The position numbers were made by a program, and so were the translations under genes. This document shows, one piece after another, positions 1 to 64,000 of a stretch of 64,000 nt of DNA. Below the pieces are notes generated by a model. It did not search any database. It was not told where the DNA came from and saw only the letters and a list, made by a program, of their open reading frames with translations. The stretch lies in the sequence record NC_070981.1; one strand, 5' to 3'. This DNA comes from Escherichia phage EK010. Within the stretch, counting starts at the first letter, position 1; each line of letters opens with the position of its first letter.

Positions 1-91
1 TGCGCTTCCAAGAGAACTATCGAAACTTCCGTAGTATTGACTACATTCGCAAGTCTCTGAGCCTTTTGGTAGCAGAGTAAAGAGGTAAAAG

Positions 92-1309
92 ATGTTCCCT
101 GTAACACTTCAAAGCTGGAAAGAATCAGAAGACGTTGTAACTGTTTGGCCTCCTTGTTATGGTTTCCTGAAAGCAGGTTACTATCAGGGTGGTGATTATG
201 ATGAAGATGAAGATGGCTATCCTGACTACTACAACGCATATGACAGCAACTACGGCTGGAATATCCGCATTAAGGTGTGGAGTGAGGGTATGATGGTTCG
301 TCAAGGCACTGCTGAAGAGAACGTTCTTGAAAACATGATGCCCATGTCTGAAATCAAGTACATCTGGAACTCTGGTACACACCTTCCCGCTTATGGTGTA
401 AAACGTTATGGTGATAAAGAGCCTATTACCACCCAGTATTTCCGCGAAGGGTTGGAGAATGGAGACCCTCGTCCTCCTTCTCACGTAGAAACATGGGCAG
501 AAGAAAACAATCGCCCGGATGTTACTGATCGTGCTGTAATGGAAGCCTTTGAAGCATTCATGGATAAAGATCTTGACTCGTGTCTGGTATGGCATGAAGT
601 AGGGTTCATGGGTGTTTGTACTGATGGTTGCCCTGCTGATCGCGCTCTGTTCTATCTAATGCTGAATCGTACATTCTATACAGATGATGAAAAATCTGCT
701 GTGTATGAAATGTTGAACAAGATGTATAAGAAAGGTTGGTCTCCTTTAGCCTCTCTTGCATTCAGCCGACTGATCAACCCTTCAGTGGATGTGTTCGGTA
801 ACGAACGTGTTGCTTTAACAGGGAATGATTACGATTCGTGTATCTTCCAAGCATCTCTGTATACAGTAGGTGTTGGTAGTACGATGATTGAGCCTCGCCA
901 GACCAAATGGCGACAGTGTGAATACACTGAAGGTGAGGGACACCTACGTGATGAAGACTTCTCCAGTCTGATCTACCGTAGTGAAGGTGTGCGTGATTGT
1001 CGAGTGAATAACTCGATGTTCTTACCAATCCTTCTTCCTCAGTATTGTAATCTACCAGAGGGTGAGCGTCCGGTCATCACAGAGAAGTCACTCTTGGTTG
1101 AATTTATCCGAGAAGTGGCTGAATCTGAAACATCTTTTGCTAAAATTGTATTCGGTTATAACTGGAACAATGAAACAGCTTCAGCTCGAAGCTATAATAT
1201 GTATAACATTATTAGTAACATGTCCAATGGACTAACCGATAGTGTTTATGCAGTACGTCCCTCAGAAGAGTGGGAAAACATTTTGGAAAAATTATTCTTC
1301 AATAAATAG
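92..1309 (+). CDS. hypothetical early protein (405 aa)
   Basis: ATG ORF from track; GAGG RBS about 7 nt upstream; no motif recognised. Confidence 0.6.
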   Translation: MFPVTLQSWKESEDVVTVWPPCYGFLKAGYYQGGDYDEDEDGYPDYYNAYDSNYGWNIRIKVWSEGMMVRQGTAEENVLENMMPMSEIKYIWNSGTHLPAYGVKRYGDKEPITTQYFREGLENGDPRPPSHVETWAEENNRPDVTDRAVMEAFEAFMDKDLDSCLVWHEVGFMGVCTDGCPADRALFYLMLNRTFYTDDEKSAVYEMLNKMYKKGWSPLASLAFSRLINPSVDVFGNERVALTGNDYDSCIFQASLYTVGVGSTMIEPRQTKWRQCEYTEGEGHLRDEDFSSLIYRSEGVRDCRVNNSMFLPILLPQYCNLPEGERPVITEKSLLVEFIREVAESETSFAKIVFGYNWNNETASARSYNMYNIISNMSNGLTDSVYAVRPSEEWENILEKLFFNK

Positions 1310-1317
1310 AGGCGAAT

Positions 1318-2268
1318 ATGTCAATCTCCGCATCGATTGCTCCGGTAACACCAGCAGAGAACTTCGGTGAGTCAGTGTTCAAAGGAAGAGCTTGCTTTGG
1401 TACTTTTAACTGTATGCACATGTACTCTGTTACAGACATTAATGGTGAAAGTCTTAACCAAACAAGCCTTCGTGACAGAACTTCAGAAATTGAAGTTATT
1501 AACTTCTGGCCTCACAATTTTTATGGCGTACCAGCTAAAGATATCGAAAATGCTTTAGTTGAAGCAACAGACATTTTTAATTCAATGTCTTGCTATAAAG
1601 ATATGTTCTCTGTCACTTCGGTGAATTCAATTGCCGTGAACCTTCGAAACCATCCAGCAGACAAGGTGTTTACTGGACTAATGACCATCCGTAGCTATTT
1701 GGATGGTGATTTTAATGGAATGGAGTTCCTTCAGGAAGGCGTACAAGACAAGGAAGAGTTGCTTAAGCGACAACGAATCGGTTTAGCTCTACGCCTAGCT
1801 GGTTTAAGTCGTAACTTCTTTGGTCGCTGGTGTTATAGTAATGACGTAGACTCAACTGATGAGTCAGCAGCGACTTATTTTGATGGTGACATGAGTGCAA
1901 TTGCATTTCTGCCACTAATTTGCACCACTGATGAATTTTCTGAAAACGTATGGGTTCAGAATGTGTTCGGTGTTGATGATAACCTAGATGGTTATGTACG
2001 AAACCATAATGATGGAGTTCTCCGTCGTATGGCACGTCGTCGTGACCAAGACCCTGACCATTACGAGAGTATGAGTGAATGGTTACGTCTCTGGTCAACT
2101 TGTGCAGGTCACAAGAGAGAAGTATTAGATCAGCGTATGGATAGAATTACTGTTCGTAGTTTTATTGAACGTCTGATGCAAGCAGTACCTTCCTCAATGA
2201 CACCAGAAGAAGCTGGTGCCCGTGTTGTTTCCCTTTTTGATGAACTCGTGGAGTATTACAATGACTAA
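1318..2268 (+). CDS. hypothetical early protein (316 aa)
   Basis: ATG ORF; GAGG RBS; tightly packed after previous gene. Confidence 0.6.
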   Translation: MSISASIAPVTPAENFGESVFKGRACFGTFNCMHMYSVTDINGESLNQTSLRDRTSEIEVINFWPHNFYGVPAKDIENALVEATDIFNSMSCYKDMFSVTSVNSIAVNLRNHPADKVFTGLMTIRSYLDGDFNGMEFLQEGVQDKEELLKRQRIGLALRLAGLSRNFFGRWCYSNDVDSTDESAATYFDGDMSAIAFLPLICTTDEFSENVWVQNVFGVDDNLDGYVRNHNDGVLRRMARRRDQDPDHYESMSEWLRLWSTCAGHKREVLDQRMDRITVRSFIERLMQAVPSSMTPEEAGARVVSLFDELVEYYND

Positions 2269-3067
2269 GCGCGCTTTCCTTATTGGCTCTGACCCTGAAA
2301 TGTTTGTTCGTACTGCTTCCGGTATTATCACCTCTGTGGCTGGTAAGCTGGGCTGTTCTAAAGATAATAAAATTGATCTGGCTCCTGATGTTCGTCTTCA
2401 AGAAGACAACGTTCTGGCTGAGTTTGATATTAACCCACAGAAAGGGTTTGAAGCGTTTGATGATAATATTCAGCGTGGTATTGATCTGACTAACAAAGTT
2501 CTCAATGAACGTGGCATGGAGGCAGCACTTGGGATTAGCTCTCATGTGTTCACTTCAGAAGAACTTGAATCATTCCACCCGTCAGCTTTTGTATTTGGCT
2601 GTACTCCTGATTTCAATGCCTTCACTGGACAAAAGAACCCTTCACCAGTCGCAACCGATAAGGGTTTGCGTACTGCTGGGGGTCATGTGCACCTTGGTGT
2701 CTCCGGGACTTTAGAGATTACTCGACAAACTCAAATGATGTTGGGTGTGTTGTGTGATTACTTCCTGTCCTTGCCAGCTGTGATCATGGATAAAGACACT
2801 CGTCGTAAAGAGTTGTACGGAAAGGCTTCTGCCATTCGCTACAAAGATTACGGTATTGAATATCGTTCTCTTTCTAACTTCTGGATTGGTGATAAGTCCA
2901 CTCGCAAGTTTGTTTATGAGCAAGTGGATAAGGTTGTTCAGGGTTGTGATATGGAAGTGTTGATGTCACTTCACTCTCGCCTTCCAATTGAAAAGCTTCA
3001 TAACATCATCAACAGCAACGATGTTAAAGAAGCGGATAAATTCTCCTCTAAACTCCAGATTGTATAA
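2261..3067 (+). CDS. candidate glutamine-synthetase-like amidoligase (COOH-NH2 ligase), divergent
   Basis: Start moved to internal ATG with GGAG RBS 7 nt upstream; N-terminal 'GSDPEMF' resembles the GS 'GPEPEFF' carboxylate motif; later 'GGHVHLG' H-x-H motif. Confidence 0.35.
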   Translation: MTKRAFLIGSDPEMFVRTASGIITSVAGKLGCSKDNKIDLAPDVRLQEDNVLAEFDINPQKGFEAFDDNIQRGIDLTNKVLNERGMEAALGISSHVFTSEELESFHPSAFVFGCTPDFNAFTGQKNPSPVATDKGLRTAGGHVHLGVSGTLEITRQTQMMLGVLCDYFLSLPAVIMDKDTRRKELYGKASAIRYKDYGIEYRSLSNFWIGDKSTRKFVYEQVDKVVQGCDMEVLMSLHSRLPIEKLHNIINSNDVKEADKFSSKLQIV

Positions 3068-3076
3068 GGTGATATT

Positions 3077-3703
3077 ATGAGCTTGTTAAGAGATTTTCAA
3101 CACTATTATTGTGGAACATGGATTGCTCAGCGATCACCTGATGGTAAAAACCTCCCTCTATATGTGCTTGATGTTCGTCAGCAAGGTAACTTTGATATCG
3201 ACGACTACTCACACGACGCTGAAATGTCTTTAGTGTTTGAGGCGGAACGCTGGACTAAAAACTCTGAAGGTCAGTTTGAACGTCAGATTGTTAGTAATAT
3301 CCCAGTGTTTGATCACAGCCTCATTCTAGAGTCTCCAGATGTAGGATACCTTCAGCATGGTAATAACATGGTGAGCTGGACCCATATCAACCCTGTTCGT
3401 CAGCGAGCTAAAGGCTTGATGGGGAATAAACTTCGTGGTGCTGCACCTTCTCTCGGACGTTCGATTCCGGGTGATTTGGTGTACAACTTGTTTAATCCAG
3501 AGTTTGAAGGGTTGGTTACTCGTTTCATCTATATCAACCCTGTCGATGGAAAAGTGTATTACAAAGGGGCTTACGTTGGAAACGTGCTTCTTGAAGCTGG
3601 CTATGGCGACAACGGTCGCCAATCTTTAAACCTTCTGGAGAAGTTCAAGCATATTTCTTCAGACCTGTCATCATATAATGTAGAGTTGGTGGAATCATTA
3701 TGA
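3077..3703 (+). CDS. hypothetical protein (208 aa)
   Basis: ATG ORF with AAGGTGA RBS; sits between the two amidoligase-like genes. Confidence 0.6.
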   Translation: MSLLRDFQHYYCGTWIAQRSPDGKNLPLYVLDVRQQGNFDIDDYSHDAEMSLVFEAERWTKNSEGQFERQIVSNIPVFDHSLILESPDVGYLQHGNNMVSWTHINPVRQRAKGLMGNKLRGAAPSLGRSIPGDLVYNLFNPEFEGLVTRFIYINPVDGKVYYKGAYVGNVLLEAGYGDNGRQSLNLLEKFKHISSDLSSYNVELVESL

Positions 3704-4800
3704 CAACCGTAGCACAAGTTTTTGGATACCGTAACCCTCGCTTATCTGAACCACATCCAAGTATTGCTTTTCAGTGTGGTGTAGGTATTGAGTTAGAAGT
3801 CGAAGGTACAATTGACATTGACGCTGATATGTGGGTTTGTACTGAAGATGGCTCTCTTCGTGATGGTTGTGAATTAGTGTGTGCACGACCTTACAACGGT
3901 GAAGAATTACTTCGTGCTATTAACAATCTGAGTGAAGCAGTACAGGACTCTGGAGCCGAGGGAACTTGGCGCTGCTCCACTCACGTTCATATGGATATGC
4001 GGGACGCTGATAGTAATATCCTTAAGAAAGTTATTCTTGGGTGGACGTTCTATGAAAAGATGATGTTCAAATGTTCTGGATATCATCGTTACCGTAGTAA
4101 CTTCTGCCCAGCTTTTGCTGTTGTTCAAGCTCAAGTTATGAATGCTTCATCAGCGTTCAACCGAGATGGGGAAGATTTCTTCCGTACTCTTGTTAATAGC
4201 TGGGACAAGTATACCTCCCTTAACCTGTTGCCTCTATCTCAGTTTGGTTCTGTTGAGTTTCGTATTTCAGAGCCGAAGTGGAAAAAGAGTCAGCTGCTAA
4301 ATCTGGTCAATCGCTTCTTGGTTCTCAAGAAACTGGCTGTTGAATATGCAGATTTAGATAATGAAGCTTATGTTGAGAAGTTGAATGAGCTGCGCTTCGC
4401 TCCTATGATTCAACATCTACCTCTAGACTATACTCCAAGAGATAGCGATCTCACTGAAGGGTATCGTCTTGCCCGTGATATTCTGTTCTGTCGTGAGCAA
4501 TCTGTAACTTTGGTTGGTCGTGTTCGTGTGCAACAGACTGGCCCTGATGGTGAAGTCCTTATCAACTTACGTGATATGAATGACTTCTATGGTTTCTTGG
4601 GATATGTGCGCGGTAATGCCAACACTGTCTATGAAGAGATCATGACCTACTACACTCCTCAGATTGAAAGCACTCGAATCGCAACGGTTCGTGAAATTCG
4701 TCACATGTTTGCATTGATGCGTGAATCAGGTAGCAGTGATAATAACATCACTGATTACATTCCAGACCATCTGGAAATGCAATTAGAACGACTGCTGTAA
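3700..4800 (+). CDS. amidoligase (glutamine-synthetase-like COOH-NH2 ligase family)
   Basis: Motifs 'GIELEVEG' (E-x-E), 'EDGSL', 'GCELV', 'STHVHMD' (H-x-H); start overlaps previous stop (ATGA). Confidence 0.5.
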   Translation: MTTVAQVFGYRNPRLSEPHPSIAFQCGVGIELEVEGTIDIDADMWVCTEDGSLRDGCELVCARPYNGEELLRAINNLSEAVQDSGAEGTWRCSTHVHMDMRDADSNILKKVILGWTFYEKMMFKCSGYHRYRSNFCPAFAVVQAQVMNASSAFNRDGEDFFRTLVNSWDKYTSLNLLPLSQFGSVEFRISEPKWKKSQLLNLVNRFLVLKKLAVEYADLDNEAYVEKLNELRFAPMIQHLPLDYTPRDSDLTEGYRLARDILFCREQSVTLVGRVRVQQTGPDGEVLINLRDMNDFYGFLGYVRGNANTVYEEIMTYYTPQIESTRIATVREIRHMFALMRESGSSDNNITDYIPDHLEMQLERLL

Positions 4801-4877
4801 CACAATGGGCGCTCTGATAAAGGGCGCATTTAAAGGTTAATTAGATGAAAGGGTTTACCCTTCAGGTGGATTAGAAA

Positions 4878-6911
4878 ATTTGTGGTATCGTATTAGCTGG
4901 CGGCAACATGACCTCAACAGATTTGGATATTTTCAACCAACTTCTGTATGCTGGTGTTTTCCGGGGACAGCACTCAACTGGTGTGTTTGGTCAGCGTAAA
5001 GGTGAAAAGCAAGTCTTCTCTTATAAAGAAGCTCTTCCTTCTTATGCTTTTATGCTCCAGACAGAATATACAAATATTACCAAAGGGCTTACGAACTACG
5101 TGGTTCCTCCTTCGTGGATTGTTGGTCACAGCCGACATGCCACTCGTGGGGCTGTCAATGCTCGAAATGCTCACCCATTTACTCACGGGGATATTACTCT
5201 GGTTCATAATGGAACCCTGTTAGATCAAGATCTCCTTCCTGACAGTAAGCGTTTCGAAGTTGATAGTGAAAACATCTGCCACTCAATTAATACCATTGGA
5301 GCAGCAGAGACTATCCAAAAACTGGATGGTGCATTCACTTTAATCTGGCATGACGCCAAAGATAACACGCTTCACATTATCCGTAATGATGAGCGTCCTT
5401 TCCACCTAGCCCGTTGTGGTTTAGATTGGTTTGGGGCTTCTGAAGAAGCTATGCTTATGTGGATTTTAGAGCGTTCTAAATCCCACAAGAACCGTATCAA
5501 TGACCACTTCGAGTGTAAAGTGGGAACTGAGTATATCTTTGATGTGTCTAACAGTCGTATGACTCTGGTTCAAGAGGTGGAGCACAAGCTTCCGGTTTTT
5601 ACGGTAACGAGTCGCTGGGGCGGCTATTACTCGAACTCCTCTCTATATCAGAACCAACAGACAAACAAATCAAGCAGCAGCACAAGCGACATTTACGGAA
5701 ACAAAGACGACAAGCCCGGCGTGACAAGCGGAGACATTCGTCGTCGTAAAGCGATTGAAGACCAGAACAAACTGGCTGCCGATCGTGGTCTTCCTTATCG
5801 TCGTGATGGTCGTGTGGATATTATTCCTCACGAGTTCCATGCTTATAACAACACAGATCGTGGTAAGATGGTTGGTTACATCTACGACGATAAAGCCCAA
5901 GAGTATGTCGAAGGGGATGTTCACAACGTAGCCAAAGATGAATATCTTAAGGCTCTTGAAAACCCAAAGGTAGTATATCGCGGGACGATTGCTTGTATCT
6001 CCGAAGTGGACAGTATGATTCGCCTCGTACTAACTTCAGGGCTGTTTGTTGATGCTACAGATAAGGAGCCTCAAAGCACTACTGCTGATTTTGATGATGA
6101 TATCCCTTTTGATGCAGAGGACTCCTTCATCACTAAAAATGGTGTAGAAGTCACTCGTAAGTTCTGGGAATCTCACTCTCATGGTGATTGTGGTGGTTGT
6201 GATAAGCACATTGACTGGAAAGATGCTCGTAAGGCTGTGTTTGCTTATCAAGCATACTGGCATCCAGAATGCTTCGAAGCGTTATCTAAAACCTCTGAAG
6301 ATGAAGAAGATGTGCCTTTGGGTGTATGTGCTATCTGTGGTGAAGTCAAGACTGATTTCGAGTTTGACAACGAAATGAGTAAACTTCGTGGTGAAGACGT
6401 TTGTTATATCTGCTCCAAAGAAATCAAAGATAAAGTAAAGAATGTTACTCTATCTGAAGGTTATATTTGGACTAAAGCAGTAGACACAACCAACCCACGT
6501 CGTCCTGAAGTAGCTGTTCGTGTTGATGAACGTATGCTTAGCCGTATGATCGTAATGGTTAGCTCAGCAAAACGTTCAGGGGATATCACACTTGCAGATG
6601 TTCCTAATTCGTATTTGGAAAAACGTGGTGGTGATACTTATGCCATCTCTGTTTATGGTCCAAAGAATGCCCCAAAGGAGGTACCCGCTGAGAAAGCGGA
6701 GACATTTCCAGAAAAGTCAACCTCTCTCCGAAAAACAGTTGTCAGTTACGATGGACAACGAACAGCTGAGTTTACAAAAGCCCTCTGGACTTCAATTGGG
6801 TTTTGTGCAGTCTGTTATAAACAAATTCCGTGGCGTGATGCAGAAACTTGCTCACTAAACAAAGAAAATAGAGTGATCTGTAATTCAGATTACTGTAAAG
6901 GTAAACACTAA
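4878..6911 (+). CDS. class-II (Ntn) glutamine amidotransferase-domain protein with C-terminal Cys-rich zinc-ribbon-like motifs; probable AUU start
   Basis: Track ORF starts at ATG 4908, but in frame just upstream is stop-AAA-ATT-TGT-GGT-ATC-GTA giving '(I)CGIVLAGGNM...', the GAT-II N-terminal Cys-nucleophile signature; AGGTGGA RBS at 4864-4870, 7 nt before ATT 4878; downstream 'FRGQHSTG' and 'HNGTL' fit PurF/GlmS-type domain; C-terminus has three C-x2-C pairs. Confidence 0.55.
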   Translation: MCGIVLAGGNMTSTDLDIFNQLLYAGVFRGQHSTGVFGQRKGEKQVFSYKEALPSYAFMLQTEYTNITKGLTNYVVPPSWIVGHSRHATRGAVNARNAHPFTHGDITLVHNGTLLDQDLLPDSKRFEVDSENICHSINTIGAAETIQKLDGAFTLIWHDAKDNTLHIIRNDERPFHLARCGLDWFGASEEAMLMWILERSKSHKNRINDHFECKVGTEYIFDVSNSRMTLVQEVEHKLPVFTVTSRWGGYYSNSSLYQNQQTNKSSSSTSDIYGNKDDKPGVTSGDIRRRKAIEDQNKLAADRGLPYRRDGRVDIIPHEFHAYNNTDRGKMVGYIYDDKAQEYVEGDVHNVAKDEYLKALENPKVVYRGTIACISEVDSMIRLVLTSGLFVDATDKEPQSTTADFDDDIPFDAEDSFITKNGVEVTRKFWESHSHGDCGGCDKHIDWKDARKAVFAYQAYWHPECFEALSKTSEDEEDVPLGVCAICGEVKTDFEFDNEMSKLRGEDVCYICSKEIKDKVKNVTLSEGYIWTKAVDTTNPRRPEVAVRVDERMLSRMIVMVSSAKRSGDITLADVPNSYLEKRGGDTYAISVYGPKNAPKEVPAEKAETFPEKSTSLRKTVVSYDGQRTAEFTKALWTSIGFCAVCYKQIPWRDAETCSLNKENRVICNSDYCKGKH

Positions 6912-6922
6912 GAGGTATAGTT

Positions 6923-7156
6923 ATGGAAGTTCGTAAACTGATGTTGGATAACGTGGTAACTACCCGTCGTATTCCGATGACAAGCACAGGATGTGATAAC
7001 CTCCGAGCAATTCAGAAGTGGATGCAAGAAGGTATTGGGAAGCTGGTTGACTCTCCAGTAGAAATCCCTTTTCCAACCGTCATTAATAACGTGTTGGCTG
7101 ACTATGTTAAAATGAAGGGGATTAAAGTTGAGCCTCATGTCAAGCAAGGGAGCTAA
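6923..7156 (+). CDS. hypothetical protein (77 aa)
   Basis: ATG ORF with GAGG RBS. Confidence 0.5.
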   Translation: MEVRKLMLDNVVTTRRIPMTSTGCDNLRAIQKWMQEGIGKLVDSPVEIPFPTVINNVLADYVKMKGIKVEPHVKQGS

Positions 7157-7358
7157 GCCTCACCTGACAATGCTGGAGTATCAACAACTCCGACTTCAAC
7201 AACTGGTAACGGAGCAGCGAAAGCTGTATCCGTTTGCTTTTAACCTAATTGATTCACCAAGCGATGACCAAGAAGACGAGATGTTCGCCAAGTATTGGGA
7301 AATCGAAGTTAAAATTCAATCCTGTCGTAACGAAATTCTTAAACTAAAAGGTATCTAA
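7137..7358 (+). CDS. hypothetical protein (start uncertain: 7137 or 7170)
   Basis: Track ORF begins at TTG 7128; first in-frame ATGs at 7137 and 7170; overlaps previous gene. Confidence 0.4.
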   Translation: MSSKGAKPHLTMLEYQQLRLQQLVTEQRKLYPFAFNLIDSPSDDQEDEMFAKYWEIEVKIQSCRNEILKLKGI

Positions 7359-7360
7359 AA

Positions 7361-8596
7361 ATGACTACTCGTATCCGTGTTCTTCCGTATGGCCCTTCTG
7401 ATTCTGTTAACGCTCTGGTAACTGCCATTAACGATACTATCCGTGATGAACGTATCAACGCTAACATAATGGGTCTTCTTTCAGAGAACAGTCGCTGGCG
7501 TTCTCGTGAGGGTGATGTGGTTGTGAACTACGGGAACCGTCGCTATCCTGAATCCTTCTTTGGTTCTGCAACTGTCCTTAACCGTACCGCAGCCTTACAT
7601 ATGGCAGCGAACAAACGTCGTGCTTTCAGCGTGATGGACCAAGCAGGTGTTAAAACTGTTGAGTATACAGATGTTCAAGAGATTGCTCAGGAGTGGTCAA
7701 ACTCTGGCAACATTGTGTATGAACGTCATGAACTGACTGGTCACTCTGGTTCGGGTATCGTTGTTGTTGAGCCTCGTGATTCAATTGGTCAAGCTGAACT
7801 GTACACCAAAGGTATTCAAGGTCCACGTCGTGAATGGCGTGTCCATGTGTTCAAAGGTGTTATCACCTATGTTCAGAAGAAGATTCGTCGTAACGGCTAT
7901 CGTGAAGACCCTAACTATCGTGAAGATGTTCGTAACCATCACACTGGTTGGGTTTACTCAAGTTCCTTCACAGACGCTCCAAATGATGCATCTCTGATCA
8001 ACGCAGTGAAAGCTGTTGAATCAATGGGTCTGGATTTCGGTGCAGTTGATATCATCACCAAAGGTCAAGAAGCGTGGGTACTGGAAGTTAATACAGCACC
8101 GGGCCTGACTGGTACAACTCTGGATACCTACCGTCATAACATTCTTGAGTTTGTTAAAGCTCAAAACCCTCTCTATACCCCTCAGTATAAAGTGGTTTAC
8201 CAGACTCCGATTGAAGATGGAGACGGTGAGTTGGTGGATGATATTGAAAGTGCTGATGATGAAAACTTTGCACTGGAAGGACAAGTAGCACAGCCGATTG
8301 ATTCAGTTGATGTGGTTCCTGAAGAAATGCAACTGGAAGGTCAGATGAATACTCAAACTATTCGTAATGCACCTACTGGCTACACTTTGTCTCGTGGCTA
8401 CTGGATTGCAAATATCCGTCATGTCCACAACAACCTGCAACCGAATGCAATGTCTGCCAATGTCATCCTGTTCTGTGATGGTCGTAACTTCTACCGCAGT
8501 GGTTGGAACGTTCCGGTCAATCCAGTCCAGATTCATAACCCTCGCAAGTTAGAGTCTGTCAATGTTGAAGGTAGCGAAGTAGCAGTAACTCTGTAA
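7361..8596 (+). CDS. ATP-grasp ligase (RimK/glutamate-ligase-like)
   Basis: 'GHSGSGIVVV' glycine-rich loop and 'WVLEVNTAPGL' Mg/ATP-binding E-x-N motif typical of ATP-grasp enzymes. Confidence 0.5.
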   Translation: MTTRIRVLPYGPSDSVNALVTAINDTIRDERINANIMGLLSENSRWRSREGDVVVNYGNRRYPESFFGSATVLNRTAALHMAANKRRAFSVMDQAGVKTVEYTDVQEIAQEWSNSGNIVYERHELTGHSGSGIVVVEPRDSIGQAELYTKGIQGPRREWRVHVFKGVITYVQKKIRRNGYREDPNYREDVRNHHTGWVYSSSFTDAPNDASLINAVKAVESMGLDFGAVDIITKGQEAWVLEVNTAPGLTGTTLDTYRHNILEFVKAQNPLYTPQYKVVYQTPIEDGDGELVDDIESADDENFALEGQVAQPIDSVDVVPEEMQLEGQMNTQTIRNAPTGYTLSRGYWIANIRHVHNNLQPNAMSANVILFCDGRNFYRSGWNVPVNPVQIHNPRKLESVNVEGSEVAVTL

Positions 8597-8627
8597 TTAA
8601 ATTAAATTAAACAAAAAGGAATTTGTA

Positions 8628-8870
8628 ATGTTGTCTATCGAAGATTTGATCAGCCGTGGAATGACCGAAGAAAAAGAGCCTCTGATTGTAGGCTCTCGTA
8701 AAGCTATCAACCAACTCTGTGAAGAGTTCGGAATCACAAATAAGAGAATGATTGGTAATCAGTTCTCTGCAATCATCACCTTCCTCAAACGAGGTGATAA
8801 ATATTCAATGGAATGTGCTGAGCGTATCATCGCAATTGCACAAGCAGATAAGGGAGTAACAAATCTATGA
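8628..8870 (+). CDS. hypothetical protein (80 aa)
   Basis: ATG ORF; AAGGA RBS. Confidence 0.5.
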   Translation: MLSIEDLISRGMTEEKEPLIVGSRKAINQLCEEFGITNKRMIGNQFSAIITFLKRGDKYSMECAERIIAIAQADKGVTNL

Positions 8871-9052
8871 ATAAATACACAATCATGTTTCGTACAATGT
8901 CAGCAGAAGGAAATATTCAATCTCTGGACATTCAAGCAGATCGCTTTGAATCACTTGGAACAAGTGTTAACTTCTTCCGAGGTACAGAGCTAGTGGGTAC
9001 ATTCCAATCTGATGTGTTGACTGGTGTGATCAAACACTTCGAAGTAGAATAA
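8867..9052 (+). CDS. hypothetical protein (61 aa)
   Basis: ATG overlaps upstream stop (ATGA). Confidence 0.45.
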   Translation: MNKYTIMFRTMSAEGNIQSLDIQADRFESLGTSVNFFRGTELVGTFQSDVLTGVIKHFEVE

Positions 9053-9111
9053 TTTGCTTTAGCCTCTTCGAAAGAGGGGGCTAGTTCGAATTTAGCTTAC
9101 AAAGGAGTTTT

Positions 9112-9648
9112 ATGGAATGGAGAGAACTTCCCGGATATGAGGGACAGTATTCAATCTCTGATAAAGGGGATATCCGTAGTAATTACCGATGGTATCTTAA
9201 CCCTAAGACACTAACACGCCATAAGAAAGATCGTGAATTGATTATGACACCCAATGTTGGTTCAGCGGGTTATGCTCGAATCAAATTAAGTGATCAGATT
9301 TTTCATCCGTATCACAGATTGGTAGCTATTGTTTGGGTAAGCAATCCAGAAAACAAACCTTTCATCAACCATAAAGATGGAAACAAACTGAACAACAACC
9401 CTTCTAATCTAGAATGGGTTACTTGTCAGGAAAACAATATACATGCATATCAGACAGGTTTAAACTCTGGTATGCTAAGAGCAGAAACCCTTTCACATGT
9501 GTGGAATTTTATATCTCCCGAAGGGGTTCAAACCGAAATCACTAACCTTTGTAAATATTGTAGAGAGAATGATTTATCTAAGTCCTCTATGATAGCAGTA
9601 CACAAAGGAACTCAATATCAACATAAGGGTTGGAAAAGAAATGAGTAA
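9112..9648 (+). CDS. HNH homing endonuclease
   Basis: 'NHKDGNKLNNNPSNLEWVTCQENNIH' HNH motif; AAGGAG RBS; paralog of 20238-20732. Confidence 0.7.
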   Translation: MEWRELPGYEGQYSISDKGDIRSNYRWYLNPKTLTRHKKDRELIMTPNVGSAGYARIKLSDQIFHPYHRLVAIVWVSNPENKPFINHKDGNKLNNNPSNLEWVTCQENNIHAYQTGLNSGMLRAETLSHVWNFISPEGVQTEITNLCKYCRENDLSKSSMIAVHKGTQYQHKGWKRNE

Positions 9649-10075
9649 TGAGAAAGTTTTAGTAGCAACTTACGGCAGCTTGAGAAAAGGTCAACACAAC
9701 CACGCTATCAATGCTCGTGCAGGTGGTGTGTCTATCGGTGAAGGGTGGACAGTAAACAACTGTAACCTGTATCAGTATTGCACAGCATACTTCCCAAGTG
9801 TATCTCTGGTGCATAACAGCAATGGTAAGCCTGTTCGTGTAGAGGTCTTTGAGACAACCCAAGCTGGTCTGGAAGGCCCATATGACGGTCTGGAAGGTCA
9901 CCGTGGCAATGATAACCCATACACCTTTTACAAACGTACATTGATCCCAGTATTATTGGACAGTGGTGAAACTGTGGAAGCGTGGATTTACCATATTGAC
10001 GAAGAACAAGATGTTCTTGTTGAATCTGGTGACTGGACAGCATATCTGGCAGGTGAGAAGGATGACAGTAACTGA
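9641..10075 (+). CDS. gamma-glutamylamine cyclotransferase-like protein (AIG2/GGCT fold)
   Basis: N-terminal 'VATYGSLRKGQHNH' matches the GGACT 'YGTLKRGQPNH' signature; candidate catalytic Glu in 'RVEVFE'. Confidence 0.6.
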   Translation: MSNEKVLVATYGSLRKGQHNHAINARAGGVSIGEGWTVNNCNLYQYCTAYFPSVSLVHNSNGKPVRVEVFETTQAGLEGPYDGLEGHRGNDNPYTFYKRTLIPVLLDSGETVEAWIYHIDEEQDVLVESGDWTAYLAGEKDDSN

Positions 10076-10268
10076 CAGGCAGAAGTTAAGAAAGCTGGAA
10101 TCTGACTACTTGAAGATGCGGTGGAAAATTAATCGCTATGAAAAGTTTGTCAGTATGCTCACACCTGATAAGCACTCTGAAGAATTTATTCACAGAACAA
10201 AGCAAACCTTGCAGGGTTTTAGAAACTTGCAAGATGATGTGTGGGAAGAAATACGATCGTTTTACTAA
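10062..10268 (+). CDS. hypothetical protein (68 aa)
   Basis: Internal ATG of track ORF 9963-10268 with AGGTGA RBS; overlaps end of previous gene. Confidence 0.4.
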   Translation: MTVTDRQKLRKLESDYLKMRWKINRYEKFVSMLTPDKHSEEFIHRTKQTLQGFRNLQDDVWEEIRSFY

Positions 10269-10303
10269 GAAGATTGCTCAAGGAATTCCAAGGAGGATAG
10301 AGC

Positions 10304-12094
10304 ATGTCAAAGATCATTTTGGGAGACACAGGCTGTAAAGAGTGTATCTCTCATGGTCGTGATAAGACCCGCAATCACATGATTCTCTTCCGAAATGAAG
10401 AGTCCGGTGAGGAGTGGGGTTCATGTAACAGATGTGGTGCGTATGAAATCTTCGAGAAAGGAACGACGCCCACTCCTAATGAAAAGAAAGAGCTGTCCCC
10501 TGAAGAACTCCGAGAAGTCTTAGACGATTGCTTAGAGCTTCCTCAGGGAGAGTTGACTCGTCGCTTAATTCCTAAAGCTGTATCTGAACGTTATGGATGC
10601 CGTATCGGTTTAAGCCAAACAGATGGTCAAACTCCTGACAGCTACTTCTTCCCTCGTGAACGTGATGGGAACATTGTTGGATATGAAGTAAAACTTCTAG
10701 ACAGCAAGAAGTTCTATTATGTAGGTAATGTGAAAGAAGCCGACTTGTTTGGTATGGCTCAAGCACAACGTGGTGACGTATACAACAAGAAACTCTTCAT
10801 CTTTGAAGATCCTCTCTCTTGTATGTCTGGGTTCCACGTACTTACCGCGTTTACAAACGCAACTAACATCAAACCTGCTTGCGTCTCTCTTCCGTTCGGT
10901 GCAGGTTCAATCTCTTCTGTATTATCAAGAAACCGTGATTTTATTAATGGTTTCGAGGAGATTGTACTCTGCATGGACAATGATGATGCAGGTGAGATTG
11001 CTTTAACTAAGGGTCGTTCTCTGTACCCGCATGTTAAGTTTGCAAGGATTCCAAAAGGTACGTTCACTTATAACGGACAAGAAAAGGAAATCAAAGATGC
11101 AAACGACATGTTACTTGCAGGGAGAGGTCAAGAGCTTTTCAACAATCTGAAATATTCAGCTAAGCGGGAATCTCCTGCTGGAGCTGTTACAGTTTTTGAT
11201 TGCCTCGAAGATGCTCTGAAGAAAGCGGAATGGGGTATCCCTTATCCGTGGAAAACTCTCAATGACATGACCTTTGGTATTCGTTGGGGAGAGATGGTTG
11301 CAATCGGTGGTGGTGTTGGTTCAGGTAAAACCTTAATCGCACATGAACTGGTAGCATGGCTTTGCCTTGAGCACGGTTTTAATGGTGGTGGCTTCTTCTT
11401 GGAAGAGAAGGTAGGCATGTCTGTTAAGAACATTGCAGGTAAATCCGCATCCATCCCATTCCACCGACCAGATGTTGAGTATGAAGAAAGTCAGCTACGA
11501 GATGAAGCACTTCGATACGCTGATAAGTTTTTCTTGTACGACAACTTTGGGCAGAATGAGTGGGAAGACATTAAGCAGTGTATTCGCTTTTGGGTAGTTG
11601 AGAATCAGTGTAAATTTATCATTCTTGATAACATCACTGCATTGGTATCTCACTTAACTCCGTCTGAGGTAAATACAGAAATCAGCAAGATTGCTTCAGA
11701 GCTTGCTGGTATGTGTAAGGAACTGGACTTCACTGCTTTTGTGTTATCTCACTTGAATGCTCCGGCGGGCGGTGCCCCTCACGAAGAAGGTGGTCAGGTT
11801 AAAGAAGTACAGTTTACTGGCTCACGTTCATTAATGCGCTGGTGTCAATGTATTATCGGTTTCGAACGTAATAAACAAGCGGATGGGTTAGGTAAAAACT
11901 TGTCAATCATACGTCTGCTCAAAGAACGTAACTACGGACAGACAGGGGTTTGCTATACCAAATACATTAACGAAACAGGTCGTCTTGTGGAACGAGAAGA
12001 TCATGAAGTTGATGAAGATAATCCGTTTACAGTCACCAATGGAGAAGATGCAGCTTCCTTACTTTCACAAGAAGGGGAGGCACGTCCATGGTAA
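10304..12094 (+). CDS. DNA primase-helicase (T7 gp4-like)
   Basis: N-terminal zinc finger 'CKECISHG...CNRCGAY', TOPRIM-like 'DNDDAGE', Walker A 'GGGVGSGKT'; AGGAGG RBS. Confidence 0.8.
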
Positions 12095-12636
12095 AGAAAC
12101 TGTATGCGTTTGATATTGAAGGTGATAACCTCTATGACGGTATTCAGAATGTCTGGTGTATATGGATATTTGATGTACTGTCTGGAGAACGGTGGGGGTA
12201 TCGCCCTCACCAAATTGAAGAAGCACTACACAAACTGAAAGAAGCTGATGTAGTAATAGGTCACAATATTATTGATTTTGACCTTCCTGCTTTGTTTAAA
12301 TTCTACTCTCATGTGATACCTTTTCGTTTTAATGTCTTTGATACCCTGTGCCTGAGTCGATACCTCAAGCCTGATCGTATTGGTGACAGTCCAGAATACC
12401 CCAAAGGCGACCCTAGACATGGACCTCGCGGTCATGGCCTCAAGCAATGGGGCGAATTTCTGGGAGAGCTGAAGGGTGATTATGGCGAACAGGAAGAAGC
12501 ATGGGATGCATTCACTGAAGACATGTTCACATATTGTGAGCAAGACGTTAACTTGACAGTTAAGGTTTACATGTGTCTTTGTCAAATGGCAGGATTTGAT
12601 TATAAGAATCCCCCATCTCTCAACTGGAAAATGTAG
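12088..12636 (+). CDS. DEDD-family 3'-5' exonuclease (candidate proofreading subunit)
   Basis: 'FDIEGD' (Exo I), '[11 protein letters not shown]' (Exo II), 'YCEQD' (Exo III); start overlaps helicase stop. Confidence 0.6.
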
Positions 12637-12638
12637 AA

Positions 12639-14099
12639 ATGATTAAGATTCCATTATCTGAATTGAACCTTCAAGAAGGAGAAGCCCTCAGTGTAGGGCT
12701 TGACCTGATTCGTAATTTGATCAGAGATAACGTAGTCCCTGATGGTATCTATCCTGTTATTGCAGGTGGTGCTATCCGTGATACGTTCTTCCAAAATCGA
12801 ACTCCGAATGATGTTGATATCTTCCTAGTTCAAGGAGGGCTTCGTTGGAACACTCGCCAGGAAAATAGCCCTGCTAACGTAGGTAATGCTGCACTGTTCC
12901 TTGACAACTTCTTATCTTGGACAGAAAGTAAGGGGCTTCAGGTTACATCTCGCCTAGTTCAGCCTGTTAACGGGACAACCTATGCTGAAGCGCTTTTCAC
13001 TTTCCAAGAGATTCTGGAAATTGAGATTGATCAAGTGAAGATTCAGATGATGATTAATCTCCCTCTGGATATGGATACTTTGAGTCGTCGCTTTCCTATG
13101 ATCTGTCAAGGGTTTATGACTCTTGGTGATTTGTATGTGTCAAACGAAGGTTTGTTTGCAATGTCATACACTCGTGACATTCCTGTGGTATCTAGTCGTG
13201 AAATGAAGTATGTTCACAAGAAGTGGCCTGAAGCAACTGTTGCAGTTTATAGCAGTTCTACCGAATATATGCACCTTGCAATGGGAGCTTTCGGTGAGCC
13301 AGAAGTTCACCTGATTAGTGATTTAGTTGGACCTATGGCTGGTGTAAATTTATATCAGAATCAGCGTCGTCATTATACCCTGAAGATGATGGAAACTATA
13401 TTAAACATTCCTCAGGAAAGGGGTCGTAGCTATCTGGACGAGGAAGTTAACCTACAGACAGAATGGTCTAGTGGATTAACCACTATAGGTGCTGAAGCAA
13501 TTACGCAGCCTTGGACTCCGGGAACTAACAGACGAGATCTTCAAGCTTTTAATGAAGAAACTTCTCGAACTGTTCGAGGAGGTGTTGTAGGGTATAACGT
13601 ACAACCTCATGAAAGACCTCGTGACACTTTTACTGGCAGTTTTGGTAGTGCACACTCTTCTGGAATGGATACTCGTACATGGCATGTCCAAGGAGGAACT
13701 GCTCGTCCTATTCCTTCTCCGTCAATGGATGATTTGCAGCGTTCTCGTCGTTCATGGGAAACAGTAAGCTCTGTTGTTCAGGGTCTACGTGCTAGTGATG
13801 TAGAACGTGTAGAAGTTGGCGATGTGCTGGAAGATGGATTGCTGGCGATAGCGGCTCGTGAAGCTGCTCGTACTGGCTTTGCATCTTTAGCTAATGATGC
13901 TAACGAAGCTCCTCGCCCTCGCCGTCGTAGCGGTTTAGCTCACTCTAACACTGAACTAGGTTCAGAACTCCGATCTGCTGCTCGTGAGCTATCTGGTGAG
14001 CTTCACAACAACCTAGCAGGTGTTACACTATCTCGTGAAACAGCTCGTAATATGATTAATAATTTGGCATCATCTGTACAAGGAAACAGAAACTCATGA
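12639..14099 (+). CDS. Pol-beta-superfamily nucleotidyltransferase (CCA-adding/poly(A) polymerase-like head) with Ser/Arg-rich low-complexity C-terminus
   Basis: 'IAGGAIRDTFF...NDVDIFL' matches GGAVRD + DxD catalytic motif; C-terminal half GC-rich and compositionally distinct. Confidence 0.5.
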   Translation: MIKIPLSELNLQEGEALSVGLDLIRNLIRDNVVPDGIYPVIAGGAIRDTFFQNRTPNDVDIFLVQGGLRWNTRQENSPANVGNAALFLDNFLSWTESKGLQVTSRLVQPVNGTTYAEALFTFQEILEIEIDQVKIQMMINLPLDMDTLSRRFPMICQGFMTLGDLYVSNEGLFAMSYTRDIPVVSSREMKYVHKKWPEATVAVYSSSTEYMHLAMGAFGEPEVHLISDLVGPMAGVNLYQNQRRHYTLKMMETILNIPQERGRSYLDEEVNLQTEWSSGLTTIGAEAITQPWTPGTNRRDLQAFNEETSRTVRGGVVGYNVQPHERPRDTFTGSFGSAHSSGMDTRTWHVQGGTARPIPSPSMDDLQRSRRSWETVSSVVQGLRASDVERVEVGDVLEDGLLAIAAREAARTGFASLANDANEAPRPRRRSGLAHSNTELGSELRSAARELSGELHNNLAGVTLSRETARNMINNLASSVQGNRNS

Positions 14100-14629
14100 G
14101 TCTTTTAGGTTCTCAAGAATTACACAGCGTTATTGATAGTGGCTTTTTAGATGCGGAGCATAAATATGTTAACGCTGCTAGTGTGGATATCCGTATTGGT
14201 GATACTATCCTTGTTGAAGAACAGGCTGATGGTATTGTTGACATTGATGCTAAAGAAAACCTCAAGTGGAAAGAAGTGAAAATCCCTGAAGATGGCATTG
14301 TCATTACTCCGGGACAGTTCTTCTTAGCTCACTCTATGGAAGAATTTAACCTTCCAGATAACATCTCAAGCCTGTTTGTACTCCGCTCCTCGATGGCTCG
14401 TTGTGGTTTGAACCACCTACATGCTGGTTGGGCTGATGCAGGGTTTAACAGCAGTAAGCTAACCTTTGAGTTCCATAACGTTACCCACAATCACAGCTTA
14501 CGAGTTCGTGCTGGGATGCGTGTTGGTCAAATGGTTATGTTTGAACACTCTCACGCTGGTGATGATTCCTATGCAGTGAAGGGTCGTTACAATGGCAGCA
14601 ATGGTGTAGTTGCTTCTAAAGGTGTATAA
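14096..14629 (+). CDS. dcd: dCTP deaminase
   Basis: 'VDIRIG', 'LRSSMARCGL', 'GWADAGFNSSKLTFEFHN' align with bacterial Dcd motifs. Confidence 0.7.
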   Translation: MSLLGSQELHSVIDSGFLDAEHKYVNAASVDIRIGDTILVEEQADGIVDIDAKENLKWKEVKIPEDGIVITPGQFFLAHSMEEFNLPDNISSLFVLRSSMARCGLNHLHAGWADAGFNSSKLTFEFHNVTHNHSLRVRAGMRVGQMVMFEHSHAGDDSYAVKGRYNGSNGVVASKGV

Positions 14630-14632
14630 TTG

Positions 14633-14845
14633 ATGGAGTTTGGAACAATGAAAAGACGTTGGGTAGTTCGTGTTCACTGGAGCAGTGGTGCAGAGTCAAT
14701 GGGTATTAGAAACACCCGTCAAGAAGCTCGCGCTCATAAGAAGTTCTTGTTAAGTTGTGAAAGCACAATTAATAAGATCACTATCCACAAAGCTCAAGAC
14801 TTTAAATCAGGTCGTTTCTATATCAGCGGAAAGGTACATTACTAA
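14633..14845 (+). CDS. small protein, paralog family member 1 of 4
   Basis: Shares W-x-V-x-V-x-W ... RQEAR ... K-I ... (V/I)HY pattern with 14845, 16709, 16929 ORFs. Confidence 0.5.
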   Translation: MEFGTMKRRWVVRVHWSSGAESMGIRNTRQEARAHKKFLLSCESTINKITIHKAQDFKSGRFYISGKVHY

Positions 14846-15051
14846 TGGCTAGATTATGGGCAGTTCGCGTTAAATGGGCTAACAAAGACCTTGGTGGTGA
14901 TTGTATTAAATTATTCGACACTCGACAAGAAGCTCGTCTTGCTAAGAAAGCTACAAAAGCTTTAGGTCTCGCTGAAAAAGTAGAGATTCATCGTTGGTTT
15001 CAAAATGACAATAACAGTGCAGGATCCTTGACTAGCAAGGTTCATTACTAG
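14845..15051 (+). CDS. small protein, paralog family member 2 of 4
   Basis: Same pattern; start overlaps upstream stop (TAATG). Confidence 0.5.
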   Translation: MARLWAVRVKWANKDLGGDCIKLFDTRQEARLAKKATKALGLAEKVEIHRWFQNDNNSAGSLTSKVHY

Positions 15052-15075
15052 TTGGTAGTAGATATGATAACTCTC

Positions 15076-15084
15076 AAATGTATA
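15076..15084 (+). promoter_or_regulatory. promoter-like motif AAATGTATA (one mismatch to TAATGTATA)
   Basis: Intergenic, 37 nt upstream of ATG 15122. Confidence 0.35.
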
Positions 15085-15121
15085 TACAGTATAAGAATAT
15101 TGTATGAAACAGGAGAGAGTT

Positions 15122-15451
15122 ATGTTAGATTTGAGTAAAGTGGCCCCGCCATCTGAAGAGATTAGCAAAGCTAAAGTTATGCAGCAGTTCTATCATCGGG
15201 ATATGCTTGGTCGTTATATCAAGAATCGTGATGTTGTTGCATGGTCTATTGGAAATCAAGGTTATCTTCTCAAAGTGTTGCAAGTTACTGGCTCAACAGC
15301 CAAGCGAGTCAAAGTCTATGACCCTGAAATGGGGCGTTCTAAATCAGTAGACCCTCAGAATTGCATTGTTATCACACAACAGGTCATGGATAACATTGCT
15401 CGTAATGTAGCTAATTCAACTAACTTAGAAGGGGATGCACCTAATGCATAA
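15122..15451 (+). CDS. hypothetical protein (109 aa)
   Basis: Internal ATG with AGGAGAG RBS; preceded by AAATGTATA motif. Confidence 0.55.
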   Translation: MLDLSKVAPPSEEISKAKVMQQFYHRDMLGRYIKNRDVVAWSIGNQGYLLKVLQVTGSTAKRVKVYDPEMGRSKSVDPQNCIVITQQVMDNIARNVANSTNLEGDAPNA

Positions 15452-16010
15452 TAATGTCTTCGACTTACCTGAACTAACACGAGTGGGTTCTAGCAACCCA
15501 TTCTCTACTACTGACTCTTCTATTTCTCGTCTTGAGGGAATGAATAAACTGATTAGTGGTAACAGCTTAGAACACATCTTATGTGATGTGCAAGCTAACC
15601 TTGAACTTCTACACATCAAAGCAAAGAACTACCACTGGAACGTCTCTGGAGCTGGTTTCCAAGGTGTTCATGGTATGTTCGATGAACTAGAAGATTATGC
15701 TCGTGAGGCAGGCGACCGAATAGCAGAGCGTATGCGCTTCCATTGTGTTAAGGTGGATGCCACTGCCAGTAACTATTTAGGTCACGCTTGGTTCCGAGAA
15801 GGTAACGCTGATCTCGACATGGACGGTATGCTTTCCGACATGTGCATGACTCTTATGTGTATCATTGAGAAGATGGATGAGTTTGATTCAGACTTGTGCA
15901 CCTATCCAGTGGACCAGAGTATGCTTCAAGAAATTAATGAAGGTCTTGGCAAGTTCTGTTACTTCGTCAAGAGCAACATGTCCCACTCCAGTGGTGATGT
16001 GTCTTACTAA
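15435..16010 (+). CDS. Dps-like ferritin (DNA-binding ferroxidase fold)
   Basis: 'NYHWNVSGAGFQGVHGMFDELEDYAREAGDRIAERM' matches the Dps signature; start may be ATG 15444. Confidence 0.6.
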   Translation: MHLMHNNVFDLPELTRVGSSNPFSTTDSSISRLEGMNKLISGNSLEHILCDVQANLELLHIKAKNYHWNVSGAGFQGVHGMFDELEDYAREAGDRIAERMRFHCVKVDATASNYLGHAWFREGNADLDMDGMLSDMCMTLMCIIEKMDEFDSDLCTYPVDQSMLQEINEGLGKFCYFVKSNMSHSSGDVSY

Positions 16011-16019
16011 TCAAACCTC

Positions 16020-16060
16020 CGCCCTGTCTCGTTTGTTCAAGAGGTGGGGCGAACTTTTTT
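16020..16060 (+). terminator. rho-independent terminator candidate after Dps-like gene
   Basis: Imperfect ~11-bp stem (three G-U pairs) followed by TTTTTT. Confidence 0.4.
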
Positions 16061-16074
16061 ATAAGGATGTGAAT

Positions 16075-16254
16075 ATGTTTTCAGCAATCGTATGGTCTGT
16101 GTGGGCAATTCTTGTTGGCGGTATCGTTTATCTGGCTCAGAAGCAGATGCTTAAAGAGAATCCGAATGATGCTAAAGCCATTAAACATGGCAGCATTGCT
16201 CTGGTAGTCTTCTCTGTTGTTATTCCTTTCCTTCTTCACCTATGGACTGCATAA
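16075..16254 (+). CDS. small membrane protein (two predicted TM helices)
   Basis: Internal ATG with AAGGA RBS; hydrophobic stretches; follows a hairpin + T-run. Confidence 0.5.
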   Translation: MFSAIVWSVWAILVGGIVYLAQKQMLKENPNDAKAIKHGSIALVVFSVVIPFLLHLWTA

Positions 16255-16430
16255 TGAAATTAAACCTCCCTGAAGAGCTACAAGCACATGCTATTATTGT
16301 TAGTGGCTGTGTAATGGGTCTTGGTCAGACGAAGAAGATTGCCCATGATTTAGCAAAAGGGCAGTATAAATCTTTTATTGTTGTTCCTGCTACCCAACGT
16401 CATATCAATCTGTTTATTAACAAGGAATAG
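16254..16430 (+). CDS. hypothetical protein (58 aa)
   Basis: ATG overlapping upstream stop (TAATG). Confidence 0.4.
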   Translation: MKLNLPEELQAHAIIVSGCVMGLGQTKKIAHDLAKGQYKSFIVVPATQRHINLFINKE

Positions 16431-16431
16431 A

Positions 16432-16707
16432 ATGAGTAAAGTGATTAAGTTTTATAGTAACTCCTGTGCTCCGTGTGCAGCTATGGCTCCTGTGTTTAAG
16501 AAGGTTGTGGCTGACTATAACGTTGAAGTTGAAGAGGTAAACATCTCTGAAGGTGATGGTCGAGAGCGGGCCATTGAGTATGGTGTTCGCAGTATCCCAG
16601 CCTTCATAGTCCCTGATAATAACAGTGGTGCTCACTATAGTTTGTCAGGTATGCAAACTGAATCTAATCTCCGTGCATTTTTAGACACGGCTCTGAAAGG
16701 TAAGTAA
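16432..16707 (+). CDS. thioredoxin/glutaredoxin-like protein
   Basis: 'SCAPC' CxxC active-site-like motif and 'VRSIPAF'; AAGGA RBS. Confidence 0.5.
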   Translation: MSKVIKFYSNSCAPCAAMAPVFKKVVADYNVEVEEVNISEGDGRERAIEYGVRSIPAFIVPDNNSGAHYSLSGMQTESNLRAFLDTALKGK

Positions 16708-16708
16708 T

Positions 16709-16921
16709 ATGTCCGAATGTAAATGGGCTTTACAAGTAAATTGGGGTGGTAATAGAAGTGACATTGCCGCCACTATCTCGTTACAACGAACCCGTGAAGC
16801 TGCTCGTACACTTCGTCGTATGTTTATCAGTGGTGGTCAGAAACCATGTGATGTTAAAATCTACAAAGTTAAACATACCAACGGTGTTATGCAAATTGAC
16901 ACCAACGTAAATTATCGCTGA
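16709..16921 (+). CDS. small protein, paralog family member 3 of 4
   Basis: W..V.W ... TREAAR ... C-terminal NYR. Confidence 0.5.
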   Translation: MSECKWALQVNWGGNRSDIAATISLQRTREAARTLRRMFISGGQKPCDVKIYKVKHTNGVMQIDTNVNYR

Positions 16922-16928
16922 GGCAGAT

Positions 16929-17144
16929 ATGGAAAAGAAACCTTGGGTTACTTTTTGGGTAGTTAAGTGGTTTAATTTTGATAGTACAATCCCTAGCTTC
17001 TCAACATACTCCACACGGAAAGAGGCTCGTCGGTTTAAGCGAGCTTTAAAAATTGCTAATACCGGTGCTTCTAAGATTACAATCCAGAAAGGGATTGAAA
17101 CAGAAAGCGGAAGCAACATGGTTTATAAAAAGATTCACTATTAA
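16929..17144 (+). CDS. small protein, paralog family member 4 of 4
   Basis: W..V.W ... RKEAR ... C-terminal IHY. Confidence 0.5.
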   Translation: MEKKPWVTFWVVKWFNFDSTIPSFSTYSTRKEARRFKRALKIANTGASKITIQKGIETESGSNMVYKKIHY

Positions 17145-17151
17145 GGAAGAA

Positions 17152-17619
17152 ATGATACAAGACGACTTGGAATACAACCCTAAGACTGGAGACTTCTTCT
17201 GGAAGAACACAAAAGGTCGAAGGGTTAAAGGAAATCAAGCTGGGTATGTATCTTCTCTAGGTTATCGTTACATTGAGCATGAAGGGAAAAGCTACAGAGC
17301 TTGTCGCCTTGCTTGGTTCTTTGTTCATGGAAAGTTTCCTGAGTTTGAAATTGACCACATCGACCAGAACAAACTTAATGACTCAATTGATAACCTAAGA
17401 GATGTGAATCCATCTACTAACTGCCATAACAGAAGGCAGTACGATGTTGATAACAAGATAGGAAATCTTCCTAGAGGTGTGTATCTTCGTAAGACAGCTT
17501 CTGGTGATAAATATCGAGCCATTATCGGCGTCAAAGGTAAGAATATATACTTAGGGACTTTTGCTTCTTGTGAAGAGGCAGAAGAAGTTTACAACAAGGA
17601 GAAGTTGAAGTATGTCTGA
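17152..17619 (+). CDS. HNH homing endonuclease with AP2-like DNA-binding domain
   Basis: 'IDHIDQNKLNDSIDNLRDVNPSTNCHN' HNH motif plus AP2-like 'GV...GDKYRAIIGVKGKNIYLGTF'; AAGGAAG RBS; directly upstream of ThyX. Confidence 0.65.
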   Translation: MIQDDLEYNPKTGDFFWKNTKGRRVKGNQAGYVSSLGYRYIEHEGKSYRACRLAWFFVHGKFPEFEIDHIDQNKLNDSIDNLRDVNPSTNCHNRRQYDVDNKIGNLPRGVYLRKTASGDKYRAIIGVKGKNIYLGTFASCEEAEEVYNKEKLKYV

Positions 17620-18262
17620 TTTTTTAAAAGCAACACTGGTAGAGCACATGGGTTCCGACAAATCTGTGGTCAATGCAGCAAGGGTTTCCTTTGGTGTGAC
17701 ACGAGATGGTGATCTGAACGAACGTGACGAGCGGTTGATTAAATTCTTAGCTCGGGAACGTCATGTGACTCCTTTTCGACACCCTCAAATCACCTTTCGG
17801 TGTAAGGCTCCCATTGCAATTGCTAGACAACTCAATAAACACCAAGTTGGATTCTCATGGAACGAAATGTCCCGGCGGTATAAAGATGGAGCAGTTGAAC
17901 TCTTCATCCCTAAAGAGATTTTTGAAAGACCTTCGGACCTCCATGCAGGTGCGGGGAATCTCCTTACCACAGGAGCACAAAACTCTGCACTAGTTCTGAT
18001 TAATCGGGCATACGAAACAGCTCTTGAGTCGTATGATGAATTGATTAAGTTTATCGCTCCAGAGCAAGCTCGATTTGTTCTACCTCAAGGTATGATCACG
18101 GAGTGGGTGTGGACAGGTTCTTTATATGGCTGGTCAGAGTTATGTCGTCAGCGACTGTCCGACCATGCTCAGTATGAAGTACGAGTGTTCGCATCAACGG
18201 TCGATGAAGAGCTTCGTAAACTTTTCCCAATCTCATGGGATGCACTACGTGAAGCCCACTAA
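17612..18262 (+). CDS. thyX: flavin-dependent thymidylate synthase (ThyX family)
   Basis: 'LVEHMGSD...AARVSF', 'KAPIAIARQ', 'NEMSRRY', 'SDHAQYEVR' match ThyX conserved blocks. Confidence 0.65.
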   Translation: MSDFLKATLVEHMGSDKSVVNAARVSFGVTRDGDLNERDERLIKFLARERHVTPFRHPQITFRCKAPIAIARQLNKHQVGFSWNEMSRRYKDGAVELFIPKEIFERPSDLHAGAGNLLTTGAQNSALVLINRAYETALESYDELIKFIAPEQARFVLPQGMITEWVWTGSLYGWSELCRQRLSDHAQYEVRVFASTVDEELRKLFPISWDALREAH

Positions 18263-18437
18263 AGTATGTAGCTTCTGTCAAAAGCAGAAGCTTCTTATCA
18301 ATTTCAAGCTGAACGAGGAAACAGGTTTGGGTCATGCTTTTTGTCATGATTGCAGGCACTACCTTGAACAGAAGCAACACATAAACTGGTTGCATTACTA
18401 CCATCCAACAACATTCAAATTTAAGGTTGTTAAATGA
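18240..18437 (+). CDS. small Cys-rich protein (C-x2-C ... C-x2-C)
   Basis: Internal ATG of track ORF; 'CSFC...CHDC'; overlaps ThyX 3' end. Confidence 0.35.
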   Translation: MHYVKPTKVCSFCQKQKLLINFKLNEETGLGHAFCHDCRHYLEQKQHINWLHYYHPTTFKFKVVK

Positions 18438-18637
18438 GAACATTGTGGACTCTTGACTGTCAAGATGATGAAGGAGAGCGTTGGACTTGGAAATATTTCC
18501 TAGATAAACCAACACCTGATAACCCTGCTTTAGATTTTACTTCATATGAAGATGCTAAGAAGTTAGTAAACGGAGAAAAGGTTTGGTCTCCGGATGATGA
18601 AGTTCAATACTTTTTAACAGAACGGAAATTTTCATAA
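18434..18637 (+). CDS. hypothetical protein (67 aa)
   Basis: ATG overlapping upstream stop. Confidence 0.45.
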   Translation: MRTLWTLDCQDDEGERWTWKYFLDKPTPDNPALDFTSYEDAKKLVNGEKVWSPDDEVQYFLTERKFS

Positions 18638-18957
18638 TGATTGACAGTAATACATTTAGGACTGGTAACGGAAACGAGATTAGTCCTGCTGAAGTGATTA
18701 AACGACACAGAACGCAGATGCTTATCCATTCCTATCTGTATTATTGGTTGGATGACCCAATCTGGTCTGATGACAAATGGCAACAAGTGGCTGATGACTT
18801 AACCACTTTGCAAGAGATGTATCCTGAGCCTATCGGATTCTTTGATTCAGAGTTCAATGGATGGAATGGCTCCACTGGTATGCATCTTCCTCATGACGAG
18901 CGTATAGCTTGTATGGCTACTGAAGTATACCGTTTACATAAGGACAAATCAATCTGA
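18637..18957 (+). CDS. small protein resembling the N-terminal Ia (NMN-binding) domain of NAD-dependent DNA ligase
   Basis: 'HSYLYYWLDDPIWSDDKW...LTTLQEMYPEP' aligns by eye to LigA '[21 protein letters not shown]...LETKHPEL'; no KxDG adenylation motif nearby. Confidence 0.4.
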   Translation: MIDSNTFRTGNGNEISPAEVIKRHRTQMLIHSYLYYWLDDPIWSDDKWQQVADDLTTLQEMYPEPIGFFDSEFNGWNGSTGMHLPHDERIACMATEVYRLHKDKSI

Positions 18958-19139
18958 AATGTTTTAAATGTGAATCAACTCTTCTCCATTTGGACTCGAA
19001 AGTAATACGGGAGCTTGCCAAAGGCTCCCCGACTAAAGGGAAGAATAAGAAGTTTGTCGAAATTAAGGTTATAGGTATCCATTGCTCAGAGTGTAAATCC
19101 TGTAGCTTCTTATATGAAGAACACGGAGGTAGGAAATGA
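18942..19139 (+). CDS. candidate zinc-ribbon protein with no canonical start codon
   Basis: 66-codon open frame filling the gap before phoH, ending in TGA that overlaps the phoH ATG; C-x2-C-x37-C-x2-C-x2-C; only ATC/CTG available as in-frame starts; -1 frame relative to upstream ORF. Confidence 0.3.
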   Translation, partial: GQINLKCFKCESTLLHLDSKVIRELAKGSPTKGKNKKFVEIKVIGIHCSECKSCSFLYEEHGGRK

Positions 19140-19873
19140 GTCGTAGAGAATCTCGGAAAGCATCACGGAGAGAATTACGTCGTGAAGCTCTCGTCACCAA
19201 GAAAGGAAAGCGGGAATTTGAAGAAGTAGTTCTTGCTAAGCCGGTAGTACCTCAGAACCAATTCCAGAGTGAGCTGCTTAATGCAATTAAAACCAAACAG
19301 GTTGTATTCACAGATGCTCCTGCTGGTTGTGGTAAGACCTTCGTAATCACTTCTACAGTGATTGATGCTCTGAAGAGTGGGAAGATTGAGAAGATTATCC
19401 TAAGCCGACCTGCTGTTGGTATGGGTAATAGTCTTGGATTACTTCCCGGTGGACTTCGTGAGAAGTTTGAACCATACCTAATGCCAATCGTTGATGTTAT
19501 TACTCAGCGCTACGGTAAAGGTTTCTACGAATGTCAAGTAGGTAATGGTAATATTGAGTTCGTACCTCTGGAATATCTACGTGGTCGCTCGTTCAACGAT
19601 GCTATCGTGATTGTTGATGAGTTCCAGAACACTACTCCTGATGAAGCATATTCAATCATGACACGTCTTGGTGAAACCTCTCAGATGTTCTGCATGGGGG
19701 ACACTAACCAGCACGACATGCGTGGTGAGAGCGGTCTTGATTGGGCTACTGATTTCATCTACCGTCACCAGTTATTTGAATTTGCCGCTCTAGTAGATGG
19801 CGAATCAGATGATATTGTTCGTTCAGGTTTCTGTAAAGCTATTGTTAAAGCAATGGAATCTGAAAAATCATAA
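19136..19873 (+). CDS. phoH: PhoH-like ATPase
   Basis: Walker A 'APAGCGKTF', Walker B 'IVDEFQN'; GGAGG RBS. Confidence 0.7.
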   Translation: MSRRESRKASRRELRREALVTKKGKREFEEVVLAKPVVPQNQFQSELLNAIKTKQVVFTDAPAGCGKTFVITSTVIDALKSGKIEKIILSRPAVGMGNSLGLLPGGLREKFEPYLMPIVDVITQRYGKGFYECQVGNGNIEFVPLEYLRGRSFNDAIVIVDEFQNTTPDEAYSIMTRLGETSQMFCMGDTNQHDMRGESGLDWATDFIYRHQLFEFAALVDGESDDIVRSGFCKAIVKAMESEKS

Positions 19874-19876
19874 ACA

Positions 19877-19885
19877 TAATGTATA
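19877..19885 (+). promoter_or_regulatory. promoter-like motif TAATGTATA
   Basis: Intergenic, 35 nt upstream of ATG 19921. Confidence 0.45.
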
Positions 19886-19920
19886 CTCCTTAGTGTACAC
19901 TGATATATTAAGGAGTTATG

Positions 19921-20241
19921 ATGACCGATAAGGCGAAACGTGATTATGCACAAGAACGAAGAACTGCAATCGCAAGGGGTGAAACCGGCGTTGGTAGCAA
20001 GAGCGGAGATGCTCAGCGCCACCGTGCACGTCGCATCGTTGAAAAGCGCGATGGAAAAGCTGCTGTCCGAGGTAAAGATGTTGGACATAAACGATCAATC
20101 AAGTCGGGAGGTTCTAATGCGTCAAGTAACTTACGTGTTGAATCAGTCTCTCGAAATCGCTCGAACGGCGGCAAAAGTGGAGATCGTGCTGGAAAATCAG
20201 CAGGAGGAGTCAAATCGAGAAAAGGCGCTCTAAGTCAATGA
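19921..20241 (+). CDS. basic Arg/Lys/Gly/Ser-rich protein (106 aa); region also open in a second + frame
   Basis: AAGGAG RBS 5 nt before ATG 19921; TAATGTATA motif 35 nt upstream; alternative ORF 19940-20233 in another frame. Confidence 0.45.
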   Translation: MTDKAKRDYAQERRTAIARGETGVGSKSGDAQRHRARRIVEKRDGKAAVRGKDVGHKRSIKSGGSNASSNLRVESVSRNRSNGGKSGDRAGKSAGGVKSRKGALSQ

Positions 20242-20732
20242 TTCCGATTTCCGACTACTTGTCATACGACCCGGATACTGGTTTATTGATTTTTACCGAA
20301 TCTAGCTCTAAAGGTAAGAAATGGAATAAATCACATCCGGGAAAAGTGGCAGGGGCTGTTGATGAAAAAGGATATATCAGAGTTTACTTTGAAGGGAGGA
20401 GATGGAAAGCTCACAGACTTATAGCTTCTGTGCTCATACCTAACCCTGAAAATAAACCACAAATTAACCACATCAATGGTAACAAAAGTGATAATAGGTT
20501 AGAGAACCTAGAGTGGGTCACTGGTCATGAAAATATACAACATGCTTTTTCAACAGGTCTTAATGTTGGTAAAGAGAGGGATGCTAATGGAATGACTAAA
20601 ATCAACACATTGGATGTGGAGAAGATCAAGAGTTTATATGTTAAAGGCTCTACCACTCACGGAACAAGAGCACTAGGTAAGATGTTTGGCGTAAGTCACA
20701 CAGCTATCCGACATGCTTTAAGCTCAAGTTAA
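20238..20732 (+). CDS. HNH homing endonuclease
   Basis: 'NHINGNKSDNRLENLEWVTGHENIQH'; paralog of 9112-9648; followed by terminator. Confidence 0.7.
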   Translation: MIPISDYLSYDPDTGLLIFTESSSKGKKWNKSHPGKVAGAVDEKGYIRVYFEGRRWKAHRLIASVLIPNPENKPQINHINGNKSDNRLENLEWVTGHENIQHAFSTGLNVGKERDANGMTKINTLDVEKIKSLYVKGSTTHGTRALGKMFGVSHTAIRHALSSS

Positions 20733-20735
20733 TAT

Positions 20736-20768
20736 AAGGCTACCCATTTCGGGTGGCCTTTTCTTTTA
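20736..20768 (+). terminator. rho-independent terminator
   Basis: AAGGCTACCC-ATTTC-GGGTGGCCTT stem-loop then T-rich run, right after HNH gene stop. Confidence 0.6.
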
Positions 20769-20788
20769 TGTAACCTAAGGTAATAAAT

Positions 20789-21040
20789 ATGTCTAAAGTA
20801 ACTTACATCACTGTAACTGATTTCCTCCCTTCTCTGAACACAACTGAGAGCTATACTTTTCCTGTAGAAAATGTTACAAGCTCTGTTGAGATGATTCAGT
20901 TTAACAAAACAACAGCTCGTACTAATGTAGCCCTTCGTGGTCCTGATGGCAAGTTCATCTCCTTCCGTGATAAGGCTGTTCCTAAGTGTATTGCTAAGTC
21001 TATTGAAAATCTGAAACCTTTCCCTAACTTTGGTGCATAA
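20789..21040 (+). CDS. hypothetical protein, tandem paralog A
   Basis: Shares 'TARTNV..RG.DGKF.S.RD...NLKPFP' with next ORF. Confidence 0.5.
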   Translation: MSKVTYITVTDFLPSLNTTESYTFPVENVTSSVEMIQFNKTTARTNVALRGPDGKFISFRDKAVPKCIAKSIENLKPFPNFGA

Positions 21041-21041
21041 T

Positions 21042-21299
21042 ATGAAGATTAGCTTAATCCAAATTCGTGATCATCTCTTTAATGGTGACGCTCAGACTCA
21101 TGACTACAAGGTTAATCAAGGACAACACCCTACCAACCATCTTATTGGAGGGATTTCTTTATTGCCTAATAAAACAGCACGGACTAATGTAATGATTCGT
21201 GGTAAGGATGGTAAATTCCTCTCTTATCGTGATCCTGAAATCTGTGCTGATGTTCGTACAGCCATGAACAACCTAAAACCATTCCCGACAGTGGAGTAA
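21042..21299 (+). CDS. hypothetical protein, tandem paralog B
   Basis: Track ORF starts at TTG 21030; first ATG at 21042; same motif as paralog A. Confidence 0.5.
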   Translation: MKISLIQIRDHLFNGDAQTHDYKVNQGQHPTNHLIGGISLLPNKTARTNVMIRGKDGKFLSYRDPEICADVRTAMNNLKPFPTVE

Positions 21300-21302
21300 G
21301 TT

Positions 21303-21656
21303 ATGCCAGTACCTCAACGCCTAGAACGTCACTGCGTTCTCAAATGGGATAATATTCATGATAACCTCTCTATTCAAGAGTTTCGTCAGTTTATCGAATT
21401 GACAGCGAAGATTAACCGAAACCAACCAGCTCGAAACTTTGTGGTGGTTAGTGATAAGTATCCAGAGCTGTATGAGCAGGTGTGGGGGATGAAACTAGCA
21501 CAGGTTCAGAGGAATAGTAATGAACGGAGAGAAGCTCGTAGACAGCGAGCAGAAGATGTTCCAGCAGTCTTTTATGTGGATGAATTGGCTGATTCATATG
21601 AAGCTTTAGATATTGTTGAAGACAACCAAGCATTCACAGATTTAATATACCAATAA
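21303..21656 (+). CDS. hypothetical protein (117 aa)
   Basis: ATG ORF with GGAG RBS. Confidence 0.55.
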   Translation: MPVPQRLERHCVLKWDNIHDNLSIQEFRQFIELTAKINRNQPARNFVVVSDKYPELYEQVWGMKLAQVQRNSNERREARRQRAEDVPAVFYVDELADSYEALDIVEDNQAFTDLIYQ

Positions 21657-21672
21657 CTATAAGGAGTGGGTG

Positions 21673-23517
21673 ATGGATAACCCTGATAAGTTACCTTTCA
21701 TAACGGAGATGACAGTCGCTGATATAATCTCAAAACAAGCGAAGCATGGAGTCAACTTCAACAGAAGAAACGCTCGGTGGTTTGTTCACCTTCTCAAAGA
21801 GATTATTGTCAATATTGATAAAGAACTGATTCCTCTCCTCCCCAAAATGCGGGTGGATGGTTCAACTTATGCTAAGCCTTTTAAGAAATCAGGTGCTTTA
21901 CAGAAGTGGCCTCAACTCTATTGTGATAGGGTTGGTCTTAAAAGAGAAGATATCGGTGGGGCGTTTACTTGCGTTGAGTATGTAGACTTTGACCCATCAA
22001 AAGATGCACGTATCAAAGAAGCCTTGATGGATGAAGGTTTTATACCTCCAGAGTGGAATTATTCTAAGAAACCTTGGAATACTTTTGAAATTCGTAAAGC
22101 TATGAAGAAGTATGGTACATACTCTGCATGGTATTCTGCTTGGATTCGAGGTAACGCTAAAGAGAAACAGACAGCAGAGATGATAGATGCTGATATCCGA
22201 AGGTTTTTGGATAAGCACTTCCGTTATCACACTGTCAACTATATGAAAGCCTATGTCAGCGGTTTAGGTCTTAACCCTAACAGGAAGAAGCCTGTAACCT
22301 TTGATGAAATCAAAAAAGCTTTGGCTACATCAAACAAGTGGCCTACAGCCCCTACAAACCTTGAGGAGACTCTTGAAGAGGGGCTTGGGGGTGAGCTAGG
22401 GGGTGTAGGAAGTTTGCTTAAGAGACGCGTTGTAGCGGCTCACAGGCTAGGTTTGATTAGCGGGCTTATCGACAAGGAACGTAAAGATGGTAAGTTGTCC
22501 GCCGAAGCTAATAGCTGCGCTACTCCGACATTTCGTTTTAAACATCGCATTGTTGTTAATATTCCTTCTCGCGGTTTGTTTGGTCACGAGTGCCGCAGTC
22601 TTTTTCAATCTGACTATTCCTCAGACGATAGTCATAACCATCCTTTCATCATTACCAACCATATCCCTGATGGGTGTTACGTACGAAAGGGTACTAACAT
22701 TATCTACGAAATGGGAAAACCGGGCAAGAAAGACAAACCAATAGGTGCTTATAAATTTTATGTACCTGCTGGTCGTGAAATCTTCTTAGGTTACGATGGC
22801 TCTGGTCTTGAGCTGAGGATGCTTGCTCATTACCTTATCAAAGAATGTCGTGAGATGCTCGCTGAAGCAGAGCAGGAAAACAACCCAGCTAAGAAACGAG
22901 AAGCTGAACGCGGTCTAGCTTCTGCTGTTATGTACAGAGATATTCTTTTAGAAGGAGATATTCACTCACACAACCAAAAACTTGCTGGCCTTCCTACTCG
23001 TGATAATGCTAAAACGTTTATCTACGCATTCAACTACGGAGCTGGTGACGCTAAGTTAGGAAGCATCGTAGGTGGTGGCTCTGATGAAGGGGCTGTCATG
23101 AGGGCAAGATTCTTAGCAGAGAATCCTTGTATTGCAATTCTTATTGAACGTATGACAGAGAAAGCACAAAGTGGATACATCTACGGTGTGGATGGACGTC
23201 GTATTACAATGAGAAGGGATGCAACTGGAAAGGTTATGGTTCATAAAGCCTTAAACACCCTCTTACAGAGCGCTGGGGCGATTGTTATGAAGTATGCAAT
23301 GCTATTCCTTAATAAATGGATTGAGCGTGATGGTGTTCGTTGTGCGAAGGTTATTGACATGCATGATGAAGGCCAGTTCACTGTACATCGTGACGATGTT
23401 AACAAACTTCGTACCCTCACTGAAGAGTGTGTTCGTAAAGCAGGTGAATACCTCAAAATGGAATGTCCTCTTGCATCTGATTGTAAGATTGGGTTAAACT
23501 GGAATCACACTCACTAA
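21673..23517 (+). CDS. family-A DNA polymerase, polymerase domain only
   Basis: Motif A 'YDGSGLELRMLAHY', motif B 'RDNAKTFIYAFNYGAG', motif C 'VIDMHDEGQF'; ATG 21673 with AAGGAG RBS (track start is GTG 21670); no exonuclease motifs in this ORF. Confidence 0.8.
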   Translation: MDNPDKLPFITEMTVADIISKQAKHGVNFNRRNARWFVHLLKEIIVNIDKELIPLLPKMRVDGSTYAKPFKKSGALQKWPQLYCDRVGLKREDIGGAFTCVEYVDFDPSKDARIKEALMDEGFIPPEWNYSKKPWNTFEIRKAMKKYGTYSAWYSAWIRGNAKEKQTAEMIDADIRRFLDKHFRYHTVNYMKAYVSGLGLNPNRKKPVTFDEIKKALATSNKWPTAPTNLEETLEEGLGGELGGVGSLLKRRVVAAHRLGLISGLIDKERKDGKLSAEANSCATPTFRFKHRIVVNIPSRGLFGHECRSLFQSDYSSDDSHNHPFIITNHIPDGCYVRKGTNIIYEMGKPGKKDKPIGAYKFYVPAGREIFLGYDGSGLELRMLAHYLIKECREMLAEAEQENNPAKKREAERGLASAVMYRDILLEGDIHSHNQKLAGLPTRDNAKTFIYAFNYGAGDAKLGSIVGGGSDEGAVMRARFLAENPCIAILIERMTEKAQSGYIYGVDGRRITMRRDATGKVMVHKALNTLLQSAGAIVMKYAMLFLNKWIERDGVRCAKVIDMHDEGQFTVHRDDVNKLRTLTEECVRKAGEYLKMECPLASDCKIGLNWNHTH

Positions 23518-23534
23518 TTTGTAGTGGAGGAATA

Positions 23535-23726
23535 ATGACTAGACACGTACATGAAACATGGGCCATTACGGGAGCAAAAGATGCAATTGTTTGCTGTAAT
23601 GGACATTTCTGCATCTATAACACAGAAAGAAAAGCTATTCAAGAAGCGGCTGAGTTAATGGAAGAGTTTCCTGATAAAGATTTCTCTATTAAGAATCTAA
23701 CCATCAACCTTCCGTGGAAGAGCTGA
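23535..23726 (+). CDS. hypothetical protein (63 aa)
   Basis: GGAGG RBS. Confidence 0.5.
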   Translation: MTRHVHETWAITGAKDAIVCCNGHFCIYNTERKAIQEAAELMEEFPDKDFSIKNLTINLPWKS

Positions 23727-23783
23727 ATCATATTACGAAATGAACTAGTCTTATTGATTAGTTCTTTTTAAGGAGACAAGGAA

Positions 23784-23918
23784 ATGGAAGAAGTAAAAAG
23801 TTCTGAATGGTGCTTGAAGCAACAAAAACTCGCACAGGAAGAAGGACGTTTTGATGATGCCAAAGTGTATGGGGAGCTTTTTCATACATGGGTTGAACGA
23901 GAGGAGAAAGATCAATGA
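23784..23918 (+). CDS. small hypothetical protein (44 aa; below track length cut-off)
   Basis: AAGGAG RBS 7 nt upstream of ATG; fills otherwise empty + strand gap. Confidence 0.45.
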   Translation: MEEVKSSEWCLKQQKLAQEEGRFDDAKVYGELFHTWVEREEKDQ

Positions 23919-24082
23919 TGGATTTGATTCGTAAACCTGCTCCAAAATGGAATGTATATTTCCAAGATGCTACAGGAAAATTTCACAACCAACTGGTTTA
24001 TTCTGATGAAGAACGCGATGAAGTCGCTGCTCAGATTAAAGCGGATGGTGGTACAGTTCTCAAAATTTATGAAAGGGAGTAA
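23915..24082 (+). CDS. small hypothetical protein (55 aa; below track length cut-off)
   Basis: ATG overlapping upstream stop; GGAG 9 nt upstream; ends just before next gene. Confidence 0.45.
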   Translation: MMDLIRKPAPKWNVYFQDATGKFHNQLVYSDEERDEVAAQIKADGGTVLKIYERE

Positions 24083-24084
24083 TA

Positions 24085-24327
24085 ATGACTTTAACATCTA
24101 AAGAATTGAAAGAGACTCTAGAAACAACTGAAGGTAAGCAATTCTTTGTTGCACAGATTCATTCTATGGGCAAAGATTCACTACGTCAGGCTTTGTATGA
24201 ACTAACTACTGCGGTTCTTCAAACAGAAGCTGACGCTGAAGAAGCTCTAATTAAGCTAGAAGCCGCTCAGGCTGAAATTAATGGTTTGAAAGTTCGTATC
24301 AGTGAACTGGAAACACAGAATAAATAA
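24085..24327 (+). CDS. coiled-coil protein (80 aa)
   Basis: ATG ORF; heptad-like sequence; followed by UUCG-loop terminator. Confidence 0.5.
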   Translation: MTLTSKELKETLETTEGKQFFVAQIHSMGKDSLRQALYELTTAVLQTEADAEEALIKLEAAQAEINGLKVRISELETQNK

Positions 24328-24350
24328 GCTACCTTCGGGTGGCTTTTCTT
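24327..24350 (+). terminator. rho-independent terminator (UUCG tetraloop)
   Basis: AGCTACC-TTCG-GGTGGCT followed by TTTTCTT. Confidence 0.6.
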
Positions 24351-24365
24351 GTCTAAGAGGCTAGT

Positions 24366-24758
24366 ATGAATATTGGTTTAGATTATGATGACACTTTTAC
24401 AGTGGACAAGGAGATGTGGACCCACATTGTAGGTCTTATGAAATCTCGTGGACACGATGTTCGTATTGTCACTTATCGTTTTGCTCAGCCCAATGGGTAT
24501 TCAAATGAAGAGCTTCTAGCAGATGCAGCAAGTCTAGATATTCCTGTTATTTTTTGCAACGGTGTTCAGAAGGATTCTGTCACTCAGAGCTTGGGTTTCT
24601 TTGTGGATGTTTGGATTGATGACTTCCCTGTCGGTATCCCTAAAATGGACCACCTAGATGGTATGCTGAAGGGCGTAAGGCTTAATGACCTTAGAGCAGC
24701 ACCTCCGGTAGAAATAGCCTCTCCTGTGTACTCTGAAGAGCCTCTGGTGATACGATGA
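24366..24758 (+). CDS. hypothetical protein (130 aa)
   Basis: GAGG RBS; N-terminal 'GLDYDDTF' loosely resembles a DxD phosphatase motif. Confidence 0.5.
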   Translation: MNIGLDYDDTFTVDKEMWTHIVGLMKSRGHDVRIVTYRFAQPNGYSNEELLADAASLDIPVIFCNGVQKDSVTQSLGFFVDVWIDDFPVGIPKMDHLDGMLKGVRLNDLRAAPPVEIASPVYSEEPLVIR

Positions 24759-24934
24759 AGAAGTTTCTAATCTGGTCTATTGTAATTGCTCTGTTTCTTT
24801 GGGTGATGGATGCTCTTGGAGATTATAGCAAAGAAGACTGTGAGACTCGAATCTCTCAAGAGTTTAAATCAGAGACCAAGTGGGTTGATGGTCGCTGTTA
24901 CATCAAGGATTGGGGAAGGGTCTTATCAAGATGA
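24755..24934 (+). CDS. small membrane protein (59 aa)
   Basis: ATG overlapping upstream stop; N-terminal hydrophobic helix 'FLIWSIVIALFLWV'. Confidence 0.45.
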   Translation: MKKFLIWSIVIALFLWVMDALGDYSKEDCETRISQEFKSETKWVDGRCYIKDWGRVLSR

Positions 24935-25110
24935 AGAGATACAGCATGTGGTTCAATGAGGTAGAAGAGGGTTTTGATGAAGTTGGTGGTTGGGTTAATA
25001 TCCTAAACACAGACGATATAGAAGAGGCCGAGAAATGCGCCCTAAACTACAACTCTGGATATTATGAAAGAAATTGGGAGCACGATGAAATACTACAAAG
25101 TAGTTTATAA
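24931..25110 (+). CDS. small acidic protein, paralog of 25678-25845
   Basis: Track start is TTG 24910; ATG 24931 overlaps upstream stop; 'KRY..W..E..EG....GGW...L.TDD.EEAE...NY.YYE'. Confidence 0.45.
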   Translation: MKRYSMWFNEVEEGFDEVGGWVNILNTDDIEEAEKCALNYNSGYYERNWEHDEILQSSL

Positions 25111-25270
25111 GTTAAATTTATACCTTCGTGGAACAGGCAGTCTTGAAGTGTCAGGGTGTAAAGTTGTAGAAGAAGAAAACCCTATTAAAGCTGTTGAGAA
25201 GGTTAAAGAGATTATTAAGCTTGAAGAAATAGGAAGTTTTGAATTAGTTGATATTGAGGAAGTTAAATGA
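25085..25270 (+). CDS. hypothetical protein (61 aa)
   Basis: Internal ATG with GGGAG RBS. Confidence 0.4.
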   Translation: MKYYKVVYKLNLYLRGTGSLEVSGCKVVEEENPIKAVEKVKEIIKLEEIGSFELVDIEEVK

Positions 25271-25491
25271 TTTGGGTTCATACTTATAAGATTGGAAAGA
25301 AAACAGTTGACCGAATTCACTATGATGAAGCGGAAGCTCAGGCTTCTCTAGCGGTTCTTGGTGGCAAAGTTAAGAATTACATAGAGGCTGATAAAACAAC
25401 TAAGGGTGTCCCTGTTCTAGAATATCTTGGAACAAATAATCCAGTCACAGCGATGACAGTCATTAACAGCAAACAAAGGGAGATCTTATAA
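25267..25491 (+). CDS. hypothetical protein (74 aa)
   Basis: ATGA overlap with previous gene. Confidence 0.5.
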   Translation: MIWVHTYKIGKKTVDRIHYDEAEAQASLAVLGGKVKNYIEADKTTKGVPVLEYLGTNNPVTAMTVINSKQREIL

Positions 25492-25694
25492 TGTCTAAAG
25501 AGTATATTGTTAAAGCTGAAGGTAAAGGTTTGTTTCAATTCGTCACTGATGCGACGGATTATGGTCAATTGATAAACTTCGTAGAACTTGCAAAGCTCAA
25601 GGAAGAAATTGATGCTCTGTATGCCGATGAGCAATCTCGACTCCTACAAGAGTCTCTCAGTGGAGATTACATCTGCGATGGTTGCACAATCTAA
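25491..25694 (+). CDS. hypothetical protein (67 aa)
   Basis: GGGAG RBS. Confidence 0.5.
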   Translation: MSKEYIVKAEGKGLFQFVTDATDYGQLINFVELAKLKEEIDALYADEQSRLLQESLSGDYICDGCTI

Positions 25695-25845
25695 ACGATA
25701 CAAAGTCTGGCTAGACGAAGGAGCTGAATATCCTGATGGTTCTGGCTGGAAAGTTGTTCTAGAAACAGACGACAGGGAGGAGGCTGAAACGAAAGCTGAA
25801 TCCTTCAACTACTCATATTACGAGGACACATACGAGAATGGCTGA
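25678..25845 (+). CDS. small acidic protein, paralog of 24931-25110
   Basis: Internal ATG; shared motif with 24931 ORF. Confidence 0.4.
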   Translation: MVAQSKRYKVWLDEGAEYPDGSGWKVVLETDDREEAETKAESFNYSYYEDTYENG

Positions 25846-26458
25846 AGTTTATTTTGCAGGTGATGGTCACCTAGGCCATCGTAACATCTGTAACTTTAGG
25901 AAGAAGTTTAGTAGTATTGAAGAACATGATAAAGCTATCTTAGCAGCGTTTGATCATGTTACTAAACGCGATAAAACTTTCTTTACAGGTGACTGGGTGT
26001 TTGAGAAATATGCACTTGATATTATCGCTGAAGTAAAGGGAGAGAAACATCTTGTCTTAGGGAACCATGACAGATTAGAACTTCTCCCTGATATGATGAA
26101 AGTCTTTAGACATATCAGCGGTGATTATAAGTACAAAGAATTTTGGGTAACTCATATTCCTATCCACTCTGATGAAATGAGAGGAAAGTATAATATCTAT
26201 GCTCATACTCATAATTCTACTATCAGAGATTGGAGATACTTCTGTACTTCTATGGAACAAATTGATTACAGAGCTGTGTCTCTGCAAGAGATTAGAAAAG
26301 AACTGGAAAGTAGGAAAGAGTGGGTAGCTTCTTTATTACAAAAAGATCATCCAATTACCAGCGAAGTACAAGAGATGTTAAGTAAACAAGCTGAATCTAA
26401 CTTACCTTTTCAGAGAACAGTAGAACAAACTAGCTTTAAAGGTCTTTTAGAATGGTAG
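25838..26458 (+). CDS. metallophosphoesterase (calcineurin-like phosphatase)
   Basis: 'GDGHLGH', 'GNHD', 'HTHN' metal-ligand motifs. Confidence 0.6.
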   Translation: MAEVYFAGDGHLGHRNICNFRKKFSSIEEHDKAILAAFDHVTKRDKTFFTGDWVFEKYALDIIAEVKGEKHLVLGNHDRLELLPDMMKVFRHISGDYKYKEFWVTHIPIHSDEMRGKYNIYAHTHNSTIRDWRYFCTSMEQIDYRAVSLQEIRKELESRKEWVASLLQKDHPITSEVQEMLSKQAESNLPFQRTVEQTSFKGLLEW

Positions 26459-26494
26459 AAGTTATTGTTTTAAGTTAAGTTTTCTTTTGATTTT

Positions 26495-26560
26495 AATAGA
26501 GAATCAAAGTCCTAGGAGTCCTCAACCTAAATCAAGGATTTCCTTAATTCTCTATTTTTA
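26495..26560 (+). terminator. long inverted repeat with T-run (possible terminator or operator)
   Basis: AATAGAGAAT (26495-26504) and ATTCTCTATT (26547-26556) 42 nt apart, followed by TTTTTA. Confidence 0.3.
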
Positions 26561-26652
26561 TCTCGCAGGTGTCTCCTGCCCTTCGGTACTTGCAAGGGTT
26601 ACGATGATTGCCCAATATACAAGCCTGCAATAGCTTTACTAGCTATACCATA

Positions 26653-26661
26653 TATACATTA
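26653..26661 (-). promoter_or_regulatory. promoter-like motif TAATGTATA in reverse orientation
   Basis: Same 9-mer on the opposite strand in the same intergenic region, pointing leftwards into non-coding DNA. Confidence 0.25.
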
Positions 26662-26723
26662 CTACTTACTGTTATCTACTACCAAAAAGGTTATAGTATA
26701 ATAGAACCTTATCTGTATAAGTG

Positions 26724-26732
26724 TAATGTATA
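26724..26732 (+). promoter_or_regulatory. promoter-like motif TAATGTATA
   Basis: Intergenic, 59 nt upstream of SSB-like gene; TATAAT-like hexamer at 26697-26702 nearby. Confidence 0.4.
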
Positions 26733-26791
26733 TAGTATACAAACCGCTCAAAGAGAGCAACAATCTTAAATCTATATAAGGAAATATTAAT

Positions 26792-27532
26792 ATGTCTATG
26801 ATCCCTGAACTGTCTGTATCCCGTAAATCCAACTACGATGTAATCCCTGATGGTGAGTACGAAGCACGTATTGTTCGTGTTGTAGGTTTGGGTGTTCACA
26901 ATCGTGACCCTTGGATTGACCCTAAAACCAAAGCAGTTACTCCTAAGAACCCAGCTTTCCGTATGGACTTAGCTTTTGAGCTGATTGGCGTAGATGCAAC
27001 AGGGACTGATAATGAAGGCAAACCTCTGGACCCTCGCCCTGCTTGCCAGTTTAAATCTTTCGATGTAAATCCACGAGCTAAGAACTCTGGTATTCTGAAT
27101 CTGATTAAAATGATCGACCCAAGTGTTCAAGCACTGAAAGGTGATTTGGGTTGGTTTAAAGATATGCTGTTAGGTCAGCCTGTTAACATTCTGGTTAATT
27201 CCTATGTAAACAAAGCTGGTGAGAAGAAAAACTCTATTAAGAGTATCACTCCAATTCCGACCAAATATCGTGATGCTGTAGGTGCTCCTCGTAGTGAGTT
27301 GATCTTCTTCGAACCGTATGCTGAGACTGATGCTAACTTAGCTGCTTATCAAGCAATCTTCCCATTCCAACGTAACCTCTTGACTCAAGCTAACGATGCT
27401 AAGAACATTCCTCTGGCTGGTCGTGAAGTTACCAAAGCTTCTGACACTGAACAGAAGGACGCAACTCCGAGTATCCCTACTATTAATGAAGAGCCGCAGT
27501 CTACCTTTGAAGAGGACGACTCTCCTTTCTGA
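26792..27532 (+). CDS. single-stranded DNA-binding protein-like
   Basis: Acidic C-terminal tail ending 'EEDDSPF' (compare bacterial SSB 'DDDIPF'); follows a promoter-rich intergenic region. Confidence 0.5.
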   Translation: MSMIPELSVSRKSNYDVIPDGEYEARIVRVVGLGVHNRDPWIDPKTKAVTPKNPAFRMDLAFELIGVDATGTDNEGKPLDPRPACQFKSFDVNPRAKNSGILNLIKMIDPSVQALKGDLGWFKDMLLGQPVNILVNSYVNKAGEKKNSIKSITPIPTKYRDAVGAPRSELIFFEPYAETDANLAAYQAIFPFQRNLLTQANDAKNIPLAGREVTKASDTEQKDATPSIPTINEEPQSTFEEDDSPF

Positions 27533-27555
27533 TGAATCTCTCCTTGTAATAGCTT

Positions 27556-27578
27556 AGCCACCTTCGGGTGGCTTTTTT
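27556..27578 (+). terminator. rho-independent terminator (UUCG tetraloop)
   Basis: AGCCACC-TTCG-GGTGGCT followed by TTTTTT, after SSB-like gene. Confidence 0.7.
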
Positions 27579-27591
27579 CGTTGGAGTTAAA

Positions 27592-27933
27592 ATGGAAAAG
27601 CTTCAAAACAATATAGGCTTTCTTATTTTCACAGCTCTTATTTTCTTTGGTGGAATGAAGTTTGAGCAATATCGAAACGATAGCAGTGCTCTTGACCAAG
27701 AGAAGAAACAACAAGAGATAGAGATTGAGAGAGCCAAGGCTGCTGATGAAGTAGCTCAGAAAGTTCTTACCGGTTTAACTAACTGGAAGAAGAACACGGA
27801 AACTATTTACAAAGAGATGCATTATGAAAAGACTAAGCCAGTTTTTTACAATGTGTGTGCTAGCGATGAGTATGTCTCTTTATTTAACCAAAGACAGGAA
27901 GAAGCTAAGAGGGTTTTAAAATCGAAGGAATAG
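27592..27933 (+). CDS. membrane protein with N-terminal TM helix and helical periplasmic region (i-spanin-like)
   Basis: ATG 27592 with GGAG RBS; 'IGFLIFTALIFFGG' TM segment then charged helical region. Confidence 0.4.
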   Translation: MEKLQNNIGFLIFTALIFFGGMKFEQYRNDSSALDQEKKQQEIEIERAKAADEVAQKVLTGLTNWKKNTETIYKEMHYEKTKPVFYNVCASDEYVSLFNQRQEEAKRVLKSKE

Positions 27934-27956
27934 AAGAGTTTTTATCCTATGATGAA

Positions 27957-28415
27957 ATGTCAGGAAAACTAACGTGGAGAAGCTCTGAAAAGAAGAGCAA
28001 TCAATGGAACTCTAGGTTTGCTGGAAAAGAGGCTGGCTGTTTGATAGATGCTGGATACATTGTTGTGAGGTTTAATGGGAAAGCACATAAAGCTCACAGA
28101 GTGGCTTGGTATTTAAAAACAGGAGAAATCCCTGATACTGATATCGACCACAAAGATCAGATTAAATCTAACAATTCTTGGACCAACCTGAGAAAAGCAA
28201 CCAATGCGCAGAATCAGATGAATACATCTGCTCAGAAGAATTCTATAACAGGTATAAAAGGTGTCGGATATAGAAAGGATGTTAACAAGTGGACTGCTCG
28301 AATAGGGTTTGAGGATAAAGTTATTTGGCTTGGTTTTCATGATACACTGGAAGGAGCTAAGTGTGCATATAAAGAAAAAGCTATTGAGTTGTACGGGGAT
28401 TTTGCTAGCTTTTAG
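27957..28415 (+). CDS. HNH homing endonuclease with AP2-like domain
   Basis: 'IDHKDQIKSNNSWTNLRKATNAQN' plus AP2-like region; conserved N-terminal motif continues upstream of the first ATG. Confidence 0.6.
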   Translation: MSGKLTWRSSEKKSNQWNSRFAGKEAGCLIDAGYIVVRFNGKAHKAHRVAWYLKTGEIPDTDIDHKDQIKSNNSWTNLRKATNAQNQMNTSAQKNSITGIKGVGYRKDVNKWTARIGFEDKVIWLGFHDTLEGAKCAYKEKAIELYGDFASF

Positions 28416-28629
28416 TTTATCAGCTTGTTCAACGAGCGACAACAGCAGGCAATCAATGCCCTTACCAACAAACCTAAAAGCTGAATGTAGAGTTGACCTA
28501 CCTCTTTTAGAGAGTGCTCAAGGGAAGGCACTAGCCACTACGTTGGAGTGGTATCAGGACCAGTACACAGAATGTGCTGCTAATCACAATGGATTGTTAG
28601 AAGCTCTGAAAGAGCGTGGAATAGAATAA
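28363..28629 (+). CDS. lipoprotein (candidate o-spanin or exclusion lipoprotein), GTG start
   Basis: GTG 28363 with AAGGAG RBS 6 nt upstream; signal peptide 'MHIKKKLLSCTGILLAFSLSAC' with L-S-A-C lipobox. Confidence 0.45.
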   Translation: MHIKKKLLSCTGILLAFSLSACSTSDNSRQSMPLPTNLKAECRVDLPLLESAQGKALATTLEWYQDQYTECAANHNGLLEALKERGIE

Positions 28630-28967
28630 TGGAAGTCCTTAATTTCTACAAAGAGGGGTTGAAGATTCCAGAAGGCGCTATTTACATAGGAAGATATAGT
28701 GCCAAGCATGGTCTACCACAATCTAAGTATCACAACCCAATAAAGCTCCAAGAGGGTGAGCCAAGAGGTTCTACTCTGGATAAGTATAGGAAATATTTAT
28801 GGGGTGAGATAAAAGCTGGCAGAATAACTGTGGAAGAGCTTGCAAATCTGTATGGAACAAACCTTGTGTGTTATTGTAAGCCCAAACCTTGTCATGGGGA
28901 TATCCTTATGGCTGCTATAAAATGGGCAAAAGAAGAAATGGATAATGCTATAACTAAGGAAAGATGA
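28629..28967 (+). CDS. hypothetical protein with '[13 protein letters not shown]' motif
   Basis: ATG overlapping upstream stop. Confidence 0.5.
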
Positions 28968-29617
28968 TGGCGAAGAAGACAACACCTACAAGATATCGAA
29001 TTCATGGAATCCCTATTAAGTATATCTCAAACTATGAAGAGTTTTACAGAGTGAACTGGAAAGTGGTTCACAAGTTCTTCATGTATGATATCAGGGATTA
29101 TCATGAAGCAGAAGATGTGGCACAAGAAGTGCTCTTGAATGCTTGGAGATTTGTCTTCGCTAAGCAGGATGAGAGAGTCCTAGAGGATGAGAAAGACCAA
29201 GAGCATATGACTTATCGAGTCAAGAACATTATCTGGTCGATTCGTTCTAATCGTCAGACAGTTGGAGACCGACGTATCTACTCTATTCCAGAGGCTGATA
29301 TGTTTAGACCTCCTGAGATGAACTCATGGGAAAGTCCTTTAGAAATTGCGATGGATAAGCATGATTCTACTGGAGACCCATTCTTGGAATCTAGAATCTT
29401 TTTCTTCTTCCAAGACCTGAGTGACATTATGGAAAACCGTAAGATGGCAAGCATGTTCTCAATGCTCTTTCTCGGCATCCCACATGATCACATCCAGCAG
29501 GAGCTGGGAATTTCACACGGAACCTTCTATCGCCGTTATGCAGAGAATCGTGATCTGTATGAAGCGGTAGTAGAGAAGCACTTTGATAAAGAAGATCTTC
29601 AAGGGATGATTCAATAA
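28964..29617 (+). CDS. sigma-70-family (ECF-like) sigma factor
   Basis: Region 2-like '[16 protein letters not shown]' and region 4-like HTH '[21 protein letters not shown]'. Confidence 0.6.
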
Positions 29618-30213
29618 TGAGTAAACCATTAGTAGTAATTCTGAATGGACCACCGGGTTGTGGTAAAGATACAATCGCTAATGCTTGGCTAGAATTCACT
29701 AAAGAGAACATTGAATTTAAGCCACATATAAAGGCTTTTAAGGAGCCTATGTACCGAGTTGCTGCTGCTGCATTAGGTATTCCTATTGACGAGTTCATGG
29801 AGCTGTATAGCGACCGTGAGTGGAAAGAACGAAGCCGTCCTGAATGGGGCGGTAAGTCAGTTCGAGATTTGATGATTGCAACTAGTGAGAGCTACTTGAA
29901 GCCAATGTTTGGTGATACCTGTATGGGTAAGTTGGCTGTTAGTAGTATCAAACGACAACTGTTAGGACAGAAAGATGTTATCGTCTTCTCTGATGGTGGA
30001 TTCAAAGCAGAAGTTTCAGAACTGGAAGAACAATTCCATGTTCAAGTAGTTCAGATTCTTCGTGATGGTTGCACTTTTGAAGGAGACTCTCGGTCTTACA
30101 TCGAAGGCAGTCAGAGAAACACATATTACCTAGTAAACGATTCTACTGTAGAAGATGCAATAGACTATTTAAATTGGATTGTTGTACGGACACGGAGAGA
30201 TCTCTATGTCTGA
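29617..30213 (+). CDS. P-loop nucleotide kinase (dNMP-kinase-like)
   Basis: Walker A 'LNGPPGCGKDT'. Confidence 0.5.
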   Translation: MSKPLVVILNGPPGCGKDTIANAWLEFTKENIEFKPHIKAFKEPMYRVAAAALGIPIDEFMELYSDREWKERSRPEWGGKSVRDLMIATSESYLKPMFGDTCMGKLAVSSIKRQLLGQKDVIVFSDGGFKAEVSELEEQFHVQVVQILRDGCTFEGDSRSYIEGSQRNTYYLVNDSTVEDAIDYLNWIVVRTRRDLYV

Positions 30214-31027
30214 TGTAATTTATCCTGAAGTAGCAATTGTGGATGCAGATGTTCTGCGATATGAAGTCGGTGCTCTTACACAAGAGCATCCTTTTCTAGA
30301 CACAGGTCGTGTTCCAGTTGATTATGGATTCTTGATTGAACGACTTCAACATAAAATAGATGTAATCATTGCAAGGTCTGGTTGCGAGAAAACAATCTTT
30401 TACTTCAGCGAAGGTGGTAATTTTCGGTTTGATATTGCTAAGCAGCAAGGTTATAAAGCTAATCGACCACTGGGAGAAAGACCTCATCATTGGCAGAACG
30501 TTAGTGATTATATTAAAGAAAATTACGAGTATGTAGAAGTTTTTGGGAGAGAGGCAGATGATGCCTTAGCTGAAAGACAGAGACGTGATAAGAACACTAT
30601 CATTTGCACCCGTGATAAAGATTTGTTAATCACCCCCGGATGGCATTACCGTTGGGCTTGCGGGGAGAGACAGAAAGAAGTACCTCCTCATTATGTATCA
30701 GAGGAAGTAGCATGGCAGAACTTCTTCTACCAGATGTTGATTGGGGATAGGACAGATAATATTCCCGGATGTGGTGAGAAGGTTGAAATGATGTGGGGTG
30801 GCAACCTAGTGATGCGTCGTCAAGGTGTTGGCAGCAAGGCTGCAATCGAACTTATTGAGAAGGTATTCGATAAGTGGACTCTTTATCATATTATACGAAT
30901 GGAATACTATAAGAGGTTCGAGGAAGAAGCAGAAGCTAAGATGTTAGAAAACGCTCGATTGCTCTTCGTTGGACAAGCTGAAGGCGACCTCTTTGATTGG
31001 TCGTGGTTAGATAAAACTTGGGAATAA
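30206..31027 (+). CDS. 5'-3' exonuclease / flap endonuclease
   Basis: 'CTRDKDLLI' resembles the Pol I 5'-exo 'TGDKDLLQL' motif; ATG 30206 with GGAGAG RBS. Confidence 0.55.
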   Translation: MSDVIYPEVAIVDADVLRYEVGALTQEHPFLDTGRVPVDYGFLIERLQHKIDVIIARSGCEKTIFYFSEGGNFRFDIAKQQGYKANRPLGERPHHWQNVSDYIKENYEYVEVFGREADDALAERQRRDKNTIICTRDKDLLITPGWHYRWACGERQKEVPPHYVSEEVAWQNFFYQMLIGDRTDNIPGCGEKVEMMWGGNLVMRRQGVGSKAAIELIEKVFDKWTLYHIIRMEYYKRFEEEAEAKMLENARLLFVGQAEGDLFDWSWLDKTWE

Positions 31028-31037
31028 GGATATTATA

Positions 31038-31229
31038 ATGGGTAAATTTGACTATCGTTCGTATGATGAAAACTCCTCTACTCGTGAATCTCGTAAAGAT
31101 CAAAAGATTAAGCACCAAGCATTTGATCGTCGCACAGGCCGTATCCCTCGTGCTGATAAAGAATCACACCGAGTCAATAAACGCATTTGGGAAGACGCTG
31201 ATATGGATGTAGGTTATGGCGAAAGCTGA
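31038..31229 (+). CDS. basic hypothetical protein (63 aa)
   Basis: ATG ORF; AAGGA RBS. Confidence 0.45.
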   Translation: MGKFDYRSYDENSSTRESRKDQKIKHQAFDRRTGRIPRADKESHRVNKRIWEDADMDVGYGES

Positions 31230-31620
31230 GAAGACAAGATGCTCTGGTCAGTGGACTGAAGCACGTTATAACTCCTTCATTAAGTCAGGGATTCGTTCTC
31301 TGACTAGGAAATGGAAACCTATGTTTGATTCTCTCAAAGAGGCTCAGACAGAACGTAAAATCAACCCTAAAACTGGCAAAATGGCAATGCATTACAAGTG
31401 CGCCATGTGTGGTAATGATTCTCCTCTTAAAGACGTAGCAGTAGACCATATAGAGCCTATTGTTCCAGTGGACCATGAAGCTACTTGGGATGAAATCATC
31501 GAGAGGGCTTTAGTTGAGAAAGATGGTTTTCAAGTCTTATGCAAAGAGCCTTGCCATAAGATAAAAACTAAGGAAGAGAATGATGCAAGACGCGAATTTA
31601 AAAAATCTAGAGACTTCTGA
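31216..31620 (+). CDS. HNH nuclease
   Basis: 'YKCAMCG...DHIEPIVPVDHEATWDEIIERALVEKDGFQVLCKEPCH' C-x2-C / DH / N / CH HNH motif. Confidence 0.6.
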   Translation: MAKAEKTRCSGQWTEARYNSFIKSGIRSLTRKWKPMFDSLKEAQTERKINPKTGKMAMHYKCAMCGNDSPLKDVAVDHIEPIVPVDHEATWDEIIERALVEKDGFQVLCKEPCHKIKTKEENDARREFKKSRDF

Positions 31621-31882
31621 AGAAAGAGAAGTCTTTGAATCTATGAACAAGGAAAACACATATGATCAAGTATCTACGAAACAAGTTCTTCGCTTTAGCT
31701 ATCGTAATTGGAGAGGCGAAGTTGCAGACCGCTCCGTTATTCCTTTACGAACCTCAGTTGCTTCTTCCCGCTATCATAATGGGGGCAAACCTTGTTGGAT
31801 AATGACCGCTTGGGACAATGATAAGAATGACATTCGAGAGTTCAAACTCTCTGATATTATTAAGTATTATGACTTAATCTAG
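31583..31882 (+). CDS. hypothetical protein (start uncertain)
   Basis: AAGGAAG RBS before ATG 31583; overlaps 3' end of HNH gene. Confidence 0.4.
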   Translation: MQDANLKNLETSEEREVFESMNKENTYDQVSTKQVLRFSYRNWRGEVADRSVIPLRTSVASSRYHNGGKPCWIMTAWDNDKNDIREFKLSDIIKYYDLI

Positions 31883-31890
31883 GAGAACAA

Positions 31891-32157
31891 ATGGATTTTA
31901 GTTCAGCACTTATTAAAGTAAAAGAAGGTAAGAAGATTGCTCGTTCTGGTTGGAATGGTGCAAATCAGTTCGTCATCAAAGCAGGTGGATATGAAGTAGA
32001 AGAAGCTCGACCGGGTTCTGATTATGAAAAAGCTGGCATCACAGGTCGATTCACTATCGCCCCTCATTTAGACTTAAAGAATGCTCAGGGTATTATGCAA
32101 CCCGGATGGGTTCCATCTCAGGGTGATTTATTTGCAGATGATTGGGAGGTCTTATGA
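31891..32157 (+). CDS. hypothetical protein (88 aa), last gene of + arm
   Basis: AGGAG RBS. Confidence 0.5.
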   Translation: MDFSSALIKVKEGKKIARSGWNGANQFVIKAGGYEVEEARPGSDYEKAGITGRFTIAPHLDLKNAQGIMQPGWVPSQGDLFADDWEVL

Positions 32158-32341
32158 TTGACTTCGAAGAAGAAAATTGGGATGTGTGATGAATTCGATG
32201 GATTCTAGTAGCCTTGGGTTTTCTCTTTGTTCTAATAGTTCCTATTAAGAGTAAGGACACACCCCCTACTGTACAGTAGATATGGCAAGAGAAGTGATAA
32301 AGGTTTGATATAAAACGTCGAACCTGTATCTAGAAATAAAG

Positions 32342-32369
32342 AAGCCCCCTTCCTTTCGGTTGGGGGCTT
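32342..32369. terminator. bidirectional terminator at the convergent arm junction
   Basis: 8-bp stem AAGCCCCC/GGGGGCTT with 12-nt loop, T-rich on + side and U-rich on - side; lies between last + gene and stop of last - gene. Confidence 0.6.
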
Positions 32370-32376
32370 TTCTTGT

Positions 32377-35300
32377 TTACTCCTTAGCTCGAACTCTAAC
32401 ACGAAGTTTAGCTTGACGCTTACTTCTCTCCAACTTGTCAGACAGAGAACCACGTTTGACTTTCAACTCTCCCTCGTCATTATACTTCTCCAAGAACTGT
32501 AAATACTCTTGTCGAGTAGTTGTCTTGTAAGAAGGAATCTTAGCATTAGGATTCGCTTCAATCACACGTCTAATCTTAGCTACATCATCCCTCCCTAAAA
32601 GTTTCCCTTTAGCTTGTTCTGCTGTAGAACCAAAGATTTTCTCAAGTGCTCGAGATTTGTTACCACCTGCCGAAGCAGCACCAAGTTTCGCAATAGCAGA
32701 ATAATCATCAGCACTAAACCAAGCCACTGGATTATCTCCATAACGTTTCTTGTTCTCAGCAGCAGTCTGTAGAGCACGTACAAATCGACGGTTGTTACCA
32801 GCCTTATCTGCACCATGAACCCTATCTAGAACCTCTGCAACACTCGCCAACTCCTGCAAGTCTTTCCCTTCAATAAAAGCTTTCTCTGCTTTGTTAGCAA
32901 AGTCGTCTTCCTGCTTTTTAATACTTTCAAGAATATCAGAGTTAGCCTGAGATCTTTCATCCTCAGGTAGAGCGGAACGAATCTTCTCCATTTCTTTCTC
33001 TTCATCTAAAAGTTTCTTAAAGTCAGAATCAACTTTACGAGCATCTTCGATAGCTTTTGCTGTTTCTGCATCAAGGTCAGAAGCTTTCCCGTCTGCATCA
33101 CCAGTTGCCTTAGCAATCTCTCTTTCGATTGGAGTAGCTGTTTCATACTTCTTAACAAACTTCTCTACGTCAGATTCGATACGAGCACGAGCATTCTGAT
33201 GTTCCACTGGAGTCATAGGTTTCTCTAACAAAGCATACCGATTATCCATATAAGAACCAGCATACGCTTCAGCATCCTCCCTAGAAACCCCCTTCTCTTC
33301 CAGAGTGTTGACTAAACGCTTATGAATGTCATCACGTTGACGTTGAACTGCCATTAGGTCATTCTCCCGTTCCTGAGCTTCTTTCAGAGCCTTATCTCTC
33401 TTCACTCTAGAATCAATATCAAACCTACGGTTCATTTCCTCAGCCTGTTCATACATTCTATTCCACTTAGCCTCACGAGCATCTTCCTCTGCTTCGGTCA
33501 AACGTCGTTTGCGATCGAGGTAATCACTCTCAGCGTTGTGAATACGTTCAATAATACTACGGAAACGCTCTGGTGGTACTGGAGAGTTTTTATCATGGTG
33601 AGCAGCAAGCTGTTTCAAAGTACGACCTTCCTGAGCTTCTCTGACACTTTCAGGCAACTCTTTGAACATCTTCTCCATCTCGGATTTCTGAGCCGCTATA
33701 GCTTCCAAGGACTGCTTTTCAGCTTCCATAGCTGCCTTGGCATCATTACGAGCCTTAGCTCTGTTACGGAGCGTCTCAAGACGTTCTTGACGTGCTTGCA
33801 AGTGTTTAGCCGCTGCTTCGTATTGAGAGTTCTTGTTAGCCTTGTTGAACATGTTAACTTCTCGGTTATAGGTATTGATAAACCCATCCCACACATCCTT
33901 CATTTGACCAACTTCCAAAGCCTCAACCCTTCCAGCTTTTTCTGAAGATTTAAACTTACTCTCCACAAAGTCTTCCATAATCCTACGCATAGCATCTTTC
34001 TGAGCAGGACGTAAAGGTTCTGCATCAAGCAGTGTACCAATTTCATCCTGAAGCTCTTTCTTCTGATCTACCAGTTTAGGAGCATCTTTCTTGTCAAAAG
34101 CTTTATTCTCTTCCAGAGCCTCTCGATAGAGACGGTCAAATTCATCATCTCTCTGTTTCTGATATAAACGCTCAGCTCTTCGTTTCAGTGAATCTAGGCT
34201 TGTGACGTTTCCACCCAAACCCTTCTCTTCAGCACGTAAAGCCTTAGTAGCAATATCAGAAGGCAATCCACGCTCTTTTACCCAATCAGCAAAAGAAGAA
34301 CGAACATGTTGAGACTTAGCAGAAGCAATACCTTGCTGTGAAGCTAGCTGGTTTCTAGCCATCTCTTCATGACGCTGTGTGTTGTTTGCTTGGTCTTCCT
34401 GACGGATACGACGCATAAGCTCTTTAGGGTCTCCTTTATAAGAAAGGAAGTTTTCCGCAGTAGCTTTAGCTTTAGCAGCAGCCGAATACAAAGAACGAGC
34501 AAATCGGTCAGCACGATCTTTTGTTGCCTGACGGGCAGCAGTTGACATAGAAGCCAGACGCTCTACACCGAGTGATGGTTTAACAGGCTCAAGAGCCTTC
34601 TCAGGAGCTTTAGGCGCACGAGCAGGTAATGGCTCAGGTTTCTCTTGAGGTTCCTCTACGGTCTTCTCAGGAGCTTCTTTAGCACGTTCCGCTTCCTCTG
34701 CTTCTTGACGTTTCTTCGCTTCTGCTACAGCTCTGCGCTGAGCTACTAGCTCTCTTGCTGTAAGAGCTTCTTGCTGTGGTTCAGGTTCTGGTGTAGCACT
34801 TTCTTGAGCCTGAGCAGCTTCAGCTTCTTGACGTCTAAGCTCTGCTTGTTGGAGAGCACGTCTTTGAGCAACTAGATCCCTCGCAGTAAGAGGTGTTTCA
34901 GTTGGAGCTGGAGAGGAAGGAATTTCTTCCGTCACAGTAGTAGCAGAAGGCTCCTCACGAACCGGTTCGGAAGGTGCATCATTTTGAGTACGGAATTTGA
35001 TGTCTTCTGTGGTTGGTTCTTCTTCCATTTTTGCTCTTGCTTCTTCAGCCTGAGTCCTAGCTCGTTGTACTTCTAAATCAGCCCTAGCCAAAGAGCGGAT
35101 AGCTTCGCTATTAGCTGACTGTTGCTTCTCACGTTGAGCACGAGCACGATCGGAAGTAAAGCGGTTAAGTACATACTTGGCTGCACCGAGAGGATTCTTA
35201 ACTAACACAGGAGCCGGAGCTTCACGAAAACCGTCATCAGTCAGAGAGGTCCAACCACGGTCTTGGTTACTCATGAACTTAGCTGTATTATTCAGAGTGA

Positions 35301-36822
35301 AAGCATCTTGGATAGGGTTAAAACCTTCAGGCATACCTTTTAGTTTCTTTAATCCACCAATGGCCTTCTTCATTTCTGGAGAAACATTTTCAGAGAGCTT
35401 CTGCAACTGAGTAGCTTTATCAATGAAGTTGTTTAGGTCTTCACCATCACGAGCTTTGAAACGATTAGCTTCACTGTAAAAAGTTTTATAAGCATCAATA
35501 AAATCACGATCAGCTTGAGTACGGTTTTTAATGTCAATAGCACTACCAGTAAAATCACCACTTGCTCTCAGAGCTACTAACTCTCGGTCTAGATTGTCTA
35601 GAACATCAGTAAGAGCTTTGGTGTTATCTTTAGTGTAGTCAGCCATTGCATCTTTCATTGCCACAGCTTGTTTCTGGTTGTACTCATTGTCAGCAAAAGC
35701 TTTACCTTGAGTCTTCTTAGGAGAAGCTAAAGGATTAAGACCGGGAACGTTAGAACTATCTTTCTGAACCGTAGCAGCCTTCTCTGCACGACTTTGATCT
35801 GTATTTAATATACGTTGAACAGCAGGAGAGTCCATAGCAACTGCATCTGTGATTCGGAAACCATTTTCATCCAGAAGGTTTAAAGCAGAGGCAGCATTAG
35901 CATTCTCAGCTTTAGCATAGGCTTCACGAAGTTCATCAGCGTTAGCAGCTTTACGAATAGCCTCATCTTCAGCAGCAATGTCAGTCTTAACATGCTCAGG
36001 AGTACGATCAAACACTTGAGGACTAGGACGACTTATTAACCCATGAACCCCACCAATCGCCCCACCATAAGCGGCACCGAGTGCACCTTCTTCAATAGCC
36101 CCTTCTAAGACATTAGCTAGAGTAGTGTCATCCCCATATTTGTTCTGAGCTTCAGCAGCACCAACAATAGCACCACCCTTAGCACCAGCAACTGCGTTAG
36201 AGGCTACGCTTTGTCCTACACGACCAAGAGTAGTAGAAGCTGTACCAGTCATGCCCGGAAGTATCTTCTGAGCAGCGTAGTTAGCACCACCAACAAGAGC
36301 AGCATCTAAGACTGACTTATCTTCATCTTCTTTAGGAGTTTGATCAGCATAAGCACGACCTGTTTCACGAGCTGCAATCACAGCAGCAGCAACAGCAGGG
36401 TTTGCAACTGTCAAACCAATATCAGCAGCAACACCAGCATACTGACCAGCTGTTTTACCAAAACCATCTTCTATCTTGGATAAGCGTTCTTCCAGCAATT
36501 GCTTAGAGTTCTCTTGAATGCGCTTACCGTAGCTTGTTTCCGAACCAGTTAGATTTTCACCAATCTCTACCAGCCCACCTAAACCTTTAGCAGCACTAGC
36601 TGCAATGTTAGCACCACCTGATTGAAGAGCGTTAGACACACCTTGAGCAAACTCCCCAATAGCACCTCGTTCTTCTTGTTGTGGTTGCTCTTGTGGTTGA
36701 GTCTCAGGAATAGTGCCCCCTGCTGCCTTGTATTGTTCTCTCATTTGAGCCTGTTGCTCTGGAGAGGCATTCAGATACGCAGGAGCTTTGGAAGCTTCTT
36801 CCCACGATTTTAAATTAGCCAT
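32377..36822 (-). CDS. large coiled-coil virion protein (1481 aa; candidate internal core/ejection protein)
   Basis: Ala/Glu/Lys/Arg-rich coiled-coil sequence; last gene of late operon; AAGGAG RBS; TAATGTATA 36 nt upstream. Confidence 0.5.
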   Translation of the reverse strand: MANLKSWEEASKAPAYLNASPEQQAQMREQYKAAGGTIPETQPQEQPQQEERGAIGEFAQGVSNALQSGGANIAASAAKGLGGLVEIGENLTGSETSYGKRIQENSKQLLEERLSKIEDGFGKTAGQYAGVAADIGLTVANPAVAAAVIAARETGRAYADQTPKEDEDKSVLDAALVGGANYAAQKILPGMTGTASTTLGRVGQSVASNAVAGAKGGAIVGAAEAQNKYGDDTTLANVLEGAIEEGALGAAYGGAIGGVHGLISRPSPQVFDRTPEHVKTDIAAEDEAIRKAANADELREAYAKAENANAASALNLLDENGFRITDAVAMDSPAVQRILNTDQSRAEKAATVQKDSSNVPGLNPLASPKKTQGKAFADNEYNQKQAVAMKDAMADYTKDNTKALTDVLDNLDRELVALRASGDFTGSAIDIKNRTQADRDFIDAYKTFYSEANRFKARDGEDLNNFIDKATQLQKLSENVSPEMKKAIGGLKKLKGMPEGFNPIQDAFTLNNTAKFMSNQDRGWTSLTDDGFREAPAPVLVKNPLGAAKYVLNRFTSDRARAQREKQQSANSEAIRSLARADLEVQRARTQAEEARAKMEEEPTTEDIKFRTQNDAPSEPVREEPSATTVTEEIPSSPAPTETPLTARDLVAQRRALQQAELRRQEAEAAQAQESATPEPEPQQEALTARELVAQRRAVAEAKKRQEAEEAERAKEAPEKTVEEPQEKPEPLPARAPKAPEKALEPVKPSLGVERLASMSTAARQATKDRADRFARSLYSAAAKAKATAENFLSYKGDPKELMRRIRQEDQANNTQRHEEMARNQLASQQGIASAKSQHVRSSFADWVKERGLPSDIATKALRAEEKGLGGNVTSLDSLKRRAERLYQKQRDDEFDRLYREALEENKAFDKKDAPKLVDQKKELQDEIGTLLDAEPLRPAQKDAMRRIMEDFVESKFKSSEKAGRVEALEVGQMKDVWDGFINTYNREVNMFNKANKNSQYEAAAKHLQARQERLETLRNRAKARNDAKAAMEAEKQSLEAIAAQKSEMEKMFKELPESVREAQEGRTLKQLAAHHDKNSPVPPERFRSIIERIHNAESDYLDRKRRLTEAEEDAREAKWNRMYEQAEEMNRRFDIDSRVKRDKALKEAQERENDLMAVQRQRDDIHKRLVNTLEEKGVSREDAEAYAGSYMDNRYALLEKPMTPVEHQNARARIESDVEKFVKKYETATPIEREIAKATGDADGKASDLDAETAKAIEDARKVDSDFKKLLDEEKEMEKIRSALPEDERSQANSDILESIKKQEDDFANKAEKAFIEGKDLQELASVAEVLDRVHGADKAGNNRRFVRALQTAAENKKRYGDNPVAWFSADDYSAIAKLGAASAGGNKSRALEKIFGSTAEQAKGKLLGRDDVAKIRRVIEANPNAKIPSYKTTTRQEYLQFLEKYNDEGELKVKRGSLSDKLERSKRQAKLRVRVRAKE

Positions 36823-36858
36823 AACGTCTCCTTATAAATAAAAATGTCCTACCTCCTA

Positions 36859-36867
36859 TATACATTA
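36859..36867 (-). promoter_or_regulatory. promoter-like motif TAATGTATA
   Basis: Intergenic, 36 nt upstream of ATG 36822 of the 1481-aa gene. Confidence 0.45.
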
Positions 36868-36892
36868 TAAGAGATAGGACTTAGGTCTTAGA

Positions 36893-38560
36893 TTACTGTA
36901 ACATCCAACTCGTGTCCGCTGGAGCAGAAGAAAGAGCGCCTGTTAATCGAGGATTTGTAGCATCTCCACCAACAGCTGCTTCAGCTTCACTCTCAAACGT
37001 ACCGAATGGGTCATAGAAACCAGCAGAAGGAATAGCACGGTTGACAAGAGCTGTCGCTCGTTTCTTATCCATACCAGAACCGATATATGCCTCAATTGTT
37101 GCTTTCTTAGCATCCTTCACACCTTTCTCAGCAGAAGTAGCACCAACAGTTGCCTGCTTACGAGCATATGACAGAGCAGCATCAGAAGGACGATAACCTG
37201 CTTTAAGGGACCATGTATTACCCAACTTAACAAAGATGGACGGGTCTTCTGCAAAGTGGGCTAAGTCATCAGCTTGGAGAGAACGGTTAGCACCGATTTC
37301 TGCCCTTGCGGAGTTCATGATAGCCTGCATGTAAGCAGAACGAGCAGTTTGGTAATCCTTATCCTTAACAGCTTTGTCTGCTAAATCCAAGTCCTTATGA
37401 GACTGGTTGAACAGACCTGCTTTCTCTGCCCACTGCTTAGCAACTGTACCTTCTGCTGTGTTCTGAGCAAGACGAACTTCTTTCGGATTGAAAGTAAAGC
37501 TCTGAGCAGCTTTCTCTGCACGATCTGCTTTAACTTGATCACGATATCCAATAAGTTCTTTCTGTTTCTCGAACTGAGCATTAGCACGTTCTTCAGCAGC
37601 ACGACGAGTTTCAGCAGCACGTTCCCGCATCGAATTCTCTTGAATCTGTTGACGTCTATCCCACTCACGATTGGCACGTTCTTCATCCTGAGCAGCAAGA
37701 GCCATTTTCTCCTGAGGACTCATCTGACGCATCTTGAGAAGAGAAGGATCTCCCGAAGCAATTGCAGCAGCAACTGAATCTTGAGAGTAGCCTTGTTCTA
37801 ACAGAGCATCACGGTTGGCTTCTAGTTGTTGTTTAGTTTCATCCTGAGCAGCTAAGCCAGAACCAATCTGGAAAGCTTCAATAGGGGATTTACCTGACAT
37901 GATAGAAAGACCAACACCCATTAAGCCAGTATAGAAACTAGACTTCTGGTAGAATGGTTGCTTCTGAAGCTCATTCCAAGCTTGTGCTGGATCTTTAGCT
38001 TTAGCTACTTCCATAATATCATTATTAATACGTTCTTGGTCTTTAGCACGAGTTGCACCAGCCATACCTTCAGGAGCTGGATTACTATTAGCTAGAGTGT
38101 TAATAACATTCTGAGCCTGTTCCACTTGAACTGGAGAGAACTCTTTATCTGTTTCTTCCAAAGGTTTACGAGGAGGAGTAACAGGAAGTGGGTCACTAGG
38201 CATCAATCCAGCAGCTTGTAGACCTTCATCAGAGGATAGATCTGGGTTATTTATAGCAGGAGCTGGTTCGCCAATATCAATACCCTGAAGGCTTGTAGGA
38301 GTCCCTTGATTCTCTGCTTCCATAAGGCGCTGTCTAAATCCCGGATTTAACATAGCTTCTTGGTCCTCTTGAGCAGTAGCAACAAGAGAGGATAAACCTA
38401 CAGGAGAAGCAGGAGGTCTCCGGTTATACATAGAAACATCAGCAGCTGGGTAAGTAGGTCTTGCCATGTATGGAGAGGCCGAAGCGGCCCCTTGTTTAAC
38501 ACCATAGATCTGATTTCTTGGGTCTTGACTGCGAAGATACGCATAAGAAGTTTGTTGCAT
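36893..38560 (-). CDS. virion protein (555 aa)
   Basis: ATG ORF with AGGAG RBS within structural module. Confidence 0.5.
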   Translation of the reverse strand: MQQTSYAYLRSQDPRNQIYGVKQGAASASPYMARPTYPAADVSMYNRRPPASPVGLSSLVATAQEDQEAMLNPGFRQRLMEAENQGTPTSLQGIDIGEPAPAINNPDLSSDEGLQAAGLMPSDPLPVTPPRKPLEETDKEFSPVQVEQAQNVINTLANSNPAPEGMAGATRAKDQERINNDIMEVAKAKDPAQAWNELQKQPFYQKSSFYTGLMGVGLSIMSGKSPIEAFQIGSGLAAQDETKQQLEANRDALLEQGYSQDSVAAAIASGDPSLLKMRQMSPQEKMALAAQDEERANREWDRRQQIQENSMRERAAETRRAAEERANAQFEKQKELIGYRDQVKADRAEKAAQSFTFNPKEVRLAQNTAEGTVAKQWAEKAGLFNQSHKDLDLADKAVKDKDYQTARSAYMQAIMNSARAEIGANRSLQADDLAHFAEDPSIFVKLGNTWSLKAGYRPSDAALSYARKQATVGATSAEKGVKDAKKATIEAYIGSGMDKKRATALVNRAIPSAGFYDPFGTFESEAEAAVGGDATNPRLTGALSSAPADTSWMLQ

Positions 38561-38574
38561 AATTATTCTCCTAA

Positions 38575-39543
38575 TTAAGAGCTAGCTAAGCCACCGATAA
38601 CACCGCCAGCTAAAGCGCCCCAAGGGCCAAAAGCTGAACCAGCAGCAGCACCACTCGCAGCACCACCTAGGAAGCCTCCACTACCACCAGATGTTTTAGT
38701 AGTTGTGGTTGTCCCTAAAGCTCCATTAAGAACCCCGGCAGCACCTAGTTGATTGTTAATATCCTGCCAACCCCAATTAGCAGCATTCTGAGCATTCTCA
38801 TAAGCATTGTTCAAATCAGACTGCTGTTGTTGCTGCTGTTGCAGTCCTGCATTCCACTGATTCATCATTTGCTGTTGTGATAGCTGACCAGCTTGGTTTC
38901 CTAGATTAGCAAGGTTGGAGCCAATGTTAGATAAACCACCCAAAGCAGATGCTTGTGTTTGTCTATTACCAGAAAGAATGTTCTGTGCTTGAGTTAGAGC
39001 GGAGTCATAAGCACTATTAGTAATATTAGTTGCTGTGTTCTGCATCTGGTTCAGAGCATCACCCTGAGCAAAAGATTTAGCCATACGTGCACCAGAACCT
39101 TGCTGACCAGCAAACTGCTGAGAGATTTGAGGAAGTGCATTCCTAGCCAAACTCTGTTGGGTTTGTTCATTATTCGCTGCAATAGCTGCTTGCACAGCCT
39201 CGTCGTCATAGAGCTGGCCTGCAAGAGCACCAATCTGTTCTCCAGTGATTTGACCAGAGTTTGAAAGGTTATTGTATCCAGAGTATGCATTATCTAGATA
39301 ACCTAAGCCAGATTGAGCAGCATCCATATACTGAGAAGAAAGTGCACCTAATGCACCAGATTGTGATAGATTGTTCAGAGCCTCTTGCTGGTTTTGATTA
39401 AGTCCAACATTTTCTCGATACACATAATCGCCTGAACTAGTGTTATTAACCTGATTGACCAACTGATCAATATAGGATTGAATGTAGTCAGGTCTTGTCA
39501 TTTTAGAAGTAGTCTTGCTACTCCCACCACCAAATAAAGCCAT
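38575..39543 (-). CDS. Gln/Asn/Gly-rich low-complexity virion protein, paralog 2
   Basis: N-terminal 'MALFGGG', Q/N-rich body, Gly-rich hydrophobic C-terminus; paralog of upstream gene. Confidence 0.5.
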   Translation of the reverse strand: MALFGGGSSKTTSKMTRPDYIQSYIDQLVNQVNNTSSGDYVYRENVGLNQNQQEALNNLSQSGALGALSSQYMDAAQSGLGYLDNAYSGYNNLSNSGQITGEQIGALAGQLYDDEAVQAAIAANNEQTQQSLARNALPQISQQFAGQQGSGARMAKSFAQGDALNQMQNTATNITNSAYDSALTQAQNILSGNRQTQASALGGLSNIGSNLANLGNQAGQLSQQQMMNQWNAGLQQQQQQQSDLNNAYENAQNAANWGWQDINNQLGAAGVLNGALGTTTTTKTSGGSGGFLGGAASGAAAGSAFGPWGALAGGVIGGLASS

Positions 39544-39552
39544 AGCTCCTCC

Positions 39553-40605
39553 TTAATTTGCTCCAAAGGCTCCTAGAACACCACCTAAGATATTACTCCC
39601 TGCGGTAGATAACCAGTTGCTCTGACTATTCTGTTGAGACAGGTTTGAGCCACCAATCATAGGACCAGCCATCCCAGCTTGACCTCCAGAAGCATTGTAC
39701 GAATTCCAAGCATTAGTAGTTTGCTGGTTAGGGGTAAAAGCACCTAGACGACCAGCAATACCAAGACCAGTAATCCCAGCACCAAGGATTTGTTGTGAAG
39801 TATTAGGGGCAGCACCTTTATTAGTAATAGTGTACCCAGCCATTGGACTTACTGAGTTTAATACATTAAGCTGATTGTTAAGCCGATTCCAACCATACTG
39901 CTGACTGCCAATAGTATTCTCCCAATTGTTGTTAGCTTGGAGTTGATCTTGCTGCTGTTGAAGGTTTCCAGCAGTGAGCTGATTCTGTATTGCTTGTTGA
40001 CCAGCTTGTACTCCAGCAGCACCTAGATTCAAGTTCTGACCTGCTAGACCAGATTGAGCATTTAGCAAACCTTGCTGATAAGAGCTGTTATTCAGAAGAT
40101 TACTAACACCCATATTTTTACCCTGAATAGAGCGAGAGAGGTTAGTATTCGCTGAAGAAAGAGCAGCACCTTGGGCAGCAGCACGTCTCAGAGAACCTGA
40201 GTCAGATCCATTGCCAAGGGATACATTAGCAGCAGCTTTACCTGTAGACTTAGCTAGTGCAGAATTATTCAATCCAGAACTAAAGTTATTAACATCCTGA
40301 GCAGAGATACCACCTTTATTAACTAGGTTTTGGTATTTCTGAGCCAACTCATTCATCTGGTCTAGCCCTTGTTGAGTTCGAGGAGTATACATCTGACTAA
40401 ATTGGTTAAGTGTATTAGAGTTTGCTAAATTAGAAAGAGCTGCCGTTTGGCCTTCATTGAAGCCCGCTATATTACGACTGATGAACCCTTGGTCATTTTG
40501 ATTCATAGCTTGGGCATTGGCTACAATCTGTTTCAGAAGAGCATCAACCTGAGAAGACGGAGCTACCGTAGTCTTAGATTTAGGAGCAGAACCGAAAAGA
40601 GACAT
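39553..40605 (-). CDS. Gln/Asn/Gly-rich low-complexity virion protein, paralog 1
   Basis: N-terminal 'MSLFGSA', similar composition. Confidence 0.5.
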   Translation of the reverse strand: MSLFGSAPKSKTTVAPSSQVDALLKQIVANAQAMNQNDQGFISRNIAGFNEGQTAALSNLANSNTLNQFSQMYTPRTQQGLDQMNELAQKYQNLVNKGGISAQDVNNFSSGLNNSALAKSTGKAAANVSLGNGSDSGSLRRAAAQGAALSSANTNLSRSIQGKNMGVSNLLNNSSYQQGLLNAQSGLAGQNLNLGAAGVQAGQQAIQNQLTAGNLQQQQDQLQANNNWENTIGSQQYGWNRLNNQLNVLNSVSPMAGYTITNKGAAPNTSQQILGAGITGLGIAGRLGAFTPNQQTTNAWNSYNASGGQAGMAGPMIGGSNLSQQNSQSNWLSTAGSNILGGVLGAFGAN

Positions 40606-40614
40606 ATGTCCTCC

Positions 40615-41412
40615 TTATCTGTAAATGTCAGTGCCTATGCTAGACAGACGTCTAAGCACGGCTTGTGTTTGTGGACTATATCGAGAACCTGCCTGAGTGG
40701 GAGCATGTGCTCTTTGCACAGTTTGAGAGTTAGGTTGCTTTCCTGCAAGCATAGAGGCAGCTGCCAATACAGCATTACCAAAATTCTGTTGAGGTTTTTG
40801 ATCCTCTCCGGAAGATTGTTCGTCAGAGTAAAACTCTACAGGACTACCACCTAAAGCTCCAGCCTTACTTGCAGCTATCTCTGCCTGAGTTGGAGCATTA
40901 GCAGCTCCTTCTTTAGTAAGTGTGTTAGAGCCGAATTGGTCTACAGGTTGTGCTGCTTTCAAAGCACCGACAGGGTTAGCCACTTGAGATGCTGCTGTAT
41001 TCTTATCAAAGAATGGTAAGAATAACTTGTTGTTCATAGAATCTAAAGCTTGAGGAGTAAACCCACGCTTACCAGAGAACATCTGTTTTGCACCACCAGT
41101 CCCTTCTGAATATCCCACCAAAGCTTTCCTCACATCACCATCAAAAGCTTTTAGGTTGTCTCTCAAATACCTAGCACCCATATCAATATTCTTTGCAGGG
41201 TCTAATCTATCTTCTAGTTTGTAACCATAATCTTTAGCCAACCCTTTACTGATTTGCATTAAACCTACTGGCCCTGTACCTGATGCAACAGAGGGTCTAC
41301 CACTAGACTCCCTCTGGATAACTGCATGGATAAGAGCAGCAGGAATGCCGTACTTCTTAGAAGCTTGCTGGACCATAGGATCTAGCTCAGACACTCCCAT
41401 TCTTATTGTCAT
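40615..41412 (-). CDS. lytic transglycosylase (SLT domain) virion protein
   Basis: 'GLMQISKGLAKDYGY' and 'RES' motif context typical of SLT domains. Confidence 0.55.
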   Translation of the reverse strand: MTIRMGVSELDPMVQQASKKYGIPAALIHAVIQRESSGRPSVASGTGPVGLMQISKGLAKDYGYKLEDRLDPAKNIDMGARYLRDNLKAFDGDVRKALVGYSEGTGGAKQMFSGKRGFTPQALDSMNNKLFLPFFDKNTAASQVANPVGALKAAQPVDQFGSNTLTKEGAANAPTQAEIAASKAGALGGSPVEFYSDEQSSGEDQKPQQNFGNAVLAAASMLAGKQPNSQTVQRAHAPTQAGSRYSPQTQAVLRRLSSIGTDIYR

Positions 41413-41424
41413 ACGTCCTCCTTG

Positions 41425-42459
41425 TTATATACTTGCAAAAATTTTAGTTGCATCTAATACAGGAACGGAGATCCCTATAGTTGAGTTAGAGCCTAGGTCG
41501 TAGGAGTTATCCCACTGGAACATATACCTCCCATACCCTGTACCAAAAGAAGAACCATTCATAGTGTGTGACCTAGCATGTTGGAAATACCAACCACTAC
41601 CATTACCTCGGATAGCACCTACACCAGAAGATAAAGGTATCATTGGGTATGAGATTCCTGTATTCCCACCACTATAAGGCATAAAATTGTGAATCATCAT
41701 TGGTGTTCTGTAAGTAGAGAATACACACTGAGAACCGTTAGGAGAATAAATGTTCAGTCCACCGTTGTGAGTAGGAACACTGCCACCATCACAGAACACT
41801 GCAACCCTAACTGTTCCGATGTTACCACCTGCGTTGTTGTTTCCGTTGTTGTAAGATCTGTTTTGATATACCCGAATAGTTCTATCACCAGCTGTGTATA
41901 GAAGACCTGCACCACTGTTTGACCAATTGGCAAATACCATGTATCTGTTAGAATCAAACCCACTAATCGCAGGTATCTGCATAGAACCGTTGATTGTGCC
42001 CTCCCAAGCATAAATACACTGACCAACCGTACCACTATCAGAGATAGAGAAGTAGTCAGCTGTGTTTGAAAAAGTAATACCGTAGTTTCTGTTAGCTCTA
42101 GGCCAAATCTGGTATACGTTAAATCCACAGTCAAACAGAGGGTTACTTCCGGGGTTCTGGTTGATGCTGACCCTGAAGGTAGAGTTATTGATTACAGAAA
42201 TTCCAGTGACACAATAAACATCAGGAATTAAGTTAGGAGGAACTTCCCATTGCCAGCACAAACTGCCAATCGGAGCAATAACAATTTGACCTGAACCGTC
42301 CCATCCCGATATAGGGAAATCTCTGCTTCCTCCATTGAAGTTGTAGTTACCACTCACTCTATTCTTGAATTGAGGGAAAGTTGAACCACTATCAATAAAA
42401 AGTTCAGAAGGAGTTGCTGGTCCCGGCCCTACTGGTTTAGTCCAAATTCCATATGCCAT
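41425..42459 (-). CDS. tail/virion structural protein (344 aa)
   Basis: Position in structural module; beta-rich Gly/Ser/Asn-rich sequence. Confidence 0.45.
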   Translation of the reverse strand: MAYGIWTKPVGPGPATPSELFIDSGSTFPQFKNRVSGNYNFNGGSRDFPISGWDGSGQIVIAPIGSLCWQWEVPPNLIPDVYCVTGISVINNSTFRVSINQNPGSNPLFDCGFNVYQIWPRANRNYGITFSNTADYFSISDSGTVGQCIYAWEGTINGSMQIPAISGFDSNRYMVFANWSNSGAGLLYTAGDRTIRVYQNRSYNNGNNNAGGNIGTVRVAVFCDGGSVPTHNGGLNIYSPNGSQCVFSTYRTPMMIHNFMPYSGGNTGISYPMIPLSSGVGAIRGNGSGWYFQHARSHTMNGSSFGTGYGRYMFQWDNSYDLGSNSTIGISVPVLDATKIFASI

Positions 42460-42460
42460 A

Positions 42461-43474
42461 TTACCATGTCCCTATTCTAATTCTTAACGTACCACTGCCG
42501 TCATAGAAATCTATACGGCTTCCATTCATCCACAACCTGTTACCACCAGAGGTTGGACCTAATTGAAAATCTCCACCAACTGTAAGTCTCCAGTTAGACC
42601 CACTCATTGCACCAGCAGTAATCTTGTTAGCTGACAAGTTTTGAATCTGAGCATTACTAACAGACACATTATCAATCTGTGCCCATTGGATTCGAGCATT
42701 TGATATCATTGCTGTCGTTATGTTGACGTTCTTGATATCAGCAAACTCCATCCTAGCTCGACCATTCTCAAAGACGAAAGGTGCATTACCTGATGTACCA
42801 TTACCGACAATAAACTTATTCGCTGTAACTTGAAACTGACTATTCGTACCATTGTTGGTAAGCTTAACTCCAGCATACTGACCGTTAACAGAAGAGTTAA
42901 CACCCCACGTAGCTTCATAGGAGGAAAGTTTCATATATTGAGACAGAGAGTTCTGAACTGTAGTAACTTTACCATCTACCGTTGCTATCTGTTGACCTTG
43001 AGCGGTAAGCTCTGTTTGAACTAAAGCAATCTCTTGACCTTGGTCATTTACAATACCTTCTACCGTTTGAATCTTAAGATTAGTCCCTTCAATAGAGGTC
43101 TTGAAGCCTGCTACCGTCCCATCTAGTTTGGTAGGAGGAACAGTTGAGTTATCCCAAATATCTTCAGTGGACAGATTACCCATTTGTGTCTGGATATCAG
43201 CAATAGCTGTTTCAATCTCTGTAGTAATTCTATTCTCAAGTTCGTCAAATTGAAGATTCATTGCATTAAGAGCTTTGATTCGAACATCAATCTCATCATG
43301 TATCTCATCAATTGCTTGGAACATTTGGTTTGTAGCGGTGCTGACTTTCTGGAGTTCATCATAAACCGCAACGTTGTATTTATCCGTATCCTCTACATTG
43401 TTGAGAAAGCCAACGTTGTAGGGAAGCGTGGTGTTGTTTCTTCCAGTATTCTTACGAAAACCTCCAGCACCCAT
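42461..43474 (-). CDS. tail fibre/spike-like protein (337 aa)
   Basis: N-terminal coiled coil then repetitive beta-type segments. Confidence 0.45.
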   Translation of the reverse strand: MGAGGFRKNTGRNNTTLPYNVGFLNNVEDTDKYNVAVYDELQKVSTATNQMFQAIDEIHDEIDVRIKALNAMNLQFDELENRITTEIETAIADIQTQMGNLSTEDIWDNSTVPPTKLDGTVAGFKTSIEGTNLKIQTVEGIVNDQGQEIALVQTELTAQGQQIATVDGKVTTVQNSLSQYMKLSSYEATWGVNSSVNGQYAGVKLTNNGTNSQFQVTANKFIVGNGTSGNAPFVFENGRARMEFADIKNVNITTAMISNARIQWAQIDNVSVSNAQIQNLSANKITAGAMSGSNWRLTVGGDFQLGPTSGGNRLWMNGSRIDFYDGSGTLRIRIGTW

Positions 43475-43499
43475 AAGTACCTCCCATTATAAACAATAA

Positions 43500-43517
43500 A
43501 AGGGGCCGAAGCCCCTT
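43500..43517 (-). terminator. rho-independent terminator (UUCG tetraloop)
   Basis: minus-strand AAGGGGC-UUCG-GCCCCUU followed by U-rich tract. Confidence 0.55.
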
Positions 43518-43521
43518 GTCG

Positions 43522-46521
43522 TTACCTTCGACCGCCAACAGCAAACTCTATAGTGAGTCCATTCATAGATGCATTACTGTTAACATCATTATCTATAACA
43601 TTATAGAATAGGTATGGATGGTTCAATCTTACTGACACATGACGGTCTACCCCAACCCTAAACTCTTTAGTTGAGTGATTATGTCCATACTCATTAGAGA
43701 ATTGACTTCCACCTGCTTCGAACATATAAGTGCCTGTTCCTGTCACTTGTGGTCTAAACCTGTTGATGTGTTTTTGATTCCATTCATTAGTGACATTATC
43801 AAAGTCAATACCAGTCCTCTCTAGCCTCATTTCTAAAGGCCTTTCTATGACTGTATCGTTTGATCTGTCATAAAAATAATCTAAAGCACCAACATCTACT
43901 TGATAGAACCCTCTCAAGAAAGAACCTACTATTGTAACCCTCTGACGGAAGTTTGTTGCATCCTTTCTCCAGACAAGTTTATCAATAGATGGATCATCCC
44001 AAGTGACTTCTTGAAAATCTGCCCAAATAGGACCACGCTCAAGAACAGGAGGATCAACCAAACCAATACAATAAGAGTGTGGAATAGTACGGAAAGACCA
44101 AGTATCAAATTCGTAGTTCCAAACAGCAGCTTTGGTACAAGCGAAACTCTCTTTTGGCTCTCCCGGTCCTACGTATAGAATCCAAACTTCTTTCTTATCT
44201 TGGTGTAGGTGAACTTTAGTAGCTATGGGATTAACTAAACAAATCTCATTGATTAGCATATTCTTAACACGATTGGAAGCAATTGACTTCTTAGATGCCC
44301 CATTATGAAGAATAACATCGTTCTGAGTAACTACAAAATGACCACCCTCTACTTCCACAACACATTCGGGAGCAAGAATTCCTGAATCGTTAAACAACTT
44401 CTTAAACATCAGAGGTTGATATGTGTTATTAGTGGGTGACCCAATGTATGTCTCAAATTCAGTGTAAACAAACAAATAGTCCTTCAGAGGTAACACTTCT
44501 ATAAGACTACCGTTCGAATCTGCAAGATCAATATACCCTGCATACCCATTCTCAAGAGCTTCAGTCTGTCCGACAATATTAGCAGCAAGATCAGAGCTGA
44601 CAGCCCTATCATATGCATAATCATCCCACAGCTCTGGAGCCTTGTTCTCTTCTGCAAAATTAGACCAACGAAGACGCAACGGGTAATGTGTTGTAACGCC
44701 AGAAGCATTAGATTCTCTCATATTCAGAGCAAACAATCTGTTGTTAAATGCACGAATGCGCTCACACTTCCAGTTATACTTCTTAACAGAAGGGTTCCCT
44801 GATGCATCTACTACTGTCTGTTCGCCCCATCCCGGCAAGTCAACAAAGTATTCAGAATCAAACTCTTTAACTTGAGGAGTTTCATAATGGGTGGTTGCAA
44901 CTGCACAGTTAGAGATGATAGTATGATACCACGGGTAATCTTCAAAAGCATCGTAGTCTTTTTGAACCATCTGACTTACAGTGCAGGTAACTTTCACTTC
45001 ACCCTTACGGAGAGCTGTGAGCTTGAGAGTAGGGCTACTAGTGTTGGTAGTAGACACATAACCACTCTTATCTACAGTCCATTTATAGGAATAGTTACCA
45101 GTCGGAGAAGCTGTTGCTGTCAATACAATCTCTTCACCAACATCCAGAGAGGCATCTATAATATCCAAAGTCACGCCACTTAAAGGAGGGTCATTAGCTA
45201 GAAGAGCAGCTCTGCCAAAACCTTCAAGGTCCATTACGTTAGAGTAGTCATAGAAATTGTTACCTTCTGCCATACCTGTTGTATCAATTCCAGTGTTCTC
45301 TGATGCAAAATATACCACATCTTCTTTCTCAATCACAGGCTCTTCTACCGGAGCTTCAGGAGTAATAGAGTAAGACAAAGAACGAGCCATTCTAGAAGCC
45401 AAACCAACTTGAACTTCACAAGTAGCGGTACGTTTACCTTCTACAGTTGTTGCCGTGATTTGAGTATACCCCGCTACTAGGCCAGTAATGGTTGCTTCTG
45501 TACTAGAACCACTAACAGTAGCAATGTTGGGGTTAGAACTTGTCCAAGTGATTGCTTTGTTAGGGGCATTGGCTGGATTAACCGTAGCTGTTAGTATGTA
45601 CTGAGTCCCCCTATTCATTGTTACATTCTCTTGACTTAAAGAGATGCTATCAATCTGAGGAATTGCAGAAACTACACAAGATGCAGTTTTTGTCCCATTA
45701 TCAGCTGTAATGGTTACGTTACCTTCTCCTGAAGCCCTCAACACTGCGGTTAAAGAGTTTGAGTTAGGAGTGACTGACACAATACTTGGATTAGAGCTTG
45801 TCCAAGTGACGCTTGGTTTTCCTGTAATAGCAGTAAGTGTTGAAGTTCCTCCTTTTCTCACTGTCAATGTATCCTGACTTAAGAAGATTCCAGAATCTCC
45901 ATCAATAATGTTAACTGCAATCTGAGTAGAAATGGATTCATCTGCCGTTCGAACTGTAACTACTAAATTACCCTCAACAGCTTTAGAAGTAAGAGTTGCT
46001 CTCTTAGAATCTGTAGGATCAACAACAATACTGCCATAGGCTGAGTTACTTACTGACCAAACTAGGTTAGTATTTTGTGCATCTTCTGGAGTTACACTAA
46101 CTTCCAAAACCTTTGTTTTATTGAAAGTCATAGAAACAGAGGATTCTTTAGGGGTAATAGAAGATACTACCGGATAAATCTTAAGTGTCGCTGTTGCTTT
46201 CTTAGTTGCTGTAGCAACCTTGCGACTGATGTCAGTAAGCCCTTCATCAGTTAATTTGTACAACTTCTTATCTGTACCAACTACAAGGAAACTGTTGCCA
46301 GCGCTATAATAGTCAAAAGGCATAGAGATGAAAGAGAGGGGGGTAAGCTCCTTATCTTCATCAACGTAAGAAAGAGGGGCATTGCCCCCCGTCTTAAAAA
46401 CCCTTTGCTCAACAAAACGAGCATTAATAGCGTTAGTGAAAGCATTTGGTGCTAAGTCAGTAGGTGCTTGGTCAGCGATAACCCCAACTGCCCCTAATGA
46501 TTTTATTGGATATAAAGCCAT
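43522..46521 (-). CDS. large tail protein with bacterial Ig-like (BIG2-type) repeats (999 aa)
   Basis: Repeated 'TWTSSNP.I..V' Ig-like modules; followed by UUCG terminator. Confidence 0.5.
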   Translation of the reverse strand: MALYPIKSLGAVGVIADQAPTDLAPNAFTNAINARFVEQRVFKTGGNAPLSYVDEDKELTPLSFISMPFDYYSAGNSFLVVGTDKKLYKLTDEGLTDISRKVATATKKATATLKIYPVVSSITPKESSVSMTFNKTKVLEVSVTPEDAQNTNLVWSVSNSAYGSIVVDPTDSKRATLTSKAVEGNLVVTVRTADESISTQIAVNIIDGDSGIFLSQDTLTVRKGGTSTLTAITGKPSVTWTSSNPSIVSVTPNSNSLTAVLRASGEGNVTITADNGTKTASCVVSAIPQIDSISLSQENVTMNRGTQYILTATVNPANAPNKAITWTSSNPNIATVSGSSTEATITGLVAGYTQITATTVEGKRTATCEVQVGLASRMARSLSYSITPEAPVEEPVIEKEDVVYFASENTGIDTTGMAEGNNFYDYSNVMDLEGFGRAALLANDPPLSGVTLDIIDASLDVGEEIVLTATASPTGNYSYKWTVDKSGYVSTTNTSSPTLKLTALRKGEVKVTCTVSQMVQKDYDAFEDYPWYHTIISNCAVATTHYETPQVKEFDSEYFVDLPGWGEQTVVDASGNPSVKKYNWKCERIRAFNNRLFALNMRESNASGVTTHYPLRLRWSNFAEENKAPELWDDYAYDRAVSSDLAANIVGQTEALENGYAGYIDLADSNGSLIEVLPLKDYLFVYTEFETYIGSPTNNTYQPLMFKKLFNDSGILAPECVVEVEGGHFVVTQNDVILHNGASKKSIASNRVKNMLINEICLVNPIATKVHLHQDKKEVWILYVGPGEPKESFACTKAAVWNYEFDTWSFRTIPHSYCIGLVDPPVLERGPIWADFQEVTWDDPSIDKLVWRKDATNFRQRVTIVGSFLRGFYQVDVGALDYFYDRSNDTVIERPLEMRLERTGIDFDNVTNEWNQKHINRFRPQVTGTGTYMFEAGGSQFSNEYGHNHSTKEFRVGVDRHVSVRLNHPYLFYNVIDNDVNSNASMNGLTIEFAVGGRR

Positions 46522-46532
46522 TATAGCCCTCC

Positions 46533-47336
46533 TTAGCTAATACGTCTCCAAATGTGTGCTGCTCGGAACGGAGGCAATGTGTTAATAGGTTGGCGAGATG
46601 TATCATCACGACCAAAACTAACAGAACCTGTGATTGTGTGTGAGTGAGTATTAGTGTCAGTCACCTGAGTGTAACCACTACCCGGACTATACCAGTTAGG
46701 GCTGCTGTTATGACCACTTGCATCACCTCGTCCCATTCTGATATTGTGTGAGTGGGAATAAGAACTAACTTGGAAACTAGAACCGTTGATTGTGGTTAGA
46801 GGGATATTATCAGCACGAATCGTATTGAATACGCGACCACCTGTACCACCTGCTTGAAATTCTACACGTTGGGCGTTAGGAACAGACCCATCAGGGTTAA
46901 CAACACCAGTACCCATAATAACACCTGTTACTTTGGCCCAAGAGCCAAAACCAAGAGATGCGGAATCACCCGGATTGATATCTTCTTCAGTGATGTAATA
47001 AGAACCAATACGGTACAACTTATTCTGCATCCAATTCAACATGAAAGCTTCCATCTGACCTTTGGTTACAGCATCTTTGTCTCCAGTTCCCGGAGTAAGA
47101 TTTTTAATCATAAGATTACCAACATCCATAGCATCACCAGTAAAAGTAATCTTCTCTGATAGAGCTTTAAAAGACTCAGAAGAGAGGTCTACCGGCTCTG
47201 TAATATTAGGGAATGTGTTAATCAAAACCTGCTTAATGAGGCGGAGTTGAGCCGCCCCTTCGTAAATGTAATCCCTGTCCCGAGGGTACAGAGGGTTTAA
47301 ATCGGTAGTCACTACCGCAGTTGTTTCGATAGCCAT
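46533..47336 (-). CDS. tail-collar-like fibre protein (267 aa)
   Basis: Gly/Ser/Thr-rich; sits between endolysin and tail protein. Confidence 0.4.
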   Translation of the reverse strand: MAIETTAVVTTDLNPLYPRDRDYIYEGAAQLRLIKQVLINTFPNITEPVDLSSESFKALSEKITFTGDAMDVGNLMIKNLTPGTGDKDAVTKGQMEAFMLNWMQNKLYRIGSYYITEEDINPGDSASLGFGSWAKVTGVIMGTGVVNPDGSVPNAQRVEFQAGGTGGRVFNTIRADNIPLTTINGSSFQVSSYSHSHNIRMGRGDASGHNSSPNWYSPGSGYTQVTDTNTHSHTITGSVSFGRDDTSRQPINTLPPFRAAHIWRRIS

Positions 47337-47348
47337 AAGGCACCTCCA

Positions 47349-47840
47349 TTAATATTTTCCTGTGGTGTATAGGTCTGCTTCTGCAACCCTACGATTGTGA
47401 AGTCCCGGACTCTGTTGTTTTACACCCTTAACAGTTATCTTATCCCAACGCAAGAATTCTGAATAAACATCACCCTTTACGTCCCCGTTAATCACTTTCC
47501 TAAGTTTTGAGGTTGATAGAGCACCACCACCAACATTAAAGTTGAACGAGGTGACAGCATCAAACTCATGGGCTAACATAGGAACTCTTATGTTTTTCTG
47601 AGTAGCACGAACAGAGTCTTGTGTGTCTCTATCTAGCAGAGCTAGACAATCCTCTATAGAATACGTTAATCCTTGTCTTACTGGATACCCATTCATATCG
47701 CGCGTAGCCCCTACACATATTGTCCAGATTCCAGCGGAGTCTTTATAGGCTTTAGTTCTCATGCCTTCATGTTTCATGATAAACTCCATACCGTCTGGAC
47801 TCAGGCTCATTTGTACAGGTGGCAATGCGATAGCGTCCAT
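47349..47840 (-). CDS. endolysin, T4-lysozyme-like (GH24)
   Basis: 'KHEGMRTKAYKDSAGIWTICVG' matches the T4 lysozyme catalytic E/D/T block; start at ATG 47840 with AAGGAG RBS (track start is TTG 47873). Confidence 0.65.
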   Translation of the reverse strand: MDAIALPPVQMSLSPDGMEFIMKHEGMRTKAYKDSAGIWTICVGATRDMNGYPVRQGLTYSIEDCLALLDRDTQDSVRATQKNIRVPMLAHEFDAVTSFNFNVGGGALSTSKLRKVINGDVKGDVYSEFLRWDKITVKGVKQQSPGLHNRRVAEADLYTTGKY

Positions 47841-47873
47841 CTTGACCTCCTTTTTGTTATTATGATAGGTCAA

Positions 47874-48092
47874 TTAAGGAAGAATTTTTCTCAGAGCTGA
47901 AGATTGAGCATCTGGGCAAATAACAACCAAATTATTTTGAATGGTCCTTTGTTTACATTGAGAACTGAGCTTCTCTACGGGAGCTTCTATAACAGAATGA
48001 GAGCTTACCGCATTTACAGGCACTGCCGTAGAAATCACAAAACCAGTCCCTAAGCAAGCAAGACCATAAGTTACTTGTTTCATCATTTTCAT
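47874..48092 (-). CDS. small membrane/secreted protein next to endolysin (candidate holin or spanin component)
   Basis: AAGGAG RBS 6 nt upstream; hydrophobic segment 'YGLACLGTGFVISTAVPV'. Confidence 0.35.
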   Translation of the reverse strand: MKMMKQVTYGLACLGTGFVISTAVPVNAVSSHSVIEAPVEKLSSQCKQRTIQNNLVVICPDAQSSALRKILP

Positions 48093-48161
48093 TTTCTTCT
48101 CCTTTTCGTTTTCCTTTTGGATATAGTAGTTTCATTACTTATTCACCAGTTTCACTCCTAA

Positions 48162-48179
48162 AAGCCCCCGAAGGGGCTT
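48162..48179 (-). terminator. terminator-like hairpin (UUCG tetraloop) after tail fibre 2
   Basis: minus-strand AAGCCCC-UUCG-GGGGCUU then UU. Confidence 0.45.
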
Positions 48180-48182
48180 ATC

Positions 48183-50339
48183 TCACTTCTCTGCTAACTT
48201 CGCTTCTAGAACTTCAATACGCTTCAGCAGATCTTGAACAACCTGCATGGTATCTAAAAGCATTGGAGTTGCATCCAACTCTTTCTGTTCCTGCTCTACC
48301 CCATCGTTGTCATGGAATTTACGAGTTTTAACATAAAGAGGTTCAACTTTCTCTGCCTGCTGTGCAATGATACCACGACGAGTTCTTCCTTGATTATCAT
48401 TGTTGTACACAAACGATTTGAAATCCAAACCTTTTATCGCACGAATTGCTTCATCAGGAGAGATATCTTGGATGTTATGTTTCAACCTTTCATCAGATAC
48501 AGGATTCATAGCAAGAGTATAAGTTCCAGCGGAGCCGGGCTGCCATGTGTAATAGAAAATCTCATTTCTGTTTGGTCGAAGGGTTAAACGACACCCGAAT
48601 TGGTTATTTTCATCACCAGAGACATGCCAACAGGAATCAGCAAAAGATCCAGCATCATTGTGAATCATCCCTACATGGGTAGTAGTTTTGTATCCACCTT
48701 GAGATGCTTGGGAAGCACTCAGTATAGAGTTAAAAGAGTAGTTAGCACCAATCCCTTGGTTATCTATAGAAAACGTCCCTCTGCGAATTCCTGTTTCGTT
48801 CCAAGACATCAATGTTCTAGACCGAGCAGCATACCTATCAGAGTTCAGGGTTCCAGAATCGTCAAAAGCTAATTGCTTGGTAACACCTTTGGTTTTATTA
48901 TAAACACCAATAATCCCATAATAAACTCCGTCGATATAAGCATCAGTTTGGAGCGTAGTAGAAGCCTCTACTTCTGAACCAATTTTATATTCAGCAACAA
49001 CAGAACCACTAGTTACTCGAGTTCCACCAGCAGGACGGTTTGCATCACTATTAATAACTGACCAAGAAGTGTTAGCTGCTACAAAAGCACCTTTAGCTCT
49101 GATAACCCAAACGCCGATGAATGAATTTGTTCTAACCTCAGAAACGTCGTCCTTACCGTAGACCGGACTTGAGCGCGATGCGTCGAGCCTGAATGAGATA
49201 TACCTAGTCCCAGCTTCGGGGGTTGTTAGATTTAGCACCCCTTGAGCAACTGGTGTAGGGAAGTAAACGGCCCCTCCTTGTTGCGCATTGTTGTAGGCAT
49301 AAGATTGCCACTGACCAGTTATATTTGGCGCGGCGGCCTCGTGGATCTTTCTGGTGAAATCTCCTGACCCACGACCATATAGACCCTTTATACTTCCCGG
49401 TTGAACACCATTCTTATCAGGAACTCGGAATGTGGTAGAGCCATCGCCTAGTGAATATTGAGACCTTTTCAGAGGATCTGCCAGCCAATCAGCATCAGAG
49501 ATAGGTGTTATCATTTGCGCGTATGCCCAAAGCTCTGGATAATCTGTACGAGAAAGAAGTTGACCATCTGACGGGATATCATTAGATGGGATATAAGCTC
49601 TACTGTCAATTAAACGGAAATCACCAATGTTGAAATTGGAGATACCATTCATTGTAGGGCCACCAGAACCTCCACCACTGTTACGAAGCTGCCTTAGTGT
49701 AACTGCATCATAGTCACCTACAGCATCTGCTACAGTAACCGGTTGCTGAAAGGTAACTTTCTCGGTAAATTGTTTGATATCAGAGTTGATACCAGTTCGA
49801 GTTACACCAATGGTGCGTCCTTTGGAATCTTTTACATAGGAACCGATTGAAGCGAAAGGTAAATCCTCGATCTCAGGACGATAACGTTTAGAGTAAATAG
49901 GATACTTGGTTTCTATACCACCATCATTCAAATCTACAACCTGAAGACGACCAGCAGAATGCACTTCTACTCCTTGAACAGAAGAGGCATAGCTCCCAAT
50001 CTTAATTGCGTTCTCTGGTGTAACTTTAATCATATCTACAGATTCTACACCATTAGCCCCTTCTGACCGGAAAGGTACATCATTAGCTACAAATGGATCA
50101 GCTTTGAATAAAGCACCTTCCATAACAGGGTCAATAGCATTCGTAACATACTGCTTGGTTGCACCTTCTGTCTTGGTCATATAAGTTGCGCTTGCATCAG
50201 ATTTCTGAAGGTATTTATCTGTCAGGTCAATAGCACCAGCAACACCATCTACAGTAGACACACCCACCACAGCAGCATCACGAGTCACAACTACATGTGG
50301 CATCATAATGCCAGATTTGGGCATTAATTCTCTAGACAT
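48183..50339 (-). CDS. tail fibre protein 2 (718 aa) with collar region and C-terminal chaperone-like domain
   Basis: Shares 'FT.K.TFQQPVT..DAVGDYDAVT.RQL...MNGISNFNIGDFRL' block and C-terminal '...LEAKLA.K' region with fibre 1. Confidence 0.6.
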   Translation of the reverse strand: MSRELMPKSGIMMPHVVVTRDAAVVGVSTVDGVAGAIDLTDKYLQKSDASATYMTKTEGATKQYVTNAIDPVMEGALFKADPFVANDVPFRSEGANGVESVDMIKVTPENAIKIGSYASSVQGVEVHSAGRLQVVDLNDGGIETKYPIYSKRYRPEIEDLPFASIGSYVKDSKGRTIGVTRTGINSDIKQFTEKVTFQQPVTVADAVGDYDAVTLRQLRNSGGGSGGPTMNGISNFNIGDFRLIDSRAYIPSNDIPSDGQLLSRTDYPELWAYAQMITPISDADWLADPLKRSQYSLGDGSTTFRVPDKNGVQPGSIKGLYGRGSGDFTRKIHEAAAPNITGQWQSYAYNNAQQGGAVYFPTPVAQGVLNLTTPEAGTRYISFRLDASRSSPVYGKDDVSEVRTNSFIGVWVIRAKGAFVAANTSWSVINSDANRPAGGTRVTSGSVVAEYKIGSEVEASTTLQTDAYIDGVYYGIIGVYNKTKGVTKQLAFDDSGTLNSDRYAARSRTLMSWNETGIRRGTFSIDNQGIGANYSFNSILSASQASQGGYKTTTHVGMIHNDAGSFADSCWHVSGDENNQFGCRLTLRPNRNEIFYYTWQPGSAGTYTLAMNPVSDERLKHNIQDISPDEAIRAIKGLDFKSFVYNNDNQGRTRRGIIAQQAEKVEPLYVKTRKFHDNDGVEQEQKELDATPMLLDTMQVVQDLLKRIEVLEAKLAEK

Positions 50340-50356
50340 ATTTAATTCTCCTTAAA

Positions 50357-50372
50357 GCTCCCCGAAGGGAGC
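50357..50372 (-). terminator. hairpin (UUCG tetraloop) between the two tail fibre genes
   Basis: minus-strand GCUCCC-UUCG-GGGAGC followed by UUU and the AAGGAG RBS of fibre 2. Confidence 0.4.
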
Positions 50373-50381
50373 ATTGTTAGT

Positions 50382-53300
50382 TTATTTAGCAGCCAACTTA
50401 GCTTCTAACTCTTCCACTTTCTCAGACAAGCACTTAATTGCTGCAAGAGCATCAAGTAAAAGAGGGTTAGTGTCGAGAGTCATAACTCCACTTTTTTCCG
50501 CACTATGAACATACTGAGGGTCAACCTGTTCTGCCTGTTGTGCAATAACCCCTCGACGTGGAGATTTCTTCTCATCACTCTTATATGTAAAGTTCTTAAA
50601 CTCAAGAGCTTTAATATTACTTAGAGCGACATTTAAATCCAAATCATCACCAATATCTTTAACATTCGCGTCAGAGGTTCCAGCATTCTGAAGAGTTGTC
50701 CACGGAAGGTTGGTTTTGAGTTCTTTTGGATTATTGTTTATGGTGTTAGTTCTAACATAAGCCGAACCATTCAAGCTTATCCAAAACTGGCAGATTCTGT
50801 TTACGGCATAAGAAGTTTGGAAACCTCCCCCATTTGCAGCTGCCCACGGCGAATTACCATCCGAGTCTGTTATGAACTGGTTATAGTTAGAATCAGGTAA
50901 CACTGTACCACCCTGAACACCAACACCATAATCATCTTTAACTAAAACACGACCTTTGGGAGTCTCTATATTCCCCGCTTCAGTGAAATCAAAAGTTGTA
51001 CCTTTCGAAGAAGTTTTGTTATAAACTCCAATTCTTGCAGAGTATGAACCACCAACAGTGCCTTGCATTTTGAACTCAGCTGACCCTTCTGGTTCTGTGC
51101 CAACCCTATAATCGGATACCAAGTTGCCACCTGTAATGGTTGTACCGTCCGACGGTCTTATGTCATCACTATTAATAACAGACCAAGAAGTATTAGCTGC
51201 AATGAAAGCACCCTTAGCACGAATTACCCATACGCCTATGAAGTTGTTAGGTCTCAGTTCTGATACAGTCCTGCCATAAATAGGGTTGGATTTAGATGCA
51301 TCAAAATCAATATTTACATAAGACCCATTTATGGCATTTGTTCCGCCGATAGGAGTTAAAGTGGTAGTCTGTGGTGAGAAGGAACCCCTACCACGAACAG
51401 ATCCACCAGAACCCCAACCAGACAGCATAGTGACCTCGGGTGTTCCTGTTATATTAGGAGCTCCTGATGAAAAAACAGCTCCATCATTACCGCTGTTACC
51501 GCTATCACCTCTCCCGAATAACCCTGCTATGGAATTAGCCTGAACCCCGTTTCGGTCAGGGACACGGAAAGTTGTAGAACCGTCACCCAAAGAATATTTA
51601 CCTCTTTTTTCCGGAGAAGCTAACCAATCGTCATCACTGATTGGGGTTAATAGCTGGGCGTAAGCCCAAAGCTCTGGATAATCAGCACGGGTAAGGAGTT
51701 GACCATCTGATGTTATATCACTTGAGTGGATAAAAGCACGACTGTCTACTAGTCGGAAGTCGCCAATATTGAAGTTGGAGATACCATTCATTGTAGCCCC
51801 ACCACCGCCACCACCTTGGTTTTTCAACTGACGATAGGTAACAGCATCATAATCACCAACAGCATCAGGAATAGTAACCGGTTGCTGGAAAGTAGCTTTC
51901 TGTGTAAACGTTTTAAGATCAGAGTTTACACCGTCAGTAGTTACAGCAGCAGCACCTATCGCAGCAGGTGTTGGCTTATTGTTCTCTGCATAGAACAAAT
52001 AGTCCCCAGAGGGTGTTGACAGATAAGGTACACTAGAACTAGCAATAACTGTACGGGCTAAGTGATCACCAAACACAGATGAATCTGAACCACTTCTAGA
52101 AACCATGTTGACTTGACTGCTGTCATCTTTAATACGTCTTAAAGAGATTCCATTGTTCAGAACCAAGTTACCATCCATGATACCACCAGCTTTGGCAATA
52201 GCTCCAATTGTTGCAGGGGTGAGATTTACATTACCAGTGTTGTCATTAGGGGATAACCCATTAACTGTTACAATATAAGGCTTCTGAGCTTGCACTTGGC
52301 CTTTGTATTCAGTATCTGTAGCCGAGTTAGGAGATCGAATTGTTTCACCACCAGTCCAGTCTGGGAGTCGGATGTTAACATAGTTAGTAGAATCTGCATC
52401 AGTAATACCGTCAGCTTGCTTACCCCAAGAGAAGTATTGCTTAGCACCTGCTTGCCATTCTGTTTCACTGACAACAGGGAGCTGACCACTGAGTAAAGAT
52501 GGACCCAAATCTGCTGCCGATTCTTTAGAAACAAGACGACCATCAGCAGGAAGAATCCCGGGATATGAAATATTCTTAGCTGGGTCATAGGGGAACATTA
52601 CCATTTCACCAAGATACAGAGAAGGGTTTCCTGTAGGAATGGTGATATCAATGTTACCAGTGGAGTCTGGGATTCTAGAGTTAACAGTAACAACGCGAGG
52701 TTCTGTTTTCAAAGGCTCTAAGATTTTATCAGAAGCCACGGTGTAGAATGAATACTTAGTATCTTCCCAAACTAGAATTGTCTCACCAGCCTTTCGGTTA
52801 ATCGCATCAGCATCAGCATCAGCTTTAGTATTATAGGCTTTGATGAACCTGTCAACTTTCTTGTCGGTTTCTTCTTTACTGTAAGAAGCTACGTTTTCTA
52901 CGTTATCTAGACCTACCGTGCTTTTGTCAATGGTTAAAGAGACGCTACCACTTTCAGCAGGTCCACCATTAACACTGATATCCCTAACAGATGGGATTAG
53001 GTTTGCGATGTTTTCCAAAGTGGTTTTATGGACTGTATTATCAGTTTGGTCTACGTAAAAACCCAAATCCCCAGCAACAGGAACACCAGTATCAACAGTG
53101 TTTAAGTCTTTAACCGATCCATCTTTACCCGGAAGACCCTCAGGAATACCAAGGCTGATCTTACCAGTGGTAGGGTCAAACTCACCAGTAGCAGGCTGTC
53201 CCGGACTTAAAGTTGTTACCTCAACAGTCATCCCTAACAAGATATCCAGCTGTTTGTCAACCTCTACCAGTTTTTGATTAATTAGTGCAATAGCGTTATT

Positions 53301-53603
53301 AGCATTAGCAACGGCAGCATTAGACTGAGCAATAAGTTGCATCAAACGAGCGTCTTGATCTTTGAAGTCTTGCTTAAGAGCTTCAATATCCTCACGTAAC
53401 AGAATCCCTTGTTGATAAAGTTTTTCCACTTCTGCAATCAGATCATCAACCGTACCAAATTTAGCCTCTGCCAATAGTGACCAATATTTAGCATCAGCAG
53501 CATATTCAGCTGCTTGCTTATAGGCTCCAATAGAGCCTTCTGTTGCACCAAACTGACCAACGTTGTTAGGATTAGTTGGCTCTTGGTTGTTATAAACGAT
53601 CAT
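50382..53603 (-). CDS. tail fibre protein 1 (1073 aa) with collar region and C-terminal chaperone-like domain
   Basis: Same conserved blocks; divergent central region. Confidence 0.6.
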   Translation of the reverse strand: MIVYNNQEPTNPNNVGQFGATEGSIGAYKQAAEYAADAKYWSLLAEAKFGTVDDLIAEVEKLYQQGILLREDIEALKQDFKDQDARLMQLIAQSNAAVANANNAIALINQKLVEVDKQLDILLGMTVEVTTLSPGQPATGEFDPTTGKISLGIPEGLPGKDGSVKDLNTVDTGVPVAGDLGFYVDQTDNTVHKTTLENIANLIPSVRDISVNGGPAESGSVSLTIDKSTVGLDNVENVASYSKEETDKKVDRFIKAYNTKADADADAINRKAGETILVWEDTKYSFYTVASDKILEPLKTEPRVVTVNSRIPDSTGNIDITIPTGNPSLYLGEMVMFPYDPAKNISYPGILPADGRLVSKESAADLGPSLLSGQLPVVSETEWQAGAKQYFSWGKQADGITDADSTNYVNIRLPDWTGGETIRSPNSATDTEYKGQVQAQKPYIVTVNGLSPNDNTGNVNLTPATIGAIAKAGGIMDGNLVLNNGISLRRIKDDSSQVNMVSRSGSDSSVFGDHLARTVIASSSVPYLSTPSGDYLFYAENNKPTPAAIGAAAVTTDGVNSDLKTFTQKATFQQPVTIPDAVGDYDAVTYRQLKNQGGGGGGATMNGISNFNIGDFRLVDSRAFIHSSDITSDGQLLTRADYPELWAYAQLLTPISDDDWLASPEKRGKYSLGDGSTTFRVPDRNGVQANSIAGLFGRGDSGNSGNDGAVFSSGAPNITGTPEVTMLSGWGSGGSVRGRGSFSPQTTTLTPIGGTNAINGSYVNIDFDASKSNPIYGRTVSELRPNNFIGVWVIRAKGAFIAANTSWSVINSDDIRPSDGTTITGGNLVSDYRVGTEPEGSAEFKMQGTVGGSYSARIGVYNKTSSKGTTFDFTEAGNIETPKGRVLVKDDYGVGVQGGTVLPDSNYNQFITDSDGNSPWAAANGGGFQTSYAVNRICQFWISLNGSAYVRTNTINNNPKELKTNLPWTTLQNAGTSDANVKDIGDDLDLNVALSNIKALEFKNFTYKSDEKKSPRRGVIAQQAEQVDPQYVHSAEKSGVMTLDTNPLLLDALAAIKCLSEKVEELEAKLAAK

Positions 53604-53612
53604 AATCTCTCC

Positions 53613-54359
53613 TTAACTGTAATGTTTAATTCCGTATAATTCACGAGAGCTGTGAAGACGGTCGATAGTTCGAGGGATAACTAGAGGAGAACCTGAATAC
53701 TCAGCTTTCTTACTCTGTTCAACTACTTCATCTAAGATGGCTTTCCCTAAAGCCGACCACTTCTGAACCCCATTATCATCTTGAACAAACAAGCTTGCAT
53801 GACGTAATGTGAAATATAGAAGAAGCTCTGGAGCTATTGTTAAAATTGCACTTGTATCAGAATCCTCATGAAACTCCGGAGGGTCTGCATAATAGCTAAG
53901 AATTACCGAATTCTCCGCTGGAATAAGAGGGCTTCCATCATCAGGGTAGACCGGAGTATCGGCGTTGATGGCTGGGTAGAACAGGAACCGACTTCCCAAC
54001 CTAGTAAAACTCACTTCTCCCTGATTCCAGTTAGTTGGGTTTACTGAGTTATTTCTTTTCAGCCAATCTAACTCTTCTGGAGAAGTTACTCGGAACATAT
54101 GTCCATTACTTGCTCTCATCATCCACTGAGCTTCTAAGTAGTCTGGTGGAATAAAAGCCACACCATCTTTAATATCTAAATATACTTCTTTTTCCAGAGG
54201 AGGAATTCGTAAGTTACGATAGATTTCTTTCTCTGCAAAGTTAATAAAGTTTGGAATCTGATTAACAAATTCATCATCATCCCTGTCAGCCCAGAGGGAC
54301 ACAGCTTTCTTGAGCCATCCGTAGGTATTGATGGGATATTGAACGTCAGGCATTGCCAT
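53613..54359 (-). CDS. virion protein (248 aa; candidate head-tail connector/adaptor)
   Basis: Position between capsid module and fibres; TAATGTATT motif 33 nt upstream. Confidence 0.4.
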   Translation of the reverse strand: MAMPDVQYPINTYGWLKKAVSLWADRDDDEFVNQIPNFINFAEKEIYRNLRIPPLEKEVYLDIKDGVAFIPPDYLEAQWMMRASNGHMFRVTSPEELDWLKRNNSVNPTNWNQGEVSFTRLGSRFLFYPAINADTPVYPDDGSPLIPAENSVILSYYADPPEFHEDSDTSAILTIAPELLLYFTLRHASLFVQDDNGVQKWSALGKAILDEVVEQSKKAEYSGSPLVIPRTIDRLHSSRELYGIKHYS

Positions 54360-54392
54360 AACTTGTCCTCCTAGTTGTGTATAGACAAAGAG

Positions 54393-54401
54393 AATACATT
54401 A
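54393..54401 (-). promoter_or_regulatory. promoter-like motif TAATGTATT (one mismatch)
   Basis: 33 nt upstream of ATG 54359. Confidence 0.3.
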
Positions 54402-54433
54402 CATATCTCCTTATAAGGGTCTTAAAATGAGAA

Positions 54434-54455
54434 AAGGCCACCCGAAGGCAGCCTT
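54434..54455 (-). terminator. rho-independent terminator (UUCG tetraloop) after capsid/Ig-like frame
   Basis: minus-strand AAGGCUGCC-UUCG-GGUGGCCUU then U-rich tract. Confidence 0.55.
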
Positions 54456-54459
54456 AGTT

Positions 54460-55578
54460 TTAAGCACCAGATTTAACGGTGTAGGTTTTGAACACTGTAG
54501 AACCTGGGTCAGTTCTCAGGGTTACTTTAGTATCTTCACTAGTGATAGCACCAGAGAGCGTAATTGTTAAAGCATCACCAGAAATGGTAATACTCAATTT
54601 GTCTGCATCTGTGCCTTCTACATCATATACGATAGTTCCTAGTGGAGCACCTTGAGGAACAGAAGCTATGTTAAAAACTCCTGGTTGGCTTGGGTCTGAG
54701 ATTGTCAAAGTATCACCAGCTACTGACCCATCAGACACTGCTGAAACAACTAAACCAGTAAGTTTAGGTATTACGTCTTCTATGGTAGAAGTTGCAGTTA
54801 CTGAAGTCTGGGTTTTATGAGTAGCCTTAACAGTTACATTGTCATTCGCTGTATCTGACAAGGTTAACAAGCCAGAGGTAGCATTAACAGAACCGGCAGC
54901 AGTTGGAGTTACTACGAAATTATAGTTAGTAGCAGCTGAGCGTTGAACAGTAAACATATCTGTAAAAGCGACACTGTCTCCACCAGATTTTCCAGTAATA
55001 GCAGCTTTAGCCGCGATAGTTGGAGGCTGAGGGTTGACAACAACGTTAATCACTTTAGTGACAGAAGGTTTAGTAGAAGATTTAACTGTAAGAGTAGTAC
55101 TACCTGCTGCAACAGCAGTTACACGACCAGCAGTTGTTACCGTAGCCTTAGTCGGATCTGCAATTTCCCAAGTAACACCTTGAGGTGCACCAGCAGGAGA
55201 TACAGAAGCAGTTAGATTGGTAGCATCTGGAACAGTTATGGTAAGAGTATCACCAGTTAGACCACCACCAGTTACAGCAATGGAAGCTGGGTCAGGGATT
55301 GGAGCTTTAATTTCCGAGATAACGGCAGTACCTGATACATCTTTAAGAGTAGCAGTCACTGTAATATCAGCGGTTTGAGGCGAACCTGGAGCAGTGAACA
55401 GTCCAGAAACAGAAATGGCCCCACCACCGGCTACTGACCAATCGAAGCCTGTAGTAGATGTGGAGCCATCGCTTAGTTCTGCTTCAGCTGTAAACTGTTG
55501 GGTAGCCCCGGTCAGCAGACTAGCCATTGACGCGGGACTAACAGTTACGCTGTCAACTGTTACGCCTCCACCTTTCCC
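54460..55578 (-). CDS. Ig-like-domain C-terminal extension of the major capsid protein, reached by -1 frameshift
   Basis: Open frame is -1 relative to MCP and begins inside the MCP 3' end; slippery G-GGA-AAG at 55578-55572; Ig-like repeats downstream. Confidence 0.5.
   Translation of the reverse strand, partial: GKGGGVTVDSVTVSPASMASLLTGATQQFTAEAELSDGSTSTTGFDWSVAGGGAISVSGLFTAPGSPQTADITVTATLKDVSGTAVISEIKAPIPDPASIAVTGGGLTGDTLTITVPDATNLTASVSPAGAPQGVTWEIADPTKATVTTAGRVTAVAAGSTTLTVKSSTKPSVTKVINVVVNPQPPTIAAKAAITGKSGGDSVAFTDMFTVQRSAATNYNFVVTPTAAGSVNATSGLLTLSDTANDNVTVKATHKTQTSVTATSTIEDVIPKLTGLVVSAVSDGSVAGDTLTISDPSQPGVFNIASVPQGAPLGTIVYDVEGTDADKLSITISGDALTITLSGAITSEDTKVTLRTDPGSTVFKTYTVKSGA
55539..55578 (-). 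other. programmed -1 ribosomal frameshift cassette: slippery heptamer G-GGA-AAG, 9-nt spacer, 8-bp hairpin
   Basis: Heptamer at 55578-55572 in MCP frame (Ala-Gly-Lys codons 346-348); stem TAACAGTT/AACTGTTA at 55562-55555 and 55546-55539. Confidence 0.5.
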
Positions 55579-56615
55579 GCAGCGGTGAACAATACACCAG
55601 AAGCATATGGGTTGCGGTGACGCAGACCAACTTCCATTTCGATCATCCATTTCTCGTAAGAACCATCTTTCGCCAGTTCAGTACGTTTCGGAGCACGAAG
55701 AACCATCTGAGTCCAGTCAGAGCTGCGGAAGAAGTAAACTGCATCAGCAGGCATCCAACGGTTAACGATGATTTTATAGCTCTGACCCAGCGGGTCAGTG
55801 ATGCTGTTAACTTCATAGATGAACTGTTTGGTGTTCTCAAAGATACGCTGACGAGAACCAACAGAGTTTTCCTGAAGCTTAGCAAAGATGCTAGCGTGAG
55901 CAGGGTTAATCATGATGATGTCTGCTTCAGAACCGGCGGTATACAGTTGCAGAGTCATATCAAAGATATCAGCTTCATCAAAACCGATGTTCGTAGTCGG
56001 GTTAGAAGCATTCTGTGCAACTTTAACAGTTACTGCACCAGTATCTGGGTCAGCAGGACCATCTTCTTTCTTAACAACACCACTAGCAACACCGTTGTGT
56101 GCACACAGGAACTGGAAAGCACCAGTCTTACGAGCAGCTGAGGTGTCATTCTGACCTACAACAGCAGGATCAGTTGCAGAGTTGGTCAGATACTGGTCTG
56201 CCAGAATATCGGTACGAGCCTGACCGGACAGCAAGATTTTCTCGAGGTCACGTTTAATCTCTTTACCTTTCTTCTCCAGCTGATACATCAGTTCACGACC
56301 ACGACCGTAGTTAGCGGTGGTGTTAGCAGTATCAGAAACACGAACAACTTTACGCAGGATCTGAGTAACGTTGGACTTGATTACAGTCGGTTTCATTTCG
56401 CCGTCTTCAGCACGAGAGCCTTCGACGTGGGCGTTGTTAGCATCTACGCTCGCCAGAGCATCGGTCTGCCAGCTGAAAATAGTCTGATTGATAGACTCTT
56501 TACCAGTCATAGACACAAACGGAGTGTCTTGCGGAGACAGGACAGAAATCCAGTTAGCAAAAGAAAGTTTTTTACCATTCTGGTCGTAAGATACAAATAA
56601 AGTTGGATTTGCCAT
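55560..56615 (-). CDS. major capsid protein
   Basis: 351 aa ORF directly downstream of scaffold gene, portal-scaffold-capsid order; frameshift into Ig-like extension. Confidence 0.6.
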   Translation of the reverse strand: MANPTLFVSYDQNGKKLSFANWISVLSPQDTPFVSMTGKESINQTIFSWQTDALASVDANNAHVEGSRAEDGEMKPTVIKSNVTQILRKVVRVSDTANTTANYGRGRELMYQLEKKGKEIKRDLEKILLSGQARTDILADQYLTNSATDPAVVGQNDTSAARKTGAFQFLCAHNGVASGVVKKEDGPADPDTGAVTVKVAQNASNPTTNIGFDEADIFDMTLQLYTAGSEADIIMINPAHASIFAKLQENSVGSRQRIFENTKQFIYEVNSITDPLGQSYKIIVNRWMPADAVYFFRSSDWTQMVLRAPKRTELAKDGSYEKWMIEMEVGLRHRNPYASGVLFTAAGKVEA

Positions 56616-56655
56616 GTTATATTAGCTCCTATACTATTAAAAATAAATTTGTCGA

Positions 56656-57738
56656 TTAATCTACGAGATACTTAAATGCGTCTTCGTGACGAATACGACC
56701 CTCTGAGAATGCCTTGGCAACCTTAGCGTTGTCTGGCGTATTGGAAGAACGAGACTTAGAAGCATCGGACTTCACAACCTTGCGTGGAGAGCCGGGACGT
56801 TTAATCTTAGCCATCACCTGCTGCTTACCTTTATCAAACTGGTATGCTTTGTGTAGAGCTAGGAAGATTGACGGACGGTTCTCTTTCAGCACTTCTTCTT
56901 CTGTAGCACCTAAGTCGATTGCGTACTGCATCAGGTTCTGATACAAGTTGTCATCCCAATTAGGAATCTCACGTTTAAGTACGCTTACACACTCAGTACA
57001 TTTAGCTTGGAAGAGCTGTTGTTCTTTTGCTAGTGCTTCTTGCTTGATTTTAAGCTGAGCTTGTTCAAGCTGTTGGCGACGAGCTGTATATTTTTCTAAG
57101 AAACGTTTGTTTTCTACATAAGCTTGAGGATCTTCTTGTGCAAGTTTGTCCCAATCAAAACCGTTGTAATCTTCAATTACTCGGTCTGCTTCTAGGGCAG
57201 CTAGTTCTAATACATCCCCCAAGCCAGCAACACGTTCTTCAAAAGCTTCAACATGACGCTGCAAAGTAGTCTCACGTTCGGACATTTCTGCACCAGTCAA
57301 ATAGCCATTAGACAACTCTTCAATAGTCATCTCACGACCATCAGGAAGGGTGATAACAGTTTCATAATCTACGTCAAAGACTTCACCTTCTTCGCCATCT
57401 TCGTCACTGTTAGCAGCTTCATCGTGACCTGCTTCACCGGAATCATCTTCTTCATCTTCTTCATCAGAGAACTCAGACTCTTCCTCTTCTTCTTCGCCTT
57501 CCTCTTCACGATCTTCCCAACCATCTTCATCTTCGAACGCTAACGTATCGTCATCACCGAGAAGGTCGGAAGCATCAAGATCAAAAGTCTCAGACTGTTC
57601 TGGGAATTCATCATCGATGTTCACTTCTGGTTCACGTTCTGATTCTAATTGACTAAGCTCTTCTTTGAAGGAGCCTTTTAAGTCGTCTAGTTGGAGGAAA
57701 GATTTAAAATCGTTCGGGTCAATATAATCATTTGCCAT
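56656..57738 (-). CDS. scaffolding protein
   Basis: Extremely acidic central region (Asp/Glu runs) and coiled-coil C-terminus; between portal and capsid genes. Confidence 0.55.
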   Translation of the reverse strand: MANDYIDPNDFKSFLQLDDLKGSFKEELSQLESEREPEVNIDDEFPEQSETFDLDASDLLGDDDTLAFEDEDGWEDREEEGEEEEEESEFSDEEDEEDDSGEAGHDEAANSDEDGEEGEVFDVDYETVITLPDGREMTIEELSNGYLTGAEMSERETTLQRHVEAFEERVAGLGDVLELAALEADRVIEDYNGFDWDKLAQEDPQAYVENKRFLEKYTARRQQLEQAQLKIKQEALAKEQQLFQAKCTECVSVLKREIPNWDDNLYQNLMQYAIDLGATEEEVLKENRPSIFLALHKAYQFDKGKQQVMAKIKRPGSPRKVVKSDASKSRSSNTPDNAKVAKAFSEGRIRHEDAFKYLVD

Positions 57739-57974
57739 TAGGAATTATCTCCTGCATTATTGATAGCAGCTTTTATGACCTCTTTTAAGCTACCAACCAT
57801 TTTATACTTTTGATAACATTCTTCGCGTTTCTTATTCTCATGAGCCTCGGTTAATACGATATCTCTCATGAGGGTTTCTTTTAATGCCTCTAATGCTGCG
57901 TCAAGAATGCCGTTGTGATTGAGAGCCGCCAAAGCGGCGGCGTGCTCTTTATTGAATTGCTGTCTTGTATTCAT
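57738..57974 (-). CDS. hypothetical protein (78 aa)
   Basis: ATG ORF between portal and scaffold. Confidence 0.45.
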   Translation of the reverse strand: MNTRQQFNKEHAAALAALNHNGILDAALEALKETLMRDIVLTEAHENKKREECYQKYKMVGSLKEVIKAAINNAGDNS

Positions 57975-57983
57975 TCAGTATCC

Positions 57984-60227
57984 TTATTTTCTACTACCAA
58001 GACGACGGTTAGGAATCCGTGAATCTTTGATTGAACTTTGCTGTTCTTTCTTAGTTTCATTTGCTTCTTTCTTTTGGAGTTCCAAAGTCTTATCTTGAAT
58101 TTTAGCCTGATTTGCAACTTTCTCAACATCGACCTGATGATTAAGAGTCATCTGCAACTCTTTAAGTACAGATTCATATTGACGGACCTGTTGCTGGAGC
58201 AGAGCCAACTTATGCTTGGCTTGTTCAAGTGTAGCACTGTTATCTTCTTTACGGTTCTCCAAAGTCATCTGATCAGCAGCATTCTCTTGCTTAAATTGCA
58301 GTTCTTCTTGACGTAAGCTGAACTCATCCGCAGCTTTCTGCTGTTCAAACGTAGTACGTTCACGCTGGTCGAATGCATCAGCAATCATCTTCTGAGAAGA
58401 AGCCTGTACGTTCTCAACCTGTGCTTTAGTCATCTCAAGCTGGAGGATTTCCATCGGAGTTGGCTCAGGAGGTTGATACTGTTCCAGAGGCATTAAGTAT
58501 TTGTGGGTGTCTTTAATTCCCATCAACTCGAAGATCTGTGCAGTCATATAACGATCTTGCTCCAGAGTAAACAGAGGTGCTAACTGAGCATCAGCAGCAA
58601 TCAATTGCTTCAGGCTGATTAGTTTCTGGGCACGTTCTGATTTCTCACTAGGAGAGATAGCTACAACAACTTGTAGATTATGACGAGCAGGTAGTTGTTT
58701 AGGATGAACCTGAACCATACCACGAGGGGTTTGTACTTGTAAAGGAACCTCACCATTTTCTCGGACTAAATTATAAATACCACGCATCAATTCAACCATA
58801 CCGTTGTGAGCAATATTACGACAGACCATACGGAGACGGTTCTGAGCAGCATTCATCATCAATCCAACAGTTGCATACGCGTTATCGTTCTTAAACACAT
58901 CAGGGTTAATGCCCATACCAAGTTTAGTAACACCAGTACGAGTTTCTTTCAACTCATCAGACATTCCCAGCAAGCCATCGATACCTTGAGGTAGATTGTG
59001 GTAAGGGAAGAGATCAATCGCATCCAGACGCTCCATTTCTACTACACCACCCGGACGGTTGTCTAGTAGGGAACGACGGTCATAAGCACCTACAAGAGCC
59101 TTATAACGACCATAGTTAGCATTGTTTACGTTATCAATATAACCACGAACCAAAGCGGTACGCAAATCCTGAATATCCTTGGTAATGTCGTAAACAGATT
59201 GTCCGTAGAATGAACCCGGAATAGGATAAGGGCAGAATGTTACAAAAGGAATGCTAGTTACTTCTTCACAAGAGAGAATATGCTCGCCTGCTTGAATAAC
59301 TTGGTAGAGTTTTGACTCTTTGTTCTTATCGAGCGTACCAGTACGAATGTAATGCTCGTAAACCCATACCATACTTGCGATATCTTCAGTGTCAACACCA
59401 ATATCAGCATCTGTATCCTGTCTCCAGTCAGTGCGTGACCATGCAACAGTAGATTGAGTGGTGTCCATTGTATCAGTCCAGTCATTAAAAGCTTCAATTT
59501 CATCTTTAGGGAAGCCCATAGCAACCAGATCTTCTTTAGATTTACGTGTGCGATGACAGAAATACTGAGCATCTGCAAAAGAGGTAGCATGTTCGTCAAC
59601 AAAAATTTGTTCTGAAGGAACATATTCTACTTTAACACGTTTTACTGTTTGTTTGTAAGTTACTTTAACATCCACTGTACCATCTTCATTGTCAGTGGTA
59701 AAAATTTCTAAATCTTGAAGCCCACCAGCTTCTAAACCTTGGACATATGCAGCCAAAGCTTCCGGAGGAACACCCTCTGCTTCTTCTGTTTGAGTAGAAG
59801 TTTGTTCATCCCAATAGTATTTAATAAAAGAGTTACGTGTAACCAGACACTCTTGTGCCGCTGAAGAGATAATATTGTATCCCGGATTATCACGTAACAA
59901 AATTTGGTTGACAAGCTTAGTGGCTACGTCAGCAGCATCACTATCTTCTTGGTTATCGGCTACGAAAGTTACCGCTTCGTCACCAGAACAGAACACGTTA
60001 ATGATATCTTGGAGTGTACCATTCACTGATTCCCATACTGTACGGTCTACCCAACTAGAACTACCAGCAGTAACTGGAGCAGGAAGGTTCCCATAGAAGT
60101 ATTCCCAAGCCTCACGAGCATAGCCTTTTACAGCTAAGTCTACATAGCCTTGAGCATAATTGAATCGACGTTGAAGGTCAACGCGTAATTCATCCAAAAC
60201 ATCTTCACTAAATTTCTTCTTAGCCAT
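57984..60227 (-). CDS. portal protein
   Basis: 747 aa ORF immediately downstream of large terminase; GGGAGAG RBS. Confidence 0.55.
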   Translation of the reverse strand: MAKKKFSEDVLDELRVDLQRRFNYAQGYVDLAVKGYAREAWEYFYGNLPAPVTAGSSSWVDRTVWESVNGTLQDIINVFCSGDEAVTFVADNQEDSDAADVATKLVNQILLRDNPGYNIISSAAQECLVTRNSFIKYYWDEQTSTQTEEAEGVPPEALAAYVQGLEAGGLQDLEIFTTDNEDGTVDVKVTYKQTVKRVKVEYVPSEQIFVDEHATSFADAQYFCHRTRKSKEDLVAMGFPKDEIEAFNDWTDTMDTTQSTVAWSRTDWRQDTDADIGVDTEDIASMVWVYEHYIRTGTLDKNKESKLYQVIQAGEHILSCEEVTSIPFVTFCPYPIPGSFYGQSVYDITKDIQDLRTALVRGYIDNVNNANYGRYKALVGAYDRRSLLDNRPGGVVEMERLDAIDLFPYHNLPQGIDGLLGMSDELKETRTGVTKLGMGINPDVFKNDNAYATVGLMMNAAQNRLRMVCRNIAHNGMVELMRGIYNLVRENGEVPLQVQTPRGMVQVHPKQLPARHNLQVVVAISPSEKSERAQKLISLKQLIAADAQLAPLFTLEQDRYMTAQIFELMGIKDTHKYLMPLEQYQPPEPTPMEILQLEMTKAQVENVQASSQKMIADAFDQRERTTFEQQKAADEFSLRQEELQFKQENAADQMTLENRKEDNSATLEQAKHKLALLQQQVRQYESVLKELQMTLNHQVDVEKVANQAKIQDKTLELQKKEANETKKEQQSSIKDSRIPNRRLGSRK

Positions 60228-60260
60228 CTAATCTCTCCCTCGGTGATAGCTTGGAAGGAA

Positions 60261-60299
60261 CTACTAAAGGGAGGACAAAGCCTCCCCTATTTTTAGTAG
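60261..60299 (-). promoter_or_regulatory. imperfect long hairpin between terL and portal
   Basis: GGGAGG/CCTCCC inner stem flanked by CTACTAAA/TTTAGTAG outer stem; overlaps terL stop. Confidence 0.3.
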
Positions 60300-61834
60300 G
60301 TCTGATTCCATCTGTTAATATTGTCTTGATAAAGCGATGAACTACCATAACTAGCATCATGCTTACTACGTCCACGATGTGTTACAGAACAAGCTGAATA
60401 TCGCATAGCATCCATCAAGTCATCATGTTCCTTAACAATCTTGCCAACCTTACGGTGATAGCGAGCTTTCTCTTCAAAGAGTTTAGCACACGAAGCAATG
60501 TTAAAGATTTTAAAACGACCTGACATCATACGTTCACGAATATCAGTAATTCCCGGCTCTACAAAGAAGTTCTTCTTACCATCCATTCCAATCTTATTGT
60601 AGAAGGTCTCACTCTGTACATTAACTCCTGCATTCTTATAGAATTGAGCAACAGACGAACCACTTCCCTTCTCAATGTTGTCGGCATCATGAGGAAGAAT
60701 AACTGGAATCCACTGACCACGACCATTAATAGCTGGTGCATGATACACTGGAGTAAACCCACCTTCTTTATAGCAGTCATAAACATAAATCGTATCAGTG
60801 TTAGCATCATATGCTGTCCAAACAGCGGCTGTCGGGTGATCGATACCAATATCAATAGCACACACACGTTTCCACGTATCAGGTATCTCAAAGGGATCAC
60901 ACTTAATCATGTCATCTGATACATCATAAATTAAACCAGAACCAAGCAACGGCATACCTTTTGAACGCATCTCTAACTGCCATGCTGGAATACCTTCAGT
61001 CATATCTTTAATATCTTGGTCAGTGATGTGTCCACCTAAATCTACATGAGCATCCCACCAAGAAGCGTTCTGGAAATATAGAGAACCTGTGTTCTCGTCC
61101 CCTTCACCTTTCATAAACTTATCCACCAGCTCTGTTAAACCATTCTCTGGTGTAGCTGTAATAGTAACTAAACCTTTAGTTGTAAGCGTACGTGTTACAC
61201 ACTGAGAGAAGATTGCCATAGATTCATATGGATCTTCTTCGTCCAGCCAAATGTAATCAACCGTAGCACCCATCAATGTATGTTCACCCTGTTGGGTAGA
61301 ACGGAACTCCAGTGTACTTAGACCGTCAAACTCGCCTCTCGCGTTTTGATGTTTAATCTGTACAATCTGTAATTTGTTCCCATCTCGTTCTATTGTATCA
61401 ATGACAATAGCATCACGAGGAATAACACCTGTTCCTATTAGATTCATATCCTTTCCGATAGGTGTTCCAAACAATTCCTTTTGCAATACCTTTCTTGTAG
61501 AGTCCCCTGTAATCCCTACTGCCCAAGCCAATATGGGTCGATTAAATCTATATCCTGTCCACCAAGTTGGGTAGCGACCTGTGACATGACAAGCAAACTC
61601 GTATGCCTCGCTGTATGATTTACCAACACGGTTAGCTGCGCACAGGAATCGGAAGCGATGCTTCAACCCTGCTGCATAGAATTTCTTCTGAAAGTCGTAA
61701 GCTTTAAAAGCTAACATCTTATTATATTTTCTCCACTGGTCCCTTTCTTTTAACATATTGAGCAAAGCTTTCTTTTCCTCTACACTCAATTTATCTCCAG
61801 TTAGAGCTTCGTAAATCTCTTTATCTAATGACAT
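60293..61834 (-). CDS. terminase large subunit
   Basis: Walker A-like 'ANRVGKS', Walker B-like 'IWLDEE'; start at ATG 61834 with GGAGG RBS (track start is TTG 61846). Confidence 0.7.
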   Translation of the reverse strand: MSLDKEIYEALTGDKLSVEEKKALLNMLKERDQWRKYNKMLAFKAYDFQKKFYAAGLKHRFRFLCAANRVGKSYSEAYEFACHVTGRYPTWWTGYRFNRPILAWAVGITGDSTRKVLQKELFGTPIGKDMNLIGTGVIPRDAIVIDTIERDGNKLQIVQIKHQNARGEFDGLSTLEFRSTQQGEHTLMGATVDYIWLDEEDPYESMAIFSQCVTRTLTTKGLVTITATPENGLTELVDKFMKGEGDENTGSLYFQNASWWDAHVDLGGHITDQDIKDMTEGIPAWQLEMRSKGMPLLGSGLIYDVSDDMIKCDPFEIPDTWKRVCAIDIGIDHPTAAVWTAYDANTDTIYVYDCYKEGGFTPVYHAPAINGRGQWIPVILPHDADNIEKGSGSSVAQFYKNAGVNVQSETFYNKIGMDGKKNFFVEPGITDIRERMMSGRFKIFNIASCAKLFEEKARYHRKVGKIVKEHDDLMDAMRYSACSVTHRGRSKHDASYGSSSLYQDNINRWNQTY

Positions 61835-61852
61835 ATATTCCTCCAATAAAAT

Positions 61853-61870
61853 AAAAAAGGGAGAGATCCC
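61853..61870 (-). terminator. short hairpin + U6 between terS and terL (attenuator candidate)
   Basis: minus-strand GGGA-UCUC-UCCC followed by UUUUUU, then RBS of terL. Confidence 0.35.
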
Positions 61871-61900
61871 TCGCGAAAAGAACCCTCCCCTCTATTCCTA

Positions 61901-62368
61901 TTAACTCTCGTCCGCTTCCTCCTCCTTTTCAGCGTCCTCAGAGTCCTCTGGAGGTAGCACATCCACTTTCAGTGCACCAGTCAAGAAGTCTCGAATCTGT
62001 GCGTTCAGTGATTCTTCATTGATTACATTCTCTTCCTCAATCTTAACCTCAACAGAAGCTGCCTTAGGATATACCAGATCAGCGACTTTACTTGCAGCCT
62101 TGAATCTAAGATCAGGTGGAATATTTGGATCTTCATAAATCTGAATCAACACTTCATCAGGAGACAAATGACTAGCAGCAACACGATCGAGCATGAGCTG
62201 TGTCAATTTACCTCTACTACCTTTGGGACGTCCAAATTTATTACCTTTAGTGAACTTCCCTGTGCTTGGTTCCATGCCCTTGGATTCAAGTTCTTCCGTT
62301 ACTCCGGGCAGTCTTCCTGTAATCTCAGCTACCTGTGCAGGTGTGAGTTCTCCTTTTTCTCCAAACAT
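61901..62368 (-). CDS. putative terminase small subunit
   Basis: 155 aa, directly upstream of terL; basic 'GRPKGSRG' segment and acidic C-terminus. Confidence 0.4.
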   Translation of the reverse strand: MFGEKGELTPAQVAEITGRLPGVTEELESKGMEPSTGKFTKGNKFGRPKGSRGKLTQLMLDRVAASHLSPDEVLIQIYEDPNIPPDLRFKAASKVADLVYPKAASVEVKIEEENVINEESLNAQIRDFLTGALKVDVLPPEDSEDAEKEEEADES

Positions 62369-62395
62369 CTTATACTCCTTCTACATTATCGTTAT

Positions 62396-62422
62396 AACAA
62401 AAAGCCTCCCACGAGAGGAGGC
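62396..62422 (-). terminator. rho-independent terminator upstream of terS
   Basis: minus-strand GCCUCC-(7 nt)-GGAGGC followed by UUUUU. Confidence 0.5.
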
Positions 62423-62433
62423 AACACCTTTTA

Positions 62434-63096
62434 TTAGTCTACATCACCTACGTGTAGGTTGAACAAAGTCTGGAGAGCTACAGTTTCACCTTCCCAGCTA
62501 ACTGGAACAGATTTGTCATTCTCTACATCAAAAGAAGAGGACGCCAAAAATTTTTTGTATTCTTCAAGCTCGGGGTCCAGAGCTTGTTCACTAACATGCA
62601 CCCACGTAACTACTTCATTACCTTCTTCGTCAATTACTACATTACGTGACCATTGCTCTTTTGAATTTAAATAATTATTCAGAGCCTCATACTCGGCTTC
62701 TTCAATCATCTCAATCATCTCACGGGCATAGCCCGGTAGGTGTGCGTGTTTGTCAGCTACATACGGAACAACTTCTAAATTGGATGGACACTTACGTTTA
62801 ACTTCCTTTGCTACAGTGAAATAATCTTTCACATCTTTAGCTTCTGTACGAGGAATCAAACCTTCCCATAATTCACGGGTTGAAGGAGCATGGCCATACA
62901 CAGAACCATGAGCCAGTTGTTTTGCCGTCTCAACTCGGGACTGACCTCCAGTAGTTTCATGAACACGATTCAGATAGAGAACGTCCTCTGATAAAGGACG
63001 GAGAGGACCACCATTGAAAACAACCTCGCCTTTACATCCCATGTTCTCATAGATTGCATTCAGTGTATTAGTTCCTGTCATATTGTTATTCATCAT
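62434..63096 (-). CDS. hypothetical protein (220 aa)
   Basis: ATG ORF with AAGGAG RBS; followed by hairpin + U-run. Confidence 0.5.
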   Translation of the reverse strand: MMNNNMTGTNTLNAIYENMGCKGEVVFNGGPLRPLSEDVLYLNRVHETTGGQSRVETAKQLAHGSVYGHAPSTRELWEGLIPRTEAKDVKDYFTVAKEVKRKCPSNLEVVPYVADKHAHLPGYAREMIEMIEEAEYEALNNYLNSKEQWSRNVVIDEEGNEVVTWVHVSEQALDPELEEYKKFLASSSFDVENDKSVPVSWEGETVALQTLFNLHVGDVD

Positions 63097-63352
63097 TCTC
63101 TCCTTCAGTATTTACGTTATCACCATAACGATAATCTTTAAACGTTTCAGCCTTGTAACTTACAAAGCATCTCATGTACAACCAGCCCAATGAACTCAGA
63201 TCTATTGTCACATCAAAATCTTCATCGTCGTCTAGGTCTACCAATCTACCCAAACAAGTTATTACTTCAAAGTCCCCATCTTCTTCAACTTTGAATGCAC
63301 ATGTCTCAGTGCGGAAGAAAGGAATCAACTCTGATAAAAAATCTAGAATCAT
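63086..63352 (-). CDS. acidic hypothetical protein, first gene of late operon
   Basis: Internal ATG 63352 with AGGAGA RBS; longer track ORF would run into the iteron array. Confidence 0.45.
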   Translation of the reverse strand: MILDFLSELIPFFRTETCAFKVEEDGDFEVITCLGRLVDLDDDEDFDVTIDLSSLGWLYMRCFVSYKAETFKDYRYGDNVNTEGENDE

Positions 63353-63367
63353 TTTATATCTCCTCTG

Positions 63368-63494
63368 ATAAAGGGGGTGATCAACCCATAAAGGCGTACT
63401 CATCTAAAGGCCCACCCGTGTACTAACCCATGTACGCTGATGTAAAGGGGATCTCATAAAGGCCACCTCATGTTAAGGCTTACCCATTAAGGCC
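63368..63494. repeat. array of seven degenerate direct repeats, consensus about ATAAAGGCC
   Basis: Copies at 63368, 63388, 63404, 63442, 63456, 63472, 63486 with 14-20 bp spacing (one 38-bp gap); non-coding, upstream of late operon. Confidence 0.5.
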
Positions 63495-64000
63495 TATCCA
63501 CCCATTTACTATTCCTAACCTTACCACAGTCTGCGCATCTCCATGTACTCTTGTAATAAGCGTGTAACCGTTCATCACCTCTTGATATCCGGATTGGATA
63601 GTACTCGTGATTACATTTGAATTGCTTAATTAGTAACTTAATCTTCCACATAAAATAGTTCCTTATTCTTATATATAAGAGTTTAAAATTTCAATTTGAC
63701 CGAGTGGACCTAGCCTCTCCGAGCGCGTTTCCTAAAAAGGGGGAGTCCTCATTTAAAAAAGGGTTATTACCAATGCAATTGCCTTTAGGAAATCAACCAG
63801 CCTTTAAGCCCTAAGCCCTAGCTCCCTTGCTACCAGTGGCATACCTGCCCATAAATACCCTACCCATTGATATTAGACATGCATTATTTACCCATGTATA
63901 TCTAACCAGTATTCTCCCACCCGTATTTCTCTTACTCATGTTAAGGAAGGATGAAAGGCTAGAGACCTTCTACACTAAGATTGGAATGGATGGTAAGAAG

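Follow-up and report, generated by a model that had tools for sequence, protein, structure and literature searches.

The analysed window is a stretch of 64,000 nucleotides from Escherichia phage EK010 (NC_070981.1), which is 100% identical over the query to the kuravirus Escherichia phage E20-1. Two adjacent, complete open reading frames on the minus strand fill positions 38575-40605, exactly where an earlier note on this DNA had placed them, and are here called A322 and B350. Both are preceded by an AAGGAGG Shine-Dalgarno sequence, and 9-14 nt separate them from the adjoining genes. The features of the locus are as follows:

32335-32372, no strand assigned: GC-rich hairpin followed by a T-run, end of the late operon (sequence 3' of the 1481-aa reading frame, terminator scan)
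32377-36822, minus: highly charged protein of 1481 aa (33% K/R/D/E) at the position of SU10 gp24 (synteny)
36893-38560, minus: protein of 555 aa at the position of the ejection protein SU10 gp23 (synteny; phrog_12130 only)
38575-39543, minus: A322, complete reading frame of 322 aa starting MALFGGG, ortholog of SU10 gp22 and phiEco32 gp24, paralog of B350
38578-38691, minus: A322 residues 285-322, Gly/Ala-rich hydrophobic C-terminal tail GGFLGGAASGAAAGSAFGPWGALAGGVIGGLASS (sequence and hydropathy; alignment with S74-bearing homologs)
38719-39093, minus: A322 residues 151-275, Q/N-rich, predicted single long alpha-helix (AlphaFold2 and residue spacing)
39520-39543, minus: conserved N-terminal peptide MALFGGGS of A322, family motif M-x-L-F-G-G (alignment A1)
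39544-39552, minus: 9-nt spacer between B350 and A322, with the A322 ribosome-binding site GGAGG directly after the B350 stop codon
39553-40605, minus: B350, complete reading frame of 350 aa starting MSLFGSA, ortholog of SU10 gp21 and phiEco32 gp23
39556-39612, minus: B350 residues 332-350, second Gly-rich hydrophobic tail LSTAGSNILGGVLGAFGAN, terminal ILGGVLGAFGAN (sequence)
39736-39795, minus: B350 residues 271-290, internal glycine-zipper segment ILGAGITGLGIAGRLGAF (top hydropathy window of B350)
40582-40605, minus: conserved N-terminal peptide MSLFGSAP of B350 (alignment A1)
40615-41412, minus: lytic transglycosylase of 265 aa, ortholog of SU10 gp20 (PF01464 SLT, E 8e-25; phrog_12507)

The lytic transglycosylase that the earlier note saw next to the pair is borne out by its SLT domain. 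Its gene is the first of a five-gene ejection-protein block, and SU10 gp20 is itself an ejection protein. The window shares with SU10 the kuravirus order of needle, DUF6453, SLT, 350 aa, 322 aa, ~555 aa and ~1475-1481 aa genes, the last being at the position of gp24, the largest ejection protein of SU10 (PMC9509320). Metagenomic relatives of 44-47% identity, including contigs L004 and L005, keep an order of SLT, ~350, ~326-330, ~577-605 and ~1467-1736 aa. In PAS59 and contig L004, an Endonuclease VII gene (PF02945) is inserted at the spacer between the paralogs. The hairpin at the operon end lies where the block converges with plus-strand genes and GC skew changes sign, and the SU10 annotation has a terminator at the corresponding place. 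A promoter scan gave no enrichment (31 sites, 29.8 expected in shuffled sequence). A resemblance of the 555-aa neighbour to the C-terminal half of long fused homologs was too weak to rely on (33 columns, E 1e-3, probability 20%).

A322 and B350 are paralogs, as the earlier note had claimed, with 30% identity over 289 columns (BLASTP, E 8e-13) and one PHROG common to both, phrog_4287 “DNA ejection protein” (E 4e-99 and 8e-102, respectively). Their SU10 orthologs are collinear and ungapped, gp22 being 82% identical to A322 and gp21 78% identical to B350. In alignment A1, their N-terminal M1 and F4 never vary and G5 hardly does, and almost all of the 150 matches listed have the family domain beginning within ~10 residues of the N-terminus. 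Pfam returned no family for either protein at E <= 0.1, be it Peptidase_S74, a glycine zipper or a transmembrane family. Neither protein, nor a profile of 21 sequences, had a meaningful match in sequence searches of the PDB; the best ones, to CdiA (E 0.02) and Endonuclease I (E 0.89), were rejected as driven by composition.

This composition is extreme. Q, N, G, A and S make up 62.4% of A322 and 61.7% of B350, compared with a mean of 30.8% (sd 5.4, maximum 43.8) in the other 41 reading frames of at least 150 aa in the window, so that both proteins stand at z ~5.9. Q and N alone account for 24.5% and 26.0%, respectively, against 9.2% (sd 2.4; z 6.3-6.9). The dominance of these five residues described in the earlier note is thus real, while its term “low-complexity” suits only part of each protein. 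Low-entropy runs do exist (Q7, T5 and the Gly/Ala tail), making up 5-12% of the 12-residue windows, but the remainder is biased yet conserved and predicted to be ordered helix. A purely disordered, prion-like reading was rejected, since alignment A1 is conserved (mean column identity 50%) and residues 20-270 of A322 are predicted to be helical with a pLDDT of 77-91.

Structure prediction, a check that the earlier note had proposed, was informative for one of the two proteins. The AlphaFold2 model of A322, built on a 67-sequence alignment, is all-alpha with a mean pLDDT of 75.8, whereas that of B350 (21 sequences, pLDDT 56) was too poor for use. The long helix of A322 scores 77-91 across residues 151-275; it comprises 125 residues, would span ~19 nm if straight and has hydrophobic residues spaced 3-4 apart. 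As the model is that of a monomer with a pTM of 0.43, such a helix could also fold back on itself. Q and N contribute 43 of its 125 residues in A322 and 40 of 116 in B350. Foldseek of the A322 model against the PDB gave no match at E <= 1e-3. All that came back were long helical hairpins and coiled coils (from chemoreceptor signalling domains, colicins and Tc-toxin helices), which we do not read as homologs because they exceed this threshold, reach TM-scores of only ~0.2-0.4 and are generic long helices. Against BFVD, the same model matches proteins of uncultured phages that bear names such as ‘DNA transfer protein’, ‘internal virion protein’, ‘intramolecular chaperone auto-processing domain’ and ‘peptidoglycan binding’.

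Gly/Ala-rich hydrophobic C-termini, likewise described before, are found in both proteins. The glycine zipper of B350 has G275 and G285 invariant and G277 and G282 nearly invariant in alignment A1, where B-type orthologs also keep the second tail as GGVLGAFGA. The tails are only moderately hydrophobic (Kyte-Doolittle 1.07-1.31 in a 19-residue window, under the threshold customary for transmembrane segments). The sequences show recurring small-xxx-small patterns, and homologs give weak, mostly sub-threshold matches to Gly-zipper_Omp or YMGG (best E 1.9e-5 to 2e-4).

Longer relatives put these tails in a different light. The family domain of ~300 aa is the N-terminal module of phage proteins of 700-1770 aa that carry SLT or SleB-type hydrolase (Hydrolase_2) domains. 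Peptidase_S74 occurs in 12 of 48 long homologs and is the recurrent top Pfam match in homologs of 410-430 aa, with scores (22.1 bits for GAP52 gp22, 26.2 for P0075 and 24.8 for P0077) above the Pfam cut-off of 22 bits. The motif SD..[LIVMF]K directly follows the Gly-rich tail in 22 collected proteins. In the alignment with homologs, the A322 tail ends at the position of the S74 cleavage site; A-type kuravirus proteins end within 0-5 residues of it, and the stop of A322 coincides with it. A322 looks like the already cleaved form of its S74-bearing homologs, and judging from these sequences the Gly-rich tail is the mature end that a self-cleaving assembly domain leaves in the relatives. Characterised S74 intramolecular chaperones (endosialidase, T5 pb1, MYRF) trimerise the segment upstream of them and then cleave themselves off. 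The position of S74 directly after the Gly-rich tail, together with the A322 stop at that site, suggests a rod of three parallel chains whose hydrophobic tip is free, an argument transferred from relatives because A322 and B350 themselves are devoid of the domain. In the endosialidase tailspike, the T5 pb1 fibre and MYRF, S74 likewise follows the mature part with a Ser...Lys motif, but the upstream part is a beta-helical fibre or spike in S74 proteins versus an alpha-helical internal virion protein with a Gly-zipper end in this family. Our literature search found no paper linking S74 to ejection proteins.

Experimental evidence on function comes from the orthologs. In purified SU10 virions, LC-MS/MS detected gp21 with 53% and gp22 with 49% coverage (PMC4281155). 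Gp20-24 were present in virions but absent from in-vitro genome-release intermediates by SDS-PAGE and mass spectrometry, which is why they were named ejection proteins, and cryo-EM resolved no density for them (PMC9509320). The more distant homolog gp18 of Proteus phage Privateer is recorded in its GenBank annotation as a virion protein verified by mass spectrometry. The inference of internal or ejection proteins made in the earlier note is therefore supported by orthologs of 78-82% identity that reside in virions and are released at genome ejection. Absence from virions, which it named as evidence to the contrary, does not hold for the SU10 orthologs, since both were detected there by mass spectrometry. 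By this sequence relationship, the identity of A322 and B350 as ejection proteins appears essentially right and has already been published for their orthologs.

We consider it probable that A322 and B350 are paralogous small kuravirus ejection proteins which form coiled-coil rods bridging the envelope, with their tails anchored in a host membrane. They would be made late, in one operon with the lytic transglycosylase and the two larger ejection proteins, loaded into the prolate head and driven out by way of the tail once the needle is lost. Each has three parts: the conserved M-x-L-F-G-G peptide at the N-terminus; a body of ~260 residues that is Q/N-rich and predicted to be all-helical, the last of its helices (~125 residues, ~19 nm) being on the scale of the periplasm; and a Gly/Ala-rich hydrophobic tail. 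Parallel coiled-coil rods, probably trimers, might form from these bodies and bring the hydrophobic tails together at the same end. Once ejected, the rods would lengthen the nozzle so that it crosses the cell envelope, with the tails inserting into or anchoring in a host membrane, while the adjoining transglycosylase would cut peptidoglycan and the larger ejection proteins would complete the conduit. For both proteins, we infer the helical rod geometry, the trimeric state, the membrane insertion and the target membrane. Insertion into the host envelope, which the earlier note had envisaged, is suggested by two features, the conserved Gly-zipper tails and the fusions to cell-wall hydrolases in relatives.

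Both proteins could instead be core or packaging aids inside the head that arrange the DNA, cushion it or plug the portal and are flushed out with neither conduit nor membrane contact, their tails being flexible or contact segments. The authors of the SU10 study also use the term ‘putative core proteins’ for gp20-24 and report unassigned density in the portal barrel (PMC9509320), and the moderate hydrophobicity of the tails and the lack of a Pfam transmembrane or glycine-zipper match in A322 and B350 would suit such a role. We nevertheless find it unlikely. Fusions of the family domain to peptidoglycan hydrolases recur in other phages and an SLT gene adjoins the pair here, both of which argue for action in the envelope. 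Moreover, the Gly-rich tail is kept in very distant homologs, where S74 cleavage would expose it as a free C-terminus, and the weak Gly-zipper_Omp and YMGG matches of homologs also speak against a mere core aid.

Alternatively, the long Q/N-rich helices with Gly-rich hydrophobic segments at one end could build a many-stranded coiled-coil barrel with a Q/N-lined lumen through which the DNA passes, like the H-protein tube of phiX174, whose length we take to be similar to the ~19 nm predicted for the A322 helix. This likeness is one of composition and length only. There is no detectable H homology (hhalign probability 0.95%, with sensitivity limited by a single-sequence template; none in the PDB profile search), and the association with S74 in relatives favours trimers, too narrow for dsDNA, which makes such a barrel quite improbable. 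Least likely by far are external needle- or fibre-like tail components that would be shed with the tail needle rather than carried as capsid cargo. Tail fibres and spikes are the usual setting of S74 domains, and SU10 gp21 and gp22 are lost from particles along with the needle protein gp18 (PMC9509320). However, the SU10 virion tail has been modelled completely (portal, adaptor, nozzle, needle, long and short fibres) with neither of them (PMC9509320), the long homologs count as internal virion proteins by annotation or by a gene position downstream of the tail hub, and the genes of the pair stand in the ejection-protein block, after the needle gene.

How envelope-bridging rods of this kind would relate to known systems can be judged from several comparisons. 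SU10 gp21/gp22 and phiEco32 gp23/gp24 match our pair in length (350 and 322 aa) and in their place between SLT and the 555- and 1480-aa genes, and we see no substantive difference between these pairs and ours. Homologs in Grimontviridae (Salmonella phage 7-11, Cronobacter GAP52 gp22, Proteus Privateer gp18) and the long fusions of uncultured podophages also begin with the Q/N-rich helical domain, and a Gly-rich hydrophobic segment comes after it. They differ in their C-terminal Peptidase_S74 or further SLT/Hydrolase_2 modules, which A322 and B350 lack, and in GAP52 and Privateer a single gene of ~410 aa matches with no paralog pair annotated, in contrast to the two genes of the kuravirus.

In T7, gp14, gp15 and gp16 are internal to the head, one of them with transglycosylase activity, are ejected before the DNA and bridge the Gram-negative envelope. 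The functional setting is alike and the genes are likewise clustered after the tail genes, but SLT is a separate 265-aa protein here and the N-terminus of gp16 in T7, and there are five ejection proteins here as opposed to three. Further, SU10 shows no ordered core stack (PMC9509320), unlike the internal core of T7. Gp7, gp20 and gp16 of P22 are also released capsid cargo with no ordered virion density, encoded downstream of the needle gene, but P22 has no Q/N-rich paralog pair. Homology was detectable neither to T7 gp14 (hhalign of the 67-sequence profile, probability 0.1%, E 0.56) nor to P22 gp7 and gp20 (probability 2.2% and 0.2%), although sensitivity was limited because these templates, too, were single sequences; the PDB profile search returned no ejectosome chains.

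The find adds little by itself, as ejection proteins have already been shown experimentally in SU10. What the relatives contribute is the placement of S74 after the Gly-rich tail, which predicts a trimer, a parallel orientation with the tails together and a free hydrophobic C-terminus as the functional end. We tentatively propose, as a possibility rather than a likelihood, that gp21/gp22 represent a distinct class of podophage ejection proteins unrelated to the T7 and P22 sets. It would be defined by a parallel trimeric alpha-helical rod of ~19 nm that has as its functional end a free, Gly/Ala-rich C-terminal peptide similar to a viral fusion peptide, and in many phages S74 would fold the rod and then remove itself right behind this peptide. 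Kuraviruses would encode the ‘pre-cleaved’ form twice, and the same module would head giant, self-cleaving, hydrolase-bearing internal virion polyproteins. To our knowledge, the bridging of the Gram-negative envelope by short-tailed phages is structurally understood mainly for T7-like and N4-like phages (e.g. DEV), and a third, unrelated solution would, if true, interest phage structural biologists. Phage-therapy collections make use of kuraviruses. In the annotation of E20-1, the copies of A322 and B350 are each listed as ‘hypothetical protein’.

A322 and B350, two adjacent products of 322 and 350 aa, belong by every feature testable here to the family of SU10 gp22 and gp21, respectively, for which release from the virion has been shown in SU10 only. 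The positions and N-termini named in the earlier note coincide exactly with two minus-strand ORFs, and the transglycosylase gene it placed beside them is confirmed by an SLT domain:

38575-39543, minus strand: ORF of 322 aa (A322), N-terminus MALFGGG
39553-40605, minus strand: ORF of 350 aa (B350), N-terminus MSLFGSA
40615-41412: lytic transglycosylase gene adjoining B350, SLT domain (E 8e-25)

A canonical AAGGAGG ribosome-binding site precedes each of the two ORFs, that of A322 abutting the B350 stop codon, and only 9-14 nt separate them from neighbouring genes. By nucleotide search, a 3.5-kb query around both genes matched Escherichia phage E20-1 (OP293233.1, Gordonclarkvirinae, Kuravirus) at 100% identity, PAS59, Bas86, Bas87, and SU7 at 93-97%, and more distant kuraviruses at ~75%; phiEco32 and SU10 were reached by protein-level search (~78% amino-acid identity). 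Both genes are annotated as 'hypothetical protein' in E20-1, and the Bas86 and phiEco32 orthologs as 'DNA ejection protein'.

Two relatives carry an Endonuclease VII-family ORF (PF02945, E 5e-25 and 2e-27) exactly between the paralogs:

L013:1747-2196: Endonuclease VII-family ORF in PAS59 (~97% identical)
L004:11109-11498: Endonuclease VII-family ORF in a very remote relative from metagenomic data

The site is empty in E20-1 (9-nt spacer, 39544-39552). As the two insertions are independent, the spacer looks like a recurrent insertion point for homing endonucleases.

Gene order is identical in E20-1 and SU10, and A322 and B350 align collinearly and without gaps with gp22 (82% identity) and gp21 (78%). 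LC-MS/MS of SU10 virions detected gp21 at 53% and gp22 at 49% coverage (PMC4281155), and Šiborová et al. found gp20-24 by SDS-PAGE and MS in virions, from which in-vitro genome-release intermediates differed by missing them (PMC9509320). The earlier description as internal or ejection proteins is therefore correct at that level; absence from virions, the outcome it had named as speaking against it, is not what was found for the SU10 orthologs, both identified by MS. A322 and B350 are very probably ejected virion cargo, a finding already known, with the interpretation published for close orthologs.

The two proteins share 30% identity (E 8e-13) and both match phrog_4287, the PHROG family 'DNA ejection protein', end to end, and the paralogy proposed for them is thereby confirmed. 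Likewise, the proposed dominance of Q, N, G, A, and S is clear, with 62% in each protein (z ~5.9) against a mean of 30.8% (sd 5.4) in the other 41 window ORFs of at least 150 aa, and Q+N alone reaches 25-26% compared to 9.2% in those ORFs. The term low complexity holds for short runs (Q7, T5, the tails) but not for the bulk of the sequence, where residues are conserved and order is predicted. Gly/Ala-rich hydrophobic tails are indeed present in both, although their hydrophobicity is just moderate:

A322, residues 285-322: Gly/Ala-rich hydrophobic end
B350, residues 271-290 and 332-350: Gly/Ala-rich hydrophobic segments

PDB sequence and profile searches gave no entry related to either protein. 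The AlphaFold2 model of B350 was poor (21 sequences, pLDDT 56), and that of A322 (67 sequences, pLDDT 75.8) is all-alpha from residue 12 to 279, with no order in the 11 N-terminal and 43 C-terminal residues. Its final helix (151-275, 125 residues, ~19 nm if straight) has hydrophobic residues every 3-4 positions, resembling a coiled coil. Foldseek searches with this model against the PDB gave generic long helical hairpins only, none of them reaching E <= 1e-3. Searches against BFVD yielded 12 matches at E <= 1e-3, all from uncultured phages, with names such as 'intramolecular chaperone auto-processing domain containing protein' and 'peptidoglycan binding-like', and weaker ones named 'DNA transfer protein' and 'internal virion protein'.

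Word-indexed search found kuravirus-like proteins only, down to 40% identity, while an exhaustive profile search, run over 1.84 billion representatives, gave 296 matches (cut-off E <= 1e-3); among the matches listed, the domain starts within the first ~10 residues in almost all. Two distant contigs hold the whole module (SLT, ~350 aa, ~326-330 aa, ~577-605 aa, ~1467-1736 aa), so both paralogs were retained across that divergence. Isolated phages with the family comprise Grimontviridae (7-11-like Salmonella phages, GAP52, Privateer) and Aeromonas podophages. The match in GAP52 and Privateer is a single gene of ~410 aa with no adjacent second copy annotated, and the GenBank annotation of Privateer gp18 records an MS-verified virion protein. 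Many matches are proteins of 700-1770 aa with the family domain as their first ~300 residues; 48 of these long proteins included 12 with Peptidase_S74, four with SLT, and two with SleB-type Hydrolase_2, and the gene of one long homolog, annotated 'internal virion protein D', immediately follows that of a P22 gp10-like tail hub. That the family domain forms the N-terminal part of giant internal proteins bearing hydrolases is a modest new lead.

Peptidase_S74, a self-cleaving intramolecular chaperone domain, was also the recurrent top Pfam match in homologs of 410-430 aa, exceeding the 22-bit cut-off in GAP52 gp22 (22.1) and the collected homologs P0075 (26.2) and P0077 (24.8), and scoring below it at the same place in the remainder. 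Its start motif SD..[LIVMF]K directly follows the Gly-rich hydrophobic segment in 22 collected proteins: homolog P0087 reads ...GGAMSGAAAGATIGSVVPGVGTAIGAVAGGVIGGASGYF and continues with SDATLK, where A322 reads ...GGAASGAAAGSAFGPWGALAGGVIGGLASS and stops. All A322-like kuravirus proteins end 0-5 residues from the aligned serine. In endosialidase, T5 pb1, and MYRF, S74 domains trimerise the upstream segment and then self-cleave at that serine. If this applies here, homology would imply that cleavage leaves the mature protein of S74-bearing relatives with a free Gly-rich C-terminus, the very end that translation gives A322, that the C-termini lie parallel in trimers, and that kuraviruses have dispensed with the chaperone. 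Among the papers searched, none connected S74 domains with ejection proteins or internal virion proteins; the S74 connection and the free tail are new here and a modest lead.

The SU10 authors gave gp20-24 the name ejection proteins and suggested that these lengthen the nozzle so that it spans the periplasm; their density was not resolved (PMC9509320). A322 and B350 are very probably packaged in the head and expelled once the needle leaves. They might then form parallel coiled-coil rods, roughly matching the width of the periplasm in length, whose clustered Gly/Ala-rich tails would anchor at, or insert into, a host membrane, while gp20 would cut peptidoglycan and gp23 and gp24 would complete the conduit. 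Rods, trimers, and membrane insertion remain tentative details, and ejected cargo acting in this way is, as a whole, the explanation we favour with some reserve. Rival readings are a purely internal core or plug and a tube resembling that of phiX174 H, its lumen lined by Q and N; profile comparisons of the family with phiX174 H, T7 gp14, P22 gp7, and P22 gp20 were all negative, and the T7 and P22 ejection proteins occupy the same setting yet have no detectable homology. An external needle- or fibre-like component is unlikely because the SU10 tail model is already complete.

Several neighbouring features of the window deserve mention. Between the needle and transglycosylase genes, within the structural operon, a 344-aa DUF6453 protein (41425-42459, minus strand; 6 Cys, 9 Trp) has the PHROG label 'membrane protein', and Supplementary Table 1 of the SU10 study (PMC9509320) gives its SU10 ortholog, gp19, as undetected in virions. 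The 555-aa ejection protein (36893-38560, minus strand) has a Gly-rich segment, SSFYTGLMGVGLSIMSGKSPIEAFQIGSGLAA, at residues 206-238. By hhalign, this segment weakly matches (E 1e-3, probability 20%) AGLGMMAGxSPxAxxNIGxGG, a motif that the long fused homologs conserve in their C-terminal half, which hints that a single chain of these giants may unite modules resembling gp21/22, gp20, and gp23. The 1481-aa ejection protein (32377-36822, minus strand) is extremely charged (33% K/R/D/E, 15% Ala), had no Pfam match and only its own PHROG in the PHROG search, and is labelled 'Nuclear Pore Complex' in the SU10 authors' table. Terminator-like minus-strand hairpins with T-runs inside the late operon, at 36846-36880 between the 555- and 1481-aa genes and at 43500-43517 between the 999-aa nozzle and needle genes, may be attenuators or mRNA-stability elements setting ejection-protein stoichiometry. 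Two minus-strand ORFs, one of 351 aa at 55560-56615 and one of 396 aa at 54460-55650, share 91 nt; the two forms of the SU10 major head protein were explained by ribosomal slippage fusing gp9 and gp10 (PMC4281155), and this arrangement probably applies to 54460-56615 as well. Finally, GC skew changes sign at ~32000-32400, where a bidirectional GC-rich hairpin lies between converging plus-strand early/middle and minus-strand late genes.

Follow-up and report, generated by a model that had tools for sequence, protein, structure and literature searches.

Two adjacent tail fibre genes of an Escherichia podovirus probably encode the anchor and branch subunits of one branched long tail fibre

Two adjoining minus-strand ORFs, ORF13 (1073 aa, 50382-53603) and ORF14 (718 aa, 48183-50339), very likely code for both subunits of one branched long tail fibre in the phiEco32/SU10-like podovirus E20-1. 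They lie in a 64,000-nucleotide stretch of DNA (the window) that is a 100% match to E20-1, an Escherichia phage of the Gordonclarkvirinae, in which both products are annotated as ‘tail fiber’: ORF13 is 100% identical to UYE89917.1, and ORF14 to UYE89918.1 as well as to an EK010 protein. A sequence-only reading of this DNA had proposed a dual receptor-binding apparatus. By homology to LtfA/LtfB and to EP335 gp13 there is indeed more than one receptor-binding element, but the genes most likely provide two subunits of one fibre and not two separate fibres, and ‘dual’ undercounts, because such a distal module is described as having two receptor-binding domains (RBDs; PMC11990801) and a third, short fibre is encoded at 46533-47336. 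A dual receptor-binding design as such is textbook knowledge for this phage group.

Genomic context of the fibre locus

The genes are ordered adaptor, ORF13, ORF14, holin, lysin, short fibre and nozzle, as in SU10. The adaptor protein (53613..54359, minus strand) is the orthologue of SU10 gp11, with 81% identity and a match to Pfam PF24175 (SU10_adaptor, E 2.2e-29), and would be the docking platform for ORF13. At the other end of the locus, a 999-aa ORF with Big_2 repeats (43522..46521, minus strand) is syntenic with SU10 gp17, and this nozzle protein presumably carries the short fibres. The short tail fibre itself (46533..47336, minus strand), the third and conserved fibre of the phage, is the orthologue of SU10 gp16 (84% identity; Pfam Gp10_C, E 2.5e-10), whose role in SU10 has been set out previously (PMC9509320).

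Anchor and branch subunits

Judged by sequence, ORF13 is orthologous to SU10 gp12 and takes the SU10 gp12 / phiEco32 gp14 position, i.e. that of the proximal (anchor) protein of the long tail fibre, here with an LtfA-like C-terminal module. The assignment was made from the ORF list, phrog_10305, which matches ORF13 along its entire length, and phmmer, in which aa 1-473 match PDB 7z47_D (SU10 tail fibre gp12, E 2e-237) and aa 208-1071 match PDB 8hqz_d (E 8e-148), the L-shaped tail fibre assembly protein of DT57C, which we take to be LtfA. The first 200 residues (53004..53603, minus strand) resemble the adaptor-binding N-terminus and coiled-coil stalk of SU10 gp12, with 78-88% identity over aa 1-120, and the gene lies directly downstream of the adaptor gene; similarity to LtfA is absent from aa 1-200 (5-25% identity in the alignment). 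In the cryo-EM of SU10, gp12 residues 1-90 were modelled on the adaptor (PMC9509320). Further on, aa 208-473 (52185..52982, minus strand) are conserved with both SU10 gp12 and LtfA and form the candidate branch-point region, where ORF14 would dock. It contains a degenerate collar-like knob (~aa 330-430), and aa 323-457 have the highest density of invariant columns in the alignment of homologues.

ORF14 (ORF list, BLAST, phrog_6921) appears to be the distal (branch) protein of the long tail fibre, orthologous to SU10 gp13, EP335 gp13, phiEco32 gp15 and T5-like LtfB. It shares 57% identity with SU10 gp13 over aa 1-718, intramolecular chaperone (IMC) included, and 36% with DT571/2 LtfB (E 3e-118), again along the entire protein, and phrog_6921 also matches the full-length protein (E 1e-248). 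The features of Gordonclarkvirinae distal fibres, i.e. full-length homology, the N-terminal ~180 aa and the IMC, were all found, and aa 1-310 are rich in invariant columns in an alignment of 52 homologues. The protein begins with a conserved attachment peptide (aa 1-56, MSRELMPKSGIMMPHVVVTRDAAVVGVSTVDGVAGAIDLTDKYLQ; 50172..50339, minus strand), recognised by its identity to LtfB and to the kuravirus orthologues (72% and 95-100%, respectively, over aa 1-40). The N-termini of the two fibres had been described as different, and indeed BLASTP found no similarity between that of ORF14 and the adaptor-binding N-terminus of ORF13.

The two candidate docking partners occur together. The ORF14 N-terminal peptide was found in 233 phage records, from Gordonclarkvirinae and T5-like phages, and the ORF13 knob (aa 320-460) in 243 records with the same taxon distribution; in every record listed for both searches they lie ~2 kb apart. 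ORF13 and ORF14 have the LtfA/LtfB-type arrangement, with a mid-region anchor and a branch with a ~45-aa N-terminus encoded in adjacent genes. The contact with LtfB/gp15 has been proposed to involve LtfA 223-471 / phiEco32 gp14 239-508, and LtfB and phiEco32 gp15 are identical at 32 of 45 residues (Golomidova 2016, PMC4728585). In DT57C and DT571/2, genetics indicated that LtfB attachment needs LtfA and that receptor specificity resides in both proteins; attachment of the branch was inferred from these genetics in DT57C and rests on a cited personal communication in phiEco32 (PMC4728585). The report of phiEco32 gp14/gp15 as a branched fibre (PMC4728585) was repeated for EP335 (PMC8217332).

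Separate fibre sets occur in many phages, and ORF13 and ORF14 both look like complete fibres that have a distal module and a chaperone of their own, which could suggest that each attaches separately to the tail to give parallel receptor-binding fibres. We consider such an arrangement very improbable. The N-terminus of ORF14 is unlike that with which ORF13 would bind the adaptor, and it accompanies an ORF13-type knob even in T5-like siphoviruses with otherwise unrelated tails. Furthermore, in SU10 cryo-EM the adaptor is occupied by gp12 alone and the nozzle by gp16 (PMC9509320), and LtfB function requires LtfA whatever the receptor activity of LtfA itself (PMC4728585). Since only ORF13 has the SU10-gp12 anchor and ORF14 has the LtfB/gp15-type ~45-aa N-terminus instead, we favour one fibre over two.

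A shared distal module with a chaperone domain

In a domain alignment of both fibres, ORF14 aa 179-718 and ORF13 aa 554-1073 were 47% identical (BLASTP, E 2e-132), well beyond chance. A shared block of ~120 aa had been noticed from the sequence and is present (ORF14 aa 190-313, 49401..49772; ORF13 aa 565-688, FTQKATFQQPVT ... LGDGSTTFRVPDRNGVQ, 51540..51911; both minus strand), with 79% identity (95/120 over ORF14 aa 190-309) and a direct repeat at the DNA level (D1, 72% identity over 300 nt). In ORF13 this block has a Pfam Collar match below the gathering score (20.8 bits, cut-off 24). The sharing is not limited to one block and the C-terminal domain, as had been thought, and spans the whole C-terminal ~540 aa, including a second block (ORF14 aa 392-451, 48987..49166; ORF13 aa 773-832, FIGVWVIRAKGAFIAANTSWSVINSD..., 51108..51287; both minus strand) with 63-73% identity and a second direct repeat (D2, 78% DNA identity). 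Similarly, the divergent centre that had been described is real but consists of two regions. The first, a hypervariable insert of a putative RBD1 (ORF14 aa 314-391, 49167..49400; ORF13 aa 689-772, 51288..51539; both minus strand), is 30-37% identical between the two proteins, and the second, the distal tip and putative T5-like RBD2 delimited by the alignments (ORF14 aa 452-615, 48495..48986; ORF13 aa 833-977, 50673..51107; both minus strand), is 13-37% identical and ends at the predicted cleavage serine.

A young tandem duplication within this phage, or ongoing gene conversion, would be one source of such a shared module in adjoining genes, and both the 124-aa block with 79% identity and the common C-terminal ...LEAKLA.K tail would fit. 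However, DNA identity reaches merely 72-78% in the best blocks, and each module resembles those of other phages more than it does the adjacent one: ORF13 aa 801-1073 have 95-100% identity to PAS59 RBP1 and 88-100% to LAMP gp14, and for the ORF14 IMC the value against SU10 gp13 is 70-89%. As the LtfA/LtfB paralogy is already present in T5-like phages, we regard a recent local origin as extremely improbable.

Both proteins end in a domain that had been likened to intramolecular chaperones, a resemblance borne out by PF13884 (Peptidase_S74) scores of 52.4 bits for ORF14 (aa 616-718, 48186..48494, minus strand) and 39.4 bits for ORF13 (aa 978-1073, 50385..50672, minus strand; E 7.4e-10), against a gathering cut-off of 22 bits; the test for the IMC fold was likewise positive. 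The S-D-x-x-x-K dyad motif is kept in both, as V-S615-DERL-K620 in ORF14 and T-S977-DANV-K982 in ORF13, with the lysine five residues on from the serine as in EP335 gp13 (Ser621|Asp622), for which mass spectrometry revealed that the IMC is cut after the conserved serine (PMC8217332). The IMCs of ORF13 and ORF14 are predicted to be removed by autoproteolysis, which would leave mature proteins of 103.8 kDa for ORF13 (plus a 10.5 kDa IMC) and 66.3 kDa for ORF14, compared to calculated masses of 114.3 and 78.3 kDa for the uncleaved forms. In the Pfam search of ORF13, PF25670 (Phage_tail_C_2) was not found, with PF13884 there instead; among the 120 best homologue clusters of ORF13, ~33 have the long IMC-bearing form and most others PF25670.

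Exchange of cassettes between phages

Comparison with phage PAS59 (Pas et al. 2024, PMC11522302; OQ921332) delimited the variable regions. Its two genes are already annotated as the receptor-binding proteins RBP1 and RBP2, i.e. this insight is not new. ORF13 is 91% identical to RBP1, and identity to RBP2 is 95-100% in the first 320 residues of ORF14; the cassettes at ORF13 aa 689-772 and ORF14 aa ~343-718 are unrelated to their PAS59 counterparts. For the former (51288..51539 of the window), blastn found no DNA similarity to PAS59, with flanks 93.6-94.5% identical. At the protein level, ORF13 aa 721-760 have 22% identity to PAS59 RBP1 and 12% to LAMP gp14, and identity downstream rises to 95-100% and 88-100%, respectively, the distal tip (aa 833-977) being 92-100% identical to both. 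ORF14 aa 321-400 are 28-52% identical to the PAS59, SU10 and LAMP orthologues. The megablast matches of several relatives begin at query positions 1219-1225, i.e. 49401-49407 of the window, similarity to PAS59 running on to 49314 by more sensitive blastn, and the only stretch 3' of this breakpoint that matches PAS59, LAMP and SU10 DNA is 49043-49127, within block 2 of ORF14. In the PAS59 comparison, cassette exchange coincides precisely with the edges of the conserved blocks. The host of PAS59 is O146; the E20-1 record gives no host serotype.

These exchanges also bear on whether ORF13 binds receptors at all. In an unbranched, serial fibre, ORF13 would form the proximal half alone, with ORF14 following end-to-end from its distal extremity as the sole receptor binder, and the role of the LtfA-like module in ORF13 would be structural, that of a spacer or joint. 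Taken literally, this is the SU10 model of proximal and distal parts with one elbow, in which gp12 and gp13 trimers build a 700-Å fibre and are called its two halves, the distal parts being unresolved (PMC9509320). The YF01 annotation uses the same ‘proximal/distal long tail fiber’ wording, and EP335 GFP-gp12 bound no tested strain (PMC8217332), although its C-terminus differs, being probably of the PF25670 type. Against this, the LtfA-conserved region that is the proposed LtfB contact sits mid-protein in ORF13 (aa ~208-473) and not at its C-terminus, and aa 689-772 are hypervariable among phages ~94% identical in the flanking DNA, a signature of receptor-type regions. ORF13 also has its own terminal IMC with the Ser-Lys dyad intact, and because an IMC comes after the receptor-binding or catalytic part in T5 pb1, endosialidase and EP335 gp13, one would expect a free tip at the end of ORF13 and not a joint. 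Finally, the homologous LtfA module sets O22-like versus O87 specificity in DT57C and DT571/2 (PMC4728585). Taken together, we think a serial fibre unlikely, and the variable regions of both ORF13 and ORF14 may well have a receptor-binding role.

Proposed mechanism and implications

The homologies, motifs, domain borders, cassette breakpoints and joint occurrence of the docking pair are observed in the sequences; for branching, autocleavage, glycan binding and the order of events in the single branched fibre that we prefer, we rely on characterised homologues. An ORF13 trimer would anchor on the adaptor ring via its SU10-gp12-like N-terminus, with six long fibres per virion expected after SU10, and an ORF14 trimer, making no contact with the virion core, would dock with its conserved ~45-56-aa N-terminus on ORF13 aa ~208-473. 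Past this branch point, a distal module of one and the same type (~420 aa) would follow in each subunit: a scaffold of two conserved blocks around two variable regions, of which the first may be a collar-like domain, akin to T4 gp12, with the hypervariable insert, and the second a T5-pb1-like tip. The ~100-aa IMC that comes next would drive trimer folding and then cut itself off after S977 in ORF13 and S615 in ORF14. The variable regions would be non-enzymatic binders of glycans, most likely O-antigen, and make the first, reversible cell contact, after which the conserved short fibres and the nozzle would rearrange for DNA delivery, as in SU10. The conserved blocks might double as recombination sites, which is our proposed reason why binding cassettes are exchanged between phages.

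Much of this is known design: ORF13 and ORF14 correspond to catalogued anchor and branch subunits, and a swappable sugar-binding module followed by a self-cleaving folding domain has been described before. The ~85-aa insert of the first domain may be swapped independently of the second domain, ORF13 differing from PAS59 RBP1 at aa 689-772 only. More tentatively, and we would not be surprised to be wrong, E20-1, PAS59, LAMP and ~30 metagenomic protein clusters might carry a complete T-shaped module on both subunits, which would give four distinct glycan-binding domains on each of six fibres. If all four domains worked, no other non-enzymatic adhesin described from a podovirus would be as multivalent, and this arrangement would offer engineers a minimal host-range cassette of natural origin.

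Comparison with known fibre systems

The SU10 long tail fibre, with gp12 as proximal (PDB 7z47_D) and gp13 as distal protein (Siborova et al. 2022, PMC9509320), belongs to the same subfamily and has the same gene order and adaptor, short fibre and nozzle setting. SU10 gp12 is 76% identical to ORF13 aa 1-468, but is a 786-aa protein with a PF25670 ‘Phage_tail_C_2’ end (E 1.3e-60) and no IMC, whereas ORF13 has a linker and an LtfA-like module with IMC in place of everything beyond aa ~473. In the variable regions, SU10 gp13 is merely 15-48% identical to ORF14.

LtfA and LtfB of DT57C and DT571/2 form the branched L-shaped tail fibres of T5-like phages, each with a receptor-recognition domain, for different O-antigens (Golomidova et al. 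2016, PMC4728585). LtfA 195-1070 aligns with ORF13 aa 208-1071 and LtfB with the whole of ORF14, N-terminal peptide included, and both systems are pairs of anchor and branch in which each protein has a paralogous module and an IMC. They differ in the anchor: in a siphovirus tail, LtfA attaches by its N-terminus to the T5-type LtfC collar, whereas the N-terminus of ORF13 is assigned to a podovirus adaptor, aa 1-240 of ORF13 being only 5-25% identical to LtfA. Because the anchor is of SU10 type, ORF13 would work like LtfA but not as a T5-family Ltf, and as the LtfA/LtfB variable regions are unrelated in sequence, receptors are not transferable by homology.

Among kuraviruses, EP335 gp12/gp13 and phiEco32 gp14/gp15, for which a dual branched fibre was proposed (Witte et al. 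2021, PMC8217332), are gene pairs orthologous to ORF13/ORF14. EP335 gp13 binds O157 and O26 strains, and its central segment Phe236-Ala422, T4 gp12-like by HHpred (PMC8217332), corresponds to ORF14 aa ~230-420. The EP335 proximal protein, judged from the relatives EcoN5, KBNP1711 and phiEco32, is probably of PF25670 type, unlike the LtfA-like ORF13.

Finally, the ‘T-shaped’ dual-RBD fibres of the BASEL collection (AnnaHegner Bas87 Gp10, IrisVonRoten Bas32 Gp24, Wifcevirus Gp114; Humolli et al. 2025, PMC11990801) are single chains, joined to a proximal fibre, that hold a Gp12-like RBD1 (defined there by collar / SSF88874), a T5-like RBD2 and an IMC. ORF14 is homologous in sequence to defining members: in tblastn of aa 179-718, the IrisVonRoten fibre matched with 52.7% identity over 95% of the query (aa 205-717, E 3e-167), the Bas90 fibre with 46.6% over 100%, and Bas87-type fibres matched too. 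The BASEL Gordonclarkvirinae have the same T-shaped module and depend on the O16 O-antigen (PMC11990801). For BASEL kuraviruses the T-shape was described for the distal protein only, whereas the proximal protein of E20-1, PAS59 and LAMP has a second copy of the module.

Results

The coordinates of two minus-strand open reading frames match exactly the region singled out in the sequence-only reading: ORF13 (50382-53603) encodes a protein of 1073 aa and ORF14 (48183-50339), 42 nt away, one of 718 aa. This 5.4-kb fibre stretch is 100% identical to that of Escherichia phage E20-1 (OP293233; Gordonclarkvirinae, Kuravirus), in whose GenBank record both genes carry the label ‘tail fiber’. We observed that ORF13 aa 1-473 match the ‘putative tail fiber’ chain of SU10 (gp12, PDB 7z47; E 2e-237), while a second match, over aa 208-1071, is to the L-shaped tail fibre assembly protein (1076 aa) of the T5-like phage DT57C (PDB 8hqz; E 8e-148), taken to be the anchor protein LtfA given its length and the parallel match of ORF13 to DT571/2 LtfA. 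Along its whole length, ORF14 shares 57% identity with SU10 gp13 and 36% with the branch protein LtfB of DT571/2, the latter reaching 72% over aa 1-40. Both proteins fall over their full lengths into existing PHROGs tail-fibre families (phrog_10305 for ORF13, phrog_6921 for ORF14). The long tail fibre of SU10 has gp12 as its proximal protein, modelled over residues 1-90 on the adaptor ring, and gp13 as its ‘distal’ one; the short fibres of that phage consist of gp16, borne by the nozzle protein gp17 (PMC9509320).

SU10 gp12 differs from ORF13 in that it has 786 aa, with PF25670 at its end, and lacks the intramolecular chaperone (IMC). PF25670 is common to most ORF13 homologues, whose lengths vary. 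After aa ~473, ORF13 has a linker and a full LtfA-like module in place of the SU10 gp12-type C-terminus, a minority form represented by ~33 of the 120 best homologue clusters. This frequency was gauged by protein-cluster lengths and Pfam labels, a better proxy than tblastn coverage, which is unreliable for counting such phages because pieces of both genes get joined; by tblastn, only four records are clearly full-length for the ORF13 form (E20-1, PAS59, LAMP and SDYTW1-F1-2-2_3). Among these long-form relatives, PAS59 RBP1 is 91% and LAMP gp14 78% identical to ORF13. A third form of the proximal protein, of ~850-900 aa, also contains an IMC. Because ORF13 belongs to the form with an LtfA-like module, both fibre arms of E20-1 would carry the same kind of module.

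The ~120-aa block reported as common to the two fibres was found at ORF14 190-313 and ORF13 565-688, with 79% identity in a windowed alignment. Sharing as such was real and turned out larger than first stated: BLASTP aligned ORF14 aa 179-718 with ORF13 aa 554-1073 (47% identity, E 2e-132), and a second conserved block was seen at ORF14 392-451 and ORF13 773-832 (63-73%). The divergent central region consists of two stretches, one at ORF14 314-391/ORF13 689-772 (30-37% identity) and one at ORF14 452-615/ORF13 833-977 (13-37%). The C-terminal domain, which had been likened to intramolecular chaperones, is moderately conserved between the two proteins; both C-termini indeed exceed the curated cut-off for Pfam Peptidase_S74 (‘chaperone of endosialidase’) and contain an S-D-x3-K dyad (S615/K620 in ORF14, S977/K982 in ORF13). 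Since the conserved blocks are just 72-78% identical at the DNA level, the shared module appears to be an old paralogy under selection and no recent duplication. A recent tandem duplication, or gene conversion from one gene to the other, is rejected on this DNA identity and because each module resembles those of other phages more than it does its neighbour.

The BASEL work describes a ‘T-shaped’ distal fibre in Gordonclarkvirinae, some T5-like phages and Wifcevirus, in which one polypeptide combines a Gp12-like first receptor-binding domain (RBD1), a T5-pb1-like second one (RBD2) and an IMC, and which is tied to O-antigen-dependent infection (PMC11990801). ORF14 aa 179-718 and the tail fibre gene of IrisVonRoten share 52.7% identity, with 95% of the query covered, which establishes, at the level of sequence, homology to this family. 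A Pfam Collar match in the shared module scores slightly under threshold, and a search of PDB sequences with the alignment A1 profile recovered LtfA and several IMCs and did not recover T4 gp12, T4 gp37 or T5 pb1. An AlphaFold2 monomer of ORF14 (52-sequence alignment; mean pLDDT 52.6, aa 1-255 below 50) is informative for the IMC only.

By genetics, the lateral fibres of DT57C and DT571/2 are branched: LtfA joins the tail, LtfB joins via LtfA and both bear receptor-recognition domains, LtfA setting O22-like versus O87 specificity and LtfB recognising O81 (PMC4728585). LtfA 223-471 is similar to phiEco32 gp14, and the N-terminal 45 aa of LtfB to phiEco32 gp15; the fibre built from gp14 and gp15 is branched according to cryo-EM cited as a personal communication (PMC4728585). 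Witte et al. extended the branched-fibre proposal to the kuravirus EP335 (PMC8217332).

Co-inheritance of the ORF14 N-terminus and the ORF13 mid-region was tested as a prediction of the branched model. The N-terminal 56 aa of ORF14 are present in 233 phage records and ORF13 aa 320-460 in 243, with nearly identical taxon breakdowns overall (Escherichia 110 vs 111, Salmonella 91 vs 95, Shigella 5 vs 5), and in every record common to both lists the two matches lie ~2 kb apart. The records belong to Gordonclarkvirinae podoviruses and T5-like siphoviruses, which would fit a docking pair moving together between otherwise unrelated tails. Across 44 homologues, aa 320-460 are the most invariant part of ORF13. 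Most likely, ORF13 is the anchor and ORF14 the branch of a single fibre. A strictly serial fibre, with one protein proximal and the other distal, fits poorly with the C-terminal IMC and the hypervariable insert of ORF13, and we regard it as unlikely. The dual receptor-binding apparatus proposed from the sequence was broadly right, its picture of separate fibres being probably wrong in detail because the putative docking pair is co-inherited and the homologues are branched; two independent fibres seem highly improbable, and we prefer to read the pair as a single branched fibre that bears several binding domains.

The most invariant part of the proximal fibre protein is a nearly invariant knob (52224-52646, minus strand). 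Its similarity to the putative RBD1 of ORF13 itself is not significant (BLASTP, E 2.4). The equivalent segment of LtfA (385-400) still scores as Pfam Collar, the phage tail collar domain, and ORF14 254-309 match LtfA 344-399 (E 5e-6); on this transitive evidence, via LtfA alone, the ORF13 knob is probably collar-like. Possibly, what was once a receptor-binding domain now serves as a docking platform for the branch protein. The kuravirus knob lacks the DGSTTFRxPD signature, and ORF13 reads ...YVNIRLPDWTG...

Mapping conserved scaffolds against cassettes gave three variable segments on the minus strand (51288-51539, 49167-49400 and 48495-48986). In comparison to PAS59, whose host is O146:H21, DNA is 93.6-94.5% identical across 49314-51287 and 51541-53603, but unalignable in 51288-51540 (ORF13 aa ~689-772) and, except for the short conserved block 2, throughout 48183-49313 (ORF14 aa ~343-718). 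At the protein level, ORF13 and PAS59 RBP1 share 22% identity in aa 721-760 and 95-100% on either side, and the comparison with LAMP gives the same pattern. The ~250-bp cassette at 51288-51539 (ORF13 aa 689-772) is wholly unlike both PAS59 and LAMP, with flanks of ~94% DNA identity to the former and ~74-86% to the latter; it appears to be an unusually small exchange unit, at the sub-domain level. In several other relatives, Megablast matches start at query 1219-1225, the border of conserved block 1. Because DNA identity breaks at their borders, the conserved scaffolds probably act as recombination joints, and the putative RBD1 can apparently be exchanged without RBD2. These exchanges mark the variable regions as the probable working ends of the two proteins.

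The gene neighbourhood is a standard SU10-type late operon, in the order portal (57984-60227; 747 aa; Pfam SU10_portal, E 6e-170), major capsid protein (55560-56615; Pfam SU10_MCP), Ig-like protein, adaptor (53613-54359; Pfam SU10_adaptor, E 2e-29; 81% identical to SU10 gp11), ORF13, ORF14, holin, lysozyme, short tail fibre (84% identity to SU10 gp16) and nozzle (43522-46521; 999 aa, placed as the nozzle is in SU10). Of the late structural genes, those examined (43.5-60 kb) all lie on the minus strand; GC skew is positive over 1-32 kb, changes sign at ~32 kb and is negative over 32-64 kb. The deposited E20-1 annotation of the neighbouring genes looks wrong or uninformative, the portal appearing as ‘terminase large subunit’, the 999-aa protein as ‘tail fiber’ and the adaptor, upstream of ORF13, as ‘hypothetical protein’. 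ARAGORN found no tRNA genes in the window; a survey of kuravirus-like genomes that includes E20-1 lists one for its whole genome (PMC9965538).

A promoter and terminator scan gave no excess of promoter-like sites at the fibre locus (6 vs 13 expected), its sole terminator result being a short hairpin after each fibre gene. Both hairpins (50357-50372, GCUCCC-UUCG-GGGAGC; 48162-48179, AAGCCCC-UUCG-GGGGCUU) lie ~10 nt or less past the stop codon, with a G+C stem, a UUCG tetraloop and a short U run, and may serve as weak terminators or as stem-loops that stabilise the mRNA.

Elsewhere in the operon, a classic slippery -1 heptamer, G GGA AAG (55572-55578, within 55560-55650, minus strand), is followed 10 nt later by the end of the major capsid gene, and an open -1 frame running from 55650 to 54460 encodes an Ig-like (Big_2) protein. 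Ribosomal slippage was reported to give a two-isoform capsid protein in the related phage YF01 (PMC9965538), and the heptamer and open frame would fit such an arrangement; in GenBank, the part downstream of the site is a separate hypothetical protein. The Ig-like protein (54460-55527, minus strand) has 355 aa, whereas its SU10 counterpart, gp10, has only 399 nt of coding sequence and PAS59 has two ~170-aa ORFs at this position, thus the size of this head-decoration or extension domain varies among close relatives.

Discussion

Their resistance to restriction-modification systems makes kuraviruses attractive candidates for therapy. A precise map of scaffolds and cassettes could guide the engineering of their host range. 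The map also flags a kuravirus subset with a putative second, LtfA-like binding module on the ‘proximal’ protein, which the proximal/distal naming hides.

Little of this is new: the E20-1 genes were deposited as tail fibres and their near-identical PAS59 counterparts carry the labels RBP1 and RBP2. Only the presence of a T-shaped module on both proteins and the map of cassettes at sub-domain level, as we infer them, are mildly so. A branched fibre made of two proteins, a T-shaped module with two domains and a chaperone that cleaves itself have already been described among DT57C, phiEco32, EP335, SU10 and the BASEL phages, and the observation of two adjacent fibre genes is correct and concerns this well-described system in a phage that had been deposited before.

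Follow-up and report, generated by a model that had tools for sequence, protein, structure and literature searches.

Directly behind the major capsid protein gene of Escherichia phage EK010 lies a long open reading frame (ORF) which encodes Ig-like modules and begins, in the -1 frame, before the capsid gene has ended. Is this ORF a gene of its own, or is it translated only as an extension of the capsid protein? An earlier note on this DNA had proposed the latter, by means of a programmed -1 frameshift close to the capsid stop codon. We followed up this proposal in the window, i.e. the whole stretch of 64,000 nucleotides (NC_070981.1) that was analysed. All features described here are located on its minus strand. 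Judged from the sequence, it is highly probable that a -1 programmed frameshift at G_GGA_AAG gives rise to a minor capsid isoform with four Ig-like modules.

The capsid gene, the Ig-like ORF and their annotation

The window represents a Kuravirus (phiEco32/SU10-like podophage) and shows 99.8% DNA identity to Escherichia phage E20-1, with which it shares the gene order scaffold, capsid, Ig ORF, adaptor, tail fibre. The major capsid protein gene, defined here as 0 frame and taken from the ORF list (55560..56615; stop codon TAA at 55562-55560), encodes a protein of 351 aa and 38.7 kDa which matches the Pfam family SU10_MCP (PF17236, E = 3e-79). The gene next to the Ig ORF belongs to the SU10_adaptor family according to a Pfam profile match. 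Both capsid family and gene order fit the phiEco32/SU10-like type, and the locus is the head module of a Kuravirus.

The -1 frame, said by the earlier note to stay open for 370 codons, indeed runs from 55572 to 54463 and is closed by a TAA at 54462-54460 (54460..55572 including the stop). The extension is acidic (pI 4.4) and is predicted to be translated only as a fusion. Repeated Ig-like modules had been claimed for it as well, and we find two Big_2 domains above the Pfam cut-off (PF02368, gathering score 22.8 bits) plus two modelled beta-sandwich modules. As a whole, the extension scores 41.1 bits against PF02368 (E = 1.7e-10), the best stretch being residues 104-173. These residues constitute domain 2 (55054..55263; profile positions 6-77 of 79). 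Domain 1 (55324..55557) comprises extension residues 6-83 and aligns to profile positions 2-75 of 79 (E = 7e-6, 26.3 bits). The two further modules (54463..55020; residues ~185-270 and ~272-370) are taken from an AlphaFold2 model of the extension, which is all-beta, shows four beta-sandwich modules in total and exceeds a pLDDT of 90 over residues 181-370; for these modules 3 and 4 no Pfam match was found. The module at residues ~185-270 appears to be repeated in the consensus of longer relatives. Foldseek comparison with the PDB matched the extension to tandem Ig/cadherin arrays, to the Ig domains of the SU10 nozzle and to the N4 capsid decoration protein.

About ten of the 124 matching GenBank records were inspected with respect to annotation. 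Every record sampled, including E20-1, Bas87, phiEco32 and SU7, lists capsid and Ig ORF as two genes. The starts assigned to the Ig gene are mutually inconsistent among these records, and a joining of capsid and Ig ORF by ribosomal slippage is absent from them; E20-1, the nearest record, carries no frameshift annotation. In the SU7 record RBSs are annotated for the neighbouring genes, and none for the Ig gene. Homologues of the extension with 231-527 aa are found on Kuravirus-like contigs of ~77 kb, always called as separate ORFs, and no capsid-Ig fused entry was found among the 66 homologues of the extension in the protein database. Annotation would gain from the frameshift, as a capsid gene and a 'hypothetical' or 'Ig domain' gene would become one ribosomal-slippage CDS of 718 aa.

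Slippery heptamer, overlap and downstream stem-loop

In the 0 frame the capsid gene ends with ...TTC ACC GCT GCG GGA AAG GTG GAG GCG TAA. The heptamer G_GGA_AAG is read directly at 55572..55578, where the earlier note had placed it; it is a canonical X_XXY_YYZ site in the correct phase with the capsid frame, the 0-frame codons over it being GCG GGA AAG (Ala346-Gly347-Lys348). Heptamer and capsid TAA are 9 nt apart, and the 9-nt spacer that had been described is GTGGAGGCG at 55571-55563. Most ribosomes would translate GGA-AAG-GTG-GAG-GCG-TAA and terminate with the 351-aa capsid protein. A smaller fraction would slip back by one base, whereby the tRNAs for Gly and Lys on G_GGA_AAG pair anew with GGG-AAA, and would go on with GGT-GGA-GGC..., i.e. 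a Gly3 linker and then four Ig-like beta-sandwich modules. The predicted fusion of about 718 aa beside the 351-aa protein agrees with the reading frames (348 + 370 = 718 aa, 74.9 kDa). At its predicted junction TAAGK is joined to GGGVTVDS; the junction peptide is TAAGKGGGVTVDS, and TAAGKGGGVTVDSVTVSPASM (or a similar one) is the predicted chymotryptic peptide of the junction. Trypsin would cut at the junction itself, behind Lys348, and next only 77 residues later, so that tryptic peptides would not span it. The HK97-type capsid body is complete in the long isoform, which should therefore be built into the prolate head together with the plain protein and carry the Ig array on the outside. Displayed in this way, the array would probably act in weak adhesion or as a stabilising decoration. 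We infer that slipping takes place in this phage. Lambda G-T, which has the same heptamer, and T7 gene 10 suggest by analogy that its efficiency may amount to a few percent.

Among 17 distinct Kuravirus-like sequences G_GGA_AAG is invariant and the -1 ORF is open in all, over 178-545 codons. At this low divergence the invariance of the three heptamer codons is statistically weak evidence, 44 of the 79 amino-acid-invariant codons being nucleotide-invariant too. The upstream region was partly fixed by the search pattern for relatives, and invariance there was disregarded. Purifying selection is indicated by the ORF itself, since 370 codons with intact Ig-like domains are kept open in every relative. 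The extension of phiEco32 and SU7 has 178 aa as compared to 370 aa here. In another family, Proteus phage P59 carries G_GGA_AAG_TAA and an Ig extension of 169 codons. Salmonella phage 7-11 gp009 and Cronobacter phage A24 gp101 contain SU10_MCP and Big_2 in a single ORF.

The overlap between the two frames corresponds to the spacer (55563..55571), which is read as Val-Glu-Ala in the 0 frame and as part of the Gly-Gly-Gly linker in the -1 frame. Eight nucleotide variants of it occur among the relatives. Their 0-frame translations differ (VEA, VAA, AGA, AVAA, VVA, AAA, VAAA), and in the -1 frame they always consist of Gly and Ser only (GGG, GGS, GSGG). We show here that the -1 frame across the overlap is coding. 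The GGAGG within the spacer was considered as a Shine-Dalgarno (SD) sequence for an internal start and rejected: it is not conserved, reading GGCGG or GGGAG in relatives, and the sole start codon at a suitable distance, a TTG, is out of frame.

Regarding the 8-bp hairpin at 9-nt spacing, the earlier note was right about its presence and position and has to be corrected as to its extent. The arms TAACAGTT (55562-55555) and AACTGTTA (55546-55539) form 8 bp, or 9 bp with a G-U pair, around a loop of 6-8 nt (55539..55562 in total). The hairpin begins 9 nt past the heptamer, and the capsid stop codon opens its 5' arm. A larger, interrupted stem-loop of 40 nt with 16 pairs (55571-55532), which starts directly after the heptamer, contains it as its upper part. 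The upper hairpin alone is weak, with 2 G-C pairs and a folding energy of -7.1 kcal/mol; the 40-nt stem-loop has -18.3 kcal/mol. The stability of the 72-nt downstream region is not significant (z = -1.48; 16 of 200 shuffles fold equally well). The structure is conserved, in that 94% of the stem-loop cells are paired across 9 distinct relatives, and 11 of the 16 pairs never vary; compensatory changes were not found among these 9, which makes this test uninformative. No Rfam match was obtained for 55350-55750 at E up to 1, and no SD-like element upstream of the heptamer was seen on reading the sequence. Located 9 nt past the heptamer, the downstream hairpin may help slipping.

Within ORFs of 100 aa or more, the window contains 60 canonical in-frame heptamers, with a median -1 extension of 8 codons. 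Among them, only the capsid site continues into recognised domains lacking a start of their own. Five others read on for 153-724 codons, three of them in ORFs that lie inside longer ORFs in another frame. One of the five, T_TTA_AAA at 27915, likewise precedes a stop by 9 nt, and its -1 reading runs 164 codons into the next gene. Transcriptional slippage was dismissed as a mechanism at the capsid site, given that by established knowledge runs of three G and three A are too short.

Translation start of the Ig ORF and rival explanations

Expression of the Ig ORF as a gene of its own would start at the ATG used by annotators (55525..55527), which is extension residue 16 and lies 33 nt after the capsid stop, perhaps by reinitiation after termination at the capsid TAA. 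A free decoration protein of 355 aa (35.2 kDa) bound non-covalently to the capsid would result, and the heptamer would be coincidental. The presence of this in-frame ATG and the two-gene annotation in all GenBank records sampled speak for such a gene, as does the cryo-EM study of SU10, which treats gp10 as a separate, possibly loosely bound minor capsid protein (PMC9509320). However, the SD duplex energy at this ATG is +1.0 kcal/mol as compared to -6.5 to -10.2 kcal/mol for the neighbouring genes (-6.5 kcal/mol at the capsid ATG). The start is not conserved either: the codon at its position is GTG in E20-1 and Bas87, TTA in phiEco32 and GTT in L004. Depending on the lineage, candidate ATG or GTG starts are found at +24, +45, +99 or +138 nt, all with SD energies of -1.7 kcal/mol or weaker, and some lineages offer no possible start until 33-46 codons into the domain. 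Across the 17 distinct relatives no conserved start or SD sequence for the Ig ORF was found. Moreover, Big_2 domain 1 begins 6 residues past the shift, 10 residues upstream of the annotated ATG and upstream of all annotated starts. As its alignment begins at extension residue 6 with profile position 2, its first strand would be lost with any internal start. The same holds for an independent decoration-protein gene of the Hoc, gpD or phi29 head-fibre type, for which no RBS or start of its own was found, every candidate start truncating the domain. The Ig ORF lacks a translation start of its own, and from its sequence context ATG 55527 is probably merely an internal Met codon. A separate gene also leaves unexplained the invariant heptamer, the Gly/Ser overlap and the in-frame fusions of 7-11 and A24; we consider it improbable. 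Given the position of the ATG so close behind the capsid stop, a certain amount of reinitiation may nevertheless occur.

According to a further rival, heptamer and -1 ORF are an inherited relic, slipping being negligible or the long isoform being kept out of virions, so that particles consist entirely of the 351-aa protein. The weakness of the hairpin fits with this, and so do two reports on SU10. In the cryo-EM reconstruction the capsid protein is uniform and extra density is absent (PMC9509320), and the YF01 authors state that an extended SU10 band was not observed on SDS-PAGE (PMC9965538). Yet the latter authors blame this result on a premature -1 stop reported in, and unique to, the SU10 sequence (PMC9965538), and symmetrised cryo-EM would average out an isoform present in a few flexible copies per head. 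Their report on SU10 conflicts with earlier mass spectrometry, for which the relevant passages of the SU10 paper give capsid forms of 38.5 and 55.4 kDa (PMC4281155). A relic is also hard to reconcile with a 370-codon ORF with intact Ig-like domains whose counterparts are open in every relative (178-545 codons), and we regard it as very unlikely, more so than the separate gene. The -1 shift fusing the capsid protein to Ig-like modules, as put forward in the earlier note, remains the best reading: the heptamer is conserved, there is no conserved start or SD sequence, and domain 1 begins upstream of the ATG. The frameshift is further backed by the one-ORF fusions in related phages and by published work (PMC4281155, PMC9965538, PMC7881722).

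A start further upstream in the -1 frame, ATG 55650, would yield a 396-aa protein and was rejected, as in 10 of the 17 relatives this frame is closed by a stop located 60 nt before the heptamer. Concerning transcription, the stretch from the capsid stop to the Ig ORF contains no terminator-like site. The sole one found, a GC hairpin with a T-run (54434..54455), follows the extension 5 nt past its stop and closes the transcription unit of capsid and extension. The only promoter-like match on the minus strand (55798-55771) is inside the capsid gene, and such matches are no more frequent than in shuffles.

Relation to known frameshifts and capsid extensions

The GGGAAAG capsid frameshift is already known and has been published for phiEco32, SU10, Privateer and YF01. 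As cited in passages of later papers, it was proposed for phiEco32 by Savalia in 2008 (PMC4281155, PMC9965538); in the literature as represented by these passages it was restated for the group from 2014 to 2023, so that no open question becomes newly testable here. The YF01 paper describes the capsid shift for the whole phage group, the YF01 isoform having 892 aa (PMC9965538). For Privateer, the pertinent passages report that the capsid protein gives two gel bands and that the minor form was analysed by mass spectrometry (PMC7881722). The published mass spectrometry passages on SU10 and Privateer do not mention a junction-spanning peptide (PMC4281155, PMC7881722).

phiEco32 gp11/gp12, SU10 CDS9+10 and YF01 gp8 share with the present locus the SU10_MCP family, GGGAAAG 9-12 nt before a TAA, the -1 direction, the VTVDSVTVSP start of Big_2 and synteny; extension length is the sole difference. 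Privateer and P59 (Grimontviridae, Privateervirus) likewise carry GGGAAAG where an SU10-type capsid gene ends, together with a -1 Ig-like extension. In contrast to the locus described here, their heptamer abuts the stop without an overlap linker, the extension has 169 aa, and capsid tail and downstream structure are unlike. What results in 7-11 gp009 and A24 gp101, second capsid paralogues, is again an SU10-type capsid protein with C-terminal Big_2 beside a plain capsid protein, whereas the route differs: a tandem duplicate capsid gene, located after a terminator following the short capsid gene, is extended in frame without recoding.

It is an evenly balanced possibility that SU10-type capsids gain minority subunits with Ig arrays by three interchangeable routes, the array varying by whole modules as in a fast-evolving capsid adhesin. 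A canonical shift at G_GGA_AAG appears to be used in Kuravirus and Privateervirus. In uncultured relatives of 82-90 kb, which lack an X_XXY_YYZ site and have a -1 ORF of 169-171 codons with two Big_2 domains, the route is probably a non-canonical shift at GTA_AAG (A_AAG), 3 nt before the stop; a strong GC hairpin lies 6 nt downstream of GTA_AAG. In one of these relatives, L008, the site reads GTA_AAG_GCG_TAA. The third route, in 7-11 and A24, appears to be a duplication of the capsid gene in tandem, one copy carrying the Ig domains as an in-frame fusion. Between near-identical capsid genes the Ig array differs by whole modules (178-545 aa), and such modular variation would be expected of a rapidly evolving adhesin on the capsid surface. 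The variable array is a candidate for adherence to surfaces or mucus, and capsid display could possibly be engineered there. The locus would be a further, well-conserved example of recoding by which a phage sets the proportion of plain and decorated capsid protein.

Outside of this capsid family, lambda G/G-T has a slippery sequence identical to the site described here. Levin, Hendrix and Casjens reportedly described in 1993 that in lambda G/G-T the sequence G_GGA_AAG, close to the 3' end of the upstream gene, directs a -1 shift with an efficiency of a few percent. The lambda G-T shift is not known to need a downstream structure. It differs from the present case in that a tail assembly chaperone, and not a capsid protein, is extended, the product being an assembly factor absent from virions. 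T7 and T3 gene 10A-10B are alike in that the major capsid gene has a -1 shift close to its 3' end, from which a minor, longer isoform results that co-assembles; they differ in a capsid family unrelated in sequence. The slip site of T7 is not GGGAAAG, and its extension comprises only ~50 aa, not a four-module Ig array. The shift rates cited in PMC9965538 are ~3.5% for lambda G-T and ~10% for T7 gene 10.

The capsid gene end and its -1 extension

The 2.4 kb surrounding the predicted frameshift site are 99.8% identical at the DNA level to Escherichia phage E20-1 (Gordonclarkvirinae, Kuravirus) and 86-96% identical to phiEco32, SU7, Bas86-88 and other phiEco32-like podophages. The minus strand carries, in this order, the scaffold gene (57738..56656), the major capsid protein gene (56615..55560; Pfam SU10_MCP, E = 3e-79), the Ig-like ORF, an SU10-type adaptor gene (54359..53613) and a tail fibre gene. 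The capsid gene tail reads TTC ACC GCT GCG GGA AAG GTG GAG GCG TAA CAG TTG ACA GCG TAA CTG TTA G. It contains the slippery heptamer G_GGA_AAG (55578-55572, minus strand) in X_XXY_YYZ phase with the capsid frame, and the capsid stop codon starts 9 nt past it. After a slip, the -1 frame is open for 370 codons up to a TAA at 54462-54460. The predicted fusion comprises 718 aa (348 + 370; 74.9 kDa, compared to 38.7 kDa for the plain protein) and joins TAAGK to GGGVTVDS. Re-reading of the sequence confirmed every figure of the earlier note, i.e. heptamer position, spacer, hairpin, -1 ORF length and fusion size.

Two Big_2 domains are detected by Pfam: extension residues 6-83 score 26.3 bits (profile positions 2-75 of 79), and a second match covers residues 104-173. 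An AlphaFold2 model of the extension, built with 31 homologues (mean pLDDT 78.6, above 90 over residues 181-370), predicts an all-beta protein of four successive sandwich modules. Foldseek searches of the PDB with this model retrieved tandem Ig/cadherin arrays and S-layer proteins as well as the SU10 Ig-like nozzle domains and the N4 capsid decoration protein. Homologues of the extension are 231-527 aa long, reside on Kuravirus-like contigs of about 77 kb and vary in copy number of the third module ('ITGK...VKATHKTQTSVTAT').

No terminator-like hairpin follows the capsid stop. The sole one at the locus, AAGGCTGCC-TTCG-GGTGGCCTT with a T-run (54455-54434, minus strand), lies 5 nt past the extension stop and would end the transcript of capsid gene and extension ahead of the adaptor gene. 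Judged by this arrangement, the two probably form one transcription unit.

Frameshifting or a separate gene

The Ig-like ORF might alternatively be a separate gene with its own start, and GenBank annotates it with one. None of seven records (OP293233, PQ850594, EU330206, MZ342906, PQ818763, NC_018859, JX867715) gives the capsid slippage as a joined CDS; they start the ORF 12, 33, 126 or more nt past the capsid stop and are thus mutually inconsistent. The annotators' ATG at 55527 has a Shine-Dalgarno (SD) duplex energy of +1.0 kcal/mol, compared to -6.5 to -10.2 kcal/mol for four neighbouring genes, and the matching codon is GTG in E20-1 and Bas87, TTA in phiEco32 and GTT in the relative L004. 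Depending on the relative, a start is first possible at +24, +45, +99 or +138 nt, in no case with an SD, and the SU7 record marks ribosome binding sites for neighbouring genes, but none for the Ig-like ORF. Moreover, since the first Big_2 domain begins 6 residues past the shift, every candidate start would delete its first strand. Two further observations concern GenBank records: the NJ01 record has no capsid CDS in the stretch shown, and MZ417522.1 (24,953 bp, 'Mycolicibacterium phage J1') matches the E. coli Kuravirus capsid/Ig junction with 86% DNA identity. Such a match is hardly to be expected of a mycobacteriophage, and the record may well be mislabelled or contaminated.

The heptamer is invariant in 17 distinct Kuravirus-like sequences, drawn from phages in GenBank, from IMG/VR and from a metagenome scan that started from an upstream capsid motif, and lies 9-12 nt ahead of the TAA. 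In all 17 the -1 ORF is open (178, 179, 180, 370, 372, 437, 443, 455 or 545 codons). Proteus phage P59, of a different family (Grimontviridae), has G_GGA_AAG_TAA and a 169-codon extension rich in Ig-like sequence. In the overlap of 9-12 nt between heptamer and stop, all eight nucleotide variants encode Gly/Ser-only linkers in the -1 frame (GGG, GGS, GSGG), whereas the 0-frame reading drifts among VEA, VAA, AGA, AVAA and others; by this pattern, the overlap is evidently read in the -1 frame. Frameshifting is therefore favoured over a separate gene, as the earlier note had proposed: the heptamer is conserved, a conserved start is missing, the domain boundary and the Gly/Ser overlap fit the shift, relatives carry in-frame fusions, capsid gene and extension appear to be one transcription unit and protein data are published for relatives. 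We consider it very probable that a -1 shift generates the capsid-Ig fusion.

A hairpin of 8-9 bp follows at the classical 9-nt spacing and is kept with 7-9 bp in all relatives. Its 5' arm TAACAGTT (55562-55555, minus strand), whose first three bases are the capsid stop codon, pairs with the 3' arm AACTGTTA (55546-55539, minus strand). It forms the top of an interrupted 40-nt stem-loop of 16 pairs (-18.3 kcal/mol) beginning directly past the heptamer; the upper hairpin alone yields only -7.1 kcal/mol. Compared to shuffled sequences, the region has no excess stability (z = -1.48), and among 9 distinct sequences 11 of the 16 pairs are invariant with no compensatory change. Since the repeated VTV...VTV peptide is encoded in the two arms, constraint on the protein could by itself account for the conservation. 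The G-T shift of phage lambda uses the same heptamer and is not known to require a downstream structure. Being weak, not unusually stable and free of covariation, and given the lambda case, the hairpin is only a possible stimulator. For SU10, Mirzaei et al. (PMC4281155) propose another stem-loop, in which the heptamer itself takes part.

Window ORFs of at least 100 aa contain 60 in-frame canonical heptamers, past which the -1 frame continues for a median of 8 codons. Besides the capsid site, five can be read on for 153-724 codons; in three cases the ORF with the heptamer is itself nested within a longer one in another frame, e.g. the 1073-aa fibre gene. Only at the capsid site does the -1 continuation have recognised domains and lack its own start. 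Another of the five, T_TTA_AAA (27915-27921, plus strand), is in frame 9 nt ahead of the stop of a 121-aa ORF (27568..27933), annotated as Rz-like spanin in relatives. In the -1 frame, 164 codons follow and lead into the ORF (27957..28415) of a homing endonuclease with HNH_3 and AP2 domains. The residues IEEFLSYDE precede the endonuclease ATG with no earlier start codon there, and presumably continue the usual N-terminal motif of the family. Because the endonuclease is missing in many relatives (52% coverage), this heptamer is probably due to chance.

Possible other routes to the long capsid form

Six uncultured relatives of 82-90 kb (L008-L010, L021, L025, L030; about 66% capsid identity; region L008:4413-4924) have no canonical X_XXY_YYZ heptamer at the capsid gene end, which reads CTG AAG GTA AAG GCG TAA. 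A strong GC hairpin (GCGYCC-CTAC-GGGCGT) starts 6 nt past AAG, and the -1 ORF of 169-171 codons encodes two Big_2 domains with no evident start. These features suggest a non-canonical single-tRNA -1 shift on A_AAG.

Salmonella phage 7-11 gp009 (585 aa) and Cronobacter phage A24 gp101 combine SU10_MCP and Big_2 in a single ORF beside a plain capsid gene. Two tandem SU10-type capsid genes are present in 7-11 (L018:692-3468), A24 (L019:1712-3816) and one further contig (L012 and L022), the short gene being followed by a terminator-like hairpin and the second gene carrying Big_2 fused in frame. From this gene arrangement, duplication appears to replace frameshifting as the source of the long isoform. 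The second A24 gene stops mid-Big_2 (profile positions 3-46 of 79), only 3 nt before the next annotated ORF (region L019:3700-4259). Either a sequencing error or one more case of recoding or readthrough could account for this. In L013, another relative, a second capsid paralogue with a long non-Big_2 tail (2278-3367) lies upstream of the short capsid gene. A capsid gene end of L013, GTA AAA AAG GCG TAA, holds a dnaX-type A_AAA_AAG 3 nt ahead of the stop; the -1 extension there covers 42 codons and is rich in Pro, Val and Lys (region L013:4421-4552).

Published precedent

The capsid frameshift of this group has been published before, and the window holds another member of a described recoding system, its version of the extension being 370 aa in four modules. 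For SU10, Mirzaei et al. 2014 (PMC4281155) describe 'a potential ribosomal slippage (GGGAAAG)' within the major head gene, by which, they state, it is fused to the Ig-like CDS10 'as in phage phiEco32'; they also list capsid forms of 38.5 and 55.4 kDa by mass spectrometry. For Privateer (2021; PMC7881722), this heptamer is reported together with two bands of capsid protein and mass spectrometric data, and the authors add that phiEco32 and SU10 had been seen to make the frameshifted product. The shift at GGGAAAG was described in 2023 for 'YF01 and other group phages', whose extension sizes are given as ranging between about 500-550 aa and 892-894 aa (PMC9965538). On the contrary side, the cryo-EM study of SU10 (PMC9509320) found the capsid devoid of additional density and regarded gp10 as a protein of its own, and the YF01 authors report SDS-PAGE without an extended band for SU10, which they explain by a premature -1 stop that only the SU10 sequence has (PMC9965538).

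What the finding contributes is an annotation fix and a comparison of the different ways in which one product is reached. In mechanism the capsid site resembles the lambda G-T shift, down to the identical heptamer, and in logic gene 10 of T7 and T3, where a minor longer capsid isoform is likewise made.
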